NCBI GenBank assembly: GCA_041651015.1
Contig: JBAZKA010000002.1
Coordinates: 70,163-134,162 of the forward strand
Length of the DNA: 64,000 bases
From: Patescibacteria group bacterium
GTDB taxonomy: Bacteria > Patescibacteriota > Patescibacteriia > Magasanikbacterales > GWA2-37-8
Direction: 5' to 3'
Positions 1 to 64,000 of this stretch are shown here, one piece after another. Under the pieces are notes generated by a model that worked only from the letters and a program-made list of their open reading frames with translations, did no database searches and had not been told where the DNA came from. How positions within the stretch are numbered: position 1 is the first letter of the stretch; each line of letters begins with the position of its first letter. The translations under genes and the position numbers were made by a program.

Positions 1-1
1 C

Positions 2-403
2 ATGGAAGGAACTAATAAACCTGACTACGGCAAAGCAGTGGATATTGTCACCAAAGGCGCCATCGGACAAATGATTTTACCGGCTTTAATTCCGGTTATC
101 GTTCCGATCTTAGTTGGATTCATCTTGGGTGTAGAGGCCTTGGGCGGTATGCTTGTCGGCACGATTATCACCGGCTTATTTGTAGCCATCTCCATGACTA
201 CAGGTGGCGGCGCTTGGGACAATGCCAAAAAATTCATTGAAGAAGGCAACCACGGTGGCAAGGGCTCATTTGCCCATCAAGCCGCGGTGACTGGTGATAC
301 GGTTGGTGATCCCTACAAGGACACTGCCGGTCCGGCCATTAATCCGATGATTAAAGTGGCGAACATTGTGGCACTGTTGATTGTGGGGTTGTTGATAAAA
401 TAA
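2..403 (+). CDS. hppA: H+-translocating (membrane) pyrophosphatase, C-terminal fragment running off the window's 5' end
   Basis: C-terminal motifs [44 protein letters not shown] followed by a final TM helix are typical of V-type H+-PPase. Confidence 0.85.
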
Positions 404-414
404 ACAATATTACA

Positions 415-450
415 CAAAAAAACCCGGCCATCTTGGTCGGGTTTTTTTGA
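415..450 (+). terminator. rho-independent terminator after hppA
   Basis: GC stem acccggcc/ggtcgggt followed by a T7 run. Confidence 0.6.
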
Positions 451-463
451 TACCTGCCTGAAA

Positions 464-492
464 TTGACATGATTCCCGAATTGTATTATAGT
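464..492 (+). promoter_or_regulatory. sigma70-like promoter
   Basis: TTGACA, 17-nt spacer, TATAGT, then an AAGGAGG RBS before the ATG at 533. Confidence 0.5.
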
Positions 493-532
493 ATGACGAT
501 GCTCTTTTGAGGGCTAAAGAAAGGAGGGCGCA

Positions 533-1021
533 ATGGCGAAACAACAGCATAACGTCTATCATATTATTCGCGACCTGCAAAATGAATTGGATAGTCTGCT
601 CGATACCATCATGGAAATGCTCGGAAGGGAGACTCTGGAAGACGGCAAGCCATACAAAAATCCAGGAGCCGACCTCGCGATCATCTCGGAGACGTTGCGT
701 GGAATGGTCGGGGTTTTGCACGGATTCAATGACGACAGCCAACGGAGGAAAGCCCTCGTCAGTGCCGCGGCCGCGCGCCCGACAATACCGCCCGATACAA
801 CCATCCCGCCACCGGCACAGCCTGGTGCAAAAACGATCGTAGAAGTTGGCGGACAGGCAAGTCGCGGCGACGAGACTCAAGTGATACGTGGACGTGGCGA
901 CACGCCACCGGCTCATCAAGCGCCGCGGGAGAGACGCCAAACTGGTCTGCGCGACCCCGTCGTATCCAAACACGCCGGTGTCTATGGTGTGCAAACACTC
1001 CAAGAGTTGCTCCACAAGTAA
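533..1021 (+). CDS. hypothetical protein, GC-rich, standalone transcription unit
   Basis: ORF with a strong RBS, its own promoter and a downstream hairpin. No family recognised. GC is visibly higher than its neighbours. Confidence 0.5.
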   Translation: MAKQQHNVYHIIRDLQNELDSLLDTIMEMLGRETLEDGKPYKNPGADLAIISETLRGMVGVLHGFNDDSQRRKALVSAAAARPTIPPDTTIPPPAQPGAKTIVEVGGQASRGDETQVIRGRGDTPPAHQAPRERRQTGLRDPVVSKHAGVYGVQTLQELLHK

Positions 1022-1027
1022 ACCCTC

Positions 1028-1064
1028 GCCCCAGCCTTCGCAGGCTGGGGCTCATCATTTATTG
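1028..1064 (+). terminator. hairpin terminator after the 533 ORF
   Basis: gccccagcc-ttcgca-ggctggggc stem-loop followed by a T-rich tract. Confidence 0.45.
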
Positions 1065-1124
1065 ACACTTTTCTCGTTTTCCATTAAACTTCCCATACAA
1101 AAAATATTTACTAACAATTACCTT

Positions 1125-2438
1125 ATGTCACACGAACTCAAAAAACTGGATAAGTCACAAGTTGAATTAACCATTACCGTGGCCCCGGCTGATTATCAGC
1201 ACGCCTTGGAACACGCAGCCAAACATTTATCCGAAGTCGCTGCCATCAAGGGTTTCCGCCCGGGCACGGCGCCTTATGATATTGTGAAACAACAAGTCGG
1301 CGAGCAACGAATCCTGGAAACCGCGCTGGAAGAAATCGTGCGTGAGAATTATTACAAAGCCGTGGACGCGGAAAAATTGGAAACCGTGGGCATGCCCCTC
1401 GTCTCCATGGAAAAGGTGGCCATGGGTAATGATATTATTTTCAAAGCCACAGTTGCCCTGATGCCAGAAATTAAATTAGCTGATTTCAAAAAAATTAAAG
1501 TGGAAGTTAAATCCACCGAAGTTGGCGACAAAGAACTTGATACGGCCATGAATGATTTGCGCAAAATGCGTTTGAAAGAAGCGGCCAAAAAAGAACCGGC
1601 GACCAAAGATGACAAGGTGGTCGTGGACATGAATATGTTTATTGATAAAGTAGCGGTAGAGGGCGGTTGGGCCAAAGACCACCAAGTATATTTATCCGAA
1701 GGACATTATATCCCGGGCTTTGCCGAGCAACTGGTCGGTTTGAAAAAAGATGATGACAAAAAATTCAATCTTAAATTTCCGGCCGAACATTACCAGAAAC
1801 AATTAGCCGGCAAAGATGTGGATTTTGAAGTCAAAGTGAAAGAAGTATATTCGTTGGAATTGCCGGAACTAAACGATGACTTTGCCAAAGGCTTGGGACA
1901 AAAAGATATTGCCACTTTGAAAAATCTGCTCAAAGATAATTTGACGCACGAGGCCGAACACAAAGAAGCGCAACGCCAAGAGGCCGAGATTTTGGAAAAA
2001 ATTGTGGAAGCGAGTAAATTCAGTGACATCCCGGATGTGCTTATCAAATCCGAAAAACAAAAAATGTTTAACGAACTCAAACATGATTTGGAACATCGCG
2101 GAATTGAAATTGAGCAGTATTTGAATGACATCAAAAAAACCGAAGACCAAATTTATAAGGACTTTGAAGATGGCGCAATGAAACGCGTGAAGGCGGCTCT
2201 GGTCGCGAGACAAGTGGCGATGGATAACAAAATCACGGCCGAAAAAGATGAGATCAACAAAGAAATTGAATTGGTCAAAGCCACTTATGGCAATGACCCG
2301 AAAGTAGAAGAAAATTTGAAAAATCCCGAAGTGCTGGATACCATTGCCCGCATGGTACAAAATCGCAAAGTGGTGGAATTCTTAAAACACACCATTATCG
2401 GAACTACTGATCCAAAACATCATTGCGAACACTGCTAA
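1125..2438 (+). CDS. tig: trigger factor (ribosome-associated chaperone, PPIase)
   Basis: MSHELKKLDKSQVELTITV..GFRPG.AP start and a 437-aa trigger-factor architecture. The track ORF begins at 888 but the in-frame ATG at 1125 is the plausible start. Confidence 0.9.
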   Translation: MSHELKKLDKSQVELTITVAPADYQHALEHAAKHLSEVAAIKGFRPGTAPYDIVKQQVGEQRILETALEEIVRENYYKAVDAEKLETVGMPLVSMEKVAMGNDIIFKATVALMPEIKLADFKKIKVEVKSTEVGDKELDTAMNDLRKMRLKEAAKKEPATKDDKVVVDMNMFIDKVAVEGGWAKDHQVYLSEGHYIPGFAEQLVGLKKDDDKKFNLKFPAEHYQKQLAGKDVDFEVKVKEVYSLELPELNDDFAKGLGQKDIATLKNLLKDNLTHEAEHKEAQRQEAEILEKIVEASKFSDIPDVLIKSEKQKMFNELKHDLEHRGIEIEQYLNDIKKTEDQIYKDFEDGAMKRVKAALVARQVAMDNKITAEKDEINKEIELVKATYGNDPKVEENLKNPEVLDTIARMVQNRKVVEFLKHTIIGTTDPKHHCEHC

Positions 2439-2482
2439 TGAATGATTGAAATGATGTAAATGATAAAATTGATGAAGATGAT

Positions 2483-2517
2483 AAAACCGTCCGTTTAGGC
2501 TGACGGTTTTGTTTTTT
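2483..2517 (+). terminator. rho-independent terminator after tig
   Basis: aaaccgtc-cgtttaggct-gacggttt stem-loop followed by a T6 run. Confidence 0.7.
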
Positions 2518-2664
2518 GAAAACAAAAAAGGCCTTTGATTTCCGTTCGGCTAGCGCTTCGGGCAAGTATCTGATACCCCGTTGGGTTTACTAATTCATAT
2601 AATTATTGCTATAATTCTAATATACAATTCTATATTCTGCATTCAACATTCAATATTCTCTTTT

Positions 2665-3504
2665 ATGCTTTTCGGCGCCCACGTCTCAATTGCCGGCGGA
2701 CTGATAAACGCTCCCAAAAACGCGGCTGATTTGGGTTGCGAGGTTTTTCAAATGTTCACCCGTTCGCCTCAAGGTGGATTTGTCGCGCCTTTGGACGAAA
2801 ATATTGCCAAAGAATTCAAATCCGCTTGCAAAGAATTCGGTCAAAAAGAATGGTATGTGCACACGCCGTATTTTATCAATTTTGCTTCGGCCAACCCGCG
2901 CATCAAACACGCTTCCATCGCCGTGGTACGCGAGGAATTGGAACGCGCTTCCTTGCTTGGTGCTAAATATTTAATGACCCACCTTGGAAGTTTTGCTTCA
3001 CTCGGCAAAGAAAAAGGCTTTCCCCAATTAATCAAATCACTGGATGAAATGTTGAGCGGATACAAAGGCAAAACAAAATTTCTGATTGAAATATCGGCCG
3101 GCGCCGGTGAAATTATCGGTGGAAATTTTGAAAGCATTGCCGAAGTTATCAATCACCCGAAATTAATAAAATACGATATCGACGTTTGTTTCGACACACA
3201 GCACGCGTTTGCCTCGGGCTATGATTTGCGCGATGCAAGCGCAGTGAAAATAACTTTTGATACTTTTGATAAAATAATCGGTTTGGATAAATTAAAAATT
3301 TCTCATTGCAATGATTCCAAAACCGACTGTAATTCGCACAGCGACCACCACGCGCATATTGGCCAAGGTAAAATCGGAATTGAAGGATTCCGCGCGTTAA
3401 TCGCGGACAAACGCTTGACAAAAGTAAATTTCATTTTGGAAACAAAACCAGACGCGGTAAAAGAGGATTTGGAAATGTTAAAAAAACTTCGGTTGTCATT
3501 CTGA
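2665..3504 (+). CDS. nfo: endonuclease IV (AP endonuclease, TIM barrel)
   Basis: MLFGAHVSIAGG...FQMFTRSPQGG...HTPYFINFAS...FDTQHAFASGYD..HCNDSK motifs. Start taken at the in-frame ATG at 2665, preceded by a TGcTATAAT extended -10. Confidence 0.85.
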   Translation: MLFGAHVSIAGGLINAPKNAADLGCEVFQMFTRSPQGGFVAPLDENIAKEFKSACKEFGQKEWYVHTPYFINFASANPRIKHASIAVVREELERASLLGAKYLMTHLGSFASLGKEKGFPQLIKSLDEMLSGYKGKTKFLIEISAGAGEIIGGNFESIAEVINHPKLIKYDIDVCFDTQHAFASGYDLRDASAVKITFDTFDKIIGLDKLKISHCNDSKTDCNSHSDHHAHIGQGKIGIEGFRALIADKRLTKVNFILETKPDAVKEDLEMLKKLRLSF

Positions 3505-3650
3505 GTGAAGCGAAGAATCCCTTGTCGCGTTGGCGCTCACGAAAATAATTGACCCCTTCCTCCCTAGACTTCGCCCTCGTCCGGCCTAGGCGGACGGCTC
3601 GTCAGATGGTCGTCAGGAGTAAATTTTTTCCGCTCGCTAAAACCTTTAAT

Positions 3651-3872
3651 ATGCGCTATTCCATTCACGTCATCCCGCGTTCATCAAAAAATTTAATAAC
3701 CGAGATGGGGGACGGCACGCTTAAAATAAAATTAACCGCCGCGCCCGTGGATAACGAAGCCAATATCAAGCTCGTGAAATTATTATCCGAACATTTTGAC
3801 GTGGCAAAATCCAAAATTAAAATCGTGAGCGGCCTCACGAGTAAAAATAAAATTATAGAGGTGTCATCCTGA
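3651..3872 (+). CDS. DUF167/YggU family small protein
   Basis: MRYSIHVIPRSSKN...LKIKLTAAPVDNEANIKLVKLLSEHF..KSKIKIVSG matches the YggU pattern. The start may instead be the upstream in-frame ATG at 3606. Confidence 0.7.
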   Translation: MRYSIHVIPRSSKNLITEMGDGTLKIKLTAAPVDNEANIKLVKLLSEHFDVAKSKIKIVSGLTSKNKIIEVSS

Positions 3873-3895
3873 ACTTGTTTCAGGATCTTTCGGTG
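3866..3895 (+). terminator. hairpin overlapping the yggU stop (possible weak terminator)
   Basis: atcctgaa-cttg-tttcaggat inverted repeat followed by a short T tract. Confidence 0.35.
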
Positions 3896-3949
3896 TTCGT
3901 AAAAAAATAGTATTAAAGATGCTGAAACAAGTTCAGCATGACGCGCGAC

Positions 3950-4222
3950 TCACGGCAAATCCACTCCGCCGTGGCTCCACGGATTGCATCGTAAAATTCG
4001 CCAAATGGTTTTCGGTACGCCTCGCACGAGGCCGTATTTTTTTATTGATTGATAACCGTACTCACTGCAAGTCGGATGAAACCGGCACACACCGGGCGCG
4101 AAAAAACCTTTCATGGGACCATGGTCGGGTGAAAACGTCTTTTGATACAAGCGAATCAGCCACAAAACAGGAATACGAGGCAAAAATATTATTAATTGTA
4201 ATGCTTTTTTCGGAATGCTCAT
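3950..4222 (-). CDS. yidD: membrane protein insertion efficiency factor YidD
   Basis: LIRLYQ...SP......C.F.PTCSEY.........[12 protein letters not shown] signature. It lies downstream of rnpA as in many bacteria. Confidence 0.8.
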
Positions 4223-4632
4223 ATTCTCACCCCGCTTTTTTTCAACAATAAATCTGTCTCTTCGCTAATTTTGGCGTAATCCAAGTCCATTGATCCTTTC
4301 TTGGCGACAAATAACAAGTAATATCCATTCTTGATTCTGCCGTCCTTCACCAGCAAGCGAACCACCTCGCGCATCTGCCGGCGTAAGCGATTGCGCTTGA
4401 CTGCGCTTTTTGACAGCTTTAATCCCACGGCAAAGGCTATCTTTAGCTGTTTTTCAAAATCATTTGGCTCAATTTTTTTCGGAAAAAAGTCCCGATTTTT
4501 GGCTAATTCCAGATACTTGAGGTCAAAAAACTCAGCATTGGCCCACCGGCCCCGCTTCATTACCAAATTAAAGTCCCTGGTTTTCTTCAAACGATTGTCT
4601 GGCTTGAGCATAACACTCTCATTATACCACAA
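4219..4632 (-). CDS. rnpA: ribonuclease P protein component
   Basis: [11 protein letters not shown] (RNR motif), basic protein, immediately downstream of rpmH. Confidence 0.85.
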
Positions 4633-4662
4633 AAGCCCGCTTTCACGGACTTTTGTTGATTA

Positions 4663-4839
4663 TTATTTGGTTTTGCGCGTTCTCTTGCCCTTGCGCTCAT
4701 TGGAAACCGTTAATTTCTTGCGTCCTTTGGCGCGGCGGCGGCTCAGTACCGTGCGACCGCCCGCTGTGCTCATACGCTTTCTAAATCCGTGGGTTTTAGC
4801 GCGTTTTTTCTTGTTTGGTTGGTATTTTCTGAGTGGCAT
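4663..4839 (-). CDS. rpmH: 50S ribosomal protein L34 (58 aa, not in the ORF track because it is under 60 aa)
   Basis: Manual translation [45 protein letters not shown] plus a 13-aa basic tail. This is the classic L34 sequence immediately upstream of rnpA. Confidence 0.8.
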
Positions 4840-4879
4840 ATCATTTTATATATTGCTTTTTTTAATTGAACAATGATAG

Positions 4880-5029
4880 CATACTCTAATCCATGAATCA
4901 AGTCAAGTTTTAGGGGGTCTCACTAAGCAGTTATCCACAGTTCGTCCACATTTTTTTAACCTCCCTTAACTGTTTATTTTCGCTAAACAGTGATAAAATT
5001 TACTTACTTTAAAAATAGAGCATTCACTT
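4880..5029. promoter_or_regulatory. oriC left half: DnaA-box cluster between rpmH and dnaA
   Basis: Perfect TTATCCACA at 4931-4939 followed by tcgTCCACA, in the conserved rpmH-dnaA intergenic position. Confidence 0.6.
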
Positions 5030-6448
5030 ATGAACAATGCCGAAATTTGGCAGGCCGTACTCGGAGAACTAGAGCTTTCCATCTCAAAAGCGAACTTTGT
5101 CACCTGGTTCAAAAACACCGGTATCATTACTGTCCAAGACGGACAAGTGATTTTGTGCGTACCCAACAACTTTGCTCAGGCTTGGTTTGAAAAAAAATAT
5201 CATCAAATGATAATTAAGTCGTTGGAACGCATCATGGGTAAACCGGTGCGCCGATTAGAATATAAAATAGACAACATTAAAAATTTAGTGGAACAGGCGG
5301 CGGCAGATTTACAAAACACCGCGGTTGAATCCTACAACACCTACGCGGACATGGCCGCCTCAGTGAATTCCACTGAACGTTCCGCCCCTCAACGCGCAGC
5401 TTCGCAAAACGGTGTATTTGTATTAAATCCAAAATATACTTTTGAAACTTTTGTCGTCGGTTCCGGATCAGAACTGGCTTATGCCGCGGCCAAGGCCGTG
5501 GCCGAACGTCCGGGCGAGGCGTACAATCCGCTTTTCATTTATGGCGGTGTCGGTTTGGGCAAAACCCATTTGATCCAAGCCCTGGGTAATCAGGTTCTGA
5601 AAAATAATCCGGCGGCGCGCGTGCTTTATGTGACCGCCGAGAAATTTTCCAATGATTTTATTCAATCGGTCAAAGATGGCAATGCGAAAGATTTTCAAAA
5701 TCATTATCGCAATATTGATTTGCTCATGATTGATGATATCCAATTCATCGCCGGCAAAGATCGCACGCAAGAATCTTTTTTTCATACTTTCAACGAGCTA
5801 CACCAGCAGAACAAACAACTTGTGCTCACTTCGGATCGTCCACCCAAAGCCATACCGGCGTTGGAAGACCGTTTGAAGTCGCGTTTTGAGTGGGGGATGA
5901 TCGCGGATATCACCATGCCGGACTTTGAAACTCGCGTCGCTATTTTACAAAAGAAATGCGCTGAGAAAAATTTTATTGGTATGGACGAAAGAATTCTCTC
6001 CGCCATTGCCGCCACCATCCAATCAAACATCCGCGAACTGGAAGGCTCGCTTAATAAAATTATCGCTTACCATCAACTGAAAAACATTACCCCTTCCGTG
6101 GAATCGGTTAAATCCGTGCTTTCATCCATTGAGGCGGCCTCCATGAAACAATCTTTAACCGCTAAACAGGTCTTGGAGACAGTCGGCTCCTTTTACAGCA
6201 TTCAAGCCGACATGATTATCAACAAAAGCCGGGAAAAACGCGTTTCTTACCCGCGCCAAATCATTATGTATTTGCTCCGAGAAGAACTCAAGATGTCTTT
6301 TCCAAATATTGGCAATGAATTAGGCGGGCGCGATCACACTACCGCCATGCATGCTTGTGAGAAAATCCACAATGACTTGGATAATAACCCCAAGCTTAAG
6401 CAAGAAATTGAATTAATCAAGCAACGCTTGTATATAAATAATGTCTAA
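5030..6448 (+). CDS. dnaA: chromosomal replication initiator DnaA
   Basis: GGVGLGKTHL Walker A, DDIQF..GK Walker B/sensor, and a C-terminal DnaA-box-binding HTH. Confidence 0.95.
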   Translation: MNNAEIWQAVLGELELSISKANFVTWFKNTGIITVQDGQVILCVPNNFAQAWFEKKYHQMIIKSLERIMGKPVRRLEYKIDNIKNLVEQAAADLQNTAVESYNTYADMAASVNSTERSAPQRAASQNGVFVLNPKYTFETFVVGSGSELAYAAAKAVAERPGEAYNPLFIYGGVGLGKTHLIQALGNQVLKNNPAARVLYVTAEKFSNDFIQSVKDGNAKDFQNHYRNIDLLMIDDIQFIAGKDRTQESFFHTFNELHQQNKQLVLTSDRPPKAIPALEDRLKSRFEWGMIADITMPDFETRVAILQKKCAEKNFIGMDERILSAIAATIQSNIRELEGSLNKIIAYHQLKNITPSVESVKSVLSSIEAASMKQSLTAKQVLETVGSFYSIQADMIINKSREKRVSYPRQIIMYLLREELKMSFPNIGNELGGRDHTTAMHACEKIHNDLDNNPKLKQEIELIKQRLYINNV

Positions 6449-6735
6449 TTTTGTGTATAACTTGTGGAAAAGTCGTCATTAACTCTGGATAACTTTCTTT
6501 CCTCATCCACAGAAATAAGTTATCATGCACAGTAAAATTTCCAAACCGATTTTCCTCCACCGGATACTCACATCGCAAAAAATCGGTTATCCACAAAAGC
6601 GAAGTATAAATTTATTTGATCTCAGCCAAAAAAAGAAATTATCCCCACTATTAACACCCCTTATTATTACTATTATATAAAAATATATAAATAATAATTA
6701 ATATAATAAACCCGTAAGTGCATAACTTTTAATTT
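6449..6735. promoter_or_regulatory. oriC right half: DnaA boxes plus an AT-rich unwinding element between dnaA and dnaN
   Basis: tggataact (6486-6494), tcatccaca (6504-6512) and a perfect ttatccaca (6596-6604), then an AT-only run of about 70 nt at 6640-6720. Confidence 0.65.
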
Positions 6736-7860
6736 ATGAAATTTACCTGCATAAAAGAAAATCTGGTAAGCGCCCTCTCGCTCGTCACCGGCCTGGCGAC
6801 CAAGAGCGTTAACTTGCCGATCCTTTCTAATTTATTAATTCGCGCCGATGAACAAAAAGTGGAAATCATATCCACGAATTTGGAGTTGGCCATTGCGGTC
6901 ACGGTGCGGGCCAAAGTGGAAGCGCCAGGGACATTTACCGTGCCGGCTAGAACCCTGACGGATTTTATCAGTTTGTTGACTGACGAGAAGATTGATTTGG
7001 AATTAAAAGACAATGAATTGGTGGTCTCGTGCGGAAAATCTTCTACCAAAATTAAAGGCATGCCGGCTGATGAGTATCCGGTGATTCCCACACCCGGAGA
7101 CGGTCAAGGCTTTGTGGTGACGGCCGAGGACTTGCGTAAAGGCCTCTCACAAGTGAATATTGCGGCCGCGAGAACGGAAATTCGTCCCGAGCTCTCCGGT
7201 GTGCTTTTTGCCTTTAATTTGGAGAATAGCGGGCATTTAGTATTGGCCGCGACCGATAGTTATCGTCTGGCTGAGAAGAAAATTAAAATCCAACAAGGCA
7301 AGGAAAGTTTCCGGGTGATTGTGCCCGGACGCACGGCCCAAGAAATGAGCCATATCTTATCCGCCTCCAATGAGTTGGGTGATGAAAAAAGCGTACGGGT
7401 GATTTTGACTGATAACCAGATTGCTTTGAATTTTAACAGCGTGCAGATGATTTCACGTTTGGTGGAAGGGCAGTATCCTGATTACACGCAAATTATTCCG
7501 CGTGAGTTTAGAACTGAGGCGCGCTTTTCCGCGACTAAAATGATTAAGGAAATAAAAGCCGCCAGCTTGTTTACCACTATTGGAGTGAATGCGGTTAATT
7601 GCGATGTTATGCCCGAGGAAAATGAAATTAAAATCGCCTCCACTTCCACGCAGACCGGTGAATATAAATCCGGCCTGGAAGCGGAAATCAAAGGCGAGAA
7701 AAATTCCGTCTTACTCAATCATAAATATTTTCTGGACGGCCTTAATTGTATTTCCGGCGATGATGCCATACTCAAAATTGTGAATGGCGACAGCCCGTGC
7801 GTGTTGTCCGAACAAAGCGATGCCAATTATTTGTATATCGTGATGCCAATTAGACAGTAA
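6736..7860 (+). CDS. dnaN: DNA polymerase III beta sliding clamp
   Basis: 374 aa in a three-domain clamp pattern, with an N-terminus typical of DnaN (MKF..KE.L...L......SVNLPILSNLLI). Confidence 0.95.
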   Translation: MKFTCIKENLVSALSLVTGLATKSVNLPILSNLLIRADEQKVEIISTNLELAIAVTVRAKVEAPGTFTVPARTLTDFISLLTDEKIDLELKDNELVVSCGKSSTKIKGMPADEYPVIPTPGDGQGFVVTAEDLRKGLSQVNIAAARTEIRPELSGVLFAFNLENSGHLVLAATDSYRLAEKKIKIQQGKESFRVIVPGRTAQEMSHILSASNELGDEKSVRVILTDNQIALNFNSVQMISRLVEGQYPDYTQIIPREFRTEARFSATKMIKEIKAASLFTTIGVNAVNCDVMPEENEIKIASTSTQTGEYKSGLEAEIKGEKNSVLLNHKYFLDGLNCISGDDAILKIVNGDSPCVLSEQSDANYLYIVMPIRQ

Positions 7861-7863
7861 AAA

Positions 7864-7894
7864 GTTTGTAAAGTTATAAAGTTGAAAGTTAAAA
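7864..7894 (+). repeat. dispersed AAAGTT-unit repeat, copy 1 (GTTTGTAAAGTTATAAAGTTGAAAGTTAAAA)
   Basis: Nearly identical (about 30/31) to the reverse complement of 61090-61125. Confidence 0.5.
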
Positions 7895-7920
7895 CACCGG
7901 CGGGGAGGCCGGTGTTTTGT
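7893..7920 (+). terminator. rho-independent terminator after dnaN
   Basis: acaccggc-gggga-ggccggtgt stem-loop followed by TTTTGTTG. Confidence 0.7.
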
Positions 7921-7995
7921 TGACAAATGATTCACGTTATGCAAATATATAGGACAACAAACAACAAAAGCGTTGCCCAACAGGGAGGTGTAAGA

Positions 7996-8334
7996 ATGGG
8001 TGAAAGGTACAAAGTGTTCTTTGTGATATTAAAATATGGCGAATTTCGTGATTTAAAGATGGGAAAGTTGAGCTTAGCGGACTTGGGTGAAGACCGTGAT
8101 CATACATTTTATCTGCGAGTGATTCCCAGATTGGGAGAGCAGGTAAAGTTTGATGTGTTGAACCTTGACACCACCCAAGAACCTGGTGGTATTACGGGCT
8201 TTGTTAAGGTGGTGGAGCACATACCGCGAGACCCAAGCAGCTTTGGTGTGCTTGTTGAAGCTGGAAATAAAGAATCCGAAAATTGGATTGGCCGACTTTT
8301 TGTTGGGGAGGAGGTAAACCCCTTTCGTTACTAA
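7996..8334 (+). CDS. hypothetical small protein
   Basis: ORF with a GGAGGT RBS before MGERYKV. A TTGACA-17-TATATA promoter lies at about 7920. No family recognised. Confidence 0.45.
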   Translation: MGERYKVFFVILKYGEFRDLKMGKLSLADLGEDRDHTFYLRVIPRLGEQVKFDVLNLDTTQEPGGITGFVKVVEHIPRDPSSFGVLVEAGNKESENWIGRLFVGEEVNPFRY

Positions 8335-8412
8335 GAATTTATTCTGGCAGCAGCACCTTTCACACACACTGAATTCAGACAGTTTGGCCTTCGGTATGAC
8401 CGGGGGCTTTTT

Positions 8413-11244
8413 TTATTCCACTATCACTTCCAAATCCTTGGTAAAAGTTTTTCCGCTGGTATCGGTCAGCACGCCGGAGAGAACATATGAACCAACGCCC
8501 GGGGAATTTTTCCAAGTGAAATTTAATTTATCCACGAGTAGTTTATCATTGTGGTCAAAAGTGTAAATCAATTTTTTGGCGTTGCCCTCGGAAATTAGTT
8601 GGATGGCGATATTTTTTACATCACTCCAACGGAACGGCAGGACACTGATGGAACGCGGAAAATCATCACTGCGAATTGTAAGGGGCGAACCATCGGTCCA
8701 TTGGAAACTCGGCGCGTCCTGTTCAGCGGTCAAGTTAAAAGTAATTTCTTGCATGGCGCTGTCGCCAATGTCATCTGTCGCGATAACCGAGAGAGTGTGC
8801 ACGCCTTGGGTGGCGCTTTTCAAATAATAATCCAAAGTAAATGGCAGGCTTCGGCTGACACCAATCACGTTGCCATCTAAACGATAATCCACCTCGGTGA
8901 TACCGCGCGGGGCCGAGGCGTTGACTTCAATGTGAAGCGTGCGCGAATTTAATGACGAACTGGCGATGGGTGAAATTATATTGATAGTCGGAGTGAGCGC
9001 GGGGTCGGAAGTAAATGTATCGGCTTCGGCCGGCGGTTCGGAAAAAGAAATCTCCCGGCCGGCGGTTTTTTCGCGAGCCACCCAAGATTGTAAGGCCGCC
9101 TCCCAGTTTTCATATTGTCCGTCAACAGTCGGGTCGGTCGGCATGGGCCCGCGCGGGTCATCTTTGTTTACATAATACAAAATATCGTGCGCCGGCATGA
9201 ATTCTTTTTCCGTGATAAGGGATTCGGGAGTGGATGAAGTGGCGAGTCGGCCATTCAAACGATTAATTTTAACTTTCATCACGCCATCAGTACCGCGGAG
9301 CACGGCCTTGTCCGCGTCATTGACCGGGGCTTCGGGAAATGTTTCGGGCGTAGTGGAGGCCAGGGCGAGCTTCATAAATCTATTCCAAATCTTTCCAGCC
9401 AGCGCGTTGCCACCGCCTTTCATGGGTGAGGGCATGGTATTGCCCACCCAAACACCGGCGGCGAGAGATGGCACATAGCCCATGGTCCAAGCGTCTTTGT
9501 TGTTATTGGTAGTACCGGTTTTGGCGGCGACTAATCTGCCCGGCAAAGTGAGCGTGCTGTTTCGTCCAAAGACATAAGCGCGGGCCGCGTCATCGGTTAA
9601 CACACTGGTAATGGTGGCGGCGATTTCCGGCTTTATGGCTTCCGTGCCCTCGGTGGTTTTGGTTGAATATAATTCATCGCCGTTCGCGTCAGTCACTTTT
9701 AAAATTGCCACAGTCGGATGATAACGCCCGTTATCCGCGAGCGTGGCATAGGCATTGGTGTGTTCCAATAAATTTACTTCAGCGCCGCCCAAGACGAGAG
9801 ACAAACCAAAATTTCCATCACTTAAAGTAGTATAGCCAAACCGCTCGGCAAAATCCGACATATATTTTTCGCCGACTAAGTACAAAGTTTTGACGGCCGG
9901 AATATTTAACGATCCCTGCAATGCTTTGCGCATGGTGACCAAGCCGTGTTCGGTCCCATCATAATTTTTTGGCGTATAATCTCCGCCGGTGCGCATATCA
10001 AAGTTTGTGGTGACATCATAAAGCACGGTGTCCGGCGTGTAACCCTTTTCAAACGCGGCCGAATAGACAAGCGGTTTAAATGATGAGCCCGGCTGGCGTT
10101 TGCCCAGCACGGCCACATTGTATTGGCCGTCAATATCATCATTAAAATAATCGCGCGAACCAACCATGGCCAGTATTTCCGCGGTTTTTGGGTCAATGGC
10201 CACCAAAGCGGCATTGTTCGCGTTTGCGTCTTTGGCAAATTGATCGCCGAGTTCTTTTACCGCCGACTCGGCGATTTTTTGTTTGTCATAATCCAACGAA
10301 GTGATCACTTTGAGGCCTGACTGGTCAACCATTGATTCGCCAAATTGTTCGGCCAATAGTTGTTTGACATACAAAACAAAATGGGGCGCATCAGTAATAC
10401 CATTGGTGCGCGTGATTTTTAGCGCCTCGGCTTGGGCCGTGGTTTTTTCCGTTTCAGTGATGTAGCCTTGATCAAACATTAAACGCAAAACTAAATTGCG
10501 CCGTTCTTTAAGCGACTCGGTATCGTTTAAATATTTAGTCGGCTGTTTGAGTAAAGCCGCGAGAGTGGCTGATTCAGCCAAGGTTAAATCCTTGGCGGAT
10601 TTTTGAAAATAACTTTGCGAGGCGGATTCAATGCCATAGTTGGTGGAGCCGTAGGGGATCTCATTTAAATACATTTTGATAATTTGATCTTTGGTATATT
10701 TTTTTTCTAAACGCAAGGCCAGAATCGCTTCTTTGAGTTTGCGGAAATATGAATGAGAATCGCCGACAATGGCATTTTTGATTAATTGTTGCGTCAGAGT
10801 GGAAGCGCCGCCCGAGCCGGCCTTTCGTCCGATTAAATTATTAAAAGCGGCGCGCAAGATGGAAAGAATTTTTACTCCGCTGTGTTCGTAAAAGGTTTTA
10901 TCCTCCACGGCAATGGTGGCTTTGATGGCGTATGGTGCAATTTGGTACAGGTCCACCATGGTACGTTTCTGGTCTTGGTAAACTTCGTAAAGTAAATGTT
11001 CGCCCGTGCGGTCATAGATCTTGGTGCTTTGGGCCACCTGGCGCTCGGAAAGTTTTTCCGGGTCAGGCAATTCTTTGGAAATAATGGCCACGGCAATGGT
11101 GCCGGCGATAAAACCGGCCAGCAACAAACAAAGCGCGGTCAAAATAAGCGGCTTGAACCATTTGCGTTTGGGTTTTTTTGGTTTTTCAGAGCGCAGATCA
11201 CCGTAGGCGCGTCTTTGTCTGGCAACCAGCTGTTGAATAGGCAT
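8413..11244 (-). CDS. class A penicillin-binding protein (glycosyltransferase + transpeptidase) with a C-terminal beta-rich extension
   Basis: N-terminal TM segment, GT51 motifs (EDKTFYEHSG..., RKAGSGGASTLTQQL), transpeptidase SxxK/SxN/KTG motifs, and about 300 extra C-terminal residues. Confidence 0.85.
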   Translation of the reverse strand: MPIQQLVARQRRAYGDLRSEKPKKPKRKWFKPLILTALCLLLAGFIAGTIAVAIISKELPDPEKLSERQVAQSTKIYDRTGEHLLYEVYQDQKRTMVDLYQIAPYAIKATIAVEDKTFYEHSGVKILSILRAAFNNLIGRKAGSGGASTLTQQLIKNAIVGDSHSYFRKLKEAILALRLEKKYTKDQIIKMYLNEIPYGSTNYGIESASQSYFQKSAKDLTLAESATLAALLKQPTKYLNDTESLKERRNLVLRLMFDQGYITETEKTTAQAEALKITRTNGITDAPHFVLYVKQLLAEQFGESMVDQSGLKVITSLDYDKQKIAESAVKELGDQFAKDANANNAALVAIDPKTAEILAMVGSRDYFNDDIDGQYNVAVLGKRQPGSSFKPLVYSAAFEKGYTPDTVLYDVTTNFDMRTGGDYTPKNYDGTEHGLVTMRKALQGSLNIPAVKTLYLVGEKYMSDFAERFGYTTLSDGNFGLSLVLGGAEVNLLEHTNAYATLADNGRYHPTVAILKVTDANGDELYSTKTTEGTEAIKPEIAATITSVLTDDAARAYVFGRNSTLTLPGRLVAAKTGTTNNNKDAWTMGYVPSLAAGVWVGNTMPSPMKGGGNALAGKIWNRFMKLALASTTPETFPEAPVNDADKAVLRGTDGVMKVKINRLNGRLATSSTPESLITEKEFMPAHDILYYVNKDDPRGPMPTDPTVDGQYENWEAALQSWVAREKTAGREISFSEPPAEADTFTSDPALTPTINIISPIASSSLNSRTLHIEVNASAPRGITEVDYRLDGNVIGVSRSLPFTLDYYLKSATQGVHTLSVIATDDIGDSAMQEITFNLTAEQDAPSFQWTDGSPLTIRSDDFPRSISVLPFRWSDVKNIAIQLISEGNAKKLIYTFDHNDKLLVDKLNFTWKNSPGVGSYVLSGVLTDTSGKTFTKDLEVIVE

Positions 11245-11413
11245 AAAAATCCTCCCTAGAATAAATATATATCATATTATATACCAGCGAGGAAGATTTT
11301 TCAACGAAGGGTAAGCCCTTGACAAAAACCCTTCCCTGTGCTATACTTTTCTGTTAATATAATGTCGAGAAATATCCTGTATAGGATATTTTTTCGCTTA
11401 AATAAGCGGAAAT

Positions 11414-12115
11414 ATGAAATTTAACTTGACCAAAACCTTATATACTAGCGGAAAGTACTGGATTTTAGCCATTGCTGTTGTTTTGGCTAGCGCCATTGTC
11501 TTTTCCACTCCGGCCGAGGCTGAAATCGCTGATATTAGCCAAAAGACCTGTGCTTTTACAGATTTTGACCGCTATACGGCCCTCTATTACCGCCAAACCA
11601 AGGAAAAAGAGGTTAAATCCAGTGAAACGATTGTTTCTATTACTGATGAGGCTTCCAGAGCCAAAAAACAGGCCTCTTTGATTGAGGAAGCGAAGACCGA
11701 GGAGTTGTCTAATGCCAACGAGACTCTTTTGATGAATTCCAAGAAGATCGCTGATGCGGTGGAAACATCCGAGGAAAAGCCGGACAAGGTCGTGAACGTG
11801 GTCATGACTGCCTACACCTCCACTCCGGACCAGACTGATGACACGCCGGACATCGCCGCTTCGGGCAAACACGTTTATGATGGCATGTTGGCCGCCAACT
11901 GGTTGCCCATGGGTACCAAAGTAAAAATTCCGGAATTATATGGTGATAAAATTTTTACCATTGATGACCGCATGAACAAACGTTATGGCTATGGCCGTAT
12001 GGATATCTGGTTGGACACAACCAAAGCCGAGGCCAGAAAATTCGGTGTCAAACGTTTGACTGTGGAGATCTATTACGCGCACGCTGAGCCGAAAGAATTG
12101 GCTGTGGCGAAATAA
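11414..12115 (+). CDS. secreted 3D-domain (MltA/YocH/RlpA-like) cell-wall-binding protein
   Basis: N-terminal signal/TM segment. C-terminal MTAYTS..DTPD.AASG..V..G..AAN.LP.GT...I....D.......DRM is the 3D-domain pattern. Confidence 0.6.
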   Translation: MKFNLTKTLYTSGKYWILAIAVVLASAIVFSTPAEAEIADISQKTCAFTDFDRYTALYYRQTKEKEVKSSETIVSITDEASRAKKQASLIEEAKTEELSNANETLLMNSKKIADAVETSEEKPDKVVNVVMTAYTSTPDQTDDTPDIAASGKHVYDGMLAANWLPMGTKVKIPELYGDKIFTIDDRMNKRYGYGRMDIWLDTTKAEARKFGVKRLTVEIYYAHAEPKELAVAK

Positions 12116-12126
12116 AAATATATTTA

Positions 12127-12161
12127 AAAACCGTCTGGCGTGATGCCGGGCGGTTTTTTTG
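12127..12161 (+). terminator. rho-independent terminator
   Basis: aaaaccgtctggcg...gccgggcgg stem-loop followed by a T7 run. Confidence 0.65.
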
Positions 12162-12174
12162 TTCGTCACCAGTA

Positions 12175-12203
12175 TTGACATTTGTATATAAATGTGCTAT
12201 ATT
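12175..12203 (+). promoter_or_regulatory. strong sigma70-like promoter of a short GC-rich transcription unit
   Basis: TTGACA (12175-12180), 17-nt spacer, TATATT. Confidence 0.55.
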
Positions 12204-12256
12204 GATTAGCCAAATTGTTTTGGTCAAAATCGCACCTTCCCAAAAAGGGGGTAATC

Positions 12257-12310
12257 ATGAACAGTCGTTGGTCGTTTTTTATCGGCGTGGTCGCCGCAGG
12301 AAAGGAGTAG
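12257..12310 (+). CDS. candidate 17-aa small ORF (MNSRWSFFIGVVAAGKE)
   Basis: AAGGGGGT SD 5 nt upstream of the ATG. Lies inside the 12175-12530 transcription unit. Confidence 0.25.
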   Translation: MNSRWSFFIGVVAAGKE

Positions 12311-12314
12311 CTCA

Positions 12315-12470
12315 ATGTGGCAATCATTTTCTTTTGGTTCTCTCGGTGCGTACGAGTATGAGTATGACCGGTATGGTTATACCGGCTGGTACCGCTGTGC
12401 TGGTGGCCGCCTCGCGGACGGCCGTTGGCCCGAGTGGAACTTCAAAACCGGCGCGACCCGCTATCGCTGA
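12315..12470 (+). CDS. candidate 51-aa Tyr/Trp/Gly-rich small protein (MWQSFSFGSLGAYEYEYDRYGYTGWYRCAGGRLADGRWPEWNFKTGATRYR)
   Basis: AAGGAG SD 7 nt upstream of the ATG. The alternative 119-aa frame starts at a TTG inside the -35 hexamer and is Arg/Pro-rich, which looks like an out-of-frame artefact. Confidence 0.3.
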   Translation: MWQSFSFGSLGAYEYEYDRYGYTGWYRCAGGRLADGRWPEWNFKTGATRYR

Positions 12471-12487
12471 GGCAGCACGTCGCGACA

Positions 12488-12530
12488 AACGCCCACCTAG
12501 TAGGAAATCCGAACGGCGGGCATTTTTATT
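12488..12530. terminator. bidirectional hairpin terminator (ends the + small unit and the minus-strand racemase gene)
   Basis: gcccacc-N19-ggcgggc followed by ATTTTTATTTT on the + strand. On the minus strand the same stem is followed by GTTTGTCG. Confidence 0.55.
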
Positions 12531-13215
12531 TTAATGCATATTCCGCGGCCGTCTCTGCATGTATCCTCATTGTGTCAAACAGCGGAATGTTTACATCGGC
12601 CTGTTGAACTAATAGAGGTATTTCCGTGCAACCGAGTATGACGGCTTCGGAGCCTTTGTTCGCTAAATTATTTATAATGCTTAAATATTTTTCTCTCGCT
12701 CCCGGACTGTGGATTCCTTGGCAGGCATTGTTTATTTCCTGCTGCAAAATATCTTGTTCTGATTCGTCGGGTAACAGGATATTTATTCCGTGTTTTTCTC
12801 GCATTCGGTCTTTGTAAAATTTTTCGCGCATCGTCAGCTTTGTCCCCATTAGACCAACCGTGGTATATCCGGCGGATATTATTTTGTCAGCAGTCGCTTC
12901 AACGATGTGTAAAAGAGGGATTTGAATGCTATTTTGGATTTCATCGGCGAGGATGTGCACGGTATTGGCCGCCAATATGATAAAATCTGCGCCACCGCGC
13001 TCCAAATTTTTTGCCGCGTCAGTTAGGATTTTATCGGATTTTTCCCATGCAACAGTACTATGCTCCAAGTCAATTTCATCAAAATCCACCGATTGCATCA
13101 AAATTTTGGCCGAATGCCAGCCACCAAGTTGGTTTTGAATTGTTTCGTTGATGATGCGGTAATATTCCAATGAAGAATGCCAGCTCATCCCGCCGATAAT
13201 TCCGATTGTTTTCAT
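12526..13215 (-). CDS. aspartate/glutamate/hydantoin racemase family protein
   Basis: 229 aa, MKTIGIIGGMS start and ...ILGCTE... second half are typical of the Asp/Glu racemase family. Confidence 0.8.
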   Translation of the reverse strand: MKTIGIIGGMSWHSSLEYYRIINETIQNQLGGWHSAKILMQSVDFDEIDLEHSTVAWEKSDKILTDAAKNLERGGADFIILAANTVHILADEIQNSIQIPLLHIVEATADKIISAGYTTVGLMGTKLTMREKFYKDRMREKHGINILLPDESEQDILQQEINNACQGIHSPGAREKYLSIINNLANKGSEAVILGCTEIPLLVQQADVNIPLFDTMRIHAETAAEYALK

Positions 13216-13544
13216 AAAGGTGATTAGCGTTTTGACAATAAAATTTTTCCGTTTTTAATTAACACGAGATAAGAAGCGAGGGCGAGTTTAAAGCGTTCTT
13301 TGGGCATGGGGTTAGAATAATAAGTCTCTTTATTCTAATGTATGGGCTATAATTAGAATAAGGCAATAGGGGTTGGTATGAACTTTTAGGTGGTTGTGGA
13401 GCGGAGAAGGCAGGTTATTTTCGCAATACTATTATTTAGTGTAAATTCTATCTAATCATAATATTTGGTAGTTGTTCGTAAGTGGCCGTTTTTAGCCAAA
13501 ATTTGGTCGTTATTTAGATGTGTGTTTACCTAATATTACCTAAA

Positions 13545-15197
13545 TTAATTTTTGTTAGTTGTTTTTAGTGTCCATTGAGGATTTTTGCTTGTGCCCTTGT
13601 TGGTAATAGTCAAGTCTCTTTTCGAGAGATCGTATAAAAGGTTGTCAATCTTTTTTAACTTTTGTTTTTTATCTAATACAGCTGGAAGTAGGTCCATCAA
13701 CAATTTATTGATATCTTGTCGCGAGGCGTTATTATACTTTTCGAGATATTCCCTTATTAATTTTTTATAATGTTCATTGTGGAATCCTCTATTTTTTATA
13801 TATTGCGCCCTCTCTCCCGTAGTGCCGGCAACATGTTCCGAGATATACAGATTTGGATACCTACCCTCAATTAAATTTTTTTCTTTAAGTTTTCTTGCGC
13901 CAGCTTTAGAAATTCGCCTAACTTTTTGAATTTGGTCAAGAAGCATAATCTCTAAGAGAGTAAGATCTTTATGGTGCGCCAGTATTCTTGCATAGTTAAT
14001 ATCTAGAACTTTTCCATGAATAGTAACTGCTACTTTATTATCCGTTAGGTCATAGTCTGGTAATGGAAAAAATTTATTTTTTTGTAAAGTAAACATCCGC
14101 TTAATACCGCTACCGATTGTATCTATCATGTTTAAATTTACCATCGCTTCGGACAGGTGTTTATTTTGATAATACTCTTGTGGTGAGTCAGCTGTAACGA
14201 CGGATTCAATTGTACCTGGTAAAAAACATCCCTTGTTCGTGAATAGAAGCCATCCTGCTTCGTTTTCAACGACCTGTATACGACCGTGCAAAGAATAATC
14301 CTGATGGGCGATGCAGTTATGCAACGCTTCTCTGATAACATACGGATCGTACATATCAACCTCTTCGGGGAAAAGAGATCCGTCTTTTATATATCTATAT
14401 TTTAGATTTCGGATTTTATTAAAGAGGCCGTCAACAGACAGCAAAAATGGACAATAAAAGTGTTCGTAGTCTTTTTCTTCCCCGTCCTTTCCTTTTAAAA
14501 TCCATGAAATTTGAGATACTGCCGATGATATAAGCGCGCTTGATTCCGGTTTTCCAAGAAGAATGATTGCGGTGTTGGTCACGCGACCTTTGATAGTGAG
14601 TTTCGCTTTATCTAAAAATTCTTCGTCGGTCCATTCGTCGACCTCGTTCGCCAGTCGAAGATTCTTTTTTTAAAAATTATTTCTCGCAACATCAATCGCC
14701 GTTGGATCGAGGTCTGCCAATGAAGCTCTATCGCAGATAGCGGCTGACCAGTCTGGTGCTGTCTCGCGACGAATCGCAGTTTCTGTTTCTTCGTCCATCT
14801 CCATCAATTCCTCGCCGATCCTCATAAGAGGAATACCGTAGAATTTTAATGGAGTACCTATTTTCCGAGACGGAATGGTTACCACTACAATACGTTTAGA
14901 TTCATGGTCGGTTATTTCTTGGATATCGATATGCATGCCTATTTGTTGGTAGATTTTTGACTTAACGTCTTCAAAATTTTCTAGGGCCGATGTTCCAACT
15001 ATTTTGCGAGGTATCTTGTCAGAAACCCCCAGTATTAGTTTTCCACCCCTCATATTTCCAAGTCCAACGCAATATCCCAAGACAGAATATCTATTTTTTT
15101 CAGCACCAAGAACGGAAAATGAACTTTTCGCCTCCTTGAACTCTAAACGTTCTTTTTCTCTCGATTTCATCAGTTCATTTAGCTCTTCTAGTGTCAT
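13545..15197 (-). pseudogene. AlbA_2 (divergent AAA, N-terminal) + HATPase_c_4 (C-terminal) RecG-C-like putative regulator gene, interrupted by a single in-frame TAA (14670-14672)
   Basis: ORF 14670-15197 has the AlbA_2 LEFKE motif. ORF 13545-14582 (GTG start) has REALHNCIAHQDY (HATPase_c_4). Both are in the same frame and the 29 codons between the TAA and the GTG read through cleanly (KKNLRLANEVDEWTDEEFLDKAKLTIKGR). Confidence 0.55.
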
Positions 15198-15269
15198 ATA
15201 TTATTTATTAATTTCGGTGTCAAATACCCACAACTGGTAAATTAAATGTATCACTCATCCCGCGTATTT

Positions 15270-16793
15270 TCAATACACCCCCTCCATGGACCTATACTGC
15301 AACGCCTCGGCCATGTGAGCAGGCTGAATTGTGTCGCTAACGCTGAGGTCGGCGATGGTGCGCGCCACTTTGAGCAAACGGTTGTAAGCGCGGGCGGATA
15401 AGTGCAAACGCGTGACCGCATTTTCTAAAATACTAAGCGTGGCCGAGTCCACGGCGCAAAAATCCCGCAGTTCGCGGTTGGACATTTCACTGTTGAGGGA
15501 AATCGGCGCGTTGAGGAAGCGTTCATATTGGCGTTGGCGCGCGCCGAGCACGCGGGCGCGGATTTTATCCGATGTTTCCGCGACCGCGCCCGATGACATT
15601 TCTTCAAAATTTATTCTCGGCACGTTGATGTGCAAATCTATTCTATCCAAAATCGGTCCGGAAATTTTTTTGCGATAATTATTTATTTGCGAAGTGGAAC
15701 ACGTGCATGGATGGTCCGGGTCATTGGCATAACCGCAGGGGCAAGGATTTTGCGAGGCTATCAAAATAAATCTGGCGGGAAAAGATAAAGTGCCTTGCAC
15801 GCGGGAAATGGAAATCGTGCCATCTTCCAGAGGCTGGCGCAAAGTTTCCAAAACCGAACGGGGGAATTCGGGAAACTCATCCAGAAATAAAACTCCGCGA
15901 TGAGCCAGGGAAATTTCTCCGGGTTTGGGCCATTTGCCTCCGCCGACCAAGGCCGCGCCTGAGATGGTGTGATGAGGTGAACGGAACGGCCGGGCGCGCA
16001 CGATTGTCCCGCGGATTAGTCCGGCAATGGAATAAATTTTCGTCACTTCCAATGATTCATCCTGATTTAATTCGGGCAAAATTGACGGTAATGTCCGCGC
16101 GAGCAAAGTTTTGCCCGAGCCGGGCGGGCCGATCATAATGACATTGTGCCCGCCCGCGGCCGCGATTTCCAAAGCGCGTTTGGCAAATGATTGCCCGCGC
16201 ACAAGCGACATATCTAGAGATGTGGAAGAGAATTCCGATGAGGCCGGTTCACTGCTCGGCACATATGGCGCGATTGGTTCTTCGCCCAAGAGGTGGGCCA
16301 TCATTTGCCGTAGATTTTTTACCGGAAAAATTGTTGGACCGTCTTTGACCAAGGCCGCTTCCGGCGCGTCGCACTCGGGCAAGAATAATCTGGCGATACC
16401 GTGAGCGCGCGCGTGAATGGCAATGGGCAAAACGCCGTTCACATGGCGCACAGAGCCGTCCAAAGCCAATTCCCCGACAATCAGGGCATCGGATAAATCT
16501 ATAGGTAAATCCTGGCTGGCCGCGATCAGGCCAACGGCCATGGGCAAATCATAAATCGGGCCTTCTTTGGGCAAATCAGCCGGCGCGAGGTTGATTAACA
16601 GCCGGAAATTAAAGGGATAATCAAAGCCTGAGTTTTTGATAGCCGAGTACAAACGTTCTTTGGCTTCGCGGATTGACGCATCCGGCAAGCCGACAATTTG
16701 AAAATTTGTTTGTCCTTTGTTGATGTCAATCTCTACGTCAATCGGTGATGATTCAAGCCCAATAATCGCTGCCGCCGGCAGTTTGTAAAACAT
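15270..16793 (-). CDS. comM: Mg-chelatase-like AAA+ ATPase ComM/YifB
   Basis: N-terminal Lon-like domain, Walker A GPPGSGKT, Walker B LFLDEFPEF, and a C-terminal Mg_chelatase_C region. Confidence 0.9.
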   Translation of the reverse strand: MFYKLPAAAIIGLESSPIDVEIDINKGQTNFQIVGLPDASIREAKERLYSAIKNSGFDYPFNFRLLINLAPADLPKEGPIYDLPMAVGLIAASQDLPIDLSDALIVGELALDGSVRHVNGVLPIAIHARAHGIARLFLPECDAPEAALVKDGPTIFPVKNLRQMMAHLLGEEPIAPYVPSSEPASSEFSSTSLDMSLVRGQSFAKRALEIAAAGGHNVIMIGPPGSGKTLLARTLPSILPELNQDESLEVTKIYSIAGLIRGTIVRARPFRSPHHTISGAALVGGGKWPKPGEISLAHRGVLFLDEFPEFPRSVLETLRQPLEDGTISISRVQGTLSFPARFILIASQNPCPCGYANDPDHPCTCSTSQINNYRKKISGPILDRIDLHINVPRINFEEMSSGAVAETSDKIRARVLGARQRQYERFLNAPISLNSEMSNRELRDFCAVDSATLSILENAVTRLHLSARAYNRLLKVARTIADLSVSDTIQPAHMAEALQYRSMEGVY

Positions 16794-17027
16794 ATAAAAA
16801 ACAGATTTGAGAAAAAATAAGTATTAACAGATATATACGAAATACGAAAAATACGAAATTACGAAAATAATGGTTAACGTTTGGGGCGAGACGAAACGGG
16901 TATTTGTTAGAGGGCCATATTGGAGCGAGCTCGGAGCGAGCGGAAATCGAGCAAGGCGAGCCCACAGGCGAGCCGCGCGTGTCCGAAACAAATATCCGTG
17001 AGTCAAGCCACAGGATAAACAAAAAAA
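16794..17027. repeat. short tandem repeats in the comM upstream region
   Basis: Four copies of (A)TACGAAA(A) at about 16838-16878, then five copies of GAGCGAGC/GGCGAGC at about 16921-16975. Confidence 0.5.
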
Positions 17028-17474
17028 TTACTCCGGCAATCTTTTGTAGCTTTTCAGGACGATAGCTATTGCGCCAAAGACGATGAAGACGTCGGCGATA
17101 TTGAAGTTGCTCGTAAGAAGAAGAAAGTAATCGTGGACTGAACCAAAGTATAAGCGGTCAAAAAAATTCAGTAGAGCACCGGCTAAAATGAAACTTAATG
17201 AGGCGATGATCAAATTATCTCGCGATTCATGCAAGTGGAAATACCAGATAAGCAGGGCAATAAATATCACCGAGAGAATAAGAATAATGTTTGGCGGTAC
17301 ATACAAACCAAACGCAATTCCCGAGTTGACCGAGGGATACCAGCCAAATAAATTTTTAAAAGCCACCACGCTATCCCAGCGAGTAATGGAAAAATAACGC
17401 AGAATGATATCCGCGCCAAATAAAAAAACGCCAATTGCGTAAGTCAAGATAAGGCGTTTTTTGTTTGATTGCAT
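17028..17474 (-). CDS. lspA: lipoprotein signal peptidase II
   Basis: NSGIAFG, FNIADVFI and four TM segments. Start taken at the ATG with a GGAGGG RBS (MQSNKKR). Confidence 0.85.
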   Translation of the reverse strand: MQSNKKRLILTYAIGVFLFGADIILRYFSITRWDSVVAFKNLFGWYPSVNSGIAFGLYVPPNIILILSVIFIALLIWYFHLHESRDNLIIASLSFILAGALLNFFDRLYFGSVHDYFLLLTSNFNIADVFIVFGAIAIVLKSYKRLPE

Positions 17475-17492
17475 AAGTCCCTCCAAAAAACT

Positions 17493-17879
17493 TTACAATT
17501 CCTGAGTGATAGTTTTTTTGCACTCCACACAGGCGGACGAAGTCGGGCGGACGAGCAAACGTTTTTCTTCAATTGGTTTCTTGCAGTATTTGCAAGTGCC
17601 GTAAGTGCCTTTTTTAATCCGTTCCAGAGATTTGTTTACATCACGCAAGGTTTTTTCCAAACCCTCTTCCACCGGCAGGTTGTTGATATACTCGGCGACC
17701 TCGGCGGCATTCTCGTCTTCTTTGTCGCCATACTCGGGGAATTGAGTATCAAAATCATCAGACACATGAGCGCTCTTTTTGGTAAATTTGCCCAGTTCTG
17801 ATTCTAGTTTGGTTTTTTGTTCCTGTAATAAATTTTTGATTTTGTCCAAAAATTCTTTGGAAAATGATGGCTTGGCCAT
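17493..17879 (-). CDS. DksA/TraR-family C4 zinc-finger protein
   Basis: N-terminal coiled coil plus CKYCKKPI...CVECK zinc finger. Confidence 0.7.
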   Translation of the reverse strand: MAKPSFSKEFLDKIKNLLQEQKTKLESELGKFTKKSAHVSDDFDTQFPEYGDKEDENAAEVAEYINNLPVEEGLEKTLRDVNKSLERIKKGTYGTCKYCKKPIEEKRLLVRPTSSACVECKKTITQEL

Positions 17880-17990
17880 ATAATTCTATTTAGCCGGACC
17901 TCGGCTGGATTATGCAAGTATTATAGTCCAATTCGTGATTTTTGTCCACAGGTCTAGCCGAGTCTGGCTCGCACCTTTGCGTAGTCACTA

Positions 17991-18365
17991 TTATTCCTTT
18001 TCATCTTGAACAAATTTTTCCCACATTTTTATTGAGTCGCCTAAAATTTGAATAGCGGCCGGATCCGTCATAGTCTTTAGAGCGGTTTTTGCCTCTCTCA
18101 ACCAGATCTCTCGGATATTGATACCCGGCGCCATTTCGCAGGGTTTTACCAAATGCGCGATAAATCCTTTGGCCACTTCCATATCAGATTTTGATCTCGC
18201 TGACGGTTCTTTGTATTCAAAATTGTTCATATTAATTATTTTAAAACACGTATTAAATATACTCCGAAAATCCGCAATAAACAAGCTGAGCAATTTTAAA
18301 AGGCCTACGCCCATATTACAATGTTGTTTTAAGGCGAGGCCTTTAGATTGTCCACGAGTAAGCAT
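17991..18365 (-). CDS. hypothetical protein
   Basis: ORF with an AAGGGG SD. No family recognised. Driven by the conserved promoter module at 18642-18670. Confidence 0.4.
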   Translation of the reverse strand: MLTRGQSKGLALKQHCNMGVGLLKLLSLFIADFRSIFNTCFKIINMNNFEYKEPSARSKSDMEVAKGFIAHLVKPCEMAPGINIREIWLREAKTALKTMTDPAAIQILGDSIKMWEKFVQDEKE

Positions 18366-25395: not shown

Positions 25396-25458
25396 CTCAG
25401 TTGGTAGAGCGCCTGGTTTGGGACCAGGAGGTCGCAGGTTCAAGTCCTGTTGCCCCGA
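25386..25458 (+). tRNA. tRNA-Pro (anticodon TGG)
   Basis: Cloverleaf CGGGGTA / GCTC-AGTTGGTA-GAGC / CCTGG-TTTGGGA-CCAGG / GCAGG-TTCAAGT-CCTGT / TGCCCCG-A. Its 5' end overlaps the preceding ORF's stop by 10 nt. Confidence 0.85.
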
Positions 25459-25492
25459 CAAATATAATCGGAGGTCGTCCGCCCAGGGCGGA

Positions 25493-25503
25493 TTGCCCCG
25501 ACA
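25493..25503 (+). repeat. 11-nt duplicate of the tRNA-Pro 3' end (TTGCCCCGACA), after a hairpin
   Basis: Identical to 25450-25460. The hairpin tccgccc-a-gggcgga (25478-25492) lies between the two copies. Confidence 0.5.
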
Positions 25504-25515
25504 ATCATATTTTTC

Positions 25516-26043
25516 ATGCTTACCCAAGAACAAGAAAAATGGGTTAGTCATTTGAGCGATACAAAGAAAGTGTCGGTTGTTACTTTTGATCCAACGTGCG
25601 AAGAAAAATTTTTGATAATAAAAAATGAATTGCAAAAATTGCTCGGTAATAGTCAGGCGATAGAACATCGCGGGGCGAGTGCTTTAAAAATTTCCGGCCA
25701 GGACGAAATAGACGTGTATGTGCCCGTCTCGCCAGAAGAATATGGTGCAACCGTTGAGATTATAAAAAGTAAATATGGAGAATCGAACAGTAATTATTCG
25801 TTAAAACGAACGCATTTTATCACGGAAATTGAGGGGAAACATGTAGATATTTTTGTGGTAAATAAAAACGATTCGGACTGGATTGATAGTGAATTATTTT
25901 ATAATTATTTATTGACACATCCGGACATACTGGGAAATTATAAAAAACTGAAAGAAAATGCTTCGGGAAAAAGTTTGCGGGAGTATTATAAAGGAAAAAT
26001 TGAGTTTATAAATTTGATTATACGCTCAGCGAAGATTCAATAG
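25516..26043 (+). CDS. GrpB/UPF0157-family nucleotidyltransferase-fold protein
   Basis: HRGASA...GQDEIDVYVPV resembles the nucleotidyltransferase core of the GrpB family. Confidence 0.55.
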   Translation: MLTQEQEKWVSHLSDTKKVSVVTFDPTCEEKFLIIKNELQKLLGNSQAIEHRGASALKISGQDEIDVYVPVSPEEYGATVEIIKSKYGESNSNYSLKRTHFITEIEGKHVDIFVVNKNDSDWIDSELFYNYLLTHPDILGNYKKLKENASGKSLREYYKGKIEFINLIIRSAKIQ

Positions 26044-26120
26044 CAAGTCGCGTTACATGCTTCACCTTTTTTCATTTTTCCTGTAAAATACCTATTAGGA
26101 TAATTTTATAATACAAATAT

Positions 26121-27068
26121 ATGGAAAACACGCCTCAAGTGGAAAAAGTGTCGCCGAAACACGTTTTTCTGCATTTATTTGTCATCGTTTTGCTTTATTA
26201 CACGACAATAAACTTTTTGGTTTTGATTTTTCAATGCATTAATCATTGGTTTCCAGACGCTTTAACGCAAATCAATTATTATCAGGCGGCCGCAAGTTCA
26301 GAAATGATTAGGTTTGCTTTGGCCTCGCTGATTATTGTGTTTCCGGTTTTTATGATCGCCTCAAAGTTGTTGCGAAAAAGTTATATTACAAGTCCGGCCA
26401 TCCGGGACATGCGAACGCGTAAATGGTTATTGTATTTTACTTTGTTTGTCGCGGCCTTGGTTATGATCGGCGACATGGTCGGCGTGATTTTGACATATTT
26501 GAATGGAGAAATAACCACGCGATTTGTATTTAAAGCGGCGGCCGTGCTGGTGTCCGCCGGAGCGATATTCTTTTATTATTTGCGGGACTTGAAACAAGAA
26601 ATAATGACGCGCTCAACTAAAATTTTTATTTGGTGCGTGATTGTAGTGGTCGCGGGCGCGGTGGTCGCGGGTTTTTTTGCCGCCGGTTCGCCCAAGACGG
26701 CGCGCATGATTCGTTTTGATGCTGATCGAATTTCCGATTTGGCTTCGGCTCAGTCGCAAATTGTTAATTATTGGCAAACCAAAGAACATTTGCCAAATAC
26801 CTTTGCTGATTTAAATGATGACATTAAGGGTTATTCAGTACCGGCCGATCCTGAGACCAGCGCGGCTTATGAATATTATTTAACAGGCACGACTTCGTTC
26901 AAATTGTGCGCCACATTTGATTTGGTAAGCGACGATGAGGTAAAGCAGTCTTCCGCTGTCTACTATTATGGCAGTGACATGGATAATTGGAAACACGATG
27001 TCGGATATTATTGTTTTGAACGGACAATTGACACAGAATTTTATCCGTTTATTTCCGAGAAAAAATAA
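26121..27068 (+). CDS. DUF5671-like membrane protein
   Basis: Five or six TM helices followed by a soluble C-terminal domain (RFDADRISDL..Q..I..YW), as in CPR-abundant DUF5671 proteins. Confidence 0.45.
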   Translation: MENTPQVEKVSPKHVFLHLFVIVLLYYTTINFLVLIFQCINHWFPDALTQINYYQAAASSEMIRFALASLIIVFPVFMIASKLLRKSYITSPAIRDMRTRKWLLYFTLFVAALVMIGDMVGVILTYLNGEITTRFVFKAAAVLVSAGAIFFYYLRDLKQEIMTRSTKIFIWCVIVVVAGAVVAGFFAAGSPKTARMIRFDADRISDLASAQSQIVNYWQTKEHLPNTFADLNDDIKGYSVPADPETSAAYEYYLTGTTSFKLCATFDLVSDDEVKQSSAVYYYGSDMDNWKHDVGYYCFERTIDTEFYPFISEKK

Positions 27069-27079
27069 TTATATTTTTT

Positions 27080-27535
27080 ATGTCGCATTTTGATTTATAT
27101 GCCGTTGTGCCACAATTAATATTTGTCGCGCAAATTATTCTCGCCATCGCGCTCGGCGCTTTGGTTGGATGGCAACGCGAAAAAAGCGGCAAGGCGGCCG
27201 GGGGCCGAACGTTTGGCATCGTTAGCGCCGGTTCATGCCTGTTCACAATTTTATCCATGCATGCGTTTACTAACGCTGACCCGTCCAGAGTGGCGGCGCA
27301 AATTGTCGTCGGTATTGGTTTCCTCGGCGCGGGCGCGATTTTACATCGCGAAAAAAATATTTACGGTTTGACCACGGCGGCCGGTCTTTGGATCAGCGCG
27401 GCCATTGGTATGGCGGTCGGCGCCGGGTTTTATGTGGTGGCGATTTTGTCTTCGTTTATTATGCTCGGAGTACTGATGGTCAATGAAAAAAGCATTTTTA
27501 AGTCAGACCGGAACAACGACCGGATTGATGAGTAA
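27080..27535 (+). CDS. mgtC: MgtC/SapB family membrane protein
   Basis: GALVGWQRE...G..AGGRTFGIV..GSCLF is the MgtC N-terminal signature. Confidence 0.75.
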   Translation: MSHFDLYAVVPQLIFVAQIILAIALGALVGWQREKSGKAAGGRTFGIVSAGSCLFTILSMHAFTNADPSRVAAQIVVGIGFLGAGAILHREKNIYGLTTAAGLWISAAIGMAVGAGFYVVAILSSFIMLGVLMVNEKSIFKSDRNNDRIDE

Positions 27536-27544
27536 AAATATAAA

Positions 27545-27578
27545 TAAAAAATCTCGGCTAGTCGCCGAGATTTTTTTG
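27545..27578. terminator. bidirectional rho-independent terminator
   Basis: tctcggc-tagtc-gccgaga flanked by an A7 run upstream and a T7 run downstream. Confidence 0.75.
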
Positions 27579-27586
27579 TTAGTCTG

Positions 27587-28846
27587 TTACTTAGTTTTTT
27601 CAATTAAATTATTTTTCGCCATTACAATCATTCCGACCAAAACCCAAAACATCATGGCCAAATCGTTTTTAAAATATGGCACGTCCACCAAGCCGTGGAC
27701 AAGGAAGGCGACGAGCGCGCCGAGAATCGCCGCGCCGAGGAGTTTGTCTTTTTGATAAATTTTTATACCGCAATAAATTAAATAACCGTACACGCCAAAG
27801 ATAGCCACCATGCCGGTTAGTCCGGTTTCCAGCCAAAAATTCAAAAAGATATTGTGCGGATAAATTAAGCGTTCCATTTCTTCAACATTATAATGCGGTC
27901 TTTGTACTTCGTTGAAAAACATGCGCAGGCCCGAGCCGAGGACAAAATGCTTTGGCGAGGCGGTCAGGTATTGCATAGAATATGTCCAAAGCGTCAGGCG
28001 GTTTTGCCCGGCTTGGTCTTGGAAAGTAAAGGCCGAACGCAAGCTTGGCACCAGCGCCACGCCGAATATTATCATGACGATGACTGTTGCGGCGAGTTGT
28101 CGTTTGCCGGTCAAGAAGACATATACGAGCAAACCGCCCATAAACGCGGCCCAAGCGCCCTGTGAAAATGAAGCGAGGATGGCTATCGCGCCTAAAATAA
28201 AGATACCAGCTCGGCACAGATCGCCGTGTTCTGATTTTTTTTCTGCTAGTCGCCTGATGGCCGGAGCTAAAAGTAAGATTATCGGCACGAGAAATAAACC
28301 AATGGCGTTCGGCGTGGTAAAAAACGAAGTTGGCCGGCCGAAAAGCTGGTCATCCCACAAACTCGGCGGAAACGGTCCGCCGAAAACCATTTGAATAATC
28401 GCGAGCCCGGAAATACTAACTGTGGCAATAGCCAACGAATCGCGCAAAAATTTATAATCAATTTGCCGTGCGACGATAATGACAAATATAATGATCGGTT
28501 CCAAAAAATACGCCCGCCAAAGTCCTAGGGCTTTGAGCAGATTTGGGTTGGTGAGAGCGGCGAGAAATGTACCAGCGAGGAAGAGCGCGGTTAAAATAAA
28601 AATTAATTTATTTTTTTTGGCTAGTTCTTTTAACTTTGGCCAATCAGCATGCGCGTATTTAACAAGCCAGAGAAGCGCGATGGCGCCAAAGGCCATTTCC
28701 AGTGCGGTGGTTGGTAATGGGCCGATGTTGCCGCGAAGCAGGTATGTCGGCAAAGCGACTATCAAAAGGCCGATAGATAAACGAAAATTTACCGCGGCCA
28801 GACAGGAAAAGAGAAGAAAAATTCCGATTAAGAAAAGATTTGGCAT
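27587..28846 (-). CDS. O-antigen ligase / Wzy_C family polymerase-like membrane protein
   Basis: Polytopic membrane protein with a loop containing HNIFLNFWLETGLTGM, which is the Wzy_C motif pattern. Confidence 0.65.
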   Translation of the reverse strand: MPNLFLIGIFLLFSCLAAVNFRLSIGLLIVALPTYLLRGNIGPLPTTALEMAFGAIALLWLVKYAHADWPKLKELAKKNKLIFILTALFLAGTFLAALTNPNLLKALGLWRAYFLEPIIIFVIIVARQIDYKFLRDSLAIATVSISGLAIIQMVFGGPFPPSLWDDQLFGRPTSFFTTPNAIGLFLVPIILLLAPAIRRLAEKKSEHGDLCRAGIFILGAIAILASFSQGAWAAFMGGLLVYVFLTGKRQLAATVIVMIIFGVALVPSLRSAFTFQDQAGQNRLTLWTYSMQYLTASPKHFVLGSGLRMFFNEVQRPHYNVEEMERLIYPHNIFLNFWLETGLTGMVAIFGVYGYLIYCGIKIYQKDKLLGAAILGALVAFLVHGLVDVPYFKNDLAMMFWVLVGMIVMAKNNLIEKTK

Positions 28847-28993
28847 ACCCCGTAGAAGAATTTTGAATTAATGTGAATTATAAGTATTTTGTATTTATTA
28901 AAATGATATTATGAACCGCTTTGCCACAGCCTGACAAGTATTTTTTATTTTGCCTTAAAGGCAAAATATTTCAAAATTTCTCTACGGGGCATG

Positions 28994-29602
28994 TTATTTT
29001 TTTACTTCAGGCGCGTGCTCGCCGAGACGCCAATGAGTAAATTCGTGTTTAAAAATCACGATAATAAATGACGCGCCGATTAATGAAAGACACCCGACTG
29101 TGATAAATAAAAATTTGAAAGAAAAAGCCTCGGCCAGAGTGGCGCCGAGAAAAGCGGAGGCGGCTGTGCCAAAACTGATTATGGTGTTGTAAACACTCCA
29201 CTCATAGCCGGCTTTTTCCTGCCGGCTGTAGCGTGAGTAAATCACCACCCAACCGGGAAAGGCGCAGGCCGAGCCAAAACCGTAAATAAATTGGATGAGG
29301 TAAATATGCCAAACATCGGTGGAAAAAATAAAACAAAACGGCGCAATGCTCATCAGAAGCGAGCCGACAAACAAAGCGAATAATTCACGGCGGTTGCCGG
29401 CTTCGGCATCGGTCCATTTGGCGATGGCAATTTGAAAAAATCCTTTGGCTAAAAGTTGGACGGCCGTGGCAATACCGATGGTCGTAATGCTCGCGCCGTT
29501 GATTTCATTCAACATAAAGATGGCGAAGATCGGTTGGATCAAACCAAAACCGCCTAGTAAAAATAGGTCGGACAAAATTAGGGCGCGCAAAACTTTGTGC
29601 AT
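28994..29602 (-). CDS. MFS transporter, C-terminal six-TM half only (possibly truncated)
   Basis: Six TM helices with the MFS motif-A-like loop TDAEAGNRREL. No N-terminal half is present upstream, only an intergenic promoter region. Confidence 0.5.
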   Translation of the reverse strand: MHKVLRALILSDLFLLGGFGLIQPIFAIFMLNEINGASITTIGIATAVQLLAKGFFQIAIAKWTDAEAGNRRELFALFVGSLLMSIAPFCFIFSTDVWHIYLIQFIYGFGSACAFPGWVVIYSRYSRQEKAGYEWSVYNTIISFGTAASAFLGATLAEAFSFKFLFITVGCLSLIGASFIIVIFKHEFTHWRLGEHAPEVKK

Positions 29603-29666
29603 ATATATTTGTTATATGACAAATATATATTATCATTTATAAAGTAAATAATCAAAAATTTTAGAG

Positions 29667-29688
29667 TTATCCACATAAATATTTGACA
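29667..29688 (+). promoter_or_regulatory. DnaA box next to a -35 element
   Basis: TTATCCACA (29667-29675) followed by TTGACA (29683-29688). A 10-bp palindrome atatatttgt/acaaatatat lies at about 29610-29640. Confidence 0.35.
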
Positions 29689-29829
29689 GACAGTTACGGA
29701 AATTGTATTCTTTTTTATACGCAATCACTCCCAAATAAAAGAGAGGAGGAAAAAGAAGGGTCTTTTAATTGTGGGAGTTTTTTTGTTCTTTGAGAAACGA
29801 TGCTGACAACCAACAGAAGAAGGTGCAAA

Positions 29830-30234
29830 ATGGAACGAGTTGGAAAGATGAAGTTCTTCGCGACCGCAGTGCTTCTCGTCTCGATGTGGTGCCTCTGTAA
29901 ATCGGCGGAGGCTGGCAGTTGGAGCGCGTGGTCTGAAGTAACCATCGTGGCTAATGGCTCGCATACGGTGTACTTCATCCCGGGCGTAGAAGGGACCCAC
30001 AAGATTCAATTCCTCAACGACCAACCCACCTATCAGGGAGGGGAGATGGAATCGTATTGGGGCAGCTCTGATAATGTGGGTACGTGGTATTGGTGGGCTA
30101 CCAGTGACGTGTTCTATTATACTAGGACACAGACACTGGAAAGCGGGAGCGACGATATTATTTATAAATTTGTATTTTATAATATCAATAATTTTTCTGT
30201 TGTTTTCAACTATCGTTTCTATACGGACGACTAA
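29830..30234 (+). CDS. secreted aromatic-rich hypothetical protein (GC-rich)
   Basis: Signal peptide MERVGKMKFFATAVLLVSMWCLCKSAEA, then a W/Y-rich mature region. A GAAGAAGG SD precedes the start. Confidence 0.5.
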   Translation: MERVGKMKFFATAVLLVSMWCLCKSAEAGSWSAWSEVTIVANGSHTVYFIPGVEGTHKIQFLNDQPTYQGGEMESYWGSSDNVGTWYWWATSDVFYYTRTQTLESGSDDIIYKFVFYNINNFSVVFNYRFYTDD

Positions 30235-30260
30235 TCCTTAGAAAGAATTAGTCGCTCGAC

Positions 30261-30294
30261 GACGTTAACCCTGCGTTTTCGCAGGGTTAACGTC
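30261..30294. repeat. perfect 15-bp inverted repeat hairpin
   Basis: gacgttaaccctgcg-tttt-cgcagggttaacgtc, with no U tract after it. Confidence 0.6.
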
Positions 30295-30326
30295 ACCCCT
30301 AATAATATATTATTTATATAATATTT

Positions 30327-30740
30327 ATGAACACAAAAAACAAATTCACACTATTGTTGATTCTAAGTTCCTTGATTGTTTTAGGCACGAATTTATATTA
30401 TAATTTTGCCGACCTTATTATTTCTGACGGAAGATGGAAAACAATTGTTTCCGTTACTGGACTATTCGTAATCGTATATTTAATTTTGTTTGGTCTGGTA
30501 AGTAAAAAGTTTTTAGCCGAAAGAAATTATTATTTTATGATTGTGTTTAGTATTATATTATCAATATTTTTTCTAACATTACAACCGGCAATATCCCGCG
30601 CGTTTCAAGATAATCGAGCGTTTTATGTGGCGGGATATGTTTTAACCGCACCGTATTTAATAGTATTGGGAATCGGGATTGTTGCATATATCACATTAGT
30701 GCTTTTTATAGAAAGATTAAGAGTAAAGAATAAGGTTTAA
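30327..30740 (+). CDS. small four-TM membrane protein, hypothetical
   Basis: 137 aa, very AT-rich. Four hydrophobic segments. Confidence 0.45.
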   Translation: MNTKNKFTLLLILSSLIVLGTNLYYNFADLIISDGRWKTIVSVTGLFVIVYLILFGLVSKKFLAERNYYFMIVFSIILSIFFLTLQPAISRAFQDNRAFYVAGYVLTAPYLIVLGIGIVAYITLVLFIERLRVKNKV

Positions 30741-30765
30741 GTAGATTTGCATAAATAAATTAGCA

Positions 30766-30795
30766 ACACACGGAATTACTCCGTGTGTATTTATT
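30766..30795 (+). terminator. rho-independent terminator
   Basis: acacacgg-aattact-ccgtgtgt followed by ATTTATT. Confidence 0.6.
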
Positions 30796-30846
30796 AAATC
30801 TCTATAATAATTAAATTTTGTGCTATAATATCAAAAACCAGTATCA

Positions 30847-31641
30847 ATGTCCAATATGACACATGCAAAAATCGGTTTGGCGCTCGGTTCTGGCGCGGCG
30901 CGCGGCCTCGCCCATATCGGCGTGCTAAAAGTTTTGGAACGCAACAATATTCCGATTGATTATATTTCCGGCGCATCTATCGGCGCCGTGGTCGGCGCGC
31001 TTTATGCCGCGACGCGCAATGTCGCGGAGATGGAAAAAGTCGTCACTGAGGCGGATTGGAAATTATTTCTGTCGTTAATTGATCCGACTGTGGTAAACGG
31101 CATGATTAAAGGTGAAAAAATTAAAAAATTTTTGCGCCGCTTTGTTGGTGATATGACTTTTGCGGATTTGAAAATTCCTCTCGCGGTCGTGGCCACGGAT
31201 TTACAGACCGGAGAGCCGGTTATTTTGGACAAAGGCGATGTGGTTGACGCGATTATGGCTTCCAGCACCGTGCCTTTGGTCTTTCAACCGGTAAAAATGA
31301 ACGATCATATTTTAGTGGATGGCGGGTTGTCGCATCCAGTGCCGACGCAGATTTTGCGCGAACGCGGGATGAAAAAAGTTATTGCCGTGAATTTGGACGC
31401 GGATTTTTTTACCAAGAAAAAAGTGGATTTGTCGCCCGGAGCCATGGCCATGCAAATGATTACGTTGATGCGGTATCATCTGGCGGAATACGATGCCGCA
31501 CTCGCCGATGTGGTTATCGCGCCCGAGGTTGGCGGCATATTTGGCACGCGGTTTAACGCCGGACCGCCGGTGATTGACATGGGTGAAAAAGCGGCGCAGA
31601 AAGTTTTACCGCAAATAAAAAAATTGGCGGCTAGAAATTAA
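30847..31641 (+). CDS. patatin-like phospholipase (RssA-like)
   Basis: GLALGSGAARGLAHIGVL, GASIGA (GxSxG nucleophile) and DGG (catalytic Asp). A TGTGCTATAAT promoter lies at about 30819-30829. Confidence 0.85.
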   Translation: MSNMTHAKIGLALGSGAARGLAHIGVLKVLERNNIPIDYISGASIGAVVGALYAATRNVAEMEKVVTEADWKLFLSLIDPTVVNGMIKGEKIKKFLRRFVGDMTFADLKIPLAVVATDLQTGEPVILDKGDVVDAIMASSTVPLVFQPVKMNDHILVDGGLSHPVPTQILRERGMKKVIAVNLDADFFTKKKVDLSPGAMAMQMITLMRYHLAEYDAALADVVIAPEVGGIFGTRFNAGPPVIDMGEKAAQKVLPQIKKLAARN

Positions 31642-31643
31642 TT

Positions 31644-32210
31644 CTACAGCAGATGGCGGCTCGCCTCGCGGAGAGCCGTTTTTCTTTTTTTGTAATCTGG
31701 AATCGTTTTGGCGACTATTGCCCAAAAACGGGAAGAGTGGTTCATTTCTTGCAAGTGGCAAAGTTCGTGCACGATTAAATAATCCAAGAGTGATACGGGT
31801 AGATATACCAAGCGGAAATTAAAGCTCAAGTTGCCGTGTCCTGAACACGAACCCCAGCGCGTGGTTTGATTGCGGATATATATTTTTTGCGGGCGAAGAT
31901 TATAAATTTCGCCGAAGTGACGAATTTTCTCGCGGACAATTTTTAAGGCGAGAAGTTTGTTTTTATGAAAATCATTTTTGGAAATGGTTTTTTTATTCGC
32001 GTTTTCAGGCTTGCATTTGGCAAGTGTATTTAATATCCATTCGGATTTATCCAATACAAATTGTTTGATATATTTTTGCGTCACAAATCTCGGCGCGCTC
32101 ACTACCACTCGGCCGTCCGCGTGGATTAAAATTCTCACCCGCCGTGATAGGCGATTTTTTTTGATAGTAAAGTCAATGATTTTACCGTTGAGGGTGATTT
32201 GATGGGGCAT
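31644..32210 (-). CDS. YgjP/DUF45-family (M48-like) metal-dependent hydrolase
   Basis: HELCHLQEMNHSSRFW motif. Confidence 0.7.
   Translation of the reverse strand: MPHQITLNGKIIDFTIKKNRLSRRVRILIHADGRVVVSAPRFVTQKYIKQFVLDKSEWILNTLAKCKPENANKKTISKNDFHKNKLLALKIVREKIRHFGEIYNLRPQKIYIRNQTTRWGSCSGHGNLSFNFRLVYLPVSLLDYLIVHELCHLQEMNHSSRFWAIVAKTIPDYKKRKTALREASRHLL
31664..31700 (+). terminator. terminator after the patatin gene (overlaps the 3' end of the convergent gene)
   Basis: cggctc-gcctcgcgga-gagccg followed by TTTTTCTTTTTTT. Confidence 0.55.
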
Positions 32211-32290
32211 ATCTGGTTAATTTTAACAGATAAACCGATGGATGGGTAGGGTTGATTTTTTTTCGCATTTATGCTATTATACGCCTCATT

Positions 32291-32377
32291 GGAAGGGTGG
32301 CTGAGCGGTCGAAAGCGACAGTCTTGAAAACTGTTGTCCATGAAAGTGGACCGTGGGTTCGAATCCCACCCCTTCCG
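32291..32377 (+). tRNA. tRNA-Ser (anticodon TGA), long variable arm
   Basis: Cloverleaf GGAAGGG / TGGCTGAGCGGTCGAAAGCG / ACAGT-CTTGAAA-ACTGT / long variable arm / GTGGG-TTCGAAT-CCCAC / CCCTTCC-G. Confidence 0.85.
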
Positions 32378-32380
32378 CAT

Positions 32381-32412
32381 AATTTATTTACGCCATATGG
32401 CGTAAATAAATT
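32381..32412. repeat. perfect 15-bp-arm palindrome hairpin after tRNA-Ser
   Basis: aatttatttacgcca-ta-tggcgtaaataaatt. Confidence 0.6.
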
Positions 32413-32464
32413 ATTGTGAATGTGGGATGAGAAGTTCATGCCCCGAGAGCGAAGCGAAGGGGTA

Positions 32465-32481
32465 AATCCCACCCCTTCCGC
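32465..32481 (+). repeat. 17-nt duplicate of the tRNA-Ser(TGA) 3' end (AATCCCACCCCTTCCGC)
   Basis: Identical to 32362-32378. The preceding GAAGGGG can pair with its CCCCTTC, giving a minihelix-like hairpin. Confidence 0.5.
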
Positions 32482-32494
32482 TTATTCAACATCT

Positions 32495-32580
32495 GGAGAG
32501 ATGGCTGAGCGGTTGAAGGCACCGGTTTCGAAAACCGGCGTACTCAAAAGGTACCGTGGGTTCAAATCCCACTCTCTCCG
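32495..32580 (+). tRNA. tRNA-Ser (anticodon CGA), long variable arm
   Basis: Cloverleaf GGAGAGA / TGGCTGAGCGGTTGAAGGC / ACCGG-TTTCGAAA-ACCGG / long variable arm / GTGGG-TTCAAAT-CCCAC / TCTCTCC-G. Confidence 0.85.
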
Positions 32581-32584
32581 CACA

Positions 32585-32621
32585 ATAAAAAAATCACCCC
32601 GCGCCATGGAGTGATTTTTAA
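32585..32621. terminator. bidirectional terminator
   Basis: aaatcac-N13-gtgattt flanked by an A7 run upstream and TTTTA downstream. Confidence 0.6.
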
Positions 32622-32628
32622 TCTCAAT

Positions 32629-33378
32629 TTATTTTTCCGGACTGATTTTATCAAACGCCCTCAATACTTCAAGCGGTAAAGCGAAGACAATCGTATTGGA
32701 TTGGTCTGACGAAACGTCGTTGATGGTGTTGAGTGTGCGCAAGTGAAGGGCGCCAGGTGCGGCCGATAAAATTTTGGCAGCCTCGGCCAGTTTGGTGGAG
32801 GCGATAAGCTCGCCTTCGGCGTTAATAATCACCGCGCGTTTTTCACGCTCTGCTTCGGCTTGCTTGGCAATAGTGCGTTGCATATCATCGGGCAAGATTA
32901 TATCTTTCAATTCCACGGTTTCCACGAGTACACCCCATTTATCCGTCATGCCTTCCACAATTTCTTTAATTCTGTCCGCGGCCGCATCGCGATTGGCCAA
33001 AAGTCCGTCTAGCTCCAATTCGCCAACTACATTGCGCATGGTGGTTTGCGCCAACTGCGAGACAGCGTATTGAAAATTTTCCACTTCCAATATCGCTTTG
33101 GACGAATTTACTACTTTGTAATAAATAACGGCATTGATCTTTGCGGATACATTATCTCGGGTGATGGCTTCTTGAAGCGGGACATCAACGGCTTTGGTGC
33201 GAATATCCACTTTGGTCAGGCTTTGGATGATCGGAAAGACCAGATGCCAGCCCGGTTCCAAAGATTTGTAATATTTGCCGAGAAAGAATTTTACACCCCT
33301 CTGATATTGCTCCACTTGGCGGATTGACCGCAAGACCAGCAATAAAATTAGGAATAGCAGTACGTATATAAATTGCAT
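32629..33378 (-). CDS. SPFH/band-7 (stomatin-prohibitin-like) membrane protein
   Basis: N-terminal TM segment, an SPFH core, and a C-terminal Ala/Glu-rich coiled coil (QRTIAKQAEAEREKRAVIINAEGE). Confidence 0.85.
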   Translation of the reverse strand: MQFIYVLLFLILLLVLRSIRQVEQYQRGVKFFLGKYYKSLEPGWHLVFPIIQSLTKVDIRTKAVDVPLQEAITRDNVSAKINAVIYYKVVNSSKAILEVENFQYAVSQLAQTTMRNVVGELELDGLLANRDAAADRIKEIVEGMTDKWGVLVETVELKDIILPDDMQRTIAKQAEAEREKRAVIINAEGELIASTKLAEAAKILSAAPGALHLRTLNTINDVSSDQSNTIVFALPLEVLRAFDKISPEK

Positions 33379-33496
33379 ATGTTTGCATTTATTGGCTTAA
33401 GCGCCATTGGTTTTATTTTACACCGTTTAGTATATTTGACAACCCCGCCATCATATTGGGCATAAAATAGGAATTTGTGCTATAATATATTAAGAA

Positions 33497-33525
33497 GCCC
33501 CGAGAGGCACGGGAGCTTTTTTTAT
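33497..33525 (+). promoter_or_regulatory. leader hairpin plus T-run immediately after the potD-like promoter (possible attenuator)
   Basis: A TGTGCTATAAT -10 at 33471-33486, then cccg-agaggca-cggg and AGCTTTTTTTATTT before the ATG. Confidence 0.35.
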
Positions 33526-33535
33526 TTGAAAATAT

Positions 33536-34609
33536 ATGAAAACGCGAAAAATAATATTTACGGTCGGTGTGGTAGCCGTAATTTTGGTCATCATTGCCGC
33601 GGCAGTAATTATTTTATGGCCAAAGAAAAAACTTTCCGCCGAATTGAATGTTTACAATTGGACGGAGTATTTATCGCCCGAGGTCATTCTTGGATTTGAA
33701 AAAGAATATGGCGTAAAAATTAACATGCATTATTATGATGATGAATTCATCATGCTTCATGAACTGGAAAATAATCCGAATACGGATAAATACGATTTGA
33801 TTGTCGCCGGTAATTCCATCATGGGGCGGTTAATTGAATCTGATTTGCTGGCTTCAATTAATGCCAAGAATATACCGAATTTAAAAAATATTGGCAGTGA
33901 ATTTAAAGACACGATATTTAATGCTAAAAATATTTACGGAGTTCCTTATTGTTGGGGCACGACCGGCATATTGGTAAACAAAAAGTTTATTCCCAATGCC
34001 GACAGTTGGGGTGTTTTGTGGAATAAAAAGTACGCGGGTAAAATTTGCATGTTAAGCGATCCGGCCGAAGTTATCGGGGCGGCGGCCAAATATCTTGGTT
34101 TACCGCTTGTGCCACAGTCTGTGGAGCAAATGAGTCAGGTAAGAAATGTTTTGTTGACGCAGAAAAGCATCATCCGAGGATATTGCGACGATACCACTGC
34201 GTCTGACGGTGCGGTATCCGGAGAATTTTGGGCGGTGGAAGAATGGAGTGGGACGGCGGCGGACGCGATAATGCAAAATTCAGATCTGTCTTATATAATT
34301 CCCAAAGAGGGCGGAGCGAGCTGGTTTGACATGTTTGCCCTTCCGAAAAATGCCAAGAATAAATATACGGCCGAAGTTTTTCTGAATTATTTGAATCGTC
34401 CGGACGTTAACGCAAAAAATGTTGAATATGTGTTTTATGCCAGTTGTAATGAAGGGGCGAAGGAGTTTGTGAGCAAGGATATTTTGGATAATCAGATTAT
34501 TTATCCGTCAAAGGCGGTGATGAATCGTTTAGATTCTTATACTGATTTTATTGTTGATGACGAGGTGTATAAGATGCGGGATGAATTGTGGGTTGAATTA
34601 AATAGTTGA
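33536..34609 (+). CDS. spermidine/putrescine-type periplasmic substrate-binding protein (PotD/PotF family), orphan
   Basis: N-terminal signal anchor, then ELNVYNWTEY..P....FEKEYG.KIN....D.. and C-terminal features typical of PotD-type substrate-binding proteins. No permease or ATPase genes are adjacent. Confidence 0.8.
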   Translation: MKTRKIIFTVGVVAVILVIIAAAVIILWPKKKLSAELNVYNWTEYLSPEVILGFEKEYGVKINMHYYDDEFIMLHELENNPNTDKYDLIVAGNSIMGRLIESDLLASINAKNIPNLKNIGSEFKDTIFNAKNIYGVPYCWGTTGILVNKKFIPNADSWGVLWNKKYAGKICMLSDPAEVIGAAAKYLGLPLVPQSVEQMSQVRNVLLTQKSIIRGYCDDTTASDGAVSGEFWAVEEWSGTAADAIMQNSDLSYIIPKEGGASWFDMFALPKNAKNKYTAEVFLNYLNRPDVNAKNVEYVFYASCNEGAKEFVSKDILDNQIIYPSKAVMNRLDSYTDFIVDDEVYKMRDELWVELNS

Positions 34610-34698
34610 GATTATTCATATTTTGTCCTCTTCAGGATTTTAGTGTATAATATGGATAGAAGCTGCCCGATGCTCTCTGACACTGTAGCAGAATTCAT

Positions 34699-35364
34699 AT
34701 GAAAATTTTACTTGTTGAAGACGACAAAGATATTTTGGCCTTCTTGAGGGCGAGTTTGAAAACCGAGGGGTTTGTCGTGGACGCGACCGATGATGGCGAG
34801 CGCGGGATGGAAATGGCCCGCATCAATTCGTATGATTTGATAATTCTGGATTTAAATTTACCAAATAAAAATGGCGACGAAATTTGCCGAGATATTCGCG
34901 GACGCGGCAAAACGACTCCGATACTCATGCTCTCGGTGCAATCGTCTGTGAGCAATAAGGTTGACTTGTTGAATTCCGGAGCCGATGACTATGTTTGCAA
35001 GCCGTTTTCATTTGAAGAAGTGTTGGCGCGGATCAAAGCCCTTTTGCGTCGTCCCGCGGCCACATACAAAGAAACGCTTACATGCGCGGATCTGGTTATG
35101 GATTTGAACAAGAGAATAGTAAAACGGAACGGGAGGGAAATAAATTTGACCGGCAAGGAGTTTAACCTTTTAGAATATTTGTTGCGCCACAAAGGCGAAA
35201 TTGTGCCAAAGACCGCGATATTGGAAAATGTTTGGGACTCGGAAGTGGATTTATTTTCCAATGCTATTGAGACGCACGTGTTAAATTTAAGAAAAAAATT
35301 AAACCGCGCCAGTTCGGATGATTTGATTAAGACTGTTTCCGGACGCGGCTATCGCATTGGATAA
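34699..35364 (+). CDS. OmpR-family response regulator
   Basis: Receiver domain (DD...D phospho-acceptor, ILMLS, K) plus a winged-helix output (trans_reg_C). Confidence 0.9.
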   Translation: MKILLVEDDKDILAFLRASLKTEGFVVDATDDGERGMEMARINSYDLIILDLNLPNKNGDEICRDIRGRGKTTPILMLSVQSSVSNKVDLLNSGADDYVCKPFSFEEVLARIKALLRRPAATYKETLTCADLVMDLNKRIVKRNGREINLTGKEFNLLEYLLRHKGEIVPKTAILENVWDSEVDLFSNAIETHVLNLRKKLNRASSDDLIKTVSGRGYRIG

Positions 35365-35623
35365 TCAAAACAAAGGTCGGCTTTAATTCACCGTTATTAA
35401 CCCGTAGATTTTCTAGAAAAACTGGGCATTAATAATATGGACAAGCTTATCAAAAAGTTTCTAACAAGCAAGGCGGCGCGTAACGGAGTTGAATTGACTT
35501 TGTTCGTGGCTGCGGCAATGAGCGCGGGTTATCCCTGGAGAGGAACGCTCGAATAGTGCTTTTGTTTGGTTTCTGTTATCTATGAGCACTCCTTTCTAAA
35601 GAGGGAGTGCTTACTACTTTAAT

Positions 35624-37039
35624 ATGTTGAAGGAACTATATTGGAAATTTTTACGACCGAACTCTGTAGATGAGGACTTACAGAGGCGAGAATACATCTT
35701 AAATATTTTGCTTTCCTCGTCAATAATTTTGTTGATTCTCGCAAATATTATATGTTTTTTTGATCGCGTATTTTTATATAGCTCAACCCTTGAACAAAAT
35801 TCTGTGCCACCTTTTATTGTGGTTGGGTTATTATTATTTTTTGTAGGTTTATATATTTTGTCGCGCAAAAAGTTTGTCAAAATTTCGGCGGTAATATATG
35901 TGTCAGTATATTATTTTGTATCAATATATTTATCCAGTAGATATGGAATAGGGCTTGGCACCGGTCTGTTATTTTATATTTTAACAATAGTAATATCCGG
36001 AATTTTGGTCAGCGCTAAGTTTTCTTTTGTTGCCGCAGTGATTTCGTCTGTTGGGATAATGTTTATAAATATTTTTCACAACGAAGGGGTTCTTGCGCGC
36101 TTATCATATTGGGAGGGGATGAAATTGGATGGTATTGATGTTATATTATTTTCCATCGTCTTTTTCATCGTTGCCACAGTCTCATGGCTGTCCAATCGCG
36201 AAATAGAAAAATCATTGACTCGGGCGCGCAAGTCCGAAGCCGAATTAAAAGAAGAAAAAGACATGTTGGAAATTCGGGTGGAAGAAAGGACACAAGATTT
36301 GCAAAAAGCGCAGATGGAAAGATTGGTACAATTATCCCGCTTCGCGGAAATGGGGCGTTTGTCCGTGGGTTTGTTTCACGATTTGGTCAGTCCGTTAACG
36401 GCTGTTTCTCTTGGCGTGGAACGCATCAAAAATACACAAACCTCGAGTGAGGGATGTCATTTGATTGAAGCGGATTTGGAGCGGGTATTAAAAACCACCG
36501 AACGCATCGGTAAATTTATTACTTCTGTACGCAAGCAAATTTCCGGCAACCAAACCCGAGAAATATTTTCAGTAAATCAGGAAATCAAAGACGCGATTCA
36601 ACTCATGGCTTATCCGGCGCGCCAAGCCGACGTTTCAATCATCTTTTCCGAAAATAAAAATATTGAGACCGCCGGCAGTCCGATTAGGTTCAGCCAGATG
36701 ATTGTCAATTTAATTTCCAATGCCGTGGATTCTTTCCCACCGATGAATCCGGCCGAGCTGGGGCGCGTCAGTCGCGAGATTGTCATTCGTTTGGCCGAGG
36801 ACGCGGGCCAAATTATGTTGTCCATTGGCGATAATGGACGCGGGATTTCGGCGGACATTCAAGATAAAATTTTTGAACCGTTTTTTACCACCAAAGATTC
36901 CAAGCATGGCACCGGCGTGGGCTTGTCCATGGTCAAAAGCGTGGCCGAAATAGATTTCCACGGTAAAGTTATGTTTGAGAGCGAGGAAAATAAAGGCACA
37001 AAATTTATCATTACATTTCCAAAAGATCTAAAAATTTGA
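35624..37039 (+). CDS. sensor histidine kinase (membrane, five or six TM)
   Basis: Polytopic N-terminal region, coiled coil, H-box HDLVSPLTAV, and N/G1/G2 boxes (NLISNAVDS, DNGRGI, GTGVGLS). Confidence 0.85.
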   Translation: MLKELYWKFLRPNSVDEDLQRREYILNILLSSSIILLILANIICFFDRVFLYSSTLEQNSVPPFIVVGLLLFFVGLYILSRKKFVKISAVIYVSVYYFVSIYLSSRYGIGLGTGLLFYILTIVISGILVSAKFSFVAAVISSVGIMFINIFHNEGVLARLSYWEGMKLDGIDVILFSIVFFIVATVSWLSNREIEKSLTRARKSEAELKEEKDMLEIRVEERTQDLQKAQMERLVQLSRFAEMGRLSVGLFHDLVSPLTAVSLGVERIKNTQTSSEGCHLIEADLERVLKTTERIGKFITSVRKQISGNQTREIFSVNQEIKDAIQLMAYPARQADVSIIFSENKNIETAGSPIRFSQMIVNLISNAVDSFPPMNPAELGRVSREIVIRLAEDAGQIMLSIGDNGRGISADIQDKIFEPFFTTKDSKHGTGVGLSMVKSVAEIDFHGKVMFESEENKGTKFIITFPKDLKI

Positions 37040-38871
37040 ATATGAACAATATCGCGAATAGACTGTCTAACGCGCAAATGCCGAGTGGCGCATTCGCGGG
37101 CAACGACGGTCAAGAATCGGTGATTATTACGGCCGGCATCTTATTGTTTTTGAATCGGTTGTCGGATGATGGTGATATCGCGCGAATAAAGAAAGGCGCG
37201 GGAAGTTGGCTTTTGAGCAAGAGAAATGAACAATGGTTGGTGGATAAAAATTTGGGTGTGAATTTTTTGGCGTTGACAGCGGTTTTTGAAAACGACAAAA
37301 ATATTTTTGATGGCACGGCTTTGGCAAAAATTTTAGTGGCGCTGTCCTCGTCCGAAGCCAAAGAAGGCGGGCCGTATTTTTCCGAACTTAATAGCGAAAA
37401 TAAAAAAATTGATTTGGGTGTTAATGCCGCTATCGCGCGGTTTTTGTTTTTGCACGAGGTGGAACTGCCGGAATTGACCGGGCTATTTGCCACGGCGATG
37501 GAAACCAAAGTTTTTTCATCCGAAATTTTTGCCGATGAATATTATGTAATTTATCTTCTTGCCGGATTTTATCGCGGTGAGCGCGCTGATAAGTTGTTTG
37601 AACATGTCCTTGCGCAAATTCGCGGAAGACATTTAGATTCGCCATTTGATAAATTGTTGGCGTTTGTTTCGCTCTTTCATCTTGGCGCAACGCCGGAATT
37701 GTTGCGCGAGTCGGCAGAAATACTTAATTTGGCAGAAATTTTATCCAACGATAATTTGAATCCAATAGGCGAAAAAAATTTATTTGTCACACCGGAATTA
37801 TTTTTGGCTCTTTGCATAACGGCGAATGAAACCATGGAAAAACAGGCCGGATTAATAAAAGACGAAACAAACGGCGCGCCGGATGATCAAGAAAAATTTA
37901 TTATGGAATTGATTTTAGAGAAGGCGGAAAAACGTTTTGCCAATCTCGTTGGCGGGATGAAAGAAATTGCTTGGCGCGAAATTACCAAAACTATTTCCCA
38001 AAATCCCGACCGACAGATGTCGCTCATGCCGTATTGTATGAAGCAAGCGTTGGGTAAAAACGGCCGGAAGATTTCCGATGACACAGTGGCCGAGATGGGG
38101 TTGGCTAATATTTTTTATTGGACCGCCTTTATTATTTATGATAATTTTTGGGATGTGGATGAAGAAGCCGACCCTCGGACATTACCAACCGCAAATTTAT
38201 ACGCTCGTCATTATTCAAATTTTTTCCACTCGCTCCTGCCGGAACGCACCGGTTTCAGAGAATTTTTTCGCGAGTTGATGGACAATCTGGATGCGGCTAA
38301 TACTTGGGAAACGACTTATTGCCGAACAAAAGTCGCGGGCAATCATTTTGTCGTTCCGGATTTTTTGCCGGATTACGGCGATTATGAGATGAAATACCGT
38401 CCGGCCTCCGGGCACGCGCTCGGATCCGCGGCCATGCTCTATATGCTCGGGTATAACGAAGATTCATCGGAGGTAAAAAATTTATTGGATTATTTTCGCT
38501 ACTATTTGATTGCCATGCAAATCAATGATGACGCTCATGATTGGGAGGAAGATATGGCGCGCGGACATTTAAGCACGGTGGTGGTGATGCTTTTGGAGGA
38601 CTTCAAACAAAAATATCCCGGTATCAGAGAAATTGATTTAGTTGAAGATAAAGAAAGCCTGCGTCAGATATTTTGGTTCAAGACAATTAAGCGCGCTTGC
38701 GAAACAGCCGTGCATTTTACGAATAAATCCCGTTTGGCTTTGCACACCATGAAAACACTGGAAAATTTTGCGCCACTGGAACGTTATATAGATATTACCG
38801 AGGCCGCGGCTCAAAAGGCTTTAAAAGAACAAAAAATGAGCGTGGAATTTTTAGGTGAGTTCAAGGATTAA
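37036..38871 (+). CDS. 611-aa cytoplasmic protein with isoprenoid-synthase-like Asp-rich motifs, translationally coupled to the kinase
   Basis: Its ATG overlaps the kinase stop (ATGA). The C-terminal half has YDNFWDVDEEAD and, about 140 residues later, INDDAHDWEED (DDxxD / NSE-like spacing). The N-terminal half is a helical-repeat domain. Confidence 0.5.
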   Translation: MNMNNIANRLSNAQMPSGAFAGNDGQESVIITAGILLFLNRLSDDGDIARIKKGAGSWLLSKRNEQWLVDKNLGVNFLALTAVFENDKNIFDGTALAKILVALSSSEAKEGGPYFSELNSENKKIDLGVNAAIARFLFLHEVELPELTGLFATAMETKVFSSEIFADEYYVIYLLAGFYRGERADKLFEHVLAQIRGRHLDSPFDKLLAFVSLFHLGATPELLRESAEILNLAEILSNDNLNPIGEKNLFVTPELFLALCITANETMEKQAGLIKDETNGAPDDQEKFIMELILEKAEKRFANLVGGMKEIAWREITKTISQNPDRQMSLMPYCMKQALGKNGRKISDDTVAEMGLANIFYWTAFIIYDNFWDVDEEADPRTLPTANLYARHYSNFFHSLLPERTGFREFFRELMDNLDAANTWETTYCRTKVAGNHFVVPDFLPDYGDYEMKYRPASGHALGSAAMLYMLGYNEDSSEVKNLLDYFRYYLIAMQINDDAHDWEEDMARGHLSTVVVMLLEDFKQKYPGIREIDLVEDKESLRQIFWFKTIKRACETAVHFTNKSRLALHTMKTLENFAPLERYIDITEAAAQKALKEQKMSVEFLGEFKD

Positions 38872-38887
38872 AACATAATCAACCGTA

Positions 38888-38927
38888 AAAAAATTCCGTC
38901 CCGCAGAATGCAGAACGGAATTTTTTA
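38888..38927. terminator. bidirectional rho-independent terminator
   Basis: attccgt-N15-acggaat flanked by A-run and T-run. Confidence 0.7.
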
Positions 38928-38939
38928 ATTGAATTTGTT

Positions 38940-39377
38940 TTAGTCCAAGAATTTGAATTTGTCCGCGAAATCTCCGATGAACGGCAGTTTTTCTTTTTTG
39001 CCGTTGGCCGCATTGATAATGCCGATGATGGCAAAGACCAAAGTGGCGAGACCAAGCAAGCTGAAAAGCCATGACCAAGTCAAAATATAATACCAAGGAA
39101 TCATGGCGCGAATAATCCAAAGGATGGCTGAAACAGCAAAAATTAAAAATCCTTGTTTGACGTGGAATCTGACAAAAGGATCCTTTTTTGCGTCGGTCAA
39201 AAGCGGAATAAAGAATAAAATGTAAGCGACAATGGCCATGCCGGTGTTCGGCTCTCCATTCGCCGGAGCGGGTGAAGTCGGTTGGGGCGCCACCGGTGTC
39301 GGCGTCGGTTGTTGAGGCGTCATCGGCGGCACGGGTGTGCTTACCGGCGCCACCGGTTGATTATTCTGCTCGTCCAT
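38940..39377 (-). CDS. DUF4870-like membrane protein with a Pro/Thr-rich N-terminus
   Basis: YILFFIPLLT...KDPFVRFHVKQG.L is the DUF4870 pattern. Confidence 0.6.
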   Translation of the reverse strand: MDEQNNQPVAPVSTPVPPMTPQQPTPTPVAPQPTSPAPANGEPNTGMAIVAYILFFIPLLTDAKKDPFVRFHVKQGFLIFAVSAILWIIRAMIPWYYILTWSWLFSLLGLATLVFAIIGIINAANGKKEKLPFIGDFADKFKFLD

Positions 39378-39409
39378 AGTAGTTTCAATAAATTAATTAA
39401 AAATCAAAA

Positions 39410-40057
39410 TTATTGATGAGAATTTCCTTGCTCGGCGTTGATAACAATAGCGGTAATGACTTGCTCGTCCTTGTTAAAGCCGATGGTGTAGGTGAAATTA
39501 TCTTTTTGCGCCATGATGGACGCGGCCTCGTTTTGTTGGATGTTGGTAATAATTTTCATGCCGCGATTTTCCATTTCTTTGGCAATGGAACCGGCGTCTG
39601 ATACGGCCACAAGTTTGGGCAAAGTATATTGAAAGATGCCAGAGCCGCTGTTCATGCCCATATAGCCACTGACAAAACTTGAGAGTTTGTAATCATCGTA
39701 GACTGCCTTGATGATTCCGCCGACTTCATCAGCAATGGCCTTGTGCGTGCTGTCGCCGATTTCTTGATTTTCAGCATTGGCAAAAATTTCAGCCGGTGTT
39801 AATTCTTTACCCTCATCGCCGGAGTTTTCGTTATTCATCATTTGGCCTCCAGCTTCAATGCCCAAGTTTTTGAGCATGTTTTGAGCGGTTCGGTCTGCGC
39901 GCCAGCGCGAAAAGGCCGTGTATCCAATGCCGATAACCAGAATCGCGGCAATGGCAATTATAAGGGCTGTTTTATTATTATTTCCGCCTGTTGGAGTTGT
40001 GGTTGGTGTGCTCGGCGCCACTGGAGCGGAGGGCGTCGGATTTACGTTATTTTCCAT
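39410..40057 (-). CDS. hypothetical membrane-anchored protein
   Basis: Pro/Thr-rich N-terminus, one TM segment, then a soluble domain. No family recognised. Confidence 0.5.
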   Translation of the reverse strand: MENNVNPTPSAPVAPSTPTTTPTGGNNNKTALIIAIAAILVIGIGYTAFSRWRADRTAQNMLKNLGIEAGGQMMNNENSGDEGKELTPAEIFANAENQEIGDSTHKAIADEVGGIIKAVYDDYKLSSFVSGYMGMNSGSGIFQYTLPKLVAVSDAGSIAKEMENRGMKIITNIQQNEAASIMAQKDNFTYTIGFNKDEQVITAIVINAEQGNSHQ

Positions 40058-40148
40058 ATTTATTCAAAATTTGCCTCGGCTTACGCGCCGATGTGTGGTT
40101 ATATTAGCACGGGATTAGTTAAGGCGCAAGAAGCGTGGCGGTCTGAGC

Positions 40149-40176
40149 TTGACATATTTTTATTTTATGTTATATT
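40149..40176 (+). promoter_or_regulatory. promoter of rpsF-ssb-rpsR
   Basis: TTGACA, 16-nt spacer, TATATT. Confidence 0.5.
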
Positions 40177-40233
40177 AGATGCGCTAAATCGGCGATACCA
40201 ATGGTAAAGCCTAATGATGTATATTTTTTTGTT

Positions 40234-40833
40234 ATGAATAAATACGAGTTATTGTTGGTCCTGCCGGGCACCTTGGATGAAAAGGAAGCGGCGGCGAAAA
40301 CTGACGAAGTGGTGGCGCTCATCAAAGAAGTTGGGCAAGAAGCGGAATTAAAAGTAATGGGGAAAAATCGTTTGGCCTATCCAATTCAACAGGTACGCTA
40401 TGGTTATTTTTACACGATAATTTTTTCCGCTGATACTGAAAATATTAAAAAAATTGAGACAAAATTACGCTTGACTCGCGGTTTGCTTCGCGCCATTGTC
40501 GCACGCTACAACAAAGCTTTGGACGGAGCGGAAAACACCGCTCGTCTGACTGGCATGACGGCGCACGTTGAGGCGGAAGAAGCTGAAAACAACGACGTGG
40601 TGGCCGTGGTGGAAACAGCCGAGCCGGAAGTTGAGATCTCCGAGCCGGTGAGCGTCGCTGAAGCACCGGCGGCAACTGTTGAAACAGAGCCAATGGATGA
40701 GACGCCGGCGGTTGAAGAGGAAAAAGAGGAAAAGAAAGAGGAAAAAAAATCAACCAAAGCCCCTGTTATGGATTTGAAAGAGATTGATAAAAAGTTGGAT
40801 GAGATTCTGGCTGATGATAATTTAAATATATAA
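40234..40833 (+). CDS. rpsF: 30S ribosomal protein S6 with a long acidic C-terminal tail
   Basis: MNKYELLLVL...KNRLAYPI S6 core, followed by about 90 residues of E/A/V-rich tail. Confidence 0.85.
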   Translation: MNKYELLLVLPGTLDEKEAAAKTDEVVALIKEVGQEAELKVMGKNRLAYPIQQVRYGYFYTIIFSADTENIKKIETKLRLTRGLLRAIVARYNKALDGAENTARLTGMTAHVEAEEAENNDVVAVVETAEPEVEISEPVSVAEAPAATVETEPMDETPAVEEEKEEKKEEKKSTKAPVMDLKEIDKKLDEILADDNLNI

Positions 40834-40865
40834 TTTGACCTGTTAAATTATTTTAATTATTTAAT

Positions 40866-41297
40866 ATGGATCTCAATCGCGTGATGTTAATCGGCAACAT
40901 GACCCGAGACCCGGAAGTGCGCGCCACTCCGACCGGTCGTTCGGTTGCTTCGTTCAGCATCGCCACCAATCGCGTCTGGACAGATGCCAACGGCCAGAAA
41001 CAAAAACAAGCTGAATTTCACAATGTGGTATTTTGGGCCAAACTTGCGGATATTTGCGGTCAGTATTTGAAGAAAGGCCAGAAAATTTACGTGGAAGGCC
41101 GCTTGCAAACACGCGAATGGACCGGACAAGACGGCATTAAACGCTATCGCACGGAAATTATCGGAGAGAATATGATTATGTTGTCTTCGCGCCAAGGTGG
41201 TCCGGCGGGCGACAGTTCCGGCATCCCGTCGTATGCTGAAGAGGCGCCGCAAGAAACGGCTGAAGAAGTAATAAAGGTTGAAGATATTCCATTTTAA
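40866..41297 (+). CDS. ssb: single-stranded DNA-binding protein
   Basis: OB-fold (VMLIGNMTRDPEVR...FHNVVFWAKLA) and a C-terminal acidic DIPF tip. Confidence 0.9.
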   Translation: MDLNRVMLIGNMTRDPEVRATPTGRSVASFSIATNRVWTDANGQKQKQAEFHNVVFWAKLADICGQYLKKGQKIYVEGRLQTREWTGQDGIKRYRTEIIGENMIMLSSRQGGPAGDSSGIPSYAEEAPQETAEEVIKVEDIPF

Positions 41298-41306
41298 TAA
41301 ACAATT

Positions 41307-41531
41307 ATGCTTTCATCGAAAGAACAACTGCAAAAAGGTTGTCTGTATTGCGCCAACCAACGAACCGTGGTGGATTATAAAGACATTGCCAGCTTGCGCC
41401 GTTTCGTCTCTTCATATATGAAGATTGCTCCGCGCCGCCGCTCGGGACTTTGCGCCAAACATCAGCGCCAAGTGTCCAGCGCCATCAAGCGCGCGCGCCA
41501 GGCCTCGCTCATGCCTTTCATGCCCAAGTAA
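41307..41531 (+). CDS. rpsR: 30S ribosomal protein S18
   Basis: CLYCANQRTVVDYKDIASLRRFVSSYMKIAPRRRSGLCAKHQRQVSSAIKRARQASLMPF. Confidence 0.9.
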   Translation: MLSSKEQLQKGCLYCANQRTVVDYKDIASLRRFVSSYMKIAPRRRSGLCAKHQRQVSSAIKRARQASLMPFMPK

Positions 41532-41605
41532 TTTGTGTAGGGTTTAATCTATTTTCAAACACGGCGCACTATATTGGTGCGTCGTGTGTTGTTAAATAAT
41601 ATTTT

Positions 41606-42634
41606 ATGCTGTGGTCGGATTTAAAAAATAATCCTCGTCTCAAAAAATATTATGATACGCGGATAAATATTACAAAATTAATTCGCGAATTTTTTTGGTC
41701 GCAAAATTTTCTGGAAGCGGAAACTCCGATTGCCGCGCGTTTGCCCGGGCAAGAGCCGTATTTGAATCCAATTCCGGTTGATTTTCACGAACCAAATGGC
41801 GCGGCCGCAAAAATGTATTTGCAGACTTCGCCGGAATTTGCCTTGAAAAAATTGTTGGCTGCGGGTTATGAAAAGATTTTTCAAATTTTCAAATGTTTTC
41901 GCGATTACGAACAGTTTGGCGGTAATCACAATACTGAATTTACGATGATTGAATGGTATCGCGCGCCCGGAACACTGGAAAATATTATGGATGATACGGA
42001 AAATTTATTTAAGTATGTGGCGGAAAAGTTGAAAATTTTTGTCGTTGAATATAAAGATAAAAAAGTAAATATAACGGGCGAGTGGGAGAGGATGACCATG
42101 CGCGAAGTCTGGAAAATATATGCCGGCGTTGAGTTGAATGATTATTTGACGAATGAAAAAATGGCCGAGCTCGTACACGAGCGCGGGCTCGTGGCGGACG
42201 CGAATGATGAATATGAGGATTTGTTTTACAAAATATTTTTGAACGAGATTGAAACAAATCTTGGGATGGAAAAACCGATTATGATTTATGATTATCCCGA
42301 GCAAATGTGTTCGCTTTCGCGATTGTCAAAAAATGACCCGCGCTATGCCGAGCGATTTGAACTGTATATTGGCGGGTTGGAATTGGCGAATGCCTTTGGC
42401 GAACTGACGGACGCGGTGGATCAAAAGAAACGGCTGGAAGCGGACAAGTTAAAACGTGAACAACTCGGCAAAGAGACGTGGCCGGTTGATCCGGATTTTA
42501 TAAACGCGATCAAAGAGTTGGACAATGCGCCGGCTGCCGGAACTGCGCTCGGCATTGACCGCATGGCTATGCTTTTTACCGGCGCGAACGACATTAACGA
42601 AGTGATTTTTCAGGCCATGGGGGATGAAAGATGA
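41606..42634 (+). CDS. epmA: EF-P lysyl-ligase EpmA/PoxA (class II LysRS catalytic-domain paralog)
   Basis: Class II aaRS motifs (FRDYEQ..H..EFTMIEWY; GG.ELANAF.EL; GTALGIDRMAM) without an anticodon-binding domain. Confidence 0.75.
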   Translation: MLWSDLKNNPRLKKYYDTRINITKLIREFFWSQNFLEAETPIAARLPGQEPYLNPIPVDFHEPNGAAAKMYLQTSPEFALKKLLAAGYEKIFQIFKCFRDYEQFGGNHNTEFTMIEWYRAPGTLENIMDDTENLFKYVAEKLKIFVVEYKDKKVNITGEWERMTMREVWKIYAGVELNDYLTNEKMAELVHERGLVADANDEYEDLFYKIFLNEIETNLGMEKPIMIYDYPEQMCSLSRLSKNDPRYAERFELYIGGLELANAFGELTDAVDQKKRLEADKLKREQLGKETWPVDPDFINAIKELDNAPAAGTALGIDRMAMLFTGANDINEVIFQAMGDER

Positions 42635-42675
42635 TTTTGTGCTATAATAAATTGAGTTAGCCAGTCGTTTGTGCT

Positions 42676-43170
42676 ATGTCTTTCCTTCGTTCTAAAATTA
42701 GTAAGATAAATTTGTCCGTCATTGAGTCGGGTATTATTTATTTTGTTATTTATGGATTTATCGGCTGGTTGATTGACTCAATGTATCGTTCTTTTGAAGC
42801 CGGTCAAATTATTTTTGGCGGAATGTTTCTAAGTTTTTATTGGCCCATTCCGTTTGCCCCGATTTACGGATTCGGCGCGTTGATTTTGATTGCATTCAAA
42901 AAAGTTTTATGGAACAAGAATCCGTTTTTGGTCGTGCCGGCTGTCGGTATTATCCTTACCGCGGTGGAATATTTGGGCGGGGAATTTACTCTGGCGGTTT
43001 TACAGCATCGCGCTTGGGATTATTCAAAAAATTTTTTAAACTTTCGCGGGCATATAGATTTGCTCAACGGGCTTTGTTGGATGGCTTTGGGCTGGGCGTT
43101 TGTTAAGTTTATACATCCGGCGGTGGAAATATTAGCAAAAAGAATTTTGACGCGGCTTCATGGAAATTGA
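42676..43170 (+). CDS. small polytopic membrane protein (DUF1113-like putative ABC-transporter type IV family?)
   Basis: 164 aa, four TM segments, IYGFG motif. The promoter TGTGCTATAAT directly abuts it (short or leaderless 5' end). Confidence 0.4.
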   Translation: MSFLRSKISKINLSVIESGIIYFVIYGFIGWLIDSMYRSFEAGQIIFGGMFLSFYWPIPFAPIYGFGALILIAFKKVLWNKNPFLVVPAVGIILTAVEYLGGEFTLAVLQHRAWDYSKNFLNFRGHIDLLNGLCWMALGWAFVKFIHPAVEILAKRILTRLHGN

Positions 43171-43245
43171 TTATTCCACAGCTGGCGGGGATTTAAAAAA
43201 TCCCCCGGGAGTTCCCCGAGGGATTTTGATGATTTATAAAATTTT

Positions 43246-43638
43246 TTAGCTCAAAATTTCGTAAACATTACTCACGTCGGCGTCAAATGAGTCGGGGAGT
43301 TTACTCACGGCCTTGGCGCGGTTGGCCGACACCAGAAATAGATCCACATTGATCGGATCTTTTTTTGCGCCAAAAATATTTTTGTATTCTTCCTCTTTTT
43401 CCGGTTTGACGTCGGTCAGAATTAAAAAATGTCTAGTCTTGTCCTTGTCGTTAAATTCCATAATTTGTACATGGTGAAAAAACGACTCGGCCTCGTTGGT
43501 GTCTTTGCAGGCGGTAAATAAATCACGCCAAATATTTTTTAAATCTTTGATGGCGGGTAATACCTCAACTTTTGGTTCAAATTGTTCCGGCTCGCCTTCC
43601 TCGGTTGGCGTATCCGGATGAAACGATGCTTCATTCAT
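43246..43638 (-). CDS. hypothetical acidic protein
   Basis: ORF with no recognised family. Confidence 0.45.
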   Translation of the reverse strand: MNEASFHPDTPTEEGEPEQFEPKVEVLPAIKDLKNIWRDLFTACKDTNEAESFFHHVQIMEFNDKDKTRHFLILTDVKPEKEEEYKNIFGAKKDPINVDLFLVSANRAKAVSKLPDSFDADVSNVYEILS

Positions 43639-43686
43639 ATAAATTGCATTTTAAACTAAAATTATTATTTTGTAAACAAAAAAAGA

Positions 43687-43735
43687 AACCCCGCAGTTTC
43701 TTTCGGCAAGCCGATTGAATACTGCGGGGCGACCG
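43687..43735 (-). terminator. terminator of the minus-strand 43776 gene
   Basis: The reverse complement reads ccccgcagt-N23-actgcgggg followed by TTTCTTTTTTTG. Confidence 0.6.
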
Positions 43736-43775
43736 TCTCATGAATGCTCGGATGAGCGAGACGGGAAAGGGCGAA

Positions 43776-44012
43776 CTAGCGGGCGGAGACAGCGAGGGTG
43801 TCCTCGCCGTCCGTGTGGCGGAACTTCGCGTGGAGCTTCAGCGCGTCACCGAGCTTGGCCGGGTTGACCTTCGGGGTCGCGGCAGGCGCGGCCTTGGCGT
43901 CCGGCGCCGTGTAGGTGACTTCCACTTCGGAGGTCGGATTCGCGAACGCGATCGAGCTGAAGAGGCCGGAGAAGATACTGACGGTGACGATGATGGCGAA
44001 AAACTTCTTCAT
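43776..44012 (-). CDS. secreted 78-aa GC-rich small protein
   Basis: AGGAG RBS, signal peptide MKKFFAIIVTVSIFSGLFSSIAFA, and an Ala/Pro/Lys-rich mature part. Driven by conserved promoter module copy B. Confidence 0.5.
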   Translation of the reverse strand: MKKFFAIIVTVSIFSGLFSSIAFANPTSEVEVTYTAPDAKAAPAATPKVNPAKLGDALKLHAKFRHTDGEDTLAVSAR

Positions 44013-44258
44013 AATTGACTCCTGTTTGTTGGTCGGCGCGCCTTTGTGGCGACAGCCGACTTTGTTTTTGGTGGACACTCTGTTTGAAGACAAATTTTGG
44101 CTTAAAACAGTGTATCCACCAATTTCCGCTAGTTTGTAAAGGGCATATAAAACGAGAAAAACTCCCGTTTTGAGAGAGTTTTATACAGAAATTACACTAA
44201 AAGTGTATTTATTGTTGTTTTCGTAAGTAACGCTCTCTCAACGTTAATTACAAAAATA

Positions 44259-44287
44259 AGTATAGCACATTTTGAAGGTTTTGTCAA
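44259..44287 (-). promoter_or_regulatory. conserved strong promoter module, copy B
   Basis: Minus-strand TTGACAAAAC-cttcaaa-ATGTGCTATACT. Confidence 0.55.
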
Positions 44288-44306
44288 GCCCCCCGACCAT
44301 ATTTTT

Positions 44307-44355
44307 TTGGCTAAGATTAGCTAAAATTTGGATGCCATTTTTTGGCTAAGATTAG
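44307..44355. repeat. two copies of TTGGCTAAGATTAG(C) 35 nt apart (palindromic core GCTAA-GA-TTAGC)
   Basis: Copies at 44307-44321 and 44342-44355, each preceded by gccatttttt / atttttt. A third copy is at 18770-18781. Confidence 0.5.
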
Positions 44356-44382
44356 GGAAAATCCAATGTTCTTAAATTACTC

Positions 44383-44411
44383 TTGACAAAATCCGCGTCA
44401 TCATATATTCT
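44383..44411 (+). promoter_or_regulatory. promoter of the str operon (rpsL-rpsG-fusA)
   Basis: TTGACA, about 17-nt spacer, TATTCT/TATATT. About 130-nt leader. Confidence 0.5.
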
Positions 44412-44543
44412 ATGGCCAGAACGTCAACTTCGTTTTGGTCAATCTAACCAAGATGAACGAGAAACCTTTAGCATAAAATCGTGGCTGATTTTAACAAAAG
44501 GGTTTCTTTTTGTTTAACAAAATTAAATCTGAAGTAATAATCT

Positions 44544-44972
44544 ATGCCAACAATCAACCAAGTGTTGCGCAAAGGCCGTAAGAATAAGATTACCAAATCT
44601 AAAACTCCGGCTTTGCAATATCTCACCGATAACTTGCACCGCAAGAAAACCGTGCTCTCCAAAGGCTGTGCCTTTAAGCGCGGCGTGTGCACCAAAGTGT
44701 ACACCACCACTCCGAAGAAACCGAACTCCGCGCTCCGCAAAGTCGCCAAAGTTCGTTTGTCCAACGGTCAAGAAGTCATCGCCTATATTCCGGGCGAAGG
44801 ACACAATTTACAGGAACATTCCATCGTGCTCATTCGCGGCGGTCGTGTGAAAGATTTGCCGGGCGTCCGCTACCACATTGTGCGCGGTGTTTATGATACA
44901 CAAGGAATTGAAACTCGCCGACGCGGTCGAAGCGTTTACGGCACCAAGCGTCCGAAAGCGAAAAAAGCGTAA
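44544..44972 (+). CDS. rpsL: 30S ribosomal protein S12
   Basis: MPTINQ...[12 protein letters not shown]...[34 protein letters not shown]. Confidence 0.95.
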
Positions 44973-45015
44973 TGCGATACTAATATACTAATGCATACTA
45001 ATAATACGAATAAAT

Positions 45016-45492
45016 ATGAGAGGTAAAAAAGCAATTAAACGTGAAGCCGCGCCGGATTCCAAATACGGCAATGCTTTGCTCGGAAAATTCATTAACTACG
45101 TGATGCTCGGCGGAAAGAAAACCACTGCCGAGAAAATCGTGTATGGCGCTATGGAAAAAATTGCCGCTGAAACAAATAAAGACGCGGTGAAGATTTTTGA
45201 GGAAGCTATCCGTACGGTTTCTCCGCAAGTGGAAGTACGCTCCAAACGCGTGGGTGGCGCCAACTACCAAGTACCGTTGCCGGTGCGCGGTGAACGCCAG
45301 AACGCTCTCGCGTTCCGTTGGATTATTGACGCGGCTCGCGCCAAAAAAGGCCAACCGATGCTGGACAAACTCGCGACCGTGTTGAACGAGGCCTCTCAAG
45401 GACTCGGCGACGCCATCAAGAAACGCGACGAGGTCCATCGTATGGCTGATGCCAACAAGGCCTTTGCCCATTTCGCCAGATTCGCGAAATAA
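45016..45492 (+). CDS. rpsG: 30S ribosomal protein S7
   Basis: Conserved S7 pattern (GKK..AE.IVY.A.E.I......EVRS.RVGGANYQVP). Confidence 0.95.
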   Translation: MRGKKAIKREAAPDSKYGNALLGKFINYVMLGGKKTTAEKIVYGAMEKIAAETNKDAVKIFEEAIRTVSPQVEVRSKRVGGANYQVPLPVRGERQNALAFRWIIDAARAKKGQPMLDKLATVLNEASQGLGDAIKKRDEVHRMADANKAFAHFARFAK

Positions 45493-45528
45493 AAATTCAA
45501 AAATTAAAAAAATTAAAAATTTGAATTT

Positions 45529-47604
45529 ATGCCCCGTGAATATCCCTTGGAAAAAACACGCAACATCGGCATCATGGCTCACATTGATGCCGGCAAGACC
45601 ACTGTCTCCGAGCGCGTTTTGTTTTACACCGGACGCAAACACAAAATCGGCGAAGTGCACGAAGGCGCGGCCGAAATGGATTGGATGGAACAAGAAAAAG
45701 AACGCGGTATCACTATTACTTCCGCCGCGACCACGGCTTTTTGGAAAGGTCATCGCATCAACTTGATTGATACTCCCGGACACGTGGATTTTACCGCCGA
45801 AGTAGAGCGCTCTCTGCGCGTGCTTGATGGCGCCGTGGCCGTGTTTGATGGTTCGCAAGGCGTGGAACCACAATCTGAAACCGTTTGGCATCAGGCCGAT
45901 AAATATAATGTCCCGCGTTTTGCTTTTGTGAACAAGATGGACAAGATGGGCGCGGATTTTTATATGAGTTTGGATTCAATCAAGGAACGTTTGTCCAAAA
46001 ACGCCGTGGCTGTTCAATTGCCGATTGGCGCCGAAGGAACTTTTTGCGGTATTGTTGATTTGATTGAAGAAAAAGCTTTTAAATTTGAAGGCAAGAACGG
46101 CGAAAATATCGTGGAAGTTCCGATTCCGGAAGATATGAAAGAAAAAGTCGCGTCCTTCAGACGCGAAATGGTGGAAAAAGCGGCCGAGGCCAATGAAGCG
46201 ACCATGAATAAATTTTTGGCCGGCGAGGCACTCTCGGTTGAAGAGATTCAATCCGGTATACGCGAGATGGTTTTGCGCGGTGATATTTATCCCGTGCTTT
46301 GCGGTGCGGCGTTGTCAAATATTGGTGTGCAATTAATGCTTGATGCGGTAGTCGCGTATTTGCCGGCCCCGACCGACATCAAAGCGTTTGTCGGAGAAAA
46401 TCCGGACACCGGCGCTGAAGAAACACGCAGTTCGTCTGATGATGAACCGTTTTCGGCTTTGGCCTTCAAAGTCGCGACCGACCCGTTCGTCGGCAAATTA
46501 ATTTTCTTCCGCGTTTATTCCGGTAAAGTTGCTTCCGGTTCATATGTGCTCAACTCCGCCAAGGGCGAACGCGAACGCATTAGTAGAATCGTCCGCATGC
46601 ATGCGAATCATCGCGAGGATGTGGAGGAAGTCTACGCCGGAGAAATCGCCGCGGCCATTGGTCTCAAATCCACCATTACCGGCGACACTCTTTGCGACGA
46701 AAATCATCCGATCACTTTGGCCAAAATTACTTTCCCCGAACCGGTTATCTCGGTCGCGATTGAACCAAAGACCAAACAAGATCAGGAAAAAATCGGTATG
46801 GCTTTGCAAAAATTGGCTGAAGAAGATCCGACTTTCAAAGTCAACACGGATGAAGAAACTTTGCAGACCATTATTCGCGGTATGGGTGAATTGCATTTGG
46901 ACATCATCGTTGACCGTATGAAACGCGAATTTAAAGTGGAAGCCAATGTCGGCGCGCCACAAGTCGCGTACAAAGAAACGATTAAGATGACGGCCGAAGG
47001 CGAAGGTAAATACATCAAGCAATCGGGCGGACGCGGTCAATATGGCCACTGCTATTTGCGCGTTGAGCCGACCGAACCGGGCGCGCCGTTTGAATTCTTG
47101 GATGAAATCAAGGGTGGCGTGGTCCCGCGTGAATACGTTCCGGCGATTGAAAAAGGCGTAAAAGAATCAATCACTCGCGGTATTTTAGCCGGTTATCCGA
47201 TTGTCAATATTAAAGTCGCTTGTTTTGATGGCTCGTATCATGAAGTTGATTCATCCGAAGCGGCTTTCAAAATGGCTGCGTCCATGGCGTTTCAAACCGC
47301 GTGCAAAAAAGCCAATCCGGTAATTTTGGAACCGATTATGAAGATTGAAGTTGTCACCCCGGAAAAATTTATGGGTGATGTCATTGGCGACCTCAATTCC
47401 AAACGCGGACAAATTCAAGAAATGACTGACCGCAGTCAAATGAAAGTGGTCAAAGCGATTGTGCCTTTGGCCAGCATGTTTGGCTATGTGACATCCTTGC
47501 GTAATATGTCGCAAGGACGCGCCAGTTCCACCATGGAATTTTCCCACTATGCCGAAGTGCCAAATAATGTGGCCCAGACAATTATTGAAGGTAAAAAGAA
47601 ATAA
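45529..47604 (+). CDS. fusA: elongation factor G
   Basis: [27 protein letters not shown], 691 aa, five domains. Confidence 0.95.
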
Positions 47605-47616
47605 ATTAGATTAAAT

Positions 47617-47650
47617 AAAAAATCTCCGAAGTAATTCGGAGATTTTTTTG
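47617..47650. terminator. bidirectional rho-independent terminator after fusA
   Basis: atctccgaa-gtaa-ttcggagat flanked by A- and T-runs. Confidence 0.75.
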
Positions 47651-47659
47651 TTGTATTTT

Positions 47660-47926
47660 TTAAGCGGCCGGCCGTTCAATCCAACTACCTACATCATCAC
47701 TGTCTGTGTCAGATTTGCCGATATCTATGGCGCCGGTCATGTCAGTTTCGTGTTGTAGCGTTTTAAACGCTTCGCGTGCTCCTGATCGGGTGTTGTCGGT
47801 GACTCTGCCTTCGCCTGCCATATGTAGACCTTCAATACCTTTTCTCTTTTCAGCGATTTCTTCATTTAGCGTGTGGCGTTTGCCTTCTGACGCGGCGATC
47901 ATTTGTTCTTGCATGCCTTCACTCAT
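47660..47926 (-). CDS. hypothetical 88-aa GC-rich acidic protein
   Basis: ORF driven by conserved promoter module copy C. No family recognised. Confidence 0.45.
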   Translation of the reverse strand: MSEGMQEQMIAASEGKRHTLNEEIAEKRKGIEGLHMAGEGRVTDNTRSGAREAFKTLQHETDMTGAIDIGKSDTDSDDVGSWIERPAA

Positions 47927-47957
47927 ATTTTTAATGTTAATGTTAAATTAACCAAAG

Positions 47958-47986
47958 TATTATAGCACATTTTGGCCGTTTTGTCA
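47958..47986 (-). promoter_or_regulatory. conserved strong promoter module, copy C
   Basis: Minus-strand TTGACAAAAC-ggccaaa-ATGTGCTATAAT. Confidence 0.55.
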
Positions 47987-47992
47987 ATCATC

Positions 47993-48021
47993 ATTGACAT
48001 AATATATTTTTCGTGCTATGT
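47993..48021 (+). promoter_or_regulatory. divergent promoter for the coiled-coil gene
   Basis: TTGACA, 17-nt spacer, TATGTT with a TG extension. Confidence 0.45.
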
Positions 48022-48108
48022 TTGGATATCCGGAAGAAAAGGGATTTATTCGTTTGCCACGAAGCCCTTTACAATTTAGGTAAGGGGTTGCAACAAGAGG
48101 AGGGAACC

Positions 48109-49242
48109 ATGTTTGGCGGGAAAAAACAAGAAGAAGTCGAAAGAGAGCTGATCAGACGTGAACAGGCCGTCGAAATGGAAGAACTTCGGCTCGCGGCCGA
48201 GAAGGAACGGATAGGCGATTCGTGGGAGGAAGTAAAAGCGGCGGCCGAAGCGGCCATGCGTATGACGGCTGAAGTTGAGGCCGAGAAAGCAGTCTTGGTC
48301 GAAGAGAAAAATCATCTGGCTGGGGCGAACGATCTCGTTCGGGAACGGCTGTCTACCATCGGTATCATCCTGCGTCGGCTTTTCACGGGCGAACTTGACG
48401 GTGATCCGTCAGAAAGCGCGCGCGCCATGCTGGAGTATCTGGGCACGTTGCCCGACGCTCCAGTTGGACTCGCCGATGACCTGGACGAGAAAGTCAAGAT
48501 GATCGTCGAGGCGTCGACCTTGTCGCGATTGAACGGCAGTCTGCAGCAGATCTGTATAGCGGTCGAAGCCGCGAGAAAAGCGATGGATCACAAATCGCGC
48601 CAACTCGACGTTCTGCTCGCGCAAAAGCGCGAGCAGAACAATCTCTACAAGAACGCTGTTGCCGACAAGGCAACGGCCGAAGAACGCGCAAGGTCGGCCG
48701 AAACCGAACGCGACACGGCTGTGGAGGAGCTTAATAGGCTGCGCGAGGAACGTGATCGCATCACAGATCAGATCAACGAGGTTAGGCTGGCCGTGACAAA
48801 TCTTTTGGACTCGCAGAAAAAAGTCCAAGCTGATTTGTCCGCCGAGAAGATCAGGCTCGCCGAACTGCAGAAGTCTTGTGACGAGGTCACAAAAATCGCA
48901 AAGGCTGATTTGATCGTGTCCGAAAAACAGCGCGATGCGGCGTTGGCTGTTTTGCGCAGCAAGGTTCAAGCGGCGCAAACCGCCTTGGCCGCGGAGGAGC
49001 AGATTTCCAGGGAACGCATTGAAGCCGCGGAAAAAGCCGCGGAAGACATGCGGACTGAAGCCATGCGAGCCATTGAAGGAGTGGCGAGCGACCTGCAAGG
49101 CGAAACCGAAAGTCATGTTGCCCTGCTTAAGGGGCTGGCCGGCGGGATCAAGGCTGCAACAACCTCTCGGCTAACAGAACCGTTTTTCGGACCGCCGCCC
49201 GAGCCGGAAGACCCGCCGCCTTCCGCTGAAGGCGCCGAGTAG
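48109..49242 (+). CDS. GC-rich coiled-coil protein with a Pro-rich C-terminus, hypothetical
   Basis: GAGGAGGG RBS then MFGGKKQEE. About 330 residues of Ala/Glu/Arg/Leu heptad-like sequence, ending PPPEPEDPPPSAEGAE. Confidence 0.6.
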   Translation: MFGGKKQEEVERELIRREQAVEMEELRLAAEKERIGDSWEEVKAAAEAAMRMTAEVEAEKAVLVEEKNHLAGANDLVRERLSTIGIILRRLFTGELDGDPSESARAMLEYLGTLPDAPVGLADDLDEKVKMIVEASTLSRLNGSLQQICIAVEAARKAMDHKSRQLDVLLAQKREQNNLYKNAVADKATAEERARSAETERDTAVEELNRLREERDRITDQINEVRLAVTNLLDSQKKVQADLSAEKIRLAELQKSCDEVTKIAKADLIVSEKQRDAALAVLRSKVQAAQTALAAEEQISRERIEAAEKAAEDMRTEAMRAIEGVASDLQGETESHVALLKGLAGGIKAATTSRLTEPFFGPPPEPEDPPPSAEGAE

Positions 49243-49260
49243 CCCCTACCACAGTTCATT

Positions 49261-49299
49261 ACCCCGCTGATACTGGCAATATCAGCGGGGATTTTATTT
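49261..49299 (+). terminator. rho-independent terminator
   Basis: ccccgctgata-N7-tatcagcgggg followed by ATTTTATTTT. Confidence 0.7.
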
Positions 49300-49324
49300 T
49301 CTCCCGACGTAAAGTCGGGACGGG

Positions 49325-49353
49325 GTTGACTTTCGCGTCTGATTTCATTATAC
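49325..49353 (+). promoter_or_regulatory. promoter
   Basis: TTGACT, 17-nt spacer, TATACT. Confidence 0.55.
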
Positions 49354-49388
49354 TGGTTTTATATTCTTCAATTTGGAAAAATTATTTT

Positions 49389-50000
49389 ATGAACTCCAAA
49401 CAATTAAATAGATTGCTAAATTTGGTCAGAGAAACCGGCGACCGTTTGGTCGTGGCCGATAATGAAAGCGACGATGTTTTTGTATTGATGAATTTAGATG
49501 AATACGAAAATTTGTCCGGCAACGGCGAATTTGACTCACATGAGTTTTGTCATGAATGCGAGCACGAATCTAAACGCGATGAATTTAATGACGATTTTGA
49601 CCCGGAAGAATTAAACGAAAATGCTTTTGATTTTTCCGCATCTGAAGAGCCGGAACAAAAAAAACCAACCGAGATGAGCGAGCGCGAACTTCTGGAAAAA
49701 ATTAACGGCGACATTGCGGATTGGCGCAGCGCTCAGACCAAGAAAGAAGAAAATGAATTAGCCGAAGAATTAGTGGAAGAAAAAATTTCTGAGCCGGAAA
49801 GCAGACCGGTGGACGATAATAGCGGCGAAGAAAAAATTCAAGTTCCTTCCGGCATTGCCAGTATCGGCGATGTGCTGTTTGATAAAAAATACCAAAACAG
49901 GGAATTTGACAACACGCCCAGAACGGGAATTATTGAAGAAGACGATTTATCCGGTGTGCCGCATGAGGAAGAGAAATTTTATTTGGAGCCGGTAGAATAA
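49389..50000 (+). CDS. highly acidic hypothetical protein
   Basis: MNSKQLNRLLNLVRETGDRLVV... start (an upstream extension looks like promoter read-through). D/E-rich throughout. Confidence 0.5.
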   Translation: MNSKQLNRLLNLVRETGDRLVVADNESDDVFVLMNLDEYENLSGNGEFDSHEFCHECEHESKRDEFNDDFDPEELNENAFDFSASEEPEQKKPTEMSERELLEKINGDIADWRSAQTKKEENELAEELVEEKISEPESRPVDDNSGEEKIQVPSGIASIGDVLFDKKYQNREFDNTPRTGIIEEDDLSGVPHEEEKFYLEPVE

Positions 50001-50060
50001 TGATAGATTAGCCAAGAAATCAGTTTTTTGGTTATTCACAGAATATTCACAAGCGACCTC

Positions 50061-50089
50061 TTGCCAAAATGGCGCATATCTGCTATAAT
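50061..50089 (+). promoter_or_regulatory. promoter of tuf
   Basis: TTGCCA, 17-nt spacer, TATAAT with a TGc extension. Confidence 0.6.
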
Positions 50090-50226
50090 CGTTAAGAAAT
50101 ATGAGCGCTTGGCTCTAAATTTTTGAGCCGAACATTCAATTTGAAAATTTTTTTTATAAATATTTTAGCGGCTGGATAACAAATCTGCGACGACCACTCG
50201 GAGCAGTGCCGTGTAAATGTAATCGT

Positions 50227-51417
50227 ATGGCAGAGTTTGTGAGAACAAAGCCGCACGTCAACATTGGCACAATTGGCCACGTTGACCATGGTAAGACTAC
50301 TCTTACCGCGGCGATTTTGCAGGTTTTGAGCACTCATGGTATGACTGCTCAAAATAAAGGTGTGGCTGATTTGGATAAAGCCCCTGAGTCAAAAGCTCGC
50401 GGTATTACCATTTCCACCGCTCATGTTGAGTACGAAACAACCAAGAGGCACTATGCCCACGTGGATTGTCCGGGACATGCTGATTATGTGAAGAACATGA
50501 TCACCGGCGCCGCTCAAATGGACGGCGCGATTTTGGTCGTCTCGGCTGCTGATGGTCCGATGCCGCAAACCCGCGAACACATCGTGCTCGCTCGTCAAGT
50601 CGGTGTGCCGTATATCGTCGTTTTCTTAAACAAAGTTGACCAAGTTTCCGACCCGGAATTGATTGATTTGGTGGAAGCCGAGGTTCGTGATTTGCTCAAG
50701 AAATATGATTTCCCGGGCGACACCACCCCGATTATCCGCGGTTCCGCTTTGCAAGCTTTGCAAAACCCGACCGATGAAGCGGCCGCCAAACCGGTTTTGG
50801 ATTTAATGAATGTGGTTGATGAATATATTCCGGAGCCGACCCGCGCCGTTGATCAACCTTTCCTCATGCCGATTGAAGACGTGTTCTCCATTGAAGGCCG
50901 AGGCACTGTGGTGACCGGTCGTATTGAACGCGGCATCATTCACGTGAATGATGAAGTGGAAATTGTCGGTTTGAATGAAGAAAAAATGAAAACCGTGGTC
51001 ACTGGTATTGAAATGTTCAACAAACAGTTGAAAGAAGGTCAAGCCGGTGATAACGCGGGCATCTTGCTTCGCGGTACCAAAAAGGAAGAAGTTGAGCGCG
51101 GTATGGTTCTCGCCAAACCGGGCACAATTAATCCGCACACAGATTTTGAAGCCCAAGTGGTTGTCTTGACCAAAGAAGAAGGCGGACGCCACAAACCGTT
51201 TTTCAAGGGTTACAAACCGCAGTTTTACGTCCGCACTACGGACGTCACCGGTGAAGTAATTTTGCCGGAAGGCACGGAAATGGTTATGCCGGGCGATACA
51301 ATCAGCTTTACCGTGAAGTTGATCAAGCCGGTAGCTATGGAAGAAAAAATGAAGTTCGCCATTCGCGAGGGCGGTAAGACCGTCGGCGCGGGTGTGGTAA
51401 CAAAAATTCTTAAATAA
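50227..51417 (+). CDS. tuf: elongation factor Tu
   Basis: [34 protein letters not shown], 396 aa. Confidence 0.95.
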
Positions 51418-51426
51418 GTCATGACG

Positions 51427-51455
51427 AGGGGGGTGAAATATTCACCCCCCTTTGT
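51427..51455 (+). terminator. rho-independent terminator after tuf
   Basis: gggggtgaa-atat-tcaccccc followed by TTTG. Confidence 0.7.
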
Positions 51456-51476
51456 CGTGAGATTAAGTTCTTTACC

Positions 51477-51815
51477 ATGACGCAAGCAATAAAGAAAACC
51501 ACAGAAGCAGTAGCGACAAGAATTCGCATCAAAATTCGCGCTTATGACAATAAAATTATTGATCAAGCGACCAAGATGATTATTGAAACAGCCGAGCGCA
51601 ATGATGCGAAAGTGATCGGGCCGGTACCGTTGCCGACCGAAAAGTCCAAATTTACGGTTAATCGCTCTACGTTTGTGCACAAGGATGCGCGCGAGCAGTT
51701 TGAAATGCGCGTGCACAAGCGTTTGATTGACATTATGAACGCCTCGCCAAAATGCGTTGACGCGCTCATGAGTTTGAGCTTACCGTCGGGTGTGGATGTG
51801 GAAATAAAGATGTAA
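51477..51815 (+). CDS. rpsJ: 30S ribosomal protein S10
   Basis: IRIKIRAYD...GPVPLPT...TVNRS.FV.KD.REQFE.R.HKRLIDI. Confidence 0.95.
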
Positions 51816-51836
51816 AAAATAGTTGGAGTGAGGGGC

Positions 51837-51865
51837 TTGACAACAATTATTAATTGTTGTATAGT
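51837..51865 (+). promoter_or_regulatory. strong internal promoter between rpsJ and rplC
   Basis: TTGACA, 17-nt spacer, TATAGT. Confidence 0.55.
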
Positions 51866-51871
51866 GCCAGC

Positions 51872-52110
51872 GTTGAAAAAAGTCGGTTTGGCCCAACTAA
51901 ATAAGATTCACCGCAATGGGCGATGGAAAACATTTACGCGGAATCAGGCGCGACGGGAGAAAATTATTTAAAACAAAAACTACAATAGCCAATCTATACC
52001 GGATTTATTCGGTGTTTGCGTGCAAGTTTGTTTAAATAGACAAGCGTGCGCGAGATGGCTAGAAGCAATAGCATTAAAATATATTTAATGTTTTTGCTTC
52101 TAGTTTTTTG
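51872..52110 (+). ncRNA. about 240-nt leader or small RNA ending in an intrinsic terminator (candidate r-protein attenuator)
   Basis: Predicted TSS about 51872. Internal hairpins (for example accgga-ttta-ttcggt). Terminator ctagaagcaa-N25-ttgcttctag followed by TTTTTTG at 52059-52110. No convincing ORF. Confidence 0.4.
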
Positions 52111-52212
52111 TTAAGAGGGGGTTGAAGGACGGGATTTAATTGATTATTTAACAGTTATCTCCGTAAATCGGGATGGGCTCAATTCGCTTTGGCGGAAAGA
52201 GAACGCGGAGCA

Positions 52213-52923
52213 ATGACTCACAAAAATATGAAGTTTATTTTAGGAAAAAAATTAGGAATGACGCAGGTGTTTTCTCCAAACGGAGATATTTTGCCGGTCA
52301 CCCGGGTAACTGCCGGACCGTGCCAAATCACTCAAGTCAAAAATTCCGGCAAAGATAATTCCGTTGCCGTGGAAATCGGTTTTGAAGAAGTGAAAGATTT
52401 TCGCGTCAACAAACCGAAAGCGGGTCATCTGAATGATTTAAAACCGGTCAGACATTTACGTTCGTTTTTAACTGAATCAGTGGAAGGACTGAATCGCGGC
52501 GATGTCGTGGCCGTGGATACTTTTTCTGTCGGCGACATCGTCACTGTAGAAGGAATATCCAAAGGTAAGGGTTTCGCCGGCGTGGTTAAACGCCACGGTT
52601 TTCATGGTGCTCCGGCTTCCCATGGTCACAAACACGATTTGCGCGCTCCGGGTTCTATCGGCGCGGGCGGTGTGCAACGTGTTTTCAAAGGTATGCGTAT
52701 GGCCGGTCGCATGGGCGGAGGTCCGGTAACGGTCAAGAATCTGGAAGTAGTGGAAATTCATCCTGAGACCAATGAAATTTATATCAAAGGCGCGATTCCG
52801 GGAGCGAGAAACGGTTTGGTGAAGATTTCCTGCCCGGGAAAATTGTCGGTAAACAAGGCCGCCTCGTCAGCGGAACCGGTTAGCGAAAATGTTTCGGTTG
52901 AAGCCGAACAGGTTAACGCTTAA
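52213..52923 (+). CDS. rplC: 50S ribosomal protein L3
   Basis: GGAG RBS. MKFILGKKLGMTQVF....VTV.........VKRHGFHG.PASHGHK. Confidence 0.95.
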   Translation: MTHKNMKFILGKKLGMTQVFSPNGDILPVTRVTAGPCQITQVKNSGKDNSVAVEIGFEEVKDFRVNKPKAGHLNDLKPVRHLRSFLTESVEGLNRGDVVAVDTFSVGDIVTVEGISKGKGFAGVVKRHGFHGAPASHGHKHDLRAPGSIGAGGVQRVFKGMRMAGRMGGGPVTVKNLEVVEIHPETNEIYIKGAIPGARNGLVKISCPGKLSVNKAASSAEPVSENVSVEAEQVNA

Positions 52924-52934
52924 CGGCAGAATAT

Positions 52935-53582
52935 TTGAAATATATGAAGACAAAAGTTTACAATCTTGAAGGTAAAGAAACCGGCGAAATAAATTTAGAC
53001 GAGAAGGTTTTTGGCGTCAAAGTTAAACCCGAAGTTGTTCACGAGGTTTTTGTCGCCATGACAAATAATCAACGCGAACCGTGGGCTGATACCAAGAATC
53101 GCGGTGAAGTTTCCGGCGGCGGCAGAAAGCCTTGGAAGCAAAAAGGCACCGGTCGCGCCCGCCATGGTTCAATCCGTTCCCCGATTTGGGTGGGCGGCGG
53201 CGTGGCTTTTGGTCCTTTGACCGAGAGAAATTATAAATCCAAAATCAACAAAAAAACTCGACGTTTGGCCACTCGCATGTGTTTGTCCGATAAGCTGGCG
53301 TCAGGCCTTTTGACTGTGGTGGAAAATTTTGATTTCAGCGAGCCAAAGACCAAAGTGTTTGCCGCGTTTTTATCCAAATTGCCGGCTAAGCACAAATCGT
53401 ATTTGATTTTGACCGGTACGACTGATAACGACAAGGTCTATCGCATGGCCAGAAATTTAAAGAAGATTGAAATTTTACGCGCCGCGGACGCGAACGTGAT
53501 GGTGCTCGCTCAGAAAGAAGCGGTCATCGTGAGTCAAGACGGCGTGGGTGAAATTGAAAAGATTTTAATCAAGAATGACTAA
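52935..53582 (+). CDS. rplD: 50S ribosomal protein L4
   Basis: [34 protein letters not shown]. Confidence 0.95.
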
Positions 53583-53868
53583 TGATATGGCAACAACTTG
53601 CATTAAAAAACCGCTTATCACCGAAAAGTCTGCTGTGGCGCAGAGTTTGAATAAATATTCTTTTGTTGTCAGCAACAGCGCCAATAAAGCTGATGTTAAA
53701 CGCGCGATTAAAGAAATGTATAATGTGGAACCGATCGCTATAAATATTGTTAATATGGAAGGTAAGGCCACCCGCCGAGGCGCAGTGACCGGTCGACGCG
53801 GAGATTACAAAAAGGCTGTGGTGACATTACCTAAGGGTAAGACCATTGCTATTCACGAAGGCGTTTAA
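53575..53868 (+). CDS. rplW: 50S ribosomal protein L23
   Basis: KPLITEKS......NKY.F.V...ANK..VK.AI...Y.V......N. The start may be the internal ATG at 53587. Confidence 0.9.
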   Translation: MTNDMATTCIKKPLITEKSAVAQSLNKYSFVVSNSANKADVKRAIKEMYNVEPIAINIVNMEGKATRRGAVTGRRGDYKKAVVTLPKGKTIAIHEGV

Positions 53869-53891
53869 GGTAAGATCATAGATTCAATAAT

Positions 53892-54728
53892 ATGCCAATT
53901 AAAGTTTACAAACCAACTACCAACGGCCGCCGCAACTCCAGCGTGGATACTTTTTCTGATCTCACCAAATGGGAGCCGGAAAAATCCCTAACCACTGTTT
54001 TGAAGCCGAAGTCCGGTCGCAACAACCAGGGCTTTATTACCGTGCGCCACAAATCCGGCGGAGCCAAAAAACTTTATCGCTTGGTGGATTTCAAACAGCA
54101 AAAATTCAATGTGGAAGCCGAGGTGCTCGCCATAGAATATGACCCGAGCCGCGGGCCGCGCGTTGCTTTGATTCAATATGATGGCGGCGAGAAATCATAC
54201 ATTCTCGCTCCGGCCAATTTGAATGTCGGCGACAAGGTGGTGGCTTCCGATAAAGTGATTGAAGCCAAAACCGGCAACAGAATGCCGTTGGAATATATGC
54301 CGGTTGGTTTATTTATTTTTAATATTGAACTTACTCCGGGCAAAGGCGGACAACTTGTTCGCGGCGCCGGACTTTCCGCGCAGTTGGTAGGTTTTGAAGG
54401 CGAATATGCGCAGATTAAATTGCCTTCCGGTGAAATTCGTTCGGTGCGCAAACAATGCGCGGCTTCCATTGGCGCTTTGAGCAATGCCGATAGACGTTTG
54501 ATTCGCTGGGGCAAGGCCGGACGCATGCGTCATCGCGGTATCAAGCCGACCGTCAAAGGTAAAAACATGAACCCGGTTGACCATCCGCACGGCGGCGGCG
54601 AGGGCCATTCTCCGATCGGCCAGAAACGCGGCCCGCAAACTGTTTATGGCAAAACCGCCATGGGCGTCCGCACCCGCAAGCCGAAAAAATGGAGTGATAA
54701 ATTTATTATAAAATCCCGACGTAAATAA
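53892..54728 (+). CDS. rplB: 50S ribosomal protein L2
   Basis: GRNN.G.ITVRH.GGG.K..YR..DF, and a C-terminal region GKAGR.R..G.KP.VRG..MNPVDHPHGGGEG. Confidence 0.95.
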   Translation: MPIKVYKPTTNGRRNSSVDTFSDLTKWEPEKSLTTVLKPKSGRNNQGFITVRHKSGGAKKLYRLVDFKQQKFNVEAEVLAIEYDPSRGPRVALIQYDGGEKSYILAPANLNVGDKVVASDKVIEAKTGNRMPLEYMPVGLFIFNIELTPGKGGQLVRGAGLSAQLVGFEGEYAQIKLPSGEIRSVRKQCAASIGALSNADRRLIRWGKAGRMRHRGIKPTVKGKNMNPVDHPHGGGEGHSPIGQKRGPQTVYGKTAMGVRTRKPKKWSDKFIIKSRRK

Positions 54729-54743
54729 TAATAACGATTTTGT

Positions 54744-55088
54744 ATGTCCAGAAGTTTAAAAAAAGGACCGTATGTAGATCCGCGAGTGCTCGGCAAAGTT
54801 GCCGCGCAAAAAGCGACCGGCAAAAAATCACCAATCAAGACGTGGTCGCGTGCTTGCGTTATTACTCCGGAAATGGTTTCAACGACTTTTCTTGTTCATA
54901 ATGGTAAAGATTTTTTGAGTGTTTTGGTTGATGAAAATATGGTTGGACATCGTTTGGGAGAATTTGCGCCGACTCGTAAATTTATTCGCCATGGTGGCAA
55001 AATGGCCAAGGAGCAAGAAGCCAAAGCCGCCGAGACTGCGTCCCCGGCCGCCAAACCGGCCGCCGCCAAACCGGCCGCTAAAAAATAA
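54744..55088 (+). CDS. rpsS: 30S ribosomal protein S19 with an Ala/Lys/Pro-rich C-terminal extension
   Basis: [12 protein letters not shown]......TWSR...[27 protein letters not shown], plus about 25 extra residues ([12 protein letters not shown]). Confidence 0.95.
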
Positions 55089-55092
55089 ATAT

Positions 55093-55545
55093 ATGACAGA
55101 AGTTAAACAAGAGAATAAACAAGAAGGTAAACCGGAAATCAAAGCGACCTTGAATTTTTTGAAAATGGGTCCGCGTAAAGTCCGTCTGATTGCTGATTCC
55201 ATGCGCGGCCACAAAGTCAGTTTGGTGTTGGAACGTCTGACCATGAATTCCCAACACGCCGCTTTGCCCATGCTCAAACTTTTGAAATCAGCCGTGGCTA
55301 ATGCCAAACATAATTATAAATTTGATGTGGGTACTCTGCGTGTAAAAAGCATTACCGTTGACGGCGGTCCGGTGGTTAAACGCTGGATGCCGAAGGCGCA
55401 TGGCCGAGCCACTCCGCTCCGCCAGAGAACTTCGCACATCAATTTGGTATTGGTGCACGAAGAACCGCTCGCGAAAAAGGTCAAATCCGCCCGAGGCGGA
55501 TCCGCCTTCGGCGGAAAAGCGGTTAAGAAAACATCTAAAAAATAA
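55093..55545 (+). CDS. rplV: 50S ribosomal protein L22
   Basis: KMGPRKVRLIAD..RG..V..AL..L........A.....LL.SA.ANA. The track's 5' extension overlaps rpsS and is read-through. Confidence 0.9.
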   Translation: MTEVKQENKQEGKPEIKATLNFLKMGPRKVRLIADSMRGHKVSLVLERLTMNSQHAALPMLKLLKSAVANAKHNYKFDVGTLRVKSITVDGGPVVKRWMPKAHGRATPLRQRTSHINLVLVHEEPLAKKVKSARGGSAFGGKAVKKTSKK

Positions 55546-55550
55546 TCACT

Positions 55551-56243
55551 ATGGGTCATAAAGTTCATCCGACAATTCACCGTACTCCATATATATTTCC
55601 TTGGGACTCTCGCTGGTACGCGAAAAATGATCAATTGCCGACTTATCTCGAGCAAGAAGTTCGTATCCGCGCGTATTTGGCCAAGAAATTAAAAGAAGCG
55701 GGAATTGACGCTATTTCCATTGAACGCAGTCCGAAAGATATGACTATTACCATTCTGGCAGCCAAGCCGGGCGTGGTGATTGGACGTTCGGGCCAAGGAT
55801 TGGATGTTATCCGCAAAGAAATTGAAAAGAAATTTTTGCAATGCAAATTAAAAGTTAAGATGAACATTGTTCCGGTCAAACAGCCGGCTCTGTCCGCGGC
55901 CGTGGTCGCCCAAGGTTGCGCCGCCGAGATAGAAAAACGTATGCCTTTCCGCCGTGTAATGAAACAAGCGATTGAAAAAGTTATGGCCGCCGGCGCTCAA
56001 GGGGTGAAGATAAACATGGCCGGACGCTTGAACGGCGCGGAAATCGCCCGACGCGAGACTTTGTCTTCGGGCAAAATGTCGCTCATCACTTTCCGCAGCA
56101 ATGTGGATTACGCCCTGACCGAGGCGCAGACGATTTACGGTAAGATCGGCGTAAAAGTGTGGGTTTATCATGGTGAAGTTTTTGGCCGCCGAGACAAATT
56201 CGCCAAAACCGATAAAGATAAAAATCAGGAACAAGGTAAATAG
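55551..56243 (+). CDS. rpsC: 30S ribosomal protein S3
   Basis: MGHKVHP...R........W.A, a KH domain, and C-terminal GAEIARRE..S.G. Confidence 0.95.
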   Translation: MGHKVHPTIHRTPYIFPWDSRWYAKNDQLPTYLEQEVRIRAYLAKKLKEAGIDAISIERSPKDMTITILAAKPGVVIGRSGQGLDVIRKEIEKKFLQCKLKVKMNIVPVKQPALSAAVVAQGCAAEIEKRMPFRRVMKQAIEKVMAAGAQGVKINMAGRLNGAEIARRETLSSGKMSLITFRSNVDYALTEAQTIYGKIGVKVWVYHGEVFGRRDKFAKTDKDKNQEQGK

Positions 56244-56270
56244 TCATAAGCAAATTAATACCGATTCAGT

Positions 56271-56681
56271 ATGTTATTGCCAAAAAAAGTTTTACATCGC
56301 AAATGGCACAAAGGACGCAAGCGCGGACTTGGCGTGGCCACCAGAGCCAACTCTATCGCCTTTGGCGAGTTTGGTTTGAAAACAGAATCACATGGTTGGG
56401 TGACCAGCCGTCAGATTGAAGCGGCTCGCCGTGTACTGACCCGTTATGTGCGACGCGGCGGCAAAATTTGGATTCGCATTTTTCCGGACAAGCCGGTGAC
56501 CGCCAAAGGAAACGAACAGCCGATGGGCGGCGGCAAAGGCGCGCCGGACCATTATGTGGCTGTGGTCAAACCGGGCACCATGTTGTTTGAAATGGGTGGT
56601 GTGGCCAAAGATCAAGTTGAAGAAGCGATGAAACTCGCCGGCTATAAACTGGGTTTGCGCGTTAAATTTGTGGAAAAATAA
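56271..56681 (+). CDS. rplP: 50S ribosomal protein L16
   Basis: MLLPKK...RK.HKGR..G.A..........FGLK......[34 protein letters not shown]. Confidence 0.95.
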
Positions 56682-56690
56682 TTTTTCAAT

Positions 56691-56894
56691 ATGGAACTTG
56701 CCGAATTAAAAGAAAAGAGCGTGGCCGAATTGAACGAGCTTTTGAAAGAGCAATCGGCTTCGCTTCGCGACCATCGTTTTAAAGTGGCTTCCGGTCAGAT
56801 GAAAACATTTAATAAAATTTCTGAAGCCAAAAAAATCGTGGCGAGAATTCAAACGATTTTAACGCAGCGTTCAATCGCGGCCGACACCAAATAA
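56691..56894 (+). CDS. rpmC: 50S ribosomal protein L29
   Basis: LKEKSVAELNELLKEQ...L...RFK.A.GQ......I...KK.VARI.T.L. Confidence 0.9.
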   Translation: MELAELKEKSVAELNELLKEQSASLRDHRFKVASGQMKTFNKISEAKKIVARIQTILTQRSIAADTK

Positions 56895-56907
56895 TAACTA
56901 AAGATTT

Positions 56908-57174
56908 ATGAAATCAGATACTAAAAAAATTGTTGTCGCGAAACGCGAACTGGTGGGCAAGGTGGTTTCCACGGCCATGGCCAAAACAATCGTGGTCAAT
57001 GTGGAACGCCGAAAAGCCCATCCGAAATACAAGAAATTTTATCGCGTGGACAAAAAATATCATGTACACGATGAAAAGAAAATCGCCCAGGTCGGAGATA
57101 CGGTGCGATTTATTGAATGCCGCCCGCTGTCCAAAACAAAGAGATGGCGCGTGGTGGAAATTGTGAAGAAATAA
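56908..57174 (+). CDS. rpsQ: 30S ribosomal protein S17
   Basis: G.VVS..M.KT..V.VER...HP.Y.K.......K.H.HDE......GD.V....CRPLSK.K.W.VV. Confidence 0.95.
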
Positions 57175-57184
57175 TGTCAATCCT

Positions 57185-57556
57185 ATGATTCAACATAGAA
57201 CAATGTTAGTATCGGCCGACAATACCGGCGCCAAAAAATTGCAATGCTTGCGCGTGCTTGGAGGTTATCGCAAACGCTATGCTCGCTTGGGCGATTTGGT
57301 TGTTTGTTCGGTAAAAATCGCAGCCCCGCGCGGACTGGTTAAAAAAGGTGAAGTCGTGACCGCGGTTATCGTCCGCCAACACAAAGAAGAACGCCGTAAA
57401 GATGGAACTTATATTCGTTTTGATGAGAATGCGGCCGTGATTATTGACAAAAAAAATAAGGAGCCGAAAGGTTCACGCATTTTTGGACCAATAGCGCGAG
57501 AATTACGCACCAAAGGTTTTCAAAAAATTATTTCTTTAGCTCCGGAAGTTTTGTAA
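57185..57556 (+). CDS. rplN: 50S ribosomal protein L14
   Basis: MIQ..T.L.VADN.GAK...C..VLGG.......GD......K.A.P.G.VKKG.VV.AV.VR. Confidence 0.95.
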
Positions 57557-57562
57557 AATTAT

Positions 57563-57871
57563 ATGAAAATAAAAACAAACGACAACGTAAAAATTATTGC
57601 CGGAAAAGACAAAGGCAAAGAGGGCAAAGTGGTCCAGGTCTTCGCCAAGGAAGGCAAGATTGTGGTGGAAGGCGCGAATATCATGAAAAAACATCTGCGT
57701 CCGAAAAAGCAGGGTGAGAAAGGCCAAGTAATTGAATTAGCAGCTCCGTTTAACGCCTCCAATGCCATGCTTATCTGTGAAAAATGCGGTAAGCCGACCA
57801 GAGTCGGATATAAGGTTGGTGAAAAGTCCAAAAATCGTATTTGCAAAAAATGCAAAGAAGTAATCGCTTAA
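57563..57871 (+). CDS. rplX: 50S ribosomal protein L24 with a C-terminal CxxC...CxxC zinc-ribbon-like tail
   Basis: KOW motif (VKIIAGKDKGKEGKVV), followed by CEKCGKPTRV...ICKKCKEV. Confidence 0.9.
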   Translation: MKIKTNDNVKIIAGKDKGKEGKVVQVFAKEGKIVVEGANIMKKHLRPKKQGEKGQVIELAAPFNASNAMLICEKCGKPTRVGYKVGEKSKNRICKKCKEVIA

Positions 57872-57879
57872 ATTCCAAT

Positions 57880-58422
57880 ATGACTCCAAATTTGTATAAA
57901 ACTTATAAGAAAGAAGTGGTGCCGGCGCTCATGAAAGAGTGCGGGTTTAAGAATGTGATGCAGGTGCCGAAAATCAAAAAAATCGTGCTCAATGTCGGTG
58001 TCGGCAAATTTCTCAAAGAACCGAACTACATTGAAAACGTGGAAAAGAATTTGGCGAAAATCACCGGACAAAAGCCGGTCCGCACCAAATCCAAAAAAGC
58101 CATTTCCAATTTTAAAATTCGCGAGAACATGGATATCGGCGTGACCGTCACTTTGCGCGGTCCGAAGATGTATTTTTTCTTGGAGAAATTACTGGCCGTC
58201 ACCCTGCCGCGCACCCGCGACTTCCGCGGTATATCGGACAAAGCTTTTGACGCGCAAGGCAATTACAATTTTGGTTTTACCGAGAATGTTGCTTTTCCGG
58301 AAATTAAAGCCGGCGAAGCCGAGAAAAATCACGGTTTGCAAATCGTCATTTCCACGAGCGCGAAAAACAAAGCCGATGGCAGAGCATTGCTCGCGGCGCT
58401 CGGTTTTCCTTTCGTAAAATAA
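57880..58422 (+). CDS. rplE: 50S ribosomal protein L5
   Basis: LYK.YK.EV.P.LMKE.GFKNVMQVPKI.KIVLN.GVG, and C-terminal FDAQGNYNFG..E...FPEI. Confidence 0.95.
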   Translation: MTPNLYKTYKKEVVPALMKECGFKNVMQVPKIKKIVLNVGVGKFLKEPNYIENVEKNLAKITGQKPVRTKSKKAISNFKIRENMDIGVTVTLRGPKMYFFLEKLLAVTLPRTRDFRGISDKAFDAQGNYNFGFTENVAFPEIKAGEAEKNHGLQIVISTSAKNKADGRALLAALGFPFVK

Positions 58423-58431
58423 TTATAGATT

Positions 58432-58617
58432 ATGGCTACCCAATCGCAAATTGCTAAATCAAATCGCACACCGAAATTTTCCACCCGCATCGTGAGACGT
58501 TGTTGGAAGTGCGGACGCCAGCATGGTTTCTTCCGCAAATTCGGTTTGTGCAGAATTTGTTTCAGAGAGCTTGCCAACTCGGGCAAAATCCCGGGTGTGC
58601 GCAAGTCCAGCTGGTAA
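58432..58617 (+). CDS. rpsN: 30S ribosomal protein S14, zinc-binding type Z (61 aa)
   Basis: [34 protein letters not shown]. Confidence 0.95.
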
Positions 58618-58657
58618 CAATAATCCAAAATATCAAATATATAAGAATTAGAAATTT

Positions 58658-59047
58658 ATGATGACTGATCCCATCGCTGACATGTTAACCAGAATCCGCA
58701 ACGCCTCTAGGGTGCACAAAAAAGAGGTGATTGTGCCTTTTTCCAAAATCAAAAAAACGATTGCGGAAATTTTGGCGCAGAGCGGTTATTTGGAGCGCAT
58801 AGAAGTCACGGCTGACACAAAGCCGGCGCTTATAATCACTCTCAAATATCATGGCCGTACGCCGGCAATTAATTCGCTTGACCGCGTCTCCAAACCGGGT
58901 CATCGCCGATATGTAAAGAGCACCGAGCTCGGCAAAGTGCTGAACGGCATGGGCACGGCGATTTTGTCCACTCCGCGCGGAGTGATGACTGACGCTGACG
59001 CTAAAGCGAACAAAGTCGGCGGCGAATTGTTGTGCGAAGTATTTTAA
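58658..59047 (+). CDS. rpsH: 30S ribosomal protein S8
   Basis: DPIADMLTRIRNA.......V..P.SK.K..IA.IL...GY. Confidence 0.95.
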   Translation: MMTDPIADMLTRIRNASRVHKKEVIVPFSKIKKTIAEILAQSGYLERIEVTADTKPALIITLKYHGRTPAINSLDRVSKPGHRRYVKSTELGKVLNGMGTAILSTPRGVMTDADAKANKVGGELLCEVF

Positions 59048-59061
59048 TCCGCTATTAACAA

Positions 59062-59619
59062 ATGAATAATATGTCTCGTGTCGGAAAAAAAATTCGTGTG
59101 TTGCCAGCGGGTGTTACTGCCGCTGTGTCTGGCGATATGCTTAACGTCAAAGGGCCGAAAGGCGAATTAAGCCTGAAGCTTCATCCGCGCGTCACCGTGG
59201 TGATTAACGGCAATGAAGTATCAGTGACTGTCCCGCGTGAAAACGATGGTAAAGACCGCGCTTTGTGGGGAACATTTTCTTCGCTCATCGGCGGTATGCT
59301 TGAGGGCGTCACCAACGGCTTCAAAAAACAATTGGAAGTTAACGGGGTCGGTTTCAAAGTGGCGATGAAAGGAAATGATTTAGCCTTGGAACTCGGTTTT
59401 TCTCACCCGGTTGAGTTTAAAGCTCCGGCTGGAATTAAATTGTCCGTGGAAAAAAATGTAATCACCGTTGAAGGATTTGATAAACAATTGGTCGGCGAAA
59501 CGGCCGCACAAATTCGCAAATTAAAGAAGCCGGAACCGTACAAAGGCAAAGGCGTCAAATATTTGGAAGAAGTTTTGCGCCACAAAGCCGGCAAGACGGC
59601 TGCCAAGACTGCTGCATAA
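59062..59619 (+). CDS. rplF: 50S ribosomal protein L6
   Basis: SRVGKK.I..P.GV......V...GPKGEL, a two-domain L6. Confidence 0.95.
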   Translation: MNNMSRVGKKIRVLPAGVTAAVSGDMLNVKGPKGELSLKLHPRVTVVINGNEVSVTVPRENDGKDRALWGTFSSLIGGMLEGVTNGFKKQLEVNGVGFKVAMKGNDLALELGFSHPVEFKAPAGIKLSVEKNVITVEGFDKQLVGETAAQIRKLKKPEPYKGKGVKYLEEVLRHKAGKTAAKTAA

Positions 59620-59640
59620 TTACATTTTTAAGCAAATTAT

Positions 59641-60018
59641 ATGAAACGATTGGTTCACCAAACAAAAAATGAACGACGCATAGTGCGACACGCCCGCGTT
59701 CGTTCGCGCGTTTCCGGCACAGCGGAATGTCCGCGTTTGTCTGTGTTTCGCGGTTTGAAACAAATCAAATTGCAGTTGATTGATGACGCAGCCCGCAAAA
59801 CTCTTTGCGCCGCCACTTCTTCTGAGATTAAAACCAAAGAAAAAGTTGAAGGTAAAGCGGCGAAAGTGGCCGAGGCGTATTTGGCCGGTAAATTGCTCGC
59901 CAAAAAAGCCGGTGAAAAAGACATTAAACGGGCGGTGTTTGACCGTGCCGGTTATCGTTATCACGGTCGAGTCGCGGCCGCGGCCGATGGCGCGCGCGAG
60001 GGCGGTATAAAGATTTAA
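59641..60018 (+). CDS. rplR: 50S ribosomal protein L18
   Basis: RH.R.R......ECPRLSVFR.LK.I..QLIDD...KTL.A.S.....FDR.GY.YHGRV.A.AD.AREGG. Confidence 0.95.
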   Translation: MKRLVHQTKNERRIVRHARVRSRVSGTAECPRLSVFRGLKQIKLQLIDDAARKTLCAATSSEIKTKEKVEGKAAKVAEAYLAGKLLAKKAGEKDIKRAVFDRAGYRYHGRVAAAADGAREGGIKI

Positions 60019-60030
60019 TCGTAATTATAT

Positions 60031-60552
60031 ATGAAACCAACGCGAAGAAAAGACGATCGCGGCAGACGCGAAGAAAAAAGTGAATTTGACCAGTTTATTC
60101 TGGACTTGGCCCGCGTCACCCGCGTCACCAAGGGCGGTAAACATTTGAGTTTCCGCGCTTGTGTGATTATCGGTGATCGCGCCGGACGGGTCGGCTTTGG
60201 CGTGGCCAAAGGCAAAGATGTTCAATTGGCCGTGGAAAAATCCAATCGCCAAGCCAAGAAAAACATTATTACCGTTCCCATGGTCAAAGGCACAATTCCG
60301 CACGCGGTTTATTCCAAATTCAAAGCGGCGCAAATTTTATTGAAACCAGCTCCGGTCGGTTCGGGTATTATCGCCGGTGGCGCGGTTCGCGTGGTTTTGG
60401 AATTGGCCGGCGTATCCAATGTCTCGGCCAAAATTTTGAGCCGAACAAAAAATAAAATCGTGCTGGTCAAAGCAACCTTTGAAGCCTTGAAGGGTTTTAA
60501 ACATCTTCACGCTGATGCCAAAAAGGCGGCGCCGATTGAAGAAAAGAAATAA
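60031..60552 (+). CDS. rpsE: 30S ribosomal protein S5
   Basis: RV.KGGK..SFRA.V..GD..GRVGFG..K...V..A..K. Confidence 0.95.
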   Translation: MKPTRRKDDRGRREEKSEFDQFILDLARVTRVTKGGKHLSFRACVIIGDRAGRVGFGVAKGKDVQLAVEKSNRQAKKNIITVPMVKGTIPHAVYSKFKAAQILLKPAPVGSGIIAGGAVRVVLELAGVSNVSAKILSRTKNKIVLVKATFEALKGFKHLHADAKKAAPIEEKK

Positions 60553-60582
60553 ATTATTTTATTTCGCTCACTCATATTGTTT

Positions 60583-61023
60583 ATGAAAATTACAGTCCAT
60601 ACAATGAAGCCGGCTCATGGCGCCAAGCACAGTAAAAAGCGTGTTGGCCGAGGTAATGCCTCCGGTCATGGCGCTTATTCCACGCGCGGCGGCAAAGGCC
60701 AAACCGCTCGTTCCGGTGGCAGCCGCGGTTTGAAGACCAAGGCTTTCAAACGCTTGATGCAATCCACGCCCAAATTGCGCGGTTTCAAGAGTTTAAATAT
60801 TAAACCGAGCGAAGTTTATTTGTCCACTTTGGATAAAAAATTTGACAACGGCGCGGTGGTAAATTTGGCGTCCCTCAAAGAAAAAAAGATAATCAATGAT
60901 GACGCGAGAGCGGCCAAGATTATCGTTAACGGTGAATTAACCAAAAAACTGACGGTTGAAGGCGTGAAAATGACCAAGACAGCCAAAGAAATAATTGAAA
61001 AATTAGGCGGCGAAGTGAGGTAG
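60583..61023 (+). CDS. rplO: 50S ribosomal protein L15 (no L30 gene precedes it)
   Basis: MKITVHTMKPAHGAKHSKKRVGRGNASGHGAYSTRGGKGQTARSGG. S5 is followed directly by L15. Confidence 0.9.
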   Translation: MKITVHTMKPAHGAKHSKKRVGRGNASGHGAYSTRGGKGQTARSGGSRGLKTKAFKRLMQSTPKLRGFKSLNIKPSEVYLSTLDKKFDNGAVVNLASLKEKKIINDDARAAKIIVNGELTKKLTVEGVKMTKTAKEIIEKLGGEVR

Positions 61024-61134
61024 TTTATAAAGTTAAAAAGTTCATAAAGTTTATAAAGTTTTGTTTTGCGGTCTATCTTTATACGCTTTTAACTTTACAA
61101 CTTTATAACTTTACAAACTTTATAACTGAGTTTT
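61024..61134. repeat. inverted arrays of AAAGTT-unit repeats forming a long imperfect hairpin between rplO and secY (copy 2 of the dispersed repeat)
   Basis: Left arm ttataaagttaaaaagttcataaagtttataaagtt. Right arm aactttacaactttataactttacaaactttataa. The reverse complement of the right arm nearly equals 7864-7894. Confidence 0.55.
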
Positions 61135-62412
61135 ATGTGGGAAAAAATTTCAAAGGTTTGGGAGATTAAAGACGTACGCAAAAATATCTTAGTCGTACTC
61201 GGCCTTTTGTTTATTTATCGTCTCATCGCGCACATCCCGATGCCGGGTGTTGATGTTGCCAGTTTGAAGGAATTTATGTCCGGGCAACAGGCCTTTCAGC
61301 TTTTGAATATATTTTCCGGCGGTACAATATCAAATTTTTCGTTGATTTTGCTCGGGGTCGCGCCATATATTACTTCTTCCATTATCTTTCAGCTTTTGGC
61401 TATGATTGTGCCGAAGTTTGAAGAAATGCAAAAAGAAGGCGAGTCCGGCCAAGCCAAGATTAACAATTATACTCGTTGGCTGACTATTCCGCTGGCGCTT
61501 TTACAAGCGTTTAGCATGATTAAATATCTTTCTCAATCTTCCTCCGGTGTGTTTCCTTCAACGATGACCGGCTTGGATGTGGCGATTATGTGTATTAGTA
61601 TCACAGCCGGTACTATGTTTTTGGTTTGGATCGGCGACCGTATTACCGAGTGCAAGGTTGGTAATGGAATCTCATTAATCATATTTGCCGGTATCGTCTC
61701 CTCAATTCCGTCTTCCGTTGCTACAGCGGTGGCCAACTATACTTCAGCGGATTTTTATACTTTCCTCATGTATGGTGTGGTGGCTATCGCCACTGTGGTG
61801 GGCGTGGTGTTTATCAGCGAGGGGCAACGCCAAATTCCGGTTAATTACGCCAAACAAGTTCGCGGTTCCAAAGTGTTTGGCGGCGGTTCTTCCCACTTGC
61901 CGTTGCGTGTCAATATGGCCGGCGTGATCCCGATTATCTTCGCCATTTCTCTGGTGATGGTTCCGCCGATGTTGGCTCAATTTTTCCTCAGCTCAAAATC
62001 AGAATGGTTAAAAAATGCCGCCACGCACACCATCTCTCTATTTAACAACAGTATTTTTTACGGCGTGCTTTATTTCATTTTGGTGTTTGCCTTCACGTAT
62101 TTTTATACGTCGGTAATTTTCCACCCGAATAAAGTAGCTGAGAATTTGCAGAAAAATGGCGGTTTTGTGCCAGGCATCAGACCGGGCAAAGAAACCGAAA
62201 ATTATCTCACCGCCATTGTTGGCCGTATCAATTTGATCGGCGCGACCTTCCTTGGTCTTATCGCCATCTTGCCTTTACTCATCAAAGCCGTGAGCGGCTC
62301 ATCAGTTATTTCTCTCGGCGGCACGTCGCTCCTCATCGTTGTGGCCGTGGCCATTGAATCGGCCAAACAACTGGAAGCCCAGGTGACTATGCATGAATAC
62401 GATCGGGTATAA
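61135..62412 (+). CDS. secY: preprotein translocase subunit SecY
   Basis: 425 aa, ten TM segments, and a conserved SecY N-terminal pattern (RL......L..YR....IP.PG). Confidence 0.95.
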   Translation: MWEKISKVWEIKDVRKNILVVLGLLFIYRLIAHIPMPGVDVASLKEFMSGQQAFQLLNIFSGGTISNFSLILLGVAPYITSSIIFQLLAMIVPKFEEMQKEGESGQAKINNYTRWLTIPLALLQAFSMIKYLSQSSSGVFPSTMTGLDVAIMCISITAGTMFLVWIGDRITECKVGNGISLIIFAGIVSSIPSSVATAVANYTSADFYTFLMYGVVAIATVVGVVFISEGQRQIPVNYAKQVRGSKVFGGGSSHLPLRVNMAGVIPIIFAISLVMVPPMLAQFFLSSKSEWLKNAATHTISLFNNSIFYGVLYFILVFAFTYFYTSVIFHPNKVAENLQKNGGFVPGIRPGKETENYLTAIVGRINLIGATFLGLIAILPLLIKAVSGSSVISLGGTSLLIVVAVAIESAKQLEAQVTMHEYDRV

Positions 62413-62444
62413 ATTGGCTTAAGGGTAATTAGAAAATAGTAATT

Positions 62445-62475
62445 AAAAAATCCGCCCAAAGTAGGCGGGTTTTTG
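62445..62475. terminator. bidirectional terminator after secY
   Basis: tccgccc-aaagta-ggcggg flanked by an A6 run upstream and a T5 run downstream. Confidence 0.7.
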
Positions 62476-62508
62476 TATTTGTTGTATAATGCATGCCTTT
62501 TTTACTTT

Positions 62509-63360
62509 TTATTTCATCAATAATAATCCAGCCAATGCAACAAAACTGCCAATAATTTTTCTTGTTAAATCTTCTCGTTCGTTCAAAAATATCGCGGCGG
62601 CAATGAAAATAATAACAATTTTAAATGTTGTGATGGCTGACACCAGGCTTAAATTTCCAACACTAAAAATCAAAATGACCCAGGATAAAGATTGTAAAAA
62701 TTGCAACCCTCCAGTTATAGCGATGTCCTTTTTTGTGTATTCATTTTTATTGTTTGTGGCGAATGTTAAAATTCCAAGAAACGCGCATTGCGACCACCAG
62801 CTAAGCATCGTGCCAGCGGTAAAGCCGGTCGTTTTTTGTAACGCGCGTTCAGCAGTGAGAGAGATACCAAGCATTACTCCAGACAAAACCATTAGCATGA
62901 AATATTTATCAAATTTAAATTTTCCGATTCGGTGTTTTTTTGAAACTATTACCATTCCGACAAGAAGCAGTACGGCTCCAAAAATTTGCAGCGTTGCGAG
63001 TTTTTCGTTCAAAAATATAGTAGCGAGCACAATGGTTATTGGCGTATAGATATTGGTTACCAAAGTGCTGATCCCAGCCTCCACATATTTTTGCGCCGTA
63101 TAGAAGCAGATGAAATAGCCTGCGCCAAAAATACCGCTAACCAAAGTTAATGTAATAAGTATGGATACATCGCCTTGAAGATGAAAAGGCCTAAAAATAG
63201 GCAGAAGCAAACTTAAAACCACGGTAATAAGCGCGACCTGAAAGGCCAGACTTATTTGTCCTGTATTGTTTTTGTTCTTTCTAGTTGCCAACCATCGCCT
63301 TTGAAGCGGCGAGGCGCTGGCAGCCACAAAGTAGAATAAGTAACCTAACAATGCTGTCAT
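62509..63360 (-). CDS. EamA/DMT-superfamily transporter
   Basis: Ten TM segments in a two-EamA-repeat layout. Confidence 0.65.
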   Translation of the reverse strand: MTALLGYLFYFVAASASPLQRRWLATRKNKNNTGQISLAFQVALITVVLSLLLPIFRPFHLQGDVSILITLTLVSGIFGAGYFICFYTAQKYVEAGISTLVTNIYTPITIVLATIFLNEKLATLQIFGAVLLLVGMVIVSKKHRIGKFKFDKYFMLMVLSGVMLGISLTAERALQKTTGFTAGTMLSWWSQCAFLGILTFATNNKNEYTKKDIAITGGLQFLQSLSWVILIFSVGNLSLVSAITTFKIVIIFIAAAIFLNEREDLTRKIIGSFVALAGLLLMK

Positions 63361-63541
63361 TTTAATTAAAAAAATTAATTAAGCTATCCTCTTTTTAGGC
63401 TAAAGATTTGCGCCAATAACTCCACTAATCATAGCAAATTGCCCATCCCGACGCAACCACCCCAAATCTTGCAATTCCCATCAAATTTTGTTATAATAAT
63501 CACGCAAAAAGGGCAAAGACCCTTTATTTAACTTTTTATCA

Positions 63542-64000
63542 ATGAAAAAGATTTTATTTTTTATTGGTCCGCCTGGAAGCGGAAAGGGGACGCAAGCCAA
63601 GAAAATAGCGGCCAAATACAATTATAAGCATGTTTCCACAGGCGACCTGATCCGCGCCATTGCTATTGACGCGAACGCCACGGACGAGGAAAAGCAAATT
63701 CTCAAGGAAGTAAATTTGAACGGCCAACTGGCGCCGGATTGGTTTATTTGCGGTTTAGTTTCTCGAGAGATTGAGCGGTTTGCCAGCGGAAATTCAAACT
63801 ATAAAGGAATTGTTTTTGACGGAGCAGTGCGGACAATAGGGCAAGCTGAAAGATTTTTTCAATTTTTGCAAGACAAGAATTTTTTAAATTCCACTCTCGT
63901 CCTGGCGATTATCATCAGCGACAATGAATCGCGCGACCGTTTGAGCAAGCGCCGTGTTTGCGCCGATTGCCGTGAAATTATTCCCTGGGTCACGGCGACA
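63542..64000 (+). CDS. adk: adenylate kinase, N-terminal part (runs off the window's 3' end, not in the ORF track)
   Basis: Manual translation MKKILFFIGPPGSGKGTQAKKIAAKY...STGDLIRA...VFDGAVRT...RRVCADCREI (Cys-containing LID). A TTGCAA-17-GTTATAAT promoter lies at about 63470-63500. Confidence 0.85.
   Translation, partial: MKKILFFIGPPGSGKGTQAKKIAAKYNYKHVSTGDLIRAIAIDANATDEEKQILKEVNLNGQLAPDWFICGLVSREIERFASGNSNYKGIVFDGAVRTIGQAERFFQFLQDKNFLNSTLVLAIIISDNESRDRLSKRRVCADCREIIPWVTAT

What the first reader, a model, noticed from the sequence alone, without database searches (positions are those of the whole stretch)
12175..12530. Compact GC-rich transcription unit with a consensus promoter, two SD-led mini-ORFs (17 aa and 51 aa, Tyr/Trp/Gly-rich) and its own terminator
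A TTGACA-17-TATATT promoter, two short ORFs each with a near-perfect SD (AAGGGGGT and AAGGAG), and a GC hairpin plus U-tract terminator fit within about 350 nt. GC is about 58% in an otherwise AT-rich region. No larger gene is served. The 51-aa product MWQSFSFGSLGAYEYEYDRYGYTGWYRCAGGRLADGRWPEWNFKTGATRYR is aromatic- and glycine-rich, as small secreted or modified peptides or RiPP precursors often are. The track's 119-aa frame starts at a TTG inside the -35 box and looks like an artefact. Alternatively the unit encodes a structured sRNA.
Basis: seen in the sequence. Interest (0 to 1): 0.55.

Follow-up and report, generated by a model that had tools for sequence, protein, structure and literature searches.

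The report
Small conserved protein gene, function unknown
This stretch is a real, self-contained gene for a 51-residue protein from a small, unnamed family found in ultra-small bacteria, an archaeal-type contig and some phages; it is not a modified-peptide precursor or a structured RNA, and its function is unknown.

Summary
A near-consensus promoter (TTGACA-17-TGcTATATT, 12175-12203), two SD-led ORFs (12257-12310 and 12315-12470) and a hairpin plus T-tract (12491-12532) lie between an upstream gene with its own terminator and a convergent racemase gene.

The 51-aa ORF is a genuine protein-coding gene, annotated MFA5127706.1, hypothetical protein, Patescibacteria. Homologs of 40-90 aa occur in Patescibacteria, Obscuribacterales MAGs, an archaeal-type contig and two IMG/VR viral contigs. 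In 11 codon-aligned DNA copies, third positions differ twice as often as first or second positions. Invariant residues use 4-5 synonymous codons and synonymous sites are saturated. The 119-aa frame carries stops in 8 of 10 homologs.

AlphaFold gives a confident all-beta mini-fold (pLDDT 93.6) with no significant Foldseek neighbour. There is no hit in Pfam, NCBIfam, PHROGs, PADLOC or Rfam, and no conserved neighbour gene.

The RiPP, secreted-peptide and sRNA readings are not supported. The excess GC comes mainly from amino-acid composition. The 17-aa upstream ORF has a strong SD but is absent from the closest homolog's cassette. That cassette shares only the coding sequence and the 3' hairpin with the window.

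Function is unknown. The gene most plausibly encodes a soluble binding module carried as a mobile accessory gene.

The parts
12126..12158 (+). Intrinsic terminator of the upstream 233-aa gene (11414-12115). It marks the left boundary of the unit.
   Evidence: 15-pair stem followed by a T run
12175..12203 (+). Sigma-70-type promoter: -35 TTGACA, 17-nt spacer, extended -10 TGcTATATT.
   Evidence: 11 of 12 matches plus TG; this class is about 8-fold enriched over shuffles, and about 50-fold for sites with TG
12210..12314 (+). Inferred 5' leader of about 105 nt. The transcription start is inferred from the position of the -10 element. The leader is not alignable to the leader of the closest homolog.
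   Evidence: inference; no transcript data
12244..12310 (+). Upstream mini-ORF with its SD: AAAGGGGGT, ATG at 12257, 17 codons (MNSRWSFFIGVVAAGKE), stop at 12308-12310, five bases before the main ATG. Its status is unproven.
   Evidence: SD pairing -11.3 kcal/mol. It is not present in L023. A predicted hairpin pairs its U-run with the main SD, but z = -0.5.
12302..12307 (+). Shine-Dalgarno sequence AAGGAG of the 51-aa gene, 7 nt before the ATG.
   Evidence: -7.5 kcal/mol
12315..12470 (+). Coding sequence of the 51-aa protein MWQSFSFGSLGAYEYEYDRYGYTGWYRCAGGRLADGRWPEWNFKTGATRYR, stop codon included.
12491..12532 (+). 3' hairpin (7-bp stem with one A.C mismatch, 17-nt loop) plus T-tract. It is the likely terminator of the unit. 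On the minus strand the same stem is fully paired (with one G.U pair) and lies directly after the racemase stop codon (12526-12528), so it probably serves both convergent genes.
   Evidence: It is 29/31 identical in L023, where a C-to-T change restores the mismatched pair.

Best explanation
The region is a monocistronic small-protein gene, or a leader-ORF plus main-ORF unit. A strong sigma-70 promoter drives a transcript of about 320 nt. A ribosome loads at a good SD and translates a 51-residue protein, and transcription stops at a hairpin plus U-tract shared with the convergent racemase gene.

The protein belongs to a conserved but unnamed family with the core W-Q..G.YEYE.D..GYTGW.RC.GGRLADGRWPEWN..TG..RY. 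It has no signal peptide or membrane segment and is predicted to fold alone into a compact five-stranded beta structure rich in Tyr and Trp. The family is scattered through Patescibacteria, Obscuribacterales, an archaeal-type contig and phage contigs, always without a fixed partner gene.

Shown here: the gene is coding, conserved and under purifying selection; the expression signals are present; a confident fold is predicted.

Inferred only: it acts by binding a ligand or a partner protein through the invariant GGRLADGRWPEW loop and the aromatic surface, and it travels as a mobile accessory gene between these organisms and their phages.
For: Homologs exist. tblastn finds relatives at 60-71% identity in unrelated MAGs. 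There are 11 clusters at 90% identity, 84 representative clusters with E <= 1e-3 and 34 with E <= 1e-10, 73 more by profile search, 49 metagenome loci and 2 IMG/VR contigs.

The substitution pattern is that of a coding sequence. Mean pairwise difference by codon position is 0.31/0.27/0.62. Invariant Gly, Arg, Leu, Ala and Pro columns use 4-5 synonymous codons, including CGN/AGG and CTN/TTG switches. pS is 0.73-0.97 against pN of 0.22-0.38 versus the window. Only this frame is open in all copies. NCBI annotates the same ORF.

The expression signals are documented. The closest homolog, L023 (80% aa identity), also has its own TTGACT-17-TGgTATTAT promoter, an SD and the same 3' hairpin.

The predicted fold is confident: pLDDT 83 with 11 sequences and 93.6 (pTM 0.71) with 80 sequences.

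The gene is stand-alone. In a crude ORF-based survey, 27 of 40 loci have a divergent upstream gene or an upstream gap of at least 60 nt, and 32 of 37 are followed by a gap or a convergent gene. No neighbour family recurs.
Against: There are no transcript or peptide data. Function is not addressed by any direct evidence. Pfam, NCBIfam, PHROGs and PADLOC give nothing, and all sources call the protein hypothetical. Foldseek finds no significant neighbour in PDB or BFVD. The mobility inference rests on patchy distribution, two viral contigs and one cassette flanked by inverted repeats next to an integrase. In the window itself the gene sits among housekeeping genes near dnaA and dnaN. Bins of uncultivated organisms can contain mis-assigned phage contigs.
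Confidence: 0.85

Rival explanations
1. The product is a RiPP precursor or a small secreted or modified peptide. The Tyr/Trp/Gly-rich peptide would be processed by a tailoring enzyme and exported.
For: The peptide is aromatic- and glycine-rich (7 Tyr, 4 Trp, 3 Phe and 8 Gly in 51 residues). It is short and has its own promoter.
Against: No radical-SAM, YcaO, lanthipeptide, protease or ABC-exporter gene lies within about 7 kb. No neighbour family occurs more than twice among 135 neighbours of about 45 loci. Conservation is strongest in the middle and C-terminal part, with no leader/core split. The chain is predicted to be a compact folded domain. The N-terminus has no signal-peptide features.
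Confidence: 0.03
2. The unit is a structured small RNA, or a dual-function RNA whose ORFs are incidental.
For: It is GC-richer than its flanks, has its own promoter and terminator, and is about 320 nt long. The 3' hairpin, including its loop, is more conserved than synonymous sites between the window and L023.
Against: No Rfam family matches at gathering score or at E <= 10 within the unit. The plus-strand fold has z = -0.02 against shuffles. Leader and terminator z-scores are about -0.5. Variation is concentrated at third codon positions, with synonymous codon-family switches. The excess GC sits at second codon positions (0.58 against 0.30-0.44 in other genes), which reflects amino-acid composition.
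Confidence: 0.03
3. The protein is a free-standing WD40-like blade that assembles into a homo-oligomeric beta-propeller.
For: There is a local sequence resemblance in the same register to WD40 blades. RACK1 [23 protein letters not shown] matches at E = 0.021 in a PDB profile search. The WD40 protein P0095 matches at GHTDWVRCIGVLPDGRV against GYTGWYRCVGGRLADGRW. hhalign gives 93% probability over 19 columns. Natural oligomeric propellers are rare and of evolutionary interest (PMC9218822, PMC6805158).
Against: With the broader 80-sequence profile the RACK1 hits fall to E of about 1. P0095 is one protein picked from 1.8 billion, so the hhalign P-value is biased by selection. None of the 80 members hits Pfam WD40 even at E <= 10. 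The GH and WD dipeptides are replaced by GY and WQ. AlphaFold gives a confident compact monomer whose strands 12-18 and 21-28 form a hairpin, unlike a blade. Foldseek matches to Kelch and WD40 proteins have TM of about 0.3.
Confidence: 0.06
4. It is a phage-derived accessory gene acting in phage-host conflict, for example an inhibitor or sponge that binds a host or phage factor.
For: Family members lie in strings of small overlapping ORFs on a 138-kb and an 89-kb IMG/VR contig. Others lie next to GmrSD and MmeI-type restriction genes, next to an integrase within inverted repeats, next to a transposase-like gene and inside vWA-PP2C-kinase gene strings. In the window an AlbA_2/HATPase_c_4 pair lies about 1 kb away. 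The phyletic distribution is patchy and crosses domains.
Against: There is no PADLOC or PHROG match and no hit in 50,697 deposited phage genomes or 72,556 plasmids. Most neighbours are housekeeping genes such as tRNA synthetases, L31, RF1, MraZ/MraW, NusA and PBP1A. No defence gene recurs.
Confidence: 0.15
5. The 17-aa upstream ORF is translated and couples or gates translation of the 51-aa gene. This is compatible with the best explanation.
For: Its SD pairing is the fifth strongest of 1,896 ATGs in the window. Its stop codon lies 5 nt before the main ATG. The predicted leader hairpin pairs the U-run inside the upstream ORF with the main SD.
Against: The leader structure is no more stable than shuffles (z = -0.5). 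The closest homolog has a 55-nt leader with no such ORF. Other homologs start directly behind an SD or another gene. Roughly half of the strongest SD-ATG sites in the window are not gene starts.
Confidence: 0.25

Closest known systems
Uncharacterised small-protein (ORFan-like) genes of Patescibacteria and other uncultivated lineages
   Same: It is a short, stand-alone ORF annotated only as a hypothetical protein (MFA5127706.1, WC457_01730). Its relatives occur only in metagenome-derived sequences.
   Different: It is not a singleton. There are at least 84 clusters at 50% identity, a sharply conserved core and a confident predicted fold.
Phage morons (self-contained promoter-ORF-terminator cassettes; recalled from the HK97/HK022 literature, not checked here)
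   Same: It has its own near-consensus promoter, SD and terminator. Relatives occur on viral contigs, and one relative's cassette is bounded by inverted repeats beside an integrase.
   Different: In the window it lies among chromosomal housekeeping genes near dnaA, dnaN and PBP1A, not inside a recognisable prophage.
WD40 repeat blade (RACK1-type)
   Same: It shows a local motif resemblance over about 19-25 residues: W..LG....Y....G(H/Y)T.W.RC.G..(P/A)DGR.
   Different: There is no Pfam WD40 match. The GH/WD signature is not kept. The similarity weakens with a broader profile, and there is no structural match.
Small SH3-like or KOW-like beta barrels (EF-P domain I, retroviral integrase C-terminal domain, Tudor)
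   Same: It is a five-stranded all-beta domain of about 50 residues. These folds are the top, though non-significant, Foldseek hits.
   Different: E-values are at least 0.7 and TM-scores at most 0.48. The long invariant loop at residues 29-38 has no counterpart, so no homology is claimed.
RiPP precursor peptides
   Same: The length and the aromatic- and Gly-rich composition are similar.
   Different: There is no tailoring enzyme nearby or co-conserved, no leader/core architecture, and the chain is predicted to be globular.

Membership tests
RiPP precursor peptide | A maturation enzyme (radical SAM, YcaO, lanthipeptide synthetase, etc.) is encoded next to the precursor and co-conserved with it. 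| tested here: not met
   Pfam scan of the window genes from 5030 to 20705 shows DnaA, DnaN, PBP1A, racemase, HATPase_c_4, AlbA_2, a ChlI-like ATPase, LspA and a phosphoesterase. No neighbour family occurs more than twice among 135 neighbours, and there are no recurrent neighbour clusters.
RiPP precursor peptide | Bipartite leader/core organisation; the peptide is not an autonomously folded domain. | tested here: not met
   Conservation spans residues 2-50 with an invariant central loop. The AlphaFold model has pLDDT 93.6.
Secreted small peptide | An N-terminal signal peptide or a dedicated exporter. | tested here: not met
   The N-termini read M(T/x)xWQ..G.YEYE, with no hydrophobic stretch. 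No exporter is adjacent. No signal-peptide predictor was available.
Structured non-coding RNA (any Rfam family) | A covariance-model match at the gathering score. | tested here: not met
   The whole window was scanned at gathering score, and 12050-12650 at E <= 10. Nothing lies inside the unit except a chance 17-nt snoRNA fragment and an antisense MicA hit at E = 9.5.
Structured non-coding RNA (any Rfam family) | Folding energy beyond composition, and substitutions that preserve base pairs rather than codons. | tested here: not met
   z = -0.02 on the plus strand. Codon-position differences are 0.31/0.27/0.62, with synonymous codon-family switches.
WD40 repeat | A match to the WD40 profile, with the GH...WD signature. 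| tested here: not met
   None of the 80 members hits Pfam WD40 at E <= 10. GH is GY and WD is WQ in the alignment. The PDB profile hit to RACK1 has E = 0.021, falling to about 1 with the broader profile.
WD40 repeat | A four-stranded blade that packs with other blades into a propeller. | not testable with these tools
Phage moron | Its own promoter and terminator flank a single ORF. | tested here: met
   The same layout is seen in L023.
Phage moron | Inserted between genes of a prophage or phage genome. | tested here: not met
   The window neighbours are chromosomal housekeeping genes. Only some relatives are on viral contigs.
The unnamed WQ..YEYE..YTGWxRCxGGRLADGRWPEWN small-protein family | A significant full-length profile match and the conserved core motif. 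| tested here: met
   phmmer gives E from 1.7e-10 to 8.5e-17 to 10 other clusters. The family profile gives 84 hits, 34 of them at E <= 1e-10. The invariant residues are listed.

The most novel reading that the evidence does not exclude
The 51-aa protein is the founding described member of a mobile mini-protein family with a previously unseen all-beta fold. The family is exchanged among Patescibacteria, Obscuribacterales, DPANN-like archaea and their phages as a self-contained cassette. It acts in phage-host conflict by sequestering a ligand or factor through its invariant GGRLADGRWPEW loop. A variant of this reading is that it is a natural free-standing propeller-like blade.
Probability: 0.15. 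Interest if true: 0.6.

Novelty: new member of a known kind. Interest (0 to 1): 0.35.

Why it matters
The result turns an ambiguous GC-rich intergenic island into a firmly supported small-protein gene. It defines a conserved family that no curated library names. The family is restricted to uncultivated, small-genome lineages and their phages.

The protein is short enough to synthesise chemically and is predicted to fold on its own. That makes it a tractable target for structure determination and binding screens, and a useful positive control for small-ORF callers in Patescibacteria genomes. Without a function it remains of moderate interest.

Tried and rejected
- **Rfam:** scans at gathering score and at E <= 10 found nothing.
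- **tRNA/tmRNA:** the ARAGORN scan found nothing in the unit.
- **RNA folding:** both strands, the leader and the 3' end showed no stability beyond shuffles on the sense strand.
- **Family libraries:** Pfam, NCBIfam, PHROGs and PADLOC on the protein and on 80 relatives gave no family. The only hits were single weak ones to beta-hairpin repeat families (choline-binding, RHS, Tcp10_C), which I rejected as compositional.
- **Fusion proteins:** larger proteins carrying the domain have no Pfam domains.
- **Deposited phages and plasmids:** tblastn found no match.
- **Guilt by association:** about 45 non-redundant loci gave no recurrent partner.
- **WD40 homology:** I pursued this lead and downgraded it.
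- **L008 (Catellatospora):** a spurious motif match inside a 509-aa protein.
- **P0081 and P0095:** a repeat protein (TPR-like by eye) and a WD40 protein that are tail hits, not family members.
- **P0110:** a mis-clustered 460-aa sequence.
- **Literature:** a search for the core motifs found no paper.
- **Antisense 54-aa ORF (12324-12488):** rejected because its first codon position would be the most variable one, and because that frame carries stops in the window and in 4 of the 10 homologs.

Full report
**1. What is in the sequence**

The stretch lies between a 233-aa gene (11414-12115, +) and a convergent Asp/Glu racemase gene (12526-13215, -; Pfam PF01177). The 233-aa gene has its own 15-pair terminator at 12126-12158.

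The promoter is TTGACA (12175-12180), a 17-nt spacer and TATATT (12198-12203), preceded by TG at 12195-12196. Such sites are not chance in this genome. The window holds 14 sites with at least 11 of 12 matches against 1.7 in shuffles. Eight of them carry the TG extension against 0.15 expected. Several precede genes or tRNAs, for example 11319 before the 233-aa gene and 24063 before tRNA-Ala.

From an inferred start near 12210, a leader of about 105 nt contains one ATG, at 12257. It is preceded by AAAGGGGGT and opens a 17-codon ORF that ends 5 nt before the main ATG at 12315. The main ATG is preceded by AAGGAG. Pairing energies with a canonical anti-SD are -11.3 and -7.5 kcal/mol, in the top 0.3% and 1.4% of the 1,896 ATGs in the window.

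The 51-codon ORF ends at 12470. At 12491-12521 there is a 7-bp GC stem with one A.C mismatch and a 17-nt loop, followed by TTTTTATTTT. The scan did not list it because of the loop length, and its energy is ordinary. On the minus strand the same stem is fully paired, with one G.U pair, and lies immediately after the racemase stop codon. It probably ends both convergent transcripts.

GC content is 58% over 12300-12500 against 41-46% nearby and about 44% for the window.

**2. RNA or protein?**

Rfam gives nothing in the unit at gathering scores or at E <= 10, and ARAGORN finds no tmRNA. The sense-strand fold is exactly as stable as shuffled sequence (z = -0.02).

The 51-aa frame, by contrast, has relatives. 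A scan of one genome per species found 60-71% identical translated matches in two Candidatus Obscuribacterales MAGs, two unclassified MAGs and, as a remnant, a Falkowbacteria MAG. A sixth hit, in Catellatospora, is a chance motif inside a 509-aa protein.

The protein database holds the window's protein as MFA5127706.1, 'hypothetical protein WC457_01730 [Patescibacteria group bacterium]', on a 241-kb contig. Ten other clusters match at E from 1.7e-10 to 8.5e-17. A profile of these finds 84 clusters at 50% identity with E <= 1e-3, 34 of them at E <= 1e-10, among 1.84 billion representatives. Nearly all are 40-90 aa. A second profile search lists 73 clusters, all unnamed or 'hypothetical' and without Pfam domains.

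I threaded the DNA of 11 copies onto the protein alignment.
- Mean pairwise difference is 0.31, 0.27 and 0.62 at codon positions 1, 2 and 3.
- Columns with an invariant amino acid use up to five synonymous codons: Gly GGA/C/G/T, Arg CGA/CGC/CGT/AGG, Leu CTA/C/G/T/TTG, Ala GCA/C/G/T and Pro CCA/C/G/T.
- Against the window copy, the proportion of synonymous differences is 0.73-0.97 (saturated) and of non-synonymous differences 0.22-0.38.
- Only this frame is free of stops in all copies. The frame of the 119-aa TTG ORF has stops in 8 of 10 homologs, and no antisense frame is open throughout.

This settles the point.

The excess GC is mostly at second codon positions (0.58 against 0.30-0.44 in other genes). 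It reflects the Gly/Arg/Ala/Trp/Pro-rich composition. GC3 is only slightly raised (0.62 against 0.34-0.57).

**3. The protein**

The family core is W-Q-x-x-G-x-Y-E-Y-E-x-D-x-x-G-Y-T-G-W-x-R-C-x-G-G-R-L-A-D-G-R-W-P-E-W-N-x-x-T-G-x-x-R-Y. The window protein has 7 Tyr, 4 Trp, 3 Phe, 8 Gly and a net charge of about +2. Other members are near neutral. There is one conserved Cys, so no metal-binding cluster is expected. There is no hydrophobic N-terminus or membrane segment.

AlphaFold2 predicts a compact all-beta domain with strands at 2-6, 12-18, 21-28, 39-42 and 48-50, and a long loop at 29-38 that carries the invariant GGRLADGRW. Confidence rises from pLDDT 83 with 11 sequences to 93.6 (pTM 0.71) with 80 sequences.

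No Pfam, NCBIfam, PHROG or PADLOC model matches the protein. Scanning all 80 members against Pfam at E <= 10 gives only scattered single hits. Larger proteins that end in this domain have acidic or unknown N-terminal parts with no Pfam domain.

**4. A WD40 lead that did not hold**

The 11-sequence profile hits one blade of RACK1 in the PDB at E = 0.021, and a WD40 protein appears at the tail of the large search. hhalign of the family against that protein's blades gives 93% probability over 19 columns.

Several results count against the lead.
- The protein was selected from 1.8 billion for that very similarity.
- The RACK1 hits drop to E of about 1 with the broader profile.
- No member matches Pfam WD40.
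- The signature dipeptides are not kept.
- The predicted monomer is not a blade.

I keep this as a low-probability rival. It would interest those who study propeller origins (PMC9218822, PMC6805158).

**5. Genomic context and mobility**

In the window the gene lies about 4.5 kb from dnaN and 6 kb from dnaA. On one side are PBP1A and the 233-aa gene. On the other are the racemase, an HATPase_c_4 and AlbA_2 gene pair, a ChlI-like ATPase and LspA. None is a peptide-maturation enzyme.

Elsewhere the family sits in very different places.
- In strings of small overlapping ORFs on a 138-kb and an 89-kb IMG/VR contig.
- Between a GmrSD-type gene and arginyl-tRNA synthetase on a contig that also encodes ribosomal protein S17e, which is an archaeal marker.
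- Beside RF1 and L31, MraZ/MraW, NusA, tRNA synthetases, a transposase-like gene, and inside vWA-PP2C-kinase strings.

Among 135 neighbours of about 45 non-redundant loci, no Pfam family occurs more than twice. All-against-all BLAST finds recurrent neighbours only between closely related contigs. In a crude ORF-based survey, 27 of 40 loci have a divergent upstream gene or an upstream gap of at least 60 nt. In 32 of 37 the gene is followed by a gap or a convergent gene. The gene is thus typically a stand-alone or terminal unit with no obligate partner.

The closest relative, L023 (80% aa identity), is instructive. It has its own TTGACT-17-TGgTATTAT promoter, a 55-nt leader without any upstream ORF, an SD, and the same 3' hairpin as the window. 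That hairpin is 29/31 identical, with the loop nearly unchanged and a C-to-T change that repairs the A.C mismatch. The promoter and leader are not alignable. In L023 the cassette is bracketed by a perfect 25-nt and a 21-nt inverted repeat and is followed by a tyrosine-integrase gene. The window has no such repeats.

Another Patescibacteria contig, L029, has the gene between dnaN and PBP1A. This is partly syntenic with the window, but the gene is on the other side of PBP1A.

There are no matches in 50,697 deposited phage genomes or 72,556 plasmids, and no paper contains the core motifs.

**6. The upstream 17-aa ORF**

Three points favour it. Its SD is among the five strongest SD-ATG pairs in the window. 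Its stop abuts the main start. A predicted hairpin pairs its U-run with the main SD, which would allow translational coupling.

Three points count against it. That hairpin is not more stable than chance (z = -0.5). The ORF is absent from L023 and from other homologs, whose genes start directly behind an SD or a preceding gene. About half of the strongest SD-ATG sites in the window are not gene starts.

It remains unproven. I give it about one chance in four of being functional.

**7. Verdict**

What it encodes is a conserved, soluble mini-protein of an unnamed family. It is not a RiPP precursor, a secreted peptide or an sRNA.

The mechanism up to the protein is standard and well supported: promoter, SD-led translation, shared terminator. 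What the protein does is not known. From the invariant Arg/Asp/Trp loop, the aromatic surface, the lack of a partner gene and the patchy cross-domain and phage distribution, I infer a small binding module carried as a mobile accessory gene. This last step is inference only.

It is a new, undescribed family of an ordinary kind of gene. Interest is moderate to low until a function or structure is obtained.

Noticed in passing
window 24362-24661 (+): A tRNA-Phe(GAA)-like gene appears to be split in its anticodon loop by a group I intron (Rfam Intron_gpI, 24387-24604, 72.5 bits). The 5' exon is GCCGAGGTAGCTCAGTGGTAGAGCGAAGGACTGAA and the 3' exon is AATCCTTGCGTCGCGAGTCCGATCCTCGCCCTCGGCA. ARAGORN did not call this tRNA. 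The exons were read by eye.
   Followed up: partly
window 24204-24349 (+): A GC-rich insert of about 145 nt directly after tRNA-Ala ends with CCGAATCCCCGTCGGTCCAC. This repeats the 3' end of that tRNA, which may be a scar of integration at the tRNA.
   Followed up: no
L023 1953-2402: The closest homolog's promoter-gene-terminator cassette is bracketed by inverted repeats: 25 nt at 100% (1953-1977 with 2378-2402) and 21 nt at 95% (1991-2011 with 2341-2361). A tyrosine-integrase gene lies about 200 nt downstream (2596-3432). The repeat was not found in any other fetched locus.
   Followed up: partly
window 12491-12521 and L023 2301-2331: The 3' hairpin, including its 17-nt loop (TAgTAGGAAATCCGAAC), is 29/31 identical between two cassettes whose coding sequences are only about 80% identical and whose leaders are unrelated. 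The loop is thus more conserved than a terminator would need.
   Followed up: partly
window 13545-14582 and 14670-15197 (-): HATPase_c_4 and Schlafen AlbA_2 domains are encoded by two adjacent ORFs with an 87-nt gap. This may be a split or frameshifted gene, or a two-gene variant.
   Followed up: no
window, gene starts throughout: Many long ORFs have A/T-rich upstream regions (for example ...TATATG) and no detectable SD. A minority, including PBP1A at 11244 and ORFs starting at 7996, 48109, 533, 19012 and 17474, have very strong SDs. Several longest-ORF starts are probably wrong, for example 48013 against 48109 and 7927 against 7996.
   Followed up: partly
L007 4977-5096 (also L068, L069): The Falkowbacteria copy keeps only the C-terminal half of the family. 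It has an in-frame TGA after MYCV, and the conserved Cys is replaced by Ser. It is probably a decaying remnant.
   Followed up: partly
L058 74-4432; L063 and L065 1253-7940: Divergent family members sit inside gene strings encoding a vWA-like protein (assigned by eye from its sequence), a PP2C phosphatase, the small protein, one or two unknown proteins, a 165-194-aa zinc-ribbon-like protein and a kinase-like protein, on contigs of about 115 kb. The zinc-ribbon-like protein also occurs near the small gene in L030 and L051.
   Followed up: partly
L029 2021-7366: A 253-kb Patescibacteria contig carries dnaN, a 152-aa ORF, the small gene and PBP1A (convergent). It is in the same origin-proximal neighbourhood as the window, but the small gene is on the opposite side of PBP1A.
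   Followed up: partly

Follow-up and report, generated by a model that had tools for sequence, protein, structure and literature searches.

A conserved regulator, peptide, kinase and isoprenoid-synthase-like gene cassette in Patescibacteria, most likely a modified-peptide signalling system of the ComQXPA/PalPXQ type

The combination of a Trp-containing peptide, a trans-IDS-like prenyltransferase and a kinase is known from ComQXPA and PalPXQ, and fusions of a prenyltransferase and a cyclase acting on a peptide Trp are known from ChrPC. Tryptophan is the target of all characterised trans-IDS-like peptide prenyltransferases, ComQ and PalQ adjoin a precursor peptide and a histidine kinase, and in ChrPC a trans-IDS-like peptide prenyltransferase domain is fused to an MstE-like cyclase (PMC13290415; PMC10853753). 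The Trp is the third to fourth residue from the end in ComX and the second in StheX (PMC5331326; bioRxiv 10.64898/2026.08.29.745113).

The locus described here was found in a window of 64,000 nucleotides, the whole stretch of DNA analysed, from a Patescibacteria group bacterium, with all features on the forward strand. The four co-directional ORFs of the initial annotation were recovered at 33536–34609, 34699–35364, 35624–37039 and 37036/37042–38871. A fifth gene, overlooked there, is a precursor-like ORF of 39 amino acids (35437–35556, MDKLIKKFLTSKAARNGVELTLFVAAAMSAGYPWRGTLE) within the 260-bp gap between the regulator and kinase genes, and tells more about the locus than any other element. 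The junction between the kinase gene and the last gene, ORF4, reads AAAATTTGAATATG and does not contain the ATGA overlap that had been reported. ORF4 can start at a TTG at 37036, overlapping the TGA stop (TTGA), or at an ATG at 37042, 2 nt past the stop; the length of 611 aa given earlier holds for the TTG, while the public gene call takes the ATG and gives 609 aa.

The gene at 34699–35364 encodes an OmpR-family response regulator as annotated (Pfam Response_reg 1.4e-28, Trans_reg_C 2.2e-24); it opens the conserved cassette and is presumably the output of the system. The histidine kinase (35624–37039; Pfam HATPase_c 1.7e-24) has its H-box at His252, and residues 220–468 are covered by NCBIfam alignments (AtoS, FixL and others). 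Hydropathy analysis gave five strong hydrophobic segments plus one more (about six TM helices) and outside loops all of 18 aa or less, in agreement with the earlier reading of five or six segments and no periplasmic domain; this polytopic kinase is presumed to be the membrane receptor. A peptide gene directly 5' of a polytopic kinase without an extracytoplasmic domain is found in Gram-positive peptide-pheromone systems. The kinase and regulator belong to other families than ComP/ComA (HisKA_3/GerE).

Gene order was compared in the 47 related loci whose upstream DNA was long enough. The order tiny ORF, six-TM kinase and ORF4 homolog on one strand was conserved in 45 of the 47, with the kinase homolog immediately 5' of ORF4 in 45 loci, and 41 of those loci have a co-directional OmpR-type regulator ahead of the tiny ORF. 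Five natural full-length kinase-ORF4 fusion proteins were found (P0012, P0015, P0016, P0020 and P0044), and the fusion locus L061 retains both regulator and peptide. Because of the conserved adjacency and these five fusions, the functional tie of ORF4 to the two-component system that had been suspected is real. Five parts make up the cassette (OmpR-type regulator, 39-aa peptide, six-TM kinase, ORF4 and cis elements near the peptide gene), which is conserved across ultra-small CPR bacteria. No earlier description of the cassette was found in the literature searched, in line with the claim of an undescribed module; as a claim of a new kind of module this was overstated, its logic being known from ComQXPA, PalPXQ and ChrPC.

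The solute-binding protein gene (33536–34609) is a neighbour outside the conserved cassette. Its product is PotD/PotF-like with an N-terminal membrane anchor, and its annotation as a polyamine-type binding protein stands in so far as it is of the solute-binding type (SBP_bac_8, 8e-27). Which class of ligand it binds is uncertain, because the best NCBIfam matches (PotF/PotD at 1e-42) score 144 bits, far below the equivalog cut-offs of 582–636. As was also noted earlier, ABC partners are lacking: ORFs of at least 120 aa in the 64-kb window showed no ABC ATPase signatures, so the protein is an orphan here. Its adjacency, shared direction, PotD/PotF likeness and lack of an ABC partner would suit a model in which it senses an external polyamine via the kinase, in the style of TorT/TorS or LuxP/LuxQ, and thereby controls a prenyl or terpene enzyme. 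This model is very improbable. The expected conservation of gene order was borne out for regulator, kinase and ORF4 (plus the tiny ORF) but not for the binding protein: in all 53 other loci the surrounding 6 kb lacked a homolog of it (E ≤ 1e-5), and different genes (FMN_red, NUDIX, Metallophos) lie 5' of the regulator. The short outside loops of the kinase leave no docking domain for a binding protein, a promoter-like site (34623–34651) separates the binding-protein and regulator genes, and the conserved peptide gene is left out of account, in addition to the doubt about the ligand class itself.

An HMM built from four copies of the peptide matched in 45 loci (E 2.6e-24 to 7e-4), always on the cassette strand and just 5' of the kinase gene. 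The gene was also called by public pipelines, and the window holds only one copy. The peptide consists of a conserved N-terminal leader (consensus M-x-K-L-I-K-E-I-L-T-x-K), an invariant Pro33-Trp34 and a variable tail of five residues, with Trp as residue 34 in 40 of the 45 copies. Differences at the three codon positions were 0.45/0.32/0.66; with this highest variation at the third position and a median dN/dS of 0.30, the peptide is under purifying selection and a real gene. Its sole invariant nucleophile is the Trp, located second to seventh from the C-terminus and followed by a hypervariable tail, and the ComX, StheX and PalX substrates likewise carry a Trp near a hypervariable C-terminus. 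The likeness between the N-termini of ComX and the peptide is weak, at 2–3.6 bits, a score reached by 3–8 of 1000 shuffles.

ORF4 had no sequence matches in Pfam, NCBIfam or the PDB; PF00348, PF05952 (ComX) and all NCBIfam models were without match. A profile search returned 1,590 clusters at 50% identity (E ≤ 1e-3), and every source-named cluster is a 'hypothetical' Patescibacteria protein. The AF2 model (pLDDT 94.9, pTM 0.89) comprises two domains. The helical-repeat N-terminal half of the initial annotation is an (alpha/alpha)6 barrel (residues 1 to about 275, 37042–37866; residues 1–280 modelled alone, pLDDT 92.2). Its Foldseek matches in the PDB were drimenyl-PP synthase AsDMS (9m7f, E 1e-4, TMq 0.69), SsDMS, MstE (6sbc, TMq 0.60) and ent-CPP synthase (5bp8), together with generic toroids such as GH76; with its best matches in that class, including MstE, the predicted barrel is class II terpene cyclase-like. 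E105, G109-G110-P111-Y112, D124 and N128 are conserved in it and the class II DxDD motif is absent. Short ORF4 homologs retain only residues of about 70–155 of the barrel; without half of it, prenyl cyclisation cannot be general.

The C-terminal domain (residues about 282–609, 37885–38868) adopts, in the AlphaFold model, the class I isoprenoid-synthase fold that had been proposed, and is trans-isoprenyl diphosphate synthase-like by Foldseek (probability 1.00, TM 0.66–0.71 on target, about 330 columns). Matches were GGPP, solanesyl-PP and octaprenyl-PP synthases (5jfq GGPPS, E 3e-4; 9jsc, TMt 0.70; 5ze6) and the all-alpha indole prenyltransferase Ord1 (9v4i, 9v4h and 9v4g at ranks 5, 7 and 10), which is as close as the canonical synthases.

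Two Asp-rich motifs were confirmed, YDNFWDVDEEA at 38137–38169 and QINDDAHDWEEDMARGH at 38518–38568, separated by 129 residues instead of the roughly 140 first estimated and both invariant in 115 homologs. In the first motif (FARM, D367-N-F-W-D371, 38140–38154; family consensus DDFWDEDE) D367 and D371 are invariant in the 115 sequences, position 368 is D in 90% and D373/E374 occur in 90% or more. The second motif with its upstream Gln (SARM, Q493-I-N-D496-D497-A-H-D500-W-E-E-D504, 38518–38553) aligns with the IPPS motif IAFQLQDDYLD. Its invariant residues are Q493, D496, D497, D500, D504 and G508, and the following R507-G-H509 resembles IPPS region VII. RRG is absent after the FARM of ORF4, and by inspection GGKRxR and RRG are absent from the family consensus and present in the canonical synthase P0334. 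These two motifs bind IPP, and without them chain elongation looks unlikely. A divergent housekeeping trans-prenyl diphosphate synthase (e.g. for FPP/GGPP of the cell-wall lipid carrier), next to the two-component system by chance, would share the trans-IDS fold and both DDxxD motifs, and the window yielded no further canonical synthase. This origin is nevertheless highly unlikely, as ORF4 misses PF00348 entirely, lacks the IPP-binding motifs and carries an extra barrel of 275 aa; strict linkage to, and sometimes fusion with, a kinase and Trp peptide is a pattern unexpected of a housekeeping enzyme.

The hhalign alignment of ORF4 with ComQ runs colinearly across 221 columns and brings both motifs into register, but is weak and not significant (probability 3%); ComQ DDLEDEDN aligns with the FARM. 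The second motif differs, being a canonical DDxxD in ORF4 and N/G-D-x-x-x in ComQ and StheQ, which need that form; ComQ is crippled when this Asn is changed to Asp (PMC5331326). The objection loses some force with Ord1, an enzyme that prenylates indole although it carries D219-D220 at the equivalent sites (PMC12510300). The Gln and first SARM Asp are the two residues suggested to hold the indole NH in place in Trp prenyltransferases of the trans-IDS-like type (PMC13290415; PMC12510300).

The fully canonical FARM and SARM are also like those of enzymes ionising free prenyl diphosphates, and the architecture of barrel plus class I domain is reminiscent of terpene synthases with several domains (the Foldseek matches included taxadiene and miltiradiene synthases, at low TM). 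ORF4 might thus act on small isoprenoids or be a non-catalytic isoprenoid-diphosphate sensor on the kinase, the 39-aa product being a membrane-associated kinase modulator comparable to MgrB/PhoQ. Fusion at the kinase C-terminus suits a regulatory partner, the fixed Met1-Trp34 length a structural micro-protein, and many peptides have a hydrophobic run of 16–17 residues ahead of Pro-Trp (best-window hydropathy up to 2.0). This alternative is a serious one, if rather unlikely. The middle segment is polar in about 10 of the 45 peptides (e.g. L045, L032, L044 and L019; best 17-aa hydropathy 0.15–0.8), so a TM helix is no conserved property, and the Trp near a hypervariable C-terminus is the signature of the ComX, StheX and PalX substrates. 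The missing GGKRxR/RRG speak against elongation, ORF4 has neither a class II DxDD nor a terpene synthase Pfam match, and kinase sensor domains sited after the ATPase domain are unusual. Under this alternative ORF4 could be a terpene synthase, a lipid-forming enzyme or a sensor domain, as cytoplasmic input of the kinase or as regulated output. The kinase-enzyme fusion in itself fits a regulatory or a sensory role for ORF4 equally well.

By analogy, the cassette is most likely a lipid-tagged peptide signalling system of the ComQXPA/PalPXQ type, with ORF4 the presumed peptide maturase. That ORF4 prenylates Trp34 and may cyclise the prenyl chain, with the kinase sensing the product, is given a probability of roughly 0.57. 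The conserved leader would be bound by ORF4, by which Trp34, at a fixed distance from Met1, would be positioned in the class I active site; a Mg2+-bound prenyl diphosphate donor, held by the two Asp-rich motifs, would be ionised and its prenyl group transferred to the indole. In long forms, including the present ORF4, the barrel may then cyclise the chain, as the ChrPC C domain does. We infer that, with leader removal, the lipidated peptide would be exported or partition into the membrane and be detected by the kinase membrane domain; the conserved neighbourhood of the cassette includes no exporter or leader protease, and no prenyl diphosphate source was found within the 64-kb window. Phosphorylation of the regulator by the kinase would then change transcription of a putative regulon, possibly including the peptide's own promoter. 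If true, CPR bacteria at large would possess an analogue of ComQXPA, PalPXQ and ChrPC.

Two cis elements flank the peptide gene. The AAGGTCGG box (35373–35380) is located 9 nt past the regulator stop and 57 nt ahead of the peptide ATG, and 38 of 45 loci have a box [AG]GTCG[AGT] 26–82 nt (mostly 31–51) ahead of the peptide start, which in one clade lies 7 nt past a TATACT −10 box. Only the GTCG core is invariant, RNAalifold gave no consensus RNA structure at the box, and the AAGGTCGG 8-mer occurs in the window at chance frequency, without enrichment; it is possibly a promoter-proximal or 5'-leader control element. Between the peptide and kinase genes a 13-bp stem-loop (35583–35613) may act as attenuator or transcript stabiliser. 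The RNA fold of 35545–35625 reached −22.8 kcal/mol (z = −3.7), and a similar hairpin (z < −2), often with a T-run after it, was observed at most 70 nt past the peptide stop in 23 of the 45 loci.

All four genes claimed by the initial annotation were found at their coordinates on the forward strand. The first (33536-34609) encodes a solute-binding protein with a membrane anchor (Pfam SBP_bac_8, 8e-27), the second (34699-35364) an OmpR-type response regulator with a Trans_reg_C match, the third (35624-37039) a histidine kinase (HATPase_c, 1.7e-24) and the fourth, ORF4 (37036/37042-38871), a protein of about 610 amino acids without a Pfam, NCBIfam or PDB sequence match. This gene list was right for the four genes, but it overlooked a 39-codon ORF inside the 260-bp 'gap' between regulator and kinase (35437-35556, forward strand), with the product MDKLIKKFLTSKAARNGVELTLFVAAAMSAGYPWRGTLE. 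The locus shows that micro-ORFs within 'intergenic gaps' are able to decide the interpretation of a locus. The kinase was described as having five or six transmembrane segments and no periplasmic sensor, in agreement with the approximately six hydrophobic segments, an H-box at His252 and outside loops of at most 18 residues. At the junction of kinase and ORF4, an ATGA overlap of stop and start codon had been reported, but the actual sequence is ...AAAATTTGAATATG... and the start of ORF4 is therefore either TTG at 37036 (a TTGA overlap) or ATG at 37042, 2 nt past the stop. The ATG was chosen in the public gene call, which results in 609 amino acids.

A word-indexed search retrieved 189 homologs of ORF4. 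With a profile search against 1.84 billion cluster representatives, 1,590 clusters (50% identity) were found at E <= 1e-3, 1,074 of them below 1e-30. Each hit with a named source was a 'hypothetical protein' of Patescibacteria/CPR, and a Patescibacteria-group MAG (P0001) was the match of the window. A comparison set of 53 further loci was fetched, 47 of which had enough upstream DNA. The peptide, the kinase and ORF4 occur together in 45 of these 47 loci, and a co-directional OmpR-type regulator lies upstream in 41 of the 45, with all four genes on one strand. The two exceptions, L022 and L023, carry an orphan ORF4 copy beside recA. Five homologs (P0012, P0015, P0016, P0020 and P0044) are fusions in which a complete 6-TM kinase is continuous into ORF4; one fusion locus retains the regulator and a 38-aa peptide. 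The conserved unit is regulator, peptide, kinase and ORF4. This cassette was also found in the cultured Minisyncoccus archaeiphilus PMX.108 (L043), and direct experiments are therefore feasible.

The solute-binding protein does not belong to this unit. According to the initial annotation, it would sense polyamines and act on the kinase in the manner of TorT/TorS or LuxP/LuxQ. Its best NCBIfam matches are indeed PotF and PotD (about 1e-42), but it scores 144 and 141 bits where the equivalog cut-offs are 636 and 582, and membership extends only to the general SBP_bac_8 family. The protein was also correctly seen as lacking ABC partners: a potABC partner was sought, but an ABC ATPase signature is absent from all ORFs of at least 120 aa in the 64-kb window, which leaves the binding protein an orphan there. 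No homolog was found in any of the 53 other loci and the gene upstream of the regulator differs between loci, which makes the binding protein a chance neighbour. Moreover, docking of the TorT/TorS or LuxP/LuxQ type needs a periplasmic kinase domain, whereas the outside loops are too short here (at most 18 residues). The proposed sensing was not borne out and is very improbable.

In the first three loci examined, a gene-caller ORF of 35-38 aa was present between regulator and kinase, each time with a product like the window peptide (3/3). An HMM was built from these four peptides, and the copies in the 45 loci matched with E values from 2.6e-24 to 7e-4, always on the cassette strand and directly 5' of the kinase gene. 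The copies are 34-40 aa in length with the consensus M-x-K-L-I-K-E-I-L-T-N-K-x-x-R-N...G-x-P-W, followed by 1-6 variable residues. Pro-Trp is invariant, and the Trp is exactly residue 34 in 40 of the 45. Between pairs of copies, the first, second and third codon positions differed at 0.45, 0.32 and 0.66 per site, and the median dN/dS was 0.30 (NG86), from which it is concluded that the peptide gene is translated and under purifying selection. Many copies have a hydrophobic middle segment, but in about ten of the 45 it is polar, the best 17-aa hydropathy lying between 0.15 and 2.0. A transmembrane helix is therefore not a conserved property of the peptide, and the idea of an obligate TM micro-protein was weakened by this range.

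Two elements flank the peptide gene. A strong GC-rich hairpin with a 13-bp stem is located between the peptide and kinase genes at 35583-35613 on the forward strand (-22.8 kcal/mol, z = -3.7). In 23 of 45 loci a hairpin was found in the 70 nt downstream of the peptide gene, often with a T-run after it; it may be an attenuator that raises the peptide-to-kinase transcript ratio. Upstream of the peptide gene, at 35373-35380 (forward strand), lies a conserved box, AAGGTCGG. In 38 of 45 loci an [AG]GTCG[AGT] box was present 26-82 nt (mostly 31-51) 5' of the peptide start, in one clade exactly 7 nt downstream of a TATACT -10 box. In some other lineages, the box is surrounded by inverted repeats peculiar to the lineage (such as GGATTC...GAATCC in L033 and AGCCTTT...AAAGGCT in L042). 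The box could be an operator of the regulator or a 5'-leader element. A structured RNA at the AAGGTCGR box was unsupported, as RNAalifold gave no consensus structure; there was no Rfam match in 33300-39200 and no enrichment of the box 8-mer within the window.

No annotation of ORF4 was obtained with Pfam and NCBIfam (E <= 0.1), with phmmer against the PDB or with a PDB profile search. An AlphaFold2 model based on a 115-sequence alignment (pLDDT 94.9, pTM 0.89) predicted two all-helical domains. In Foldseek, the C-terminal domain (residues ~282-609) matched PDB structures with probability 1.00 and a target-normalised TM of 0.66-0.71 across about 330 columns. These structures were the trans-polyprenyl diphosphate synthases 5jfq, 9jsc, 4jyx and 5ze6 (GGPPS, SPS, OPPS), with the all-alpha indole prenyltransferase Ord1 (9v4g, 9v4h, 9v4i) at ranks 5-10. 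The predicted model thus places this domain, at the level of the fold, in the class I isoprenoid synthase/trans-IDS superfamily, and the structure check bears out the isoprenoid-synthase-like half that had been recognised by eye. The two Asp-rich motifs noted before are likewise present, and their core Asp residues are invariant in 115 sequences. In the first motif (FARM, consensus YDDFWDEDE), D367 and D371 are invariant; in the second (SARM, QINDDAHDWEEDxxRGH), Q493, D496, D497, D500, D504 and G508 are. Their measured spacing is 129 residues instead of the approximately 140 given previously. In the predicted model, helices 346-370 and 476-499 carry them at their C-terminal ends. The SARM can be aligned position by position with the synthase motif IAFQLQDDYLD, and the DDFWD consensus of the FARM with DDLED of ComQ (DDLEDEDN).

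On fold and motifs, ORF4 might be taken for a housekeeping prenyl diphosphate synthase, and no canonical enzyme of this kind was found in the window. In the polyprenyl synthetase family, however, IPP is bound by GGKRxR and RRG motifs. By inspection, ORF4 has neither GGKRxR nor, after the FARM, RRG; the consensus there is GNxDKQMSLM and DDFWDEDEAANP, whereas the canonical synthase P0334 has GGKRLRP and DGAPLRRG at the corresponding motifs. This argues against chain elongation. ORF4 also gave no match to the polyprenyl synthetase family HMM PF00348 (E <= 0.1), and a housekeeping role is hardly credible.

The N-terminal domain (residues 1 to ~275), previously noted as a helical-repeat half, is predicted to be an (alpha/alpha)6 barrel when modelled alone (pLDDT 92.2). 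In the PDB it is most similar to class II terpene cyclase domains, namely AsDMS 9m7f (E 1e-4, TMq 0.69), SsDMS, MstE 6sbc and ent-CPP synthase, with GH76 and other generic toroids ranking after these. No DxDD motif is present in the barrel. Conserved residues are E105, GGPY 109-112, D124 and N128. Of these, D124, which caps the N-terminus of an inner helix in the model, is only a candidate for the catalytic acid of a cyclase domain. Homologs of 430-470 aa keep only residues ~70-155 of the barrel.

The cassette was compared with authentic ComX, ComQ and comQXPA loci, which were retrieved for this purpose. Members of the ComQ family (IPR033965) perform a Mg2+-dependent prenyl transfer to C3 of Trp. 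As in ComQXPA, four co-directional and tightly packed genes for enzyme, pre-peptide, kinase and regulator are found on one strand (41 loci), and the kinase is polytopic without an extracytoplasmic sensor domain. The enzyme has a trans-IDS fold with a DDxxDED-type FARM (DDLEDEDN in ComQ, DDFWDEDE in ORF4). Like ComX, the precursor is small, with a Trp near a variable C-terminus as the sole conserved core residue, and, as in ComQ-family loci, the small ORF with a Trp in its C-terminal region lies beside the enzyme (45 loci; Pro-Trp, then 1-6 residues). There are also differences. The gene order is A-X-P-Q (regulator, peptide, kinase, enzyme) and not Q-X-P-A; the window kinase has no HisKA_3 match and the regulator is of the OmpR type, while the Bacillus loci have HisKA_3 (ComP) and GerE (ComA). 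ORF4 is twice as long as ComQ, with an additional barrel and a canonical SARM instead of a pseudo-SARM, and its precursor is shorter, 34-40 aa compared with 53-58 aa for ComX (PMC5331326). ComQ requires the pseudo-SARM N/G-D-x-x-x and is crippled by an Asn-to-Asp change (PMC5331326). Counted from the conserved Gln, the SARM of ORF4 is a canonical DDxxD (D496-D497-A-H-D500), and therefore lacks this ComQ-defining feature.

Homology with ComQ or ComX was not established. In hhalign, the ORF4 family alignment (A1) and a 20-sequence ComQ alignment were colinear with both motifs in register, at a probability of 3.3% and a pairwise E of 0.013. The likeness of the peptide HMM to ComX is confined to the first nine residues (MnkLIkeiL versus MQDLINYFL), and its score was reached in 3-8 of 1000 shuffles (p ~0.003-0.008). 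None of six CPR peptides matched PF05952 (ComX) at E <= 10. The system is therefore treated as an analogue, not as a family member. ComQXPA was found in Firmicutes only in a 2014 census (PMC4008528).

A second parallel is PalQ of Paenibacillus alvei, formerly mis-annotated as a terpene synthase and forming its own sequence cluster, which is clustered with the histidine kinase PalP and the precursor PalX, with a conserved C-terminal Trp (PMC10853753). Here too, kinase, Trp precursor and an enzyme with the class I fold of this prenyltransferase are found in one cluster. PalX, however, is an NHLP-type precursor of ~100 aa in which Trp is obligatorily last, whereas 1-6 residues follow the Trp in the cassette peptide, and, compared by description, PalQ is credited with neither a cyclase-like domain nor a kinase fusion (PMC10853753). 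A review groups ComQ and PalQ with the P domain of ChrPC as 'trans-IDS-like' peptide prenyltransferases and states that the characterised members all target tryptophan (PMC13290415).

In predicted architecture alone, ORF4 resembles ChrPC as portrayed in this review, a single protein combining a trans-IDS-like domain with a class II cyclase barrel of the MstE type. ChrPC and NctPC were reportedly described as maturases by Hubrich et al. (2024, Chem 10:3224). They are presented, in the same review, as bifunctional prenyltransferase-cyclase maturases of 'cyclic terpenoid' RiPPs; in ChrPC, which acts on an internal Trp, the MstE-like cyclase joined to the trans-IDS-like domain cyclises the transferred prenyl chain (PMC13290415). 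The barrel comes first in ORF4, the opposite of the order suggested by the name ChrPC. ORF4 also differs from ChrPC in the lack of a DxDD-type acid motif, and many of its relatives have half a barrel. The review mentions no two-component link for ChrPC (PMC13290415).

StheQ and Ord1 also represent an IPPS fold adapted to indole prenylation, with a Gln one helical turn before the SARM as in ORF4 (bioRxiv 10.64898/2026.08.29.745113; PMC12510300). Ord1 prenylates indole and has Q216...D219-D220; the SARM of ORF4 likewise opens with D-D, but keeps D496, D497, D500 and D504 where the Ord1 motif ends in Ala (PMC12510300). The Gln and the first SARM Asp are proposed in the review to be an indole-positioning pair (PMC13290415), and both are invariant in ORF4. 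StheX of Sphaerobacter thermophilus, the Trp of which is second from the C-terminus, resembles the cassette peptide, whereas StheQ has N215-D216, a pseudo-SARM without metal (bioRxiv 10.64898/2026.08.29.745113). No barrel domain is present in StheQ or Ord1, and the available texts mention kinase linkage for neither.

The most likely mechanism, to which we assign a probability of roughly 0.57, is that ORF4 is a maturase prenylating the peptide and that the product is sensed by the kinase. What was observed directly is the linkage, the fusions, the folds, the invariant motifs and the selection acting on the peptide. ORF4 would recognise the conserved peptide leader and place Trp34 in its class I site, where a prenyl group would be transferred to it from a Mg2+-bound diphosphate; in the long ORF4 forms, the barrel may cyclise the prenyl chain. 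The polytopic kinase would detect the resulting lipopeptide and signal via the regulator. We infer the chemistry, export, processing, sensing and regulon of the cassette. Alternatively, ORF4 could act on or bind free isoprenoids, in keeping with its canonical FARM and SARM, as input or output of the kinase, with the peptide as a kinase-associated micro-protein. Given the invariant Trp near the variable C-terminus of the peptide, this is less likely.

Much of bacterial diversity belongs to the Patescibacteria (CPR), whose genomes are tiny and which live mostly attached to other cells. The association of a large unannotated family with a regulator, a kinase of the receptor type and a micro-peptide under selection suggests a dedicated module for signal production and sensing, kept in many CPR lineages despite genome reduction. 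In the literature searched, no paper was found on peptide signalling, a ComX/ComQ-like system, a prenylating enzyme, RiPPs or peptide pheromones in Patescibacteria/CPR. The signalling logic is known and the lineage is new; judged from the sequences, its novelty consists of being unrecognised by current family models, tiny precursors, different kinase and regulator types and some kinase-maturase fusions. More tentatively, and with the odds against it, the cassette could be the main cell-to-cell signalling of Patescibacteria, between symbionts or between symbiont and host, through a terpenoid-bearing Trp lipopeptide acting on the 6-TM kinase within or across membranes. A cyclase-prenyltransferase maturase would then convert the 34-40-aa precursor into a prenylated Trp lipopeptide, cyclised in the long forms. 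In the fusion lineages the maturase would be physically part of the receptor, coupling signal production and sensing in one polypeptide; a receptor-maturase fusion in peptide pheromone systems has no mention in the papers compared. If the chemistry of the preferred prenylation mechanism is confirmed, Trp-prenylated peptide pheromones would reach beyond Firmicutes and Chloroflexi, and the family would offer biocatalysis a new, sequence-distinct peptide prenyltransferase lineage, possibly with a cyclase, and CPR biology a testable regulatory handle.

Some further features were observed among the related loci. The orphan ORF4 homologs of 571 aa (L022:865-2580 and L023:5260-6975) have no kinase, regulator or peptide nearby. 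The L023 copy is flanked by recA and a tRNA-like stretch and by a large ORF which, by eye, resembles a restriction-modification methyltransferase. Its N-terminus, MNKLIKD..., resembles the peptide leader and could be the remnant of a deletion fusing the peptide start to ORF4, or chance. Although the cassette is otherwise CPR-specific, many MAG records bearing it are named 'uncultured Gammaproteobacteria' (L011, L012, L019, L021, L029, L036, L045, L049-L051), 'Omnitrophota' (L033), 'Pacearchaeota archaeon' (L015) or 'Bacteriovoracaceae' (L030), probably because automated taxonomy mislabelled Patescibacteria bins. Downstream of the cassette, L003 and the kinase-ORF4 fusion loci encode pairs of 62-63-aa proteins, of which several have weak Zn_ribbon_Com matches, and/or dCache_1-domain proteins (L061:4682-5400 and 6539-7636; L062:3526-4201; L003:10111-13353). 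These may be extra module members specific to one lineage.

Convergent to ORF4, on the reverse strand, the window encodes a DUF4870/Tic20-like small membrane protein (38940-39377) and a 215-aa protein without a family (39410-40057), both with Pro/Thr-rich N-termini. The same pair lies 3' of ORF4 in the closest relative, L060, and is absent in more distant loci. Two tRNA-Ser genes with anticodons TGA and CGA were found on the forward strand shortly before the locus (32291-32378 and 32495-32581), flanked by genes for a YgjP-like metallopeptidase and a Band_7/SPFH protein; the long ORFs in this region are spurious, being translations of the tRNA genes. The forward-strand ORF at 5030-6448 starts with MNNAEIWQAVLGELE..., has a Walker A motif and is DnaA-like by eye; if it is DnaA, the replication origin of the chromosome is probably near the window start.

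Follow-up and report, generated by a model that had tools for sequence, protein, structure and literature searches.

A structured leader with a terminator heads the rplC-to-rplO operon of Magasanikbacteria and related Patescibacteria: a candidate ribosomal-protein-responsive attenuator

In Magasanikbacteria and other Patescibacteria (CPR), the ribosomal protein operon that begins with rplC is preceded by a structured RNA, which has a promoter at one end and a predicted intrinsic terminator at the other. Comparison among relatives brings out a conserved fold, the promoter, the terminator-like hairpin, a strict linkage in cis and the need for read-through, and on this evidence the element is a cis-acting leader or attenuator of the rplC-to-rplO operon and not a free-standing small RNA gene. 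The reading that is favoured here, and which is considered reasonably probable, is that of an autogenous attenuator leader that responds to a ribosomal protein.

The element was encountered in the window, i.e., the whole 64-kb stretch of DNA that was analysed, which relatives of its L3 protein assign to Candidatus Magasanikbacteria within the Patescibacteria (CPR). According to the listing of open reading frames, rpsJ (S10) lies at positions 51477-51815 of the + strand and is the upstream neighbour of the leader. It is grouped with tuf at the end of a gene set that consists of rpsL, rpsG, fusA, two unassigned ORFs, tuf and rpsJ, and it is outside the unit controlled by the leader. The start of rplC is either the ATG at 52213 or, likelier by the homologous MKFILG start, the ATG at 52228. 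The sequence-only reading of this DNA gave the distance between rpsJ and rplC as 397 nt, which holds for the first of these start codons; with the second, the gap is 412 nt. The genes downstream form a contiguous run from rplC to rplO on the + strand (52228-61023, from the ORF map and ORF list), which lacks a gene for L30, includes rplD (L4) and rpsH (S8), and shows no break at the classical S10/spc boundary. Since the gaps between these genes are 40 nt or shorter, an element located before rplC heads the entire cluster of approximately 9 kb and 19-20 genes. The genes were named by inference from their N-terminal sequences and from the established order of genes in such clusters, and tblastn checks covered L3 and S10 alone.

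The wide gap is a property of the group. Among the relatives, which are Magasanikbacteria and other Patescibacteria, a distance of at least 150 nt between rpsJ and rplC is found in 76 out of 78 (median 320 nt), and tblastn places S10 upstream of the leader. The description of the unit as being "inserted" between the two genes, used in the sequence-only reading, is misleading, since in this clade the operon regularly begins with this conserved unit.

A sigma-70-type promoter is predicted at 51837-51865 of the + strand, with TTGACA at 51837-51842, a spacer of 17 nt and TATAGT at 51860-51865. It matches the consensus at 11 of 12 positions and is among the two best sites found by a promoter scan of 50000-54000. 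Transcription is predicted to start at about 51872, giving a transcript of approximately 238 nt (about 51872-52109) if it ends at the terminator. The same scan found no promoter-like sites in the window between the terminator and rplC (52110-52227). An exact TTGACA-N16-18-TAnnnT is present in 70 of the 75 distinct leaders, where it ends 25-40 nt upstream of the conserved core (53-54 nt in two cases), while 3% of random windows of 90 nt contain such a pattern. In one relative (L028), rplC is directly preceded by the promoter and there is no leader; the leader is likewise missing from L059. The fixed distance in 70 of 75 leaders, together with the retention of the promoter in L028 in the absence of the RNA, argues that the promoter is the operon's own; by this comparative evidence the promoter belongs to the rplC operon, and the RNA is the operon's 5' leader. 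The RNA is also more stable than expected from its composition. The region 51866-52115 folds with a z-score of -5.0 (0/200 shuffles are as stable), the larger region 51816-52240 folds with a z-score of -5.4 against shuffles, and the predicted structure of the + strand is more stable than that of its reverse complement (-70.2 vs -54.6 kcal/mol).

The same arrangement is found in about 100 relatives, which have a promoter in the same position, a 5' hairpin with an AAGA/AAAC loop, an AGCC...GGCU helix and a conserved terminator. In the spacers of Magasanikbacteria-like genomes, the order of the blocks is: CTTGACA-N17-TAnnnT; UAAAU-AAGAU-YY, a variable hairpin and RR-GAAAAC-AUUUA; (A)GGAGAAA and an A/U-rich linker; AAGCC; variable hairpins; and finally AAGGCUAGAAGC, a variable stem-loop and GCUUCUAG-UUUUUU-GUUAA.

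The linkage of this unit to rplC was examined by scanning a metagenome collection with the terminator sequence alone, blind to gene context. The scan returned 68 loci. In 67 of these, rplC is located 3-119 nt downstream on the same strand, and rpsJ is found upstream wherever the contig extends far enough; the remaining locus lies behind a stop codon on a high-GC contig and matches by chance. With a covariance model built on the 5' domain (R1), exactly one copy per locus was found, always in the same position, across the window, 562 kb of loci from genomes and 412 kb of loci from metagenomes. In four relatives (L088, L127, L137 and L142), the U-run of the terminator is only 3-7 nt from the ATG of rplC, which means that rplC is transcribed by read-through only. 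The linkage in 67 of 67 loci, the single copy per locus and the abutting U-run together argue for a leader acting in cis.

The sequence-only reading had offered as an alternative that the unit is an independent small RNA gene. The unit would then give rise to large amounts of an RNA of about 240 nt that acts in trans, with read-through into rplC being merely incidental. The strong consensus promoter, the strong terminator and the highly structured transcript are all compatible with such a gene, and in one sub-clade the A-tract AAAAACUA(GAA) could pair with the U-tail and thereby stabilise the terminated product. However, the element never occurs away from rplC or in the opposite orientation, several genomes have its terminator right next to the start codon of rplC, many relatives have no room for a promoter before rplC, and no alternative promoter was seen for this essential operon of approximately 20 genes. 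Moreover, L028 retains the promoter without the RNA, and the RNA matches neither 6S, SRP, RNase P, tmRNA nor any other Rfam sRNA. An independent sRNA gene is therefore quite unlikely, although the RNA may have a dual role, in which the attenuator also gives rise to a stable terminated product.

The 5' domain (51882-51954, + strand) is predicted to form one long irregular hairpin, on the basis of an alignment of 58 distinct 5' domains (A2, comprising P0/P1a, P1, the internal loop and P2), covariation, the R1 model and the minimum free energy (MFE) fold. In the window, P0 pairs GUCG (51882-85) with CGAC (51951-54), P1 pairs UAAAU (51898-51902) with AUUUA (51932-36), and P2 pairs UUCA (51907-10) with UGGA (51924-27), with a variable tip serving as the cap. 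P1 and P2 are separated by an invariant 4-by-4 internal loop, in which AAGA (51903-06) is opposite AAAC (51928-31). All of these elements are read on the + strand.

Standard pairs account for 76% of the cells in alignment A2. Covariation analysis of the leader had been suggested in the sequence-only reading as a check; the score obtained is 0.44, compared with 0.215 for column shuffles (0/500 reach 0.44) and 0.11-0.26 when the partners are slid against each other. P0, P1 and P2 covary in relatives. The compensated helix pairs include GGAG/CUCC, and P1 exists in the compensatory forms UAAAU/AUUUA, CAGAU/AUCUG, CACAU/AUGUG and CUUAAU/AUUAAG. The frequent G-U pairs in the domain are compatible with the + strand only, and the MFE structure of the window's single sequence is the same as the comparative fold. 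The R1 model matches the window at 51876-51962 (54 bits, E = 5e-9) and gives no other match in the 64 kb.

In distant Patescibacteria, the 5' domain is found in two further forms, GGAG-AAAGN-UCC...GGA-AAAC-CUCC and the Uhrbacteria-type GGAG-UAAG-UUG...CA-UAAC-CUCC, each having the same core within different helices. The helix types that flank the loop (UAAAU/AUUUA, GGAG/CUCC and AUAAAG/CUUUAU) have changed fully in sequence around a loop that is kept. Judging from these alignments, the retention of an invariant loop amid changed helices indicates that the loop has a specific binding partner.

The 5' domain is followed by a purine-rich GGGAGAAAA box and an A/U-rich linker (51955-51986, + strand); a box of the (A)GGAGAAA type is present in most type-1 leaders. 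Within the linker, AAAAACUA at 51975-51982 is complementary to UAGUUUUU at the foot of the terminator. The complementarity of AAAAACUA(GAA) to the terminator foot and the U-run is real, but it was dismissed as a core feature of the leader, since the complement is found in one sub-clade only (the window, the L004 group, L006, L009 and L021).

A further predicted helix on the + strand, P3, pairs AGCC (51987-51990) with GGCU (52057-52060) and encloses two variable hairpins at approximately 51998-52013 and 52018-52053. Both AGCC and AAGGCU are nearly invariant among the leaders, and the GGCU:AGCC pairing is part of the MFE structure in 60 out of 80 leaders, folded as transcripts cut before the 3' strand of the terminator. 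As neither AGCC nor GGCU varies, P3 shows no covariation, and it is arranged differently in the distant variants. It overlaps the terminator foot by 2 bp (the shared CU) and is the sole competing element that was found. It is tempting to speculate that P3, if stabilised, would leave the terminator hairpin 2 nt short of the U-run in such a folding model. A conserved antiterminator was not found in the 80 truncated leaders, in which the AGAAGC half is mostly unpaired. Two particular pairings were also considered and set aside. Firstly, UAAAUAAG might pair with a downstream UAUUUA box, but the box is unchanged in leaders where P1 is CAGAU/AUCUG. Secondly, UUCUA in the AGCCAUUCUA box might act as an antiterminator against UAGAA, but it is absent from the minimal leaders L081, L086, L094 and L099.

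The predicted intrinsic terminator, or attenuator, occupies 52059-52109 of the + strand and consists of CUAGAAGCAA paired with UUGCUUCUAG, a variable upper stem and a U6 run at 52104-52109. Its lower stem is formed by CTAGAAGCAA (52059-52068) and TTGCTTCTAG (52094-52103), and its upper stem has 9 bp. The hairpin has a free energy of -23.1 kcal/mol and is followed immediately by the T6 at 52104-52109, so that it has the stable hairpin and adjoining U-run of a predicted intrinsic (Rho-independent) terminator. A consensus terminator scan missed it only through its 8-nt loop limit and the two-tier stem. The 10-bp stem and T6 that the sequence-only reading had pointed out before rplC are therefore present. 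The same reading had named the loss of the hairpin in relatives as evidence that would count against it, and the hairpin is instead retained with the rest of the unit in the relatives described above.

Among relatives, the lower stem and the U-run are conserved in sequence, whereas the upper stem covaries, and the consensus reads GGCUAGAAGC...GCUUCUAG-U6. Related stems, YYRGAAR with YUUCYRR, again followed by a U-run, are found in distant Patescibacteria. The possibility that this is a generic terminator of the clade, or a repeat, was rejected, given that TTCTRGTTTT has a single occurrence in the 64-kb window and that TTCTRGTTTTT is nearly confined to the terminator site in the loci of relatives. 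The U-run is directly followed on the + strand by GUUAA (52110-52114), which is kept in most type-1 leaders.

The terminator and rplC are 118 nt apart in the window, and between a few and approximately 140 nt apart among relatives. In the window, this segment contains an optional second hairpin of the 5' UTR (52154-52217, + strand; GUUAUCUCCG...CGGAGCAAUGAC), which ends 10 nt before the rplC ATG at 52228. The motif GTTA[TC]C that flags this hairpin is present in 20 of 77 distinct relatives, and many leaders do without the hairpin. Compensatory changes among those 20 include CUUCCC/GGGAAG and CUCCG/CGGAG. Elsewhere among the relatives, similar hairpins are seen, e.g., GUUAAGACC...GGUCCGCUAAC.

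These features also bear on whether the leader senses anything at all. A constitutive element could be an mRNA-stabilising or processing 5' UTR, or a leaky terminator that insulates the operon from tuf-rpsJ and fixes the ratio of expression. In the window, there is no terminator in the 21 nt between the rpsJ stop codon and the promoter, so transcription from upstream runs into the leader; a fixed leak of the terminator would be a simple means of setting stoichiometry, and no antiterminator was found. On the other hand, the conservation of the invariant loop while its flanking helices changed fully points to a specific binding partner, and the terminator stem is conserved in sequence, beyond what pairing requires, which is unexpected for a mere insulator. 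A non-sensing element is for these reasons considered rather unlikely.

The leader could not be assigned to a described RNA family. When positions 50000-54000 were searched with the 4227 models of Rfam 15, which include riboswitches, T-box, 6S, SRP, RNase P, tmRNA and ribosomal protein leaders, no match was obtained within 51816-52227 at E-values up to 10. At the gathering score, there was nothing at the leader site in a search of the whole window, and nothing in 16 related loci. Literature searches on RNA motifs of CPR/Parcubacteria and on rpsJ-rplC leaders turned up no CPR leader between rpsJ and rplC. The leaders also contain no conserved ORF: the longest ORF has a median length of 23 aa and is as short as 5 or 6 aa in some leaders (the shortest maximum being 5 aa), with no conservation of the frames. 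A small protein or leader peptide was discarded as an explanation; only a minority of leaders have a GGAG-N8-UUG mini-ORF, and its frames differ among them. The element does have two attributes of ribosomal protein leaders in general, namely a position in the 5' UTR, on the same strand, with consistent linkage and a structure supported by covariation. The most fitting description is that of a structurally new class of ribosomal protein leader specific to Patescibacteria.

Several resemblances to other RNAs were considered. A boxA-like CUUUGACAAUUU is found upstream of 16S in three leader-carrying contigs (L127, L135 and L139), but it has no general counterpart in the leader, and a boxA/Nus site was rejected; UUUUGACAAU is limited to the L011/L014 group. 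A possible likeness between the terminator consensus GGCUAGAAGC and GGCUUAGAAGCAGCC in the L11/GTPase centre of 23S rRNA was also rejected, because the topology differs and L11 is encoded outside the operon. Loops of the AAGA/AAAC type gave chance-level matches only in E. coli 16S, 23S and 5S rRNA, in a crude scan with a length fault for degenerate patterns.

A sensor of something other than a ribosomal protein would operate in a riboswitch-like manner, the 5' domain binding a tRNA, a general transcription factor (e.g., one of the Nus type), an alarmone or another small molecule and so setting the level of read-through. The combination of invariant loop nucleotides, covarying helices and a conserved terminator is a signature of riboswitches as well, no faithful mimic of rRNA was found, and S10/NusE is encoded directly upstream. 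Nevertheless, searches at E-values up to 10 gave no match to a riboswitch, a T-box or another family in Rfam, no conserved alternative between terminator and antiterminator was found, and the 5' domain is a simple rod, in contrast to the multi-helix junction that is typical of aptamers. The boxA-like sequence seen upstream of 16S is not general in the leader, and riboswitches are not known to control core ribosomal protein operons. Such a sensor is unlikely.

Among characterised systems, the leader of the E. coli S10 operon, which combines NusA-dependent transcription attenuation through L4 with control of translation, provides a close parallel in layout. Both have a promoter, a leader of 170-240 nt with multiple hairpins, and a terminator hairpin with a U-run shortly before the first gene, and both precede an operon that encodes L3 and L4. 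In the E. coli leader, the conserved parts are the terminator hairpin and the hairpin just upstream of it: the terminator hairpin HE with its U-run is preceded by the conserved hairpin HD (PMC3616713). The E. coli leader is located upstream of rpsJ, has a hairpin (HG) over the rpsJ start codon, and is confined to Gammaproteobacteria (PMC3616713). In contrast, the leader of Patescibacteria is placed after rpsJ and before rplC, leaving S10 outside the controlled unit, and it has no conserved hairpin over the first start codon. Its terminator looks strong on its own, while the E. coli site needs L4 and NusA. No likeness in sequence is apparent by eye, the comparison being one of descriptions. Given the differences in position, start-codon hairpin and taxon, the leader falls outside the family of E. 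coli L4/S10 leaders. The suggestion of an E. coli-like attenuation made in the sequence-only reading holds for the layout of promoter, leader and terminator before the L3-L4 genes, but not for the position and taxon of the E. coli L4/S10 leader.

The second point of comparison is the binding site of S8 in helix 21 of 16S rRNA, which has a seven-nucleotide internal loop, AAG/UACU, with G597-C643, U598-A640, A642 and the triple A595-(A596-U644) (PMC4176348). The 5' domain likewise contains a helix with a small invariant loop, whose 5' strand has AAG and whose 3' strand has A-C, next to a U-A pair, and the S8 gene is part of the controlled operon, as it is in the spc operon of E. coli. The equivalents of the G-C pair, the U-A pair and the A before C of the S8 site are invariant in the leader. 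Unlike the S8 site, however, the loop of the leader is AAGA/AAAC (or UAAG/UAAC, or AAAGN/AAAC) and not AAG/UACU; it has no equivalent of U644 and has one extra nucleotide on each strand, so that it departs from the canonical S8 site. The position differs as well, since the element is in an operon leader with a terminator and not at the start of rplE, and the E. coli S8 operator acts on translation, whereas termination is the level proposed here. The leader is thus not a canonical S8 operator. In three leader-carrying contigs (L127, L135 and L139), helix 21 of 16S is itself canonical (UAAGU/AUACU). Additional bulges, in comparison with the corresponding rRNA sites, are a known feature of mRNA operators.

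In kind, the leader resembles that of B. subtilis infC, which is subject to L20-dependent attenuation and is a structured 5' UTR of a ribosomal protein operon with covariation, such leaders often ending in a terminator (PMC3616713). The ribosomal protein leaders represented in Rfam (L10, L13, L19, L20, L21 and the set of Eckert and Weinberg 2020, which includes L4-Archaeoglobi) are of the same kind (PMC7247131). None of these models matches the window or the 16 relatives, and none of the leaders has been reported from Patescibacteria or from between rpsJ and rplC.

For the autogenous attenuator that is favoured here, the following sequence of events can be proposed. A sigma-70 promoter of its own, located just after rpsJ, would start the transcription of the rplC operon. 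A leader of approximately 240 nt would be made, with the 5' hairpin and its loop, the AGCC:GGCU helix around the variable hairpins, and the terminator before rplC. All polymerases that express rplC-rplD...rpsH...rplO would have to pass the terminator by read-through, and the leader would in consequence work as a transcription attenuator. When a ribosomal protein encoded downstream is in excess of free rRNA, it would bind the invariant loop, the terminator stem or both; binding would increase termination and close an autogenous feedback loop. Where a hairpin abuts the ATG, it might serve as a translational operator as well. That termination is regulated, that the effector is a ribosomal protein and that its effect is in this direction are points that we infer.

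By analogy with known leaders, the ligand is most likely a ribosomal protein, and there are two leads to its identity. L4 is a candidate by analogy, as it provides the sole precedent for attenuation at an L3-L4 operon. S8 is a candidate from the sequence of the loop, because the invariant nucleotides (AAG, the U-A pair and A followed by C) match those critical for S8 binding in helix 21. That the leader is no operator for a ribosomal protein at all, but a new RNA sensing a ligand such as an alarmone, a nucleotide or another growth-state signal, or a target of a Nus/S10-type antitermination factor, is improbable. If it were true, a single RNA switch would gate nearly the whole ribosomal protein cluster of Patescibacteria and tie ribosome synthesis to physiology.

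Patescibacteria are uncultivated, with reduced genomes, unusual ribosomes and minimal regulatory repertoires, and the regulation of their genes seems to be little known. A cis-regulatory RNA present throughout the clade would control approximately 20 ribosomal protein genes from one point. It would do so in a rewired version of the classical S10 operon, where rpsJ has stayed with the tuf unit and rplC is preceded by a new promoter and its leader. This suggests that attenuation-type control of ribosomal proteins probably arose independently outside Proteobacteria and Firmicutes. The leader could enter Rfam as a new family and serve as a marker in the annotation of CPR genomes, and with its AAGA/AAAC loop, conserved terminator and approximately 100 natural variants it offers a compact RNA for binding and termination assays. 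The mechanism would be unsurprising in kind; its value lies in a clean, testable and clade-wide regulatory RNA in a poorly understood radiation.

Two of the related loci have a short rpsJ-rplC gap, of just 67 nt in L028 (2934-3000) and 76 nt in L059 (2925-3000). L028 retains a promoter (TTGACA-N17-TATAAAAT) and has neither leader nor terminator; it is a natural leaderless control.

Where the leader is present, some of its elements are restricted to part of the family. The leaders of three relatives (L006, L009 and L021) contain an upstream AAAAACUAGAA, which in the window takes the form AAAAACUA at 51975-51982; both are the exact complement of the 3' foot of the terminator together with its U-run (UUCUAGUUUUU). 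This upstream complement, which is confined to one sub-clade, could base-pair with the U-tail of a terminated product.

A second, optional hairpin (GUUAUCUCCG...CGGAGCAAUGAC, window 52154-52217) is located between the terminator and rplC. It is missing from many leaders; the motif GTTA[TC]C, used as its flag, is found in 20 of the 77 distinct relatives, and among those carrying the motif the stem of the hairpin shows compensatory changes. The GGAG within this hairpin, at 17 nt from the rplC ATG, is too distant to serve as a Shine-Dalgarno sequence, and rplC lacks an obvious one.

Three metagenome contigs, L127, L135 and L139 (oriented with rplC on the plus strand), carry a 16S rRNA gene that shares the strand of the leader and is 2.7-3.7 kb 5' of it; no 23S rRNA was found adjoining this gene. 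In all three, the common UCUUUUUUCUUUCU tract and a boxA-like CUUU(U/G)ACAAYUU are also present 5' of the 16S gene. A CCCCTTGACAGG promoter precedes this gene in L127 and L135, and is not within the 330 nt displayed upstream of it in L139. A subgroup of leaders (L011, L014, L083 and L144) has GAAAGGGUUUUGACAAUAGU in place of the purine-rich GGAGAAA box, and this replacement resembles the boxA-like sequence 5' of 16S.

The genes preceding the leader have features of their own. fusA and tuf are adjacent as a rule; in the window, they are separated by two ORFs without gene assignment (409 and 224 aa, 48013-50000). Ahead of tuf, at 50061-50089, there is a second promoter close to consensus, TTGCCA-17-TATAAT, which also has an extended TG. 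Between the end of tuf (51417) and the start of rpsJ (51477), a GC-rich hairpin at 51426-51455 (GGGGGGTGAA-ATA-TTCACCCCCC, then TTTG) looks like a terminator, although its U-run is short.

Elsewhere in the window, a tRNA-Phe(GAA)-like gene (24367-24653, plus strand), for which there was no ARAGORN call, has an anticodon loop apparently split by a group I intron (24387-24604, Rfam call); its exon halves, GCCGAGGTAGCTCAGTGGTAGAGCGAAGGACTGAA and AATCCTTGCGTCGCGAGTCCGATCCTCGCCCTCGGCA, were identified by eye. Shortly 5' of this gene, at 24329-24350, the 3'-terminal sequence of tRNA-Ala (24181-24203) occurs again as ggccgaatccccgtcggtccac.

Downstream, rpsE is followed directly by rplO, without an L30 gene (60577-61135). 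L30 is reported to be missing in CPR bacteria, and the gene order in the window fits this.
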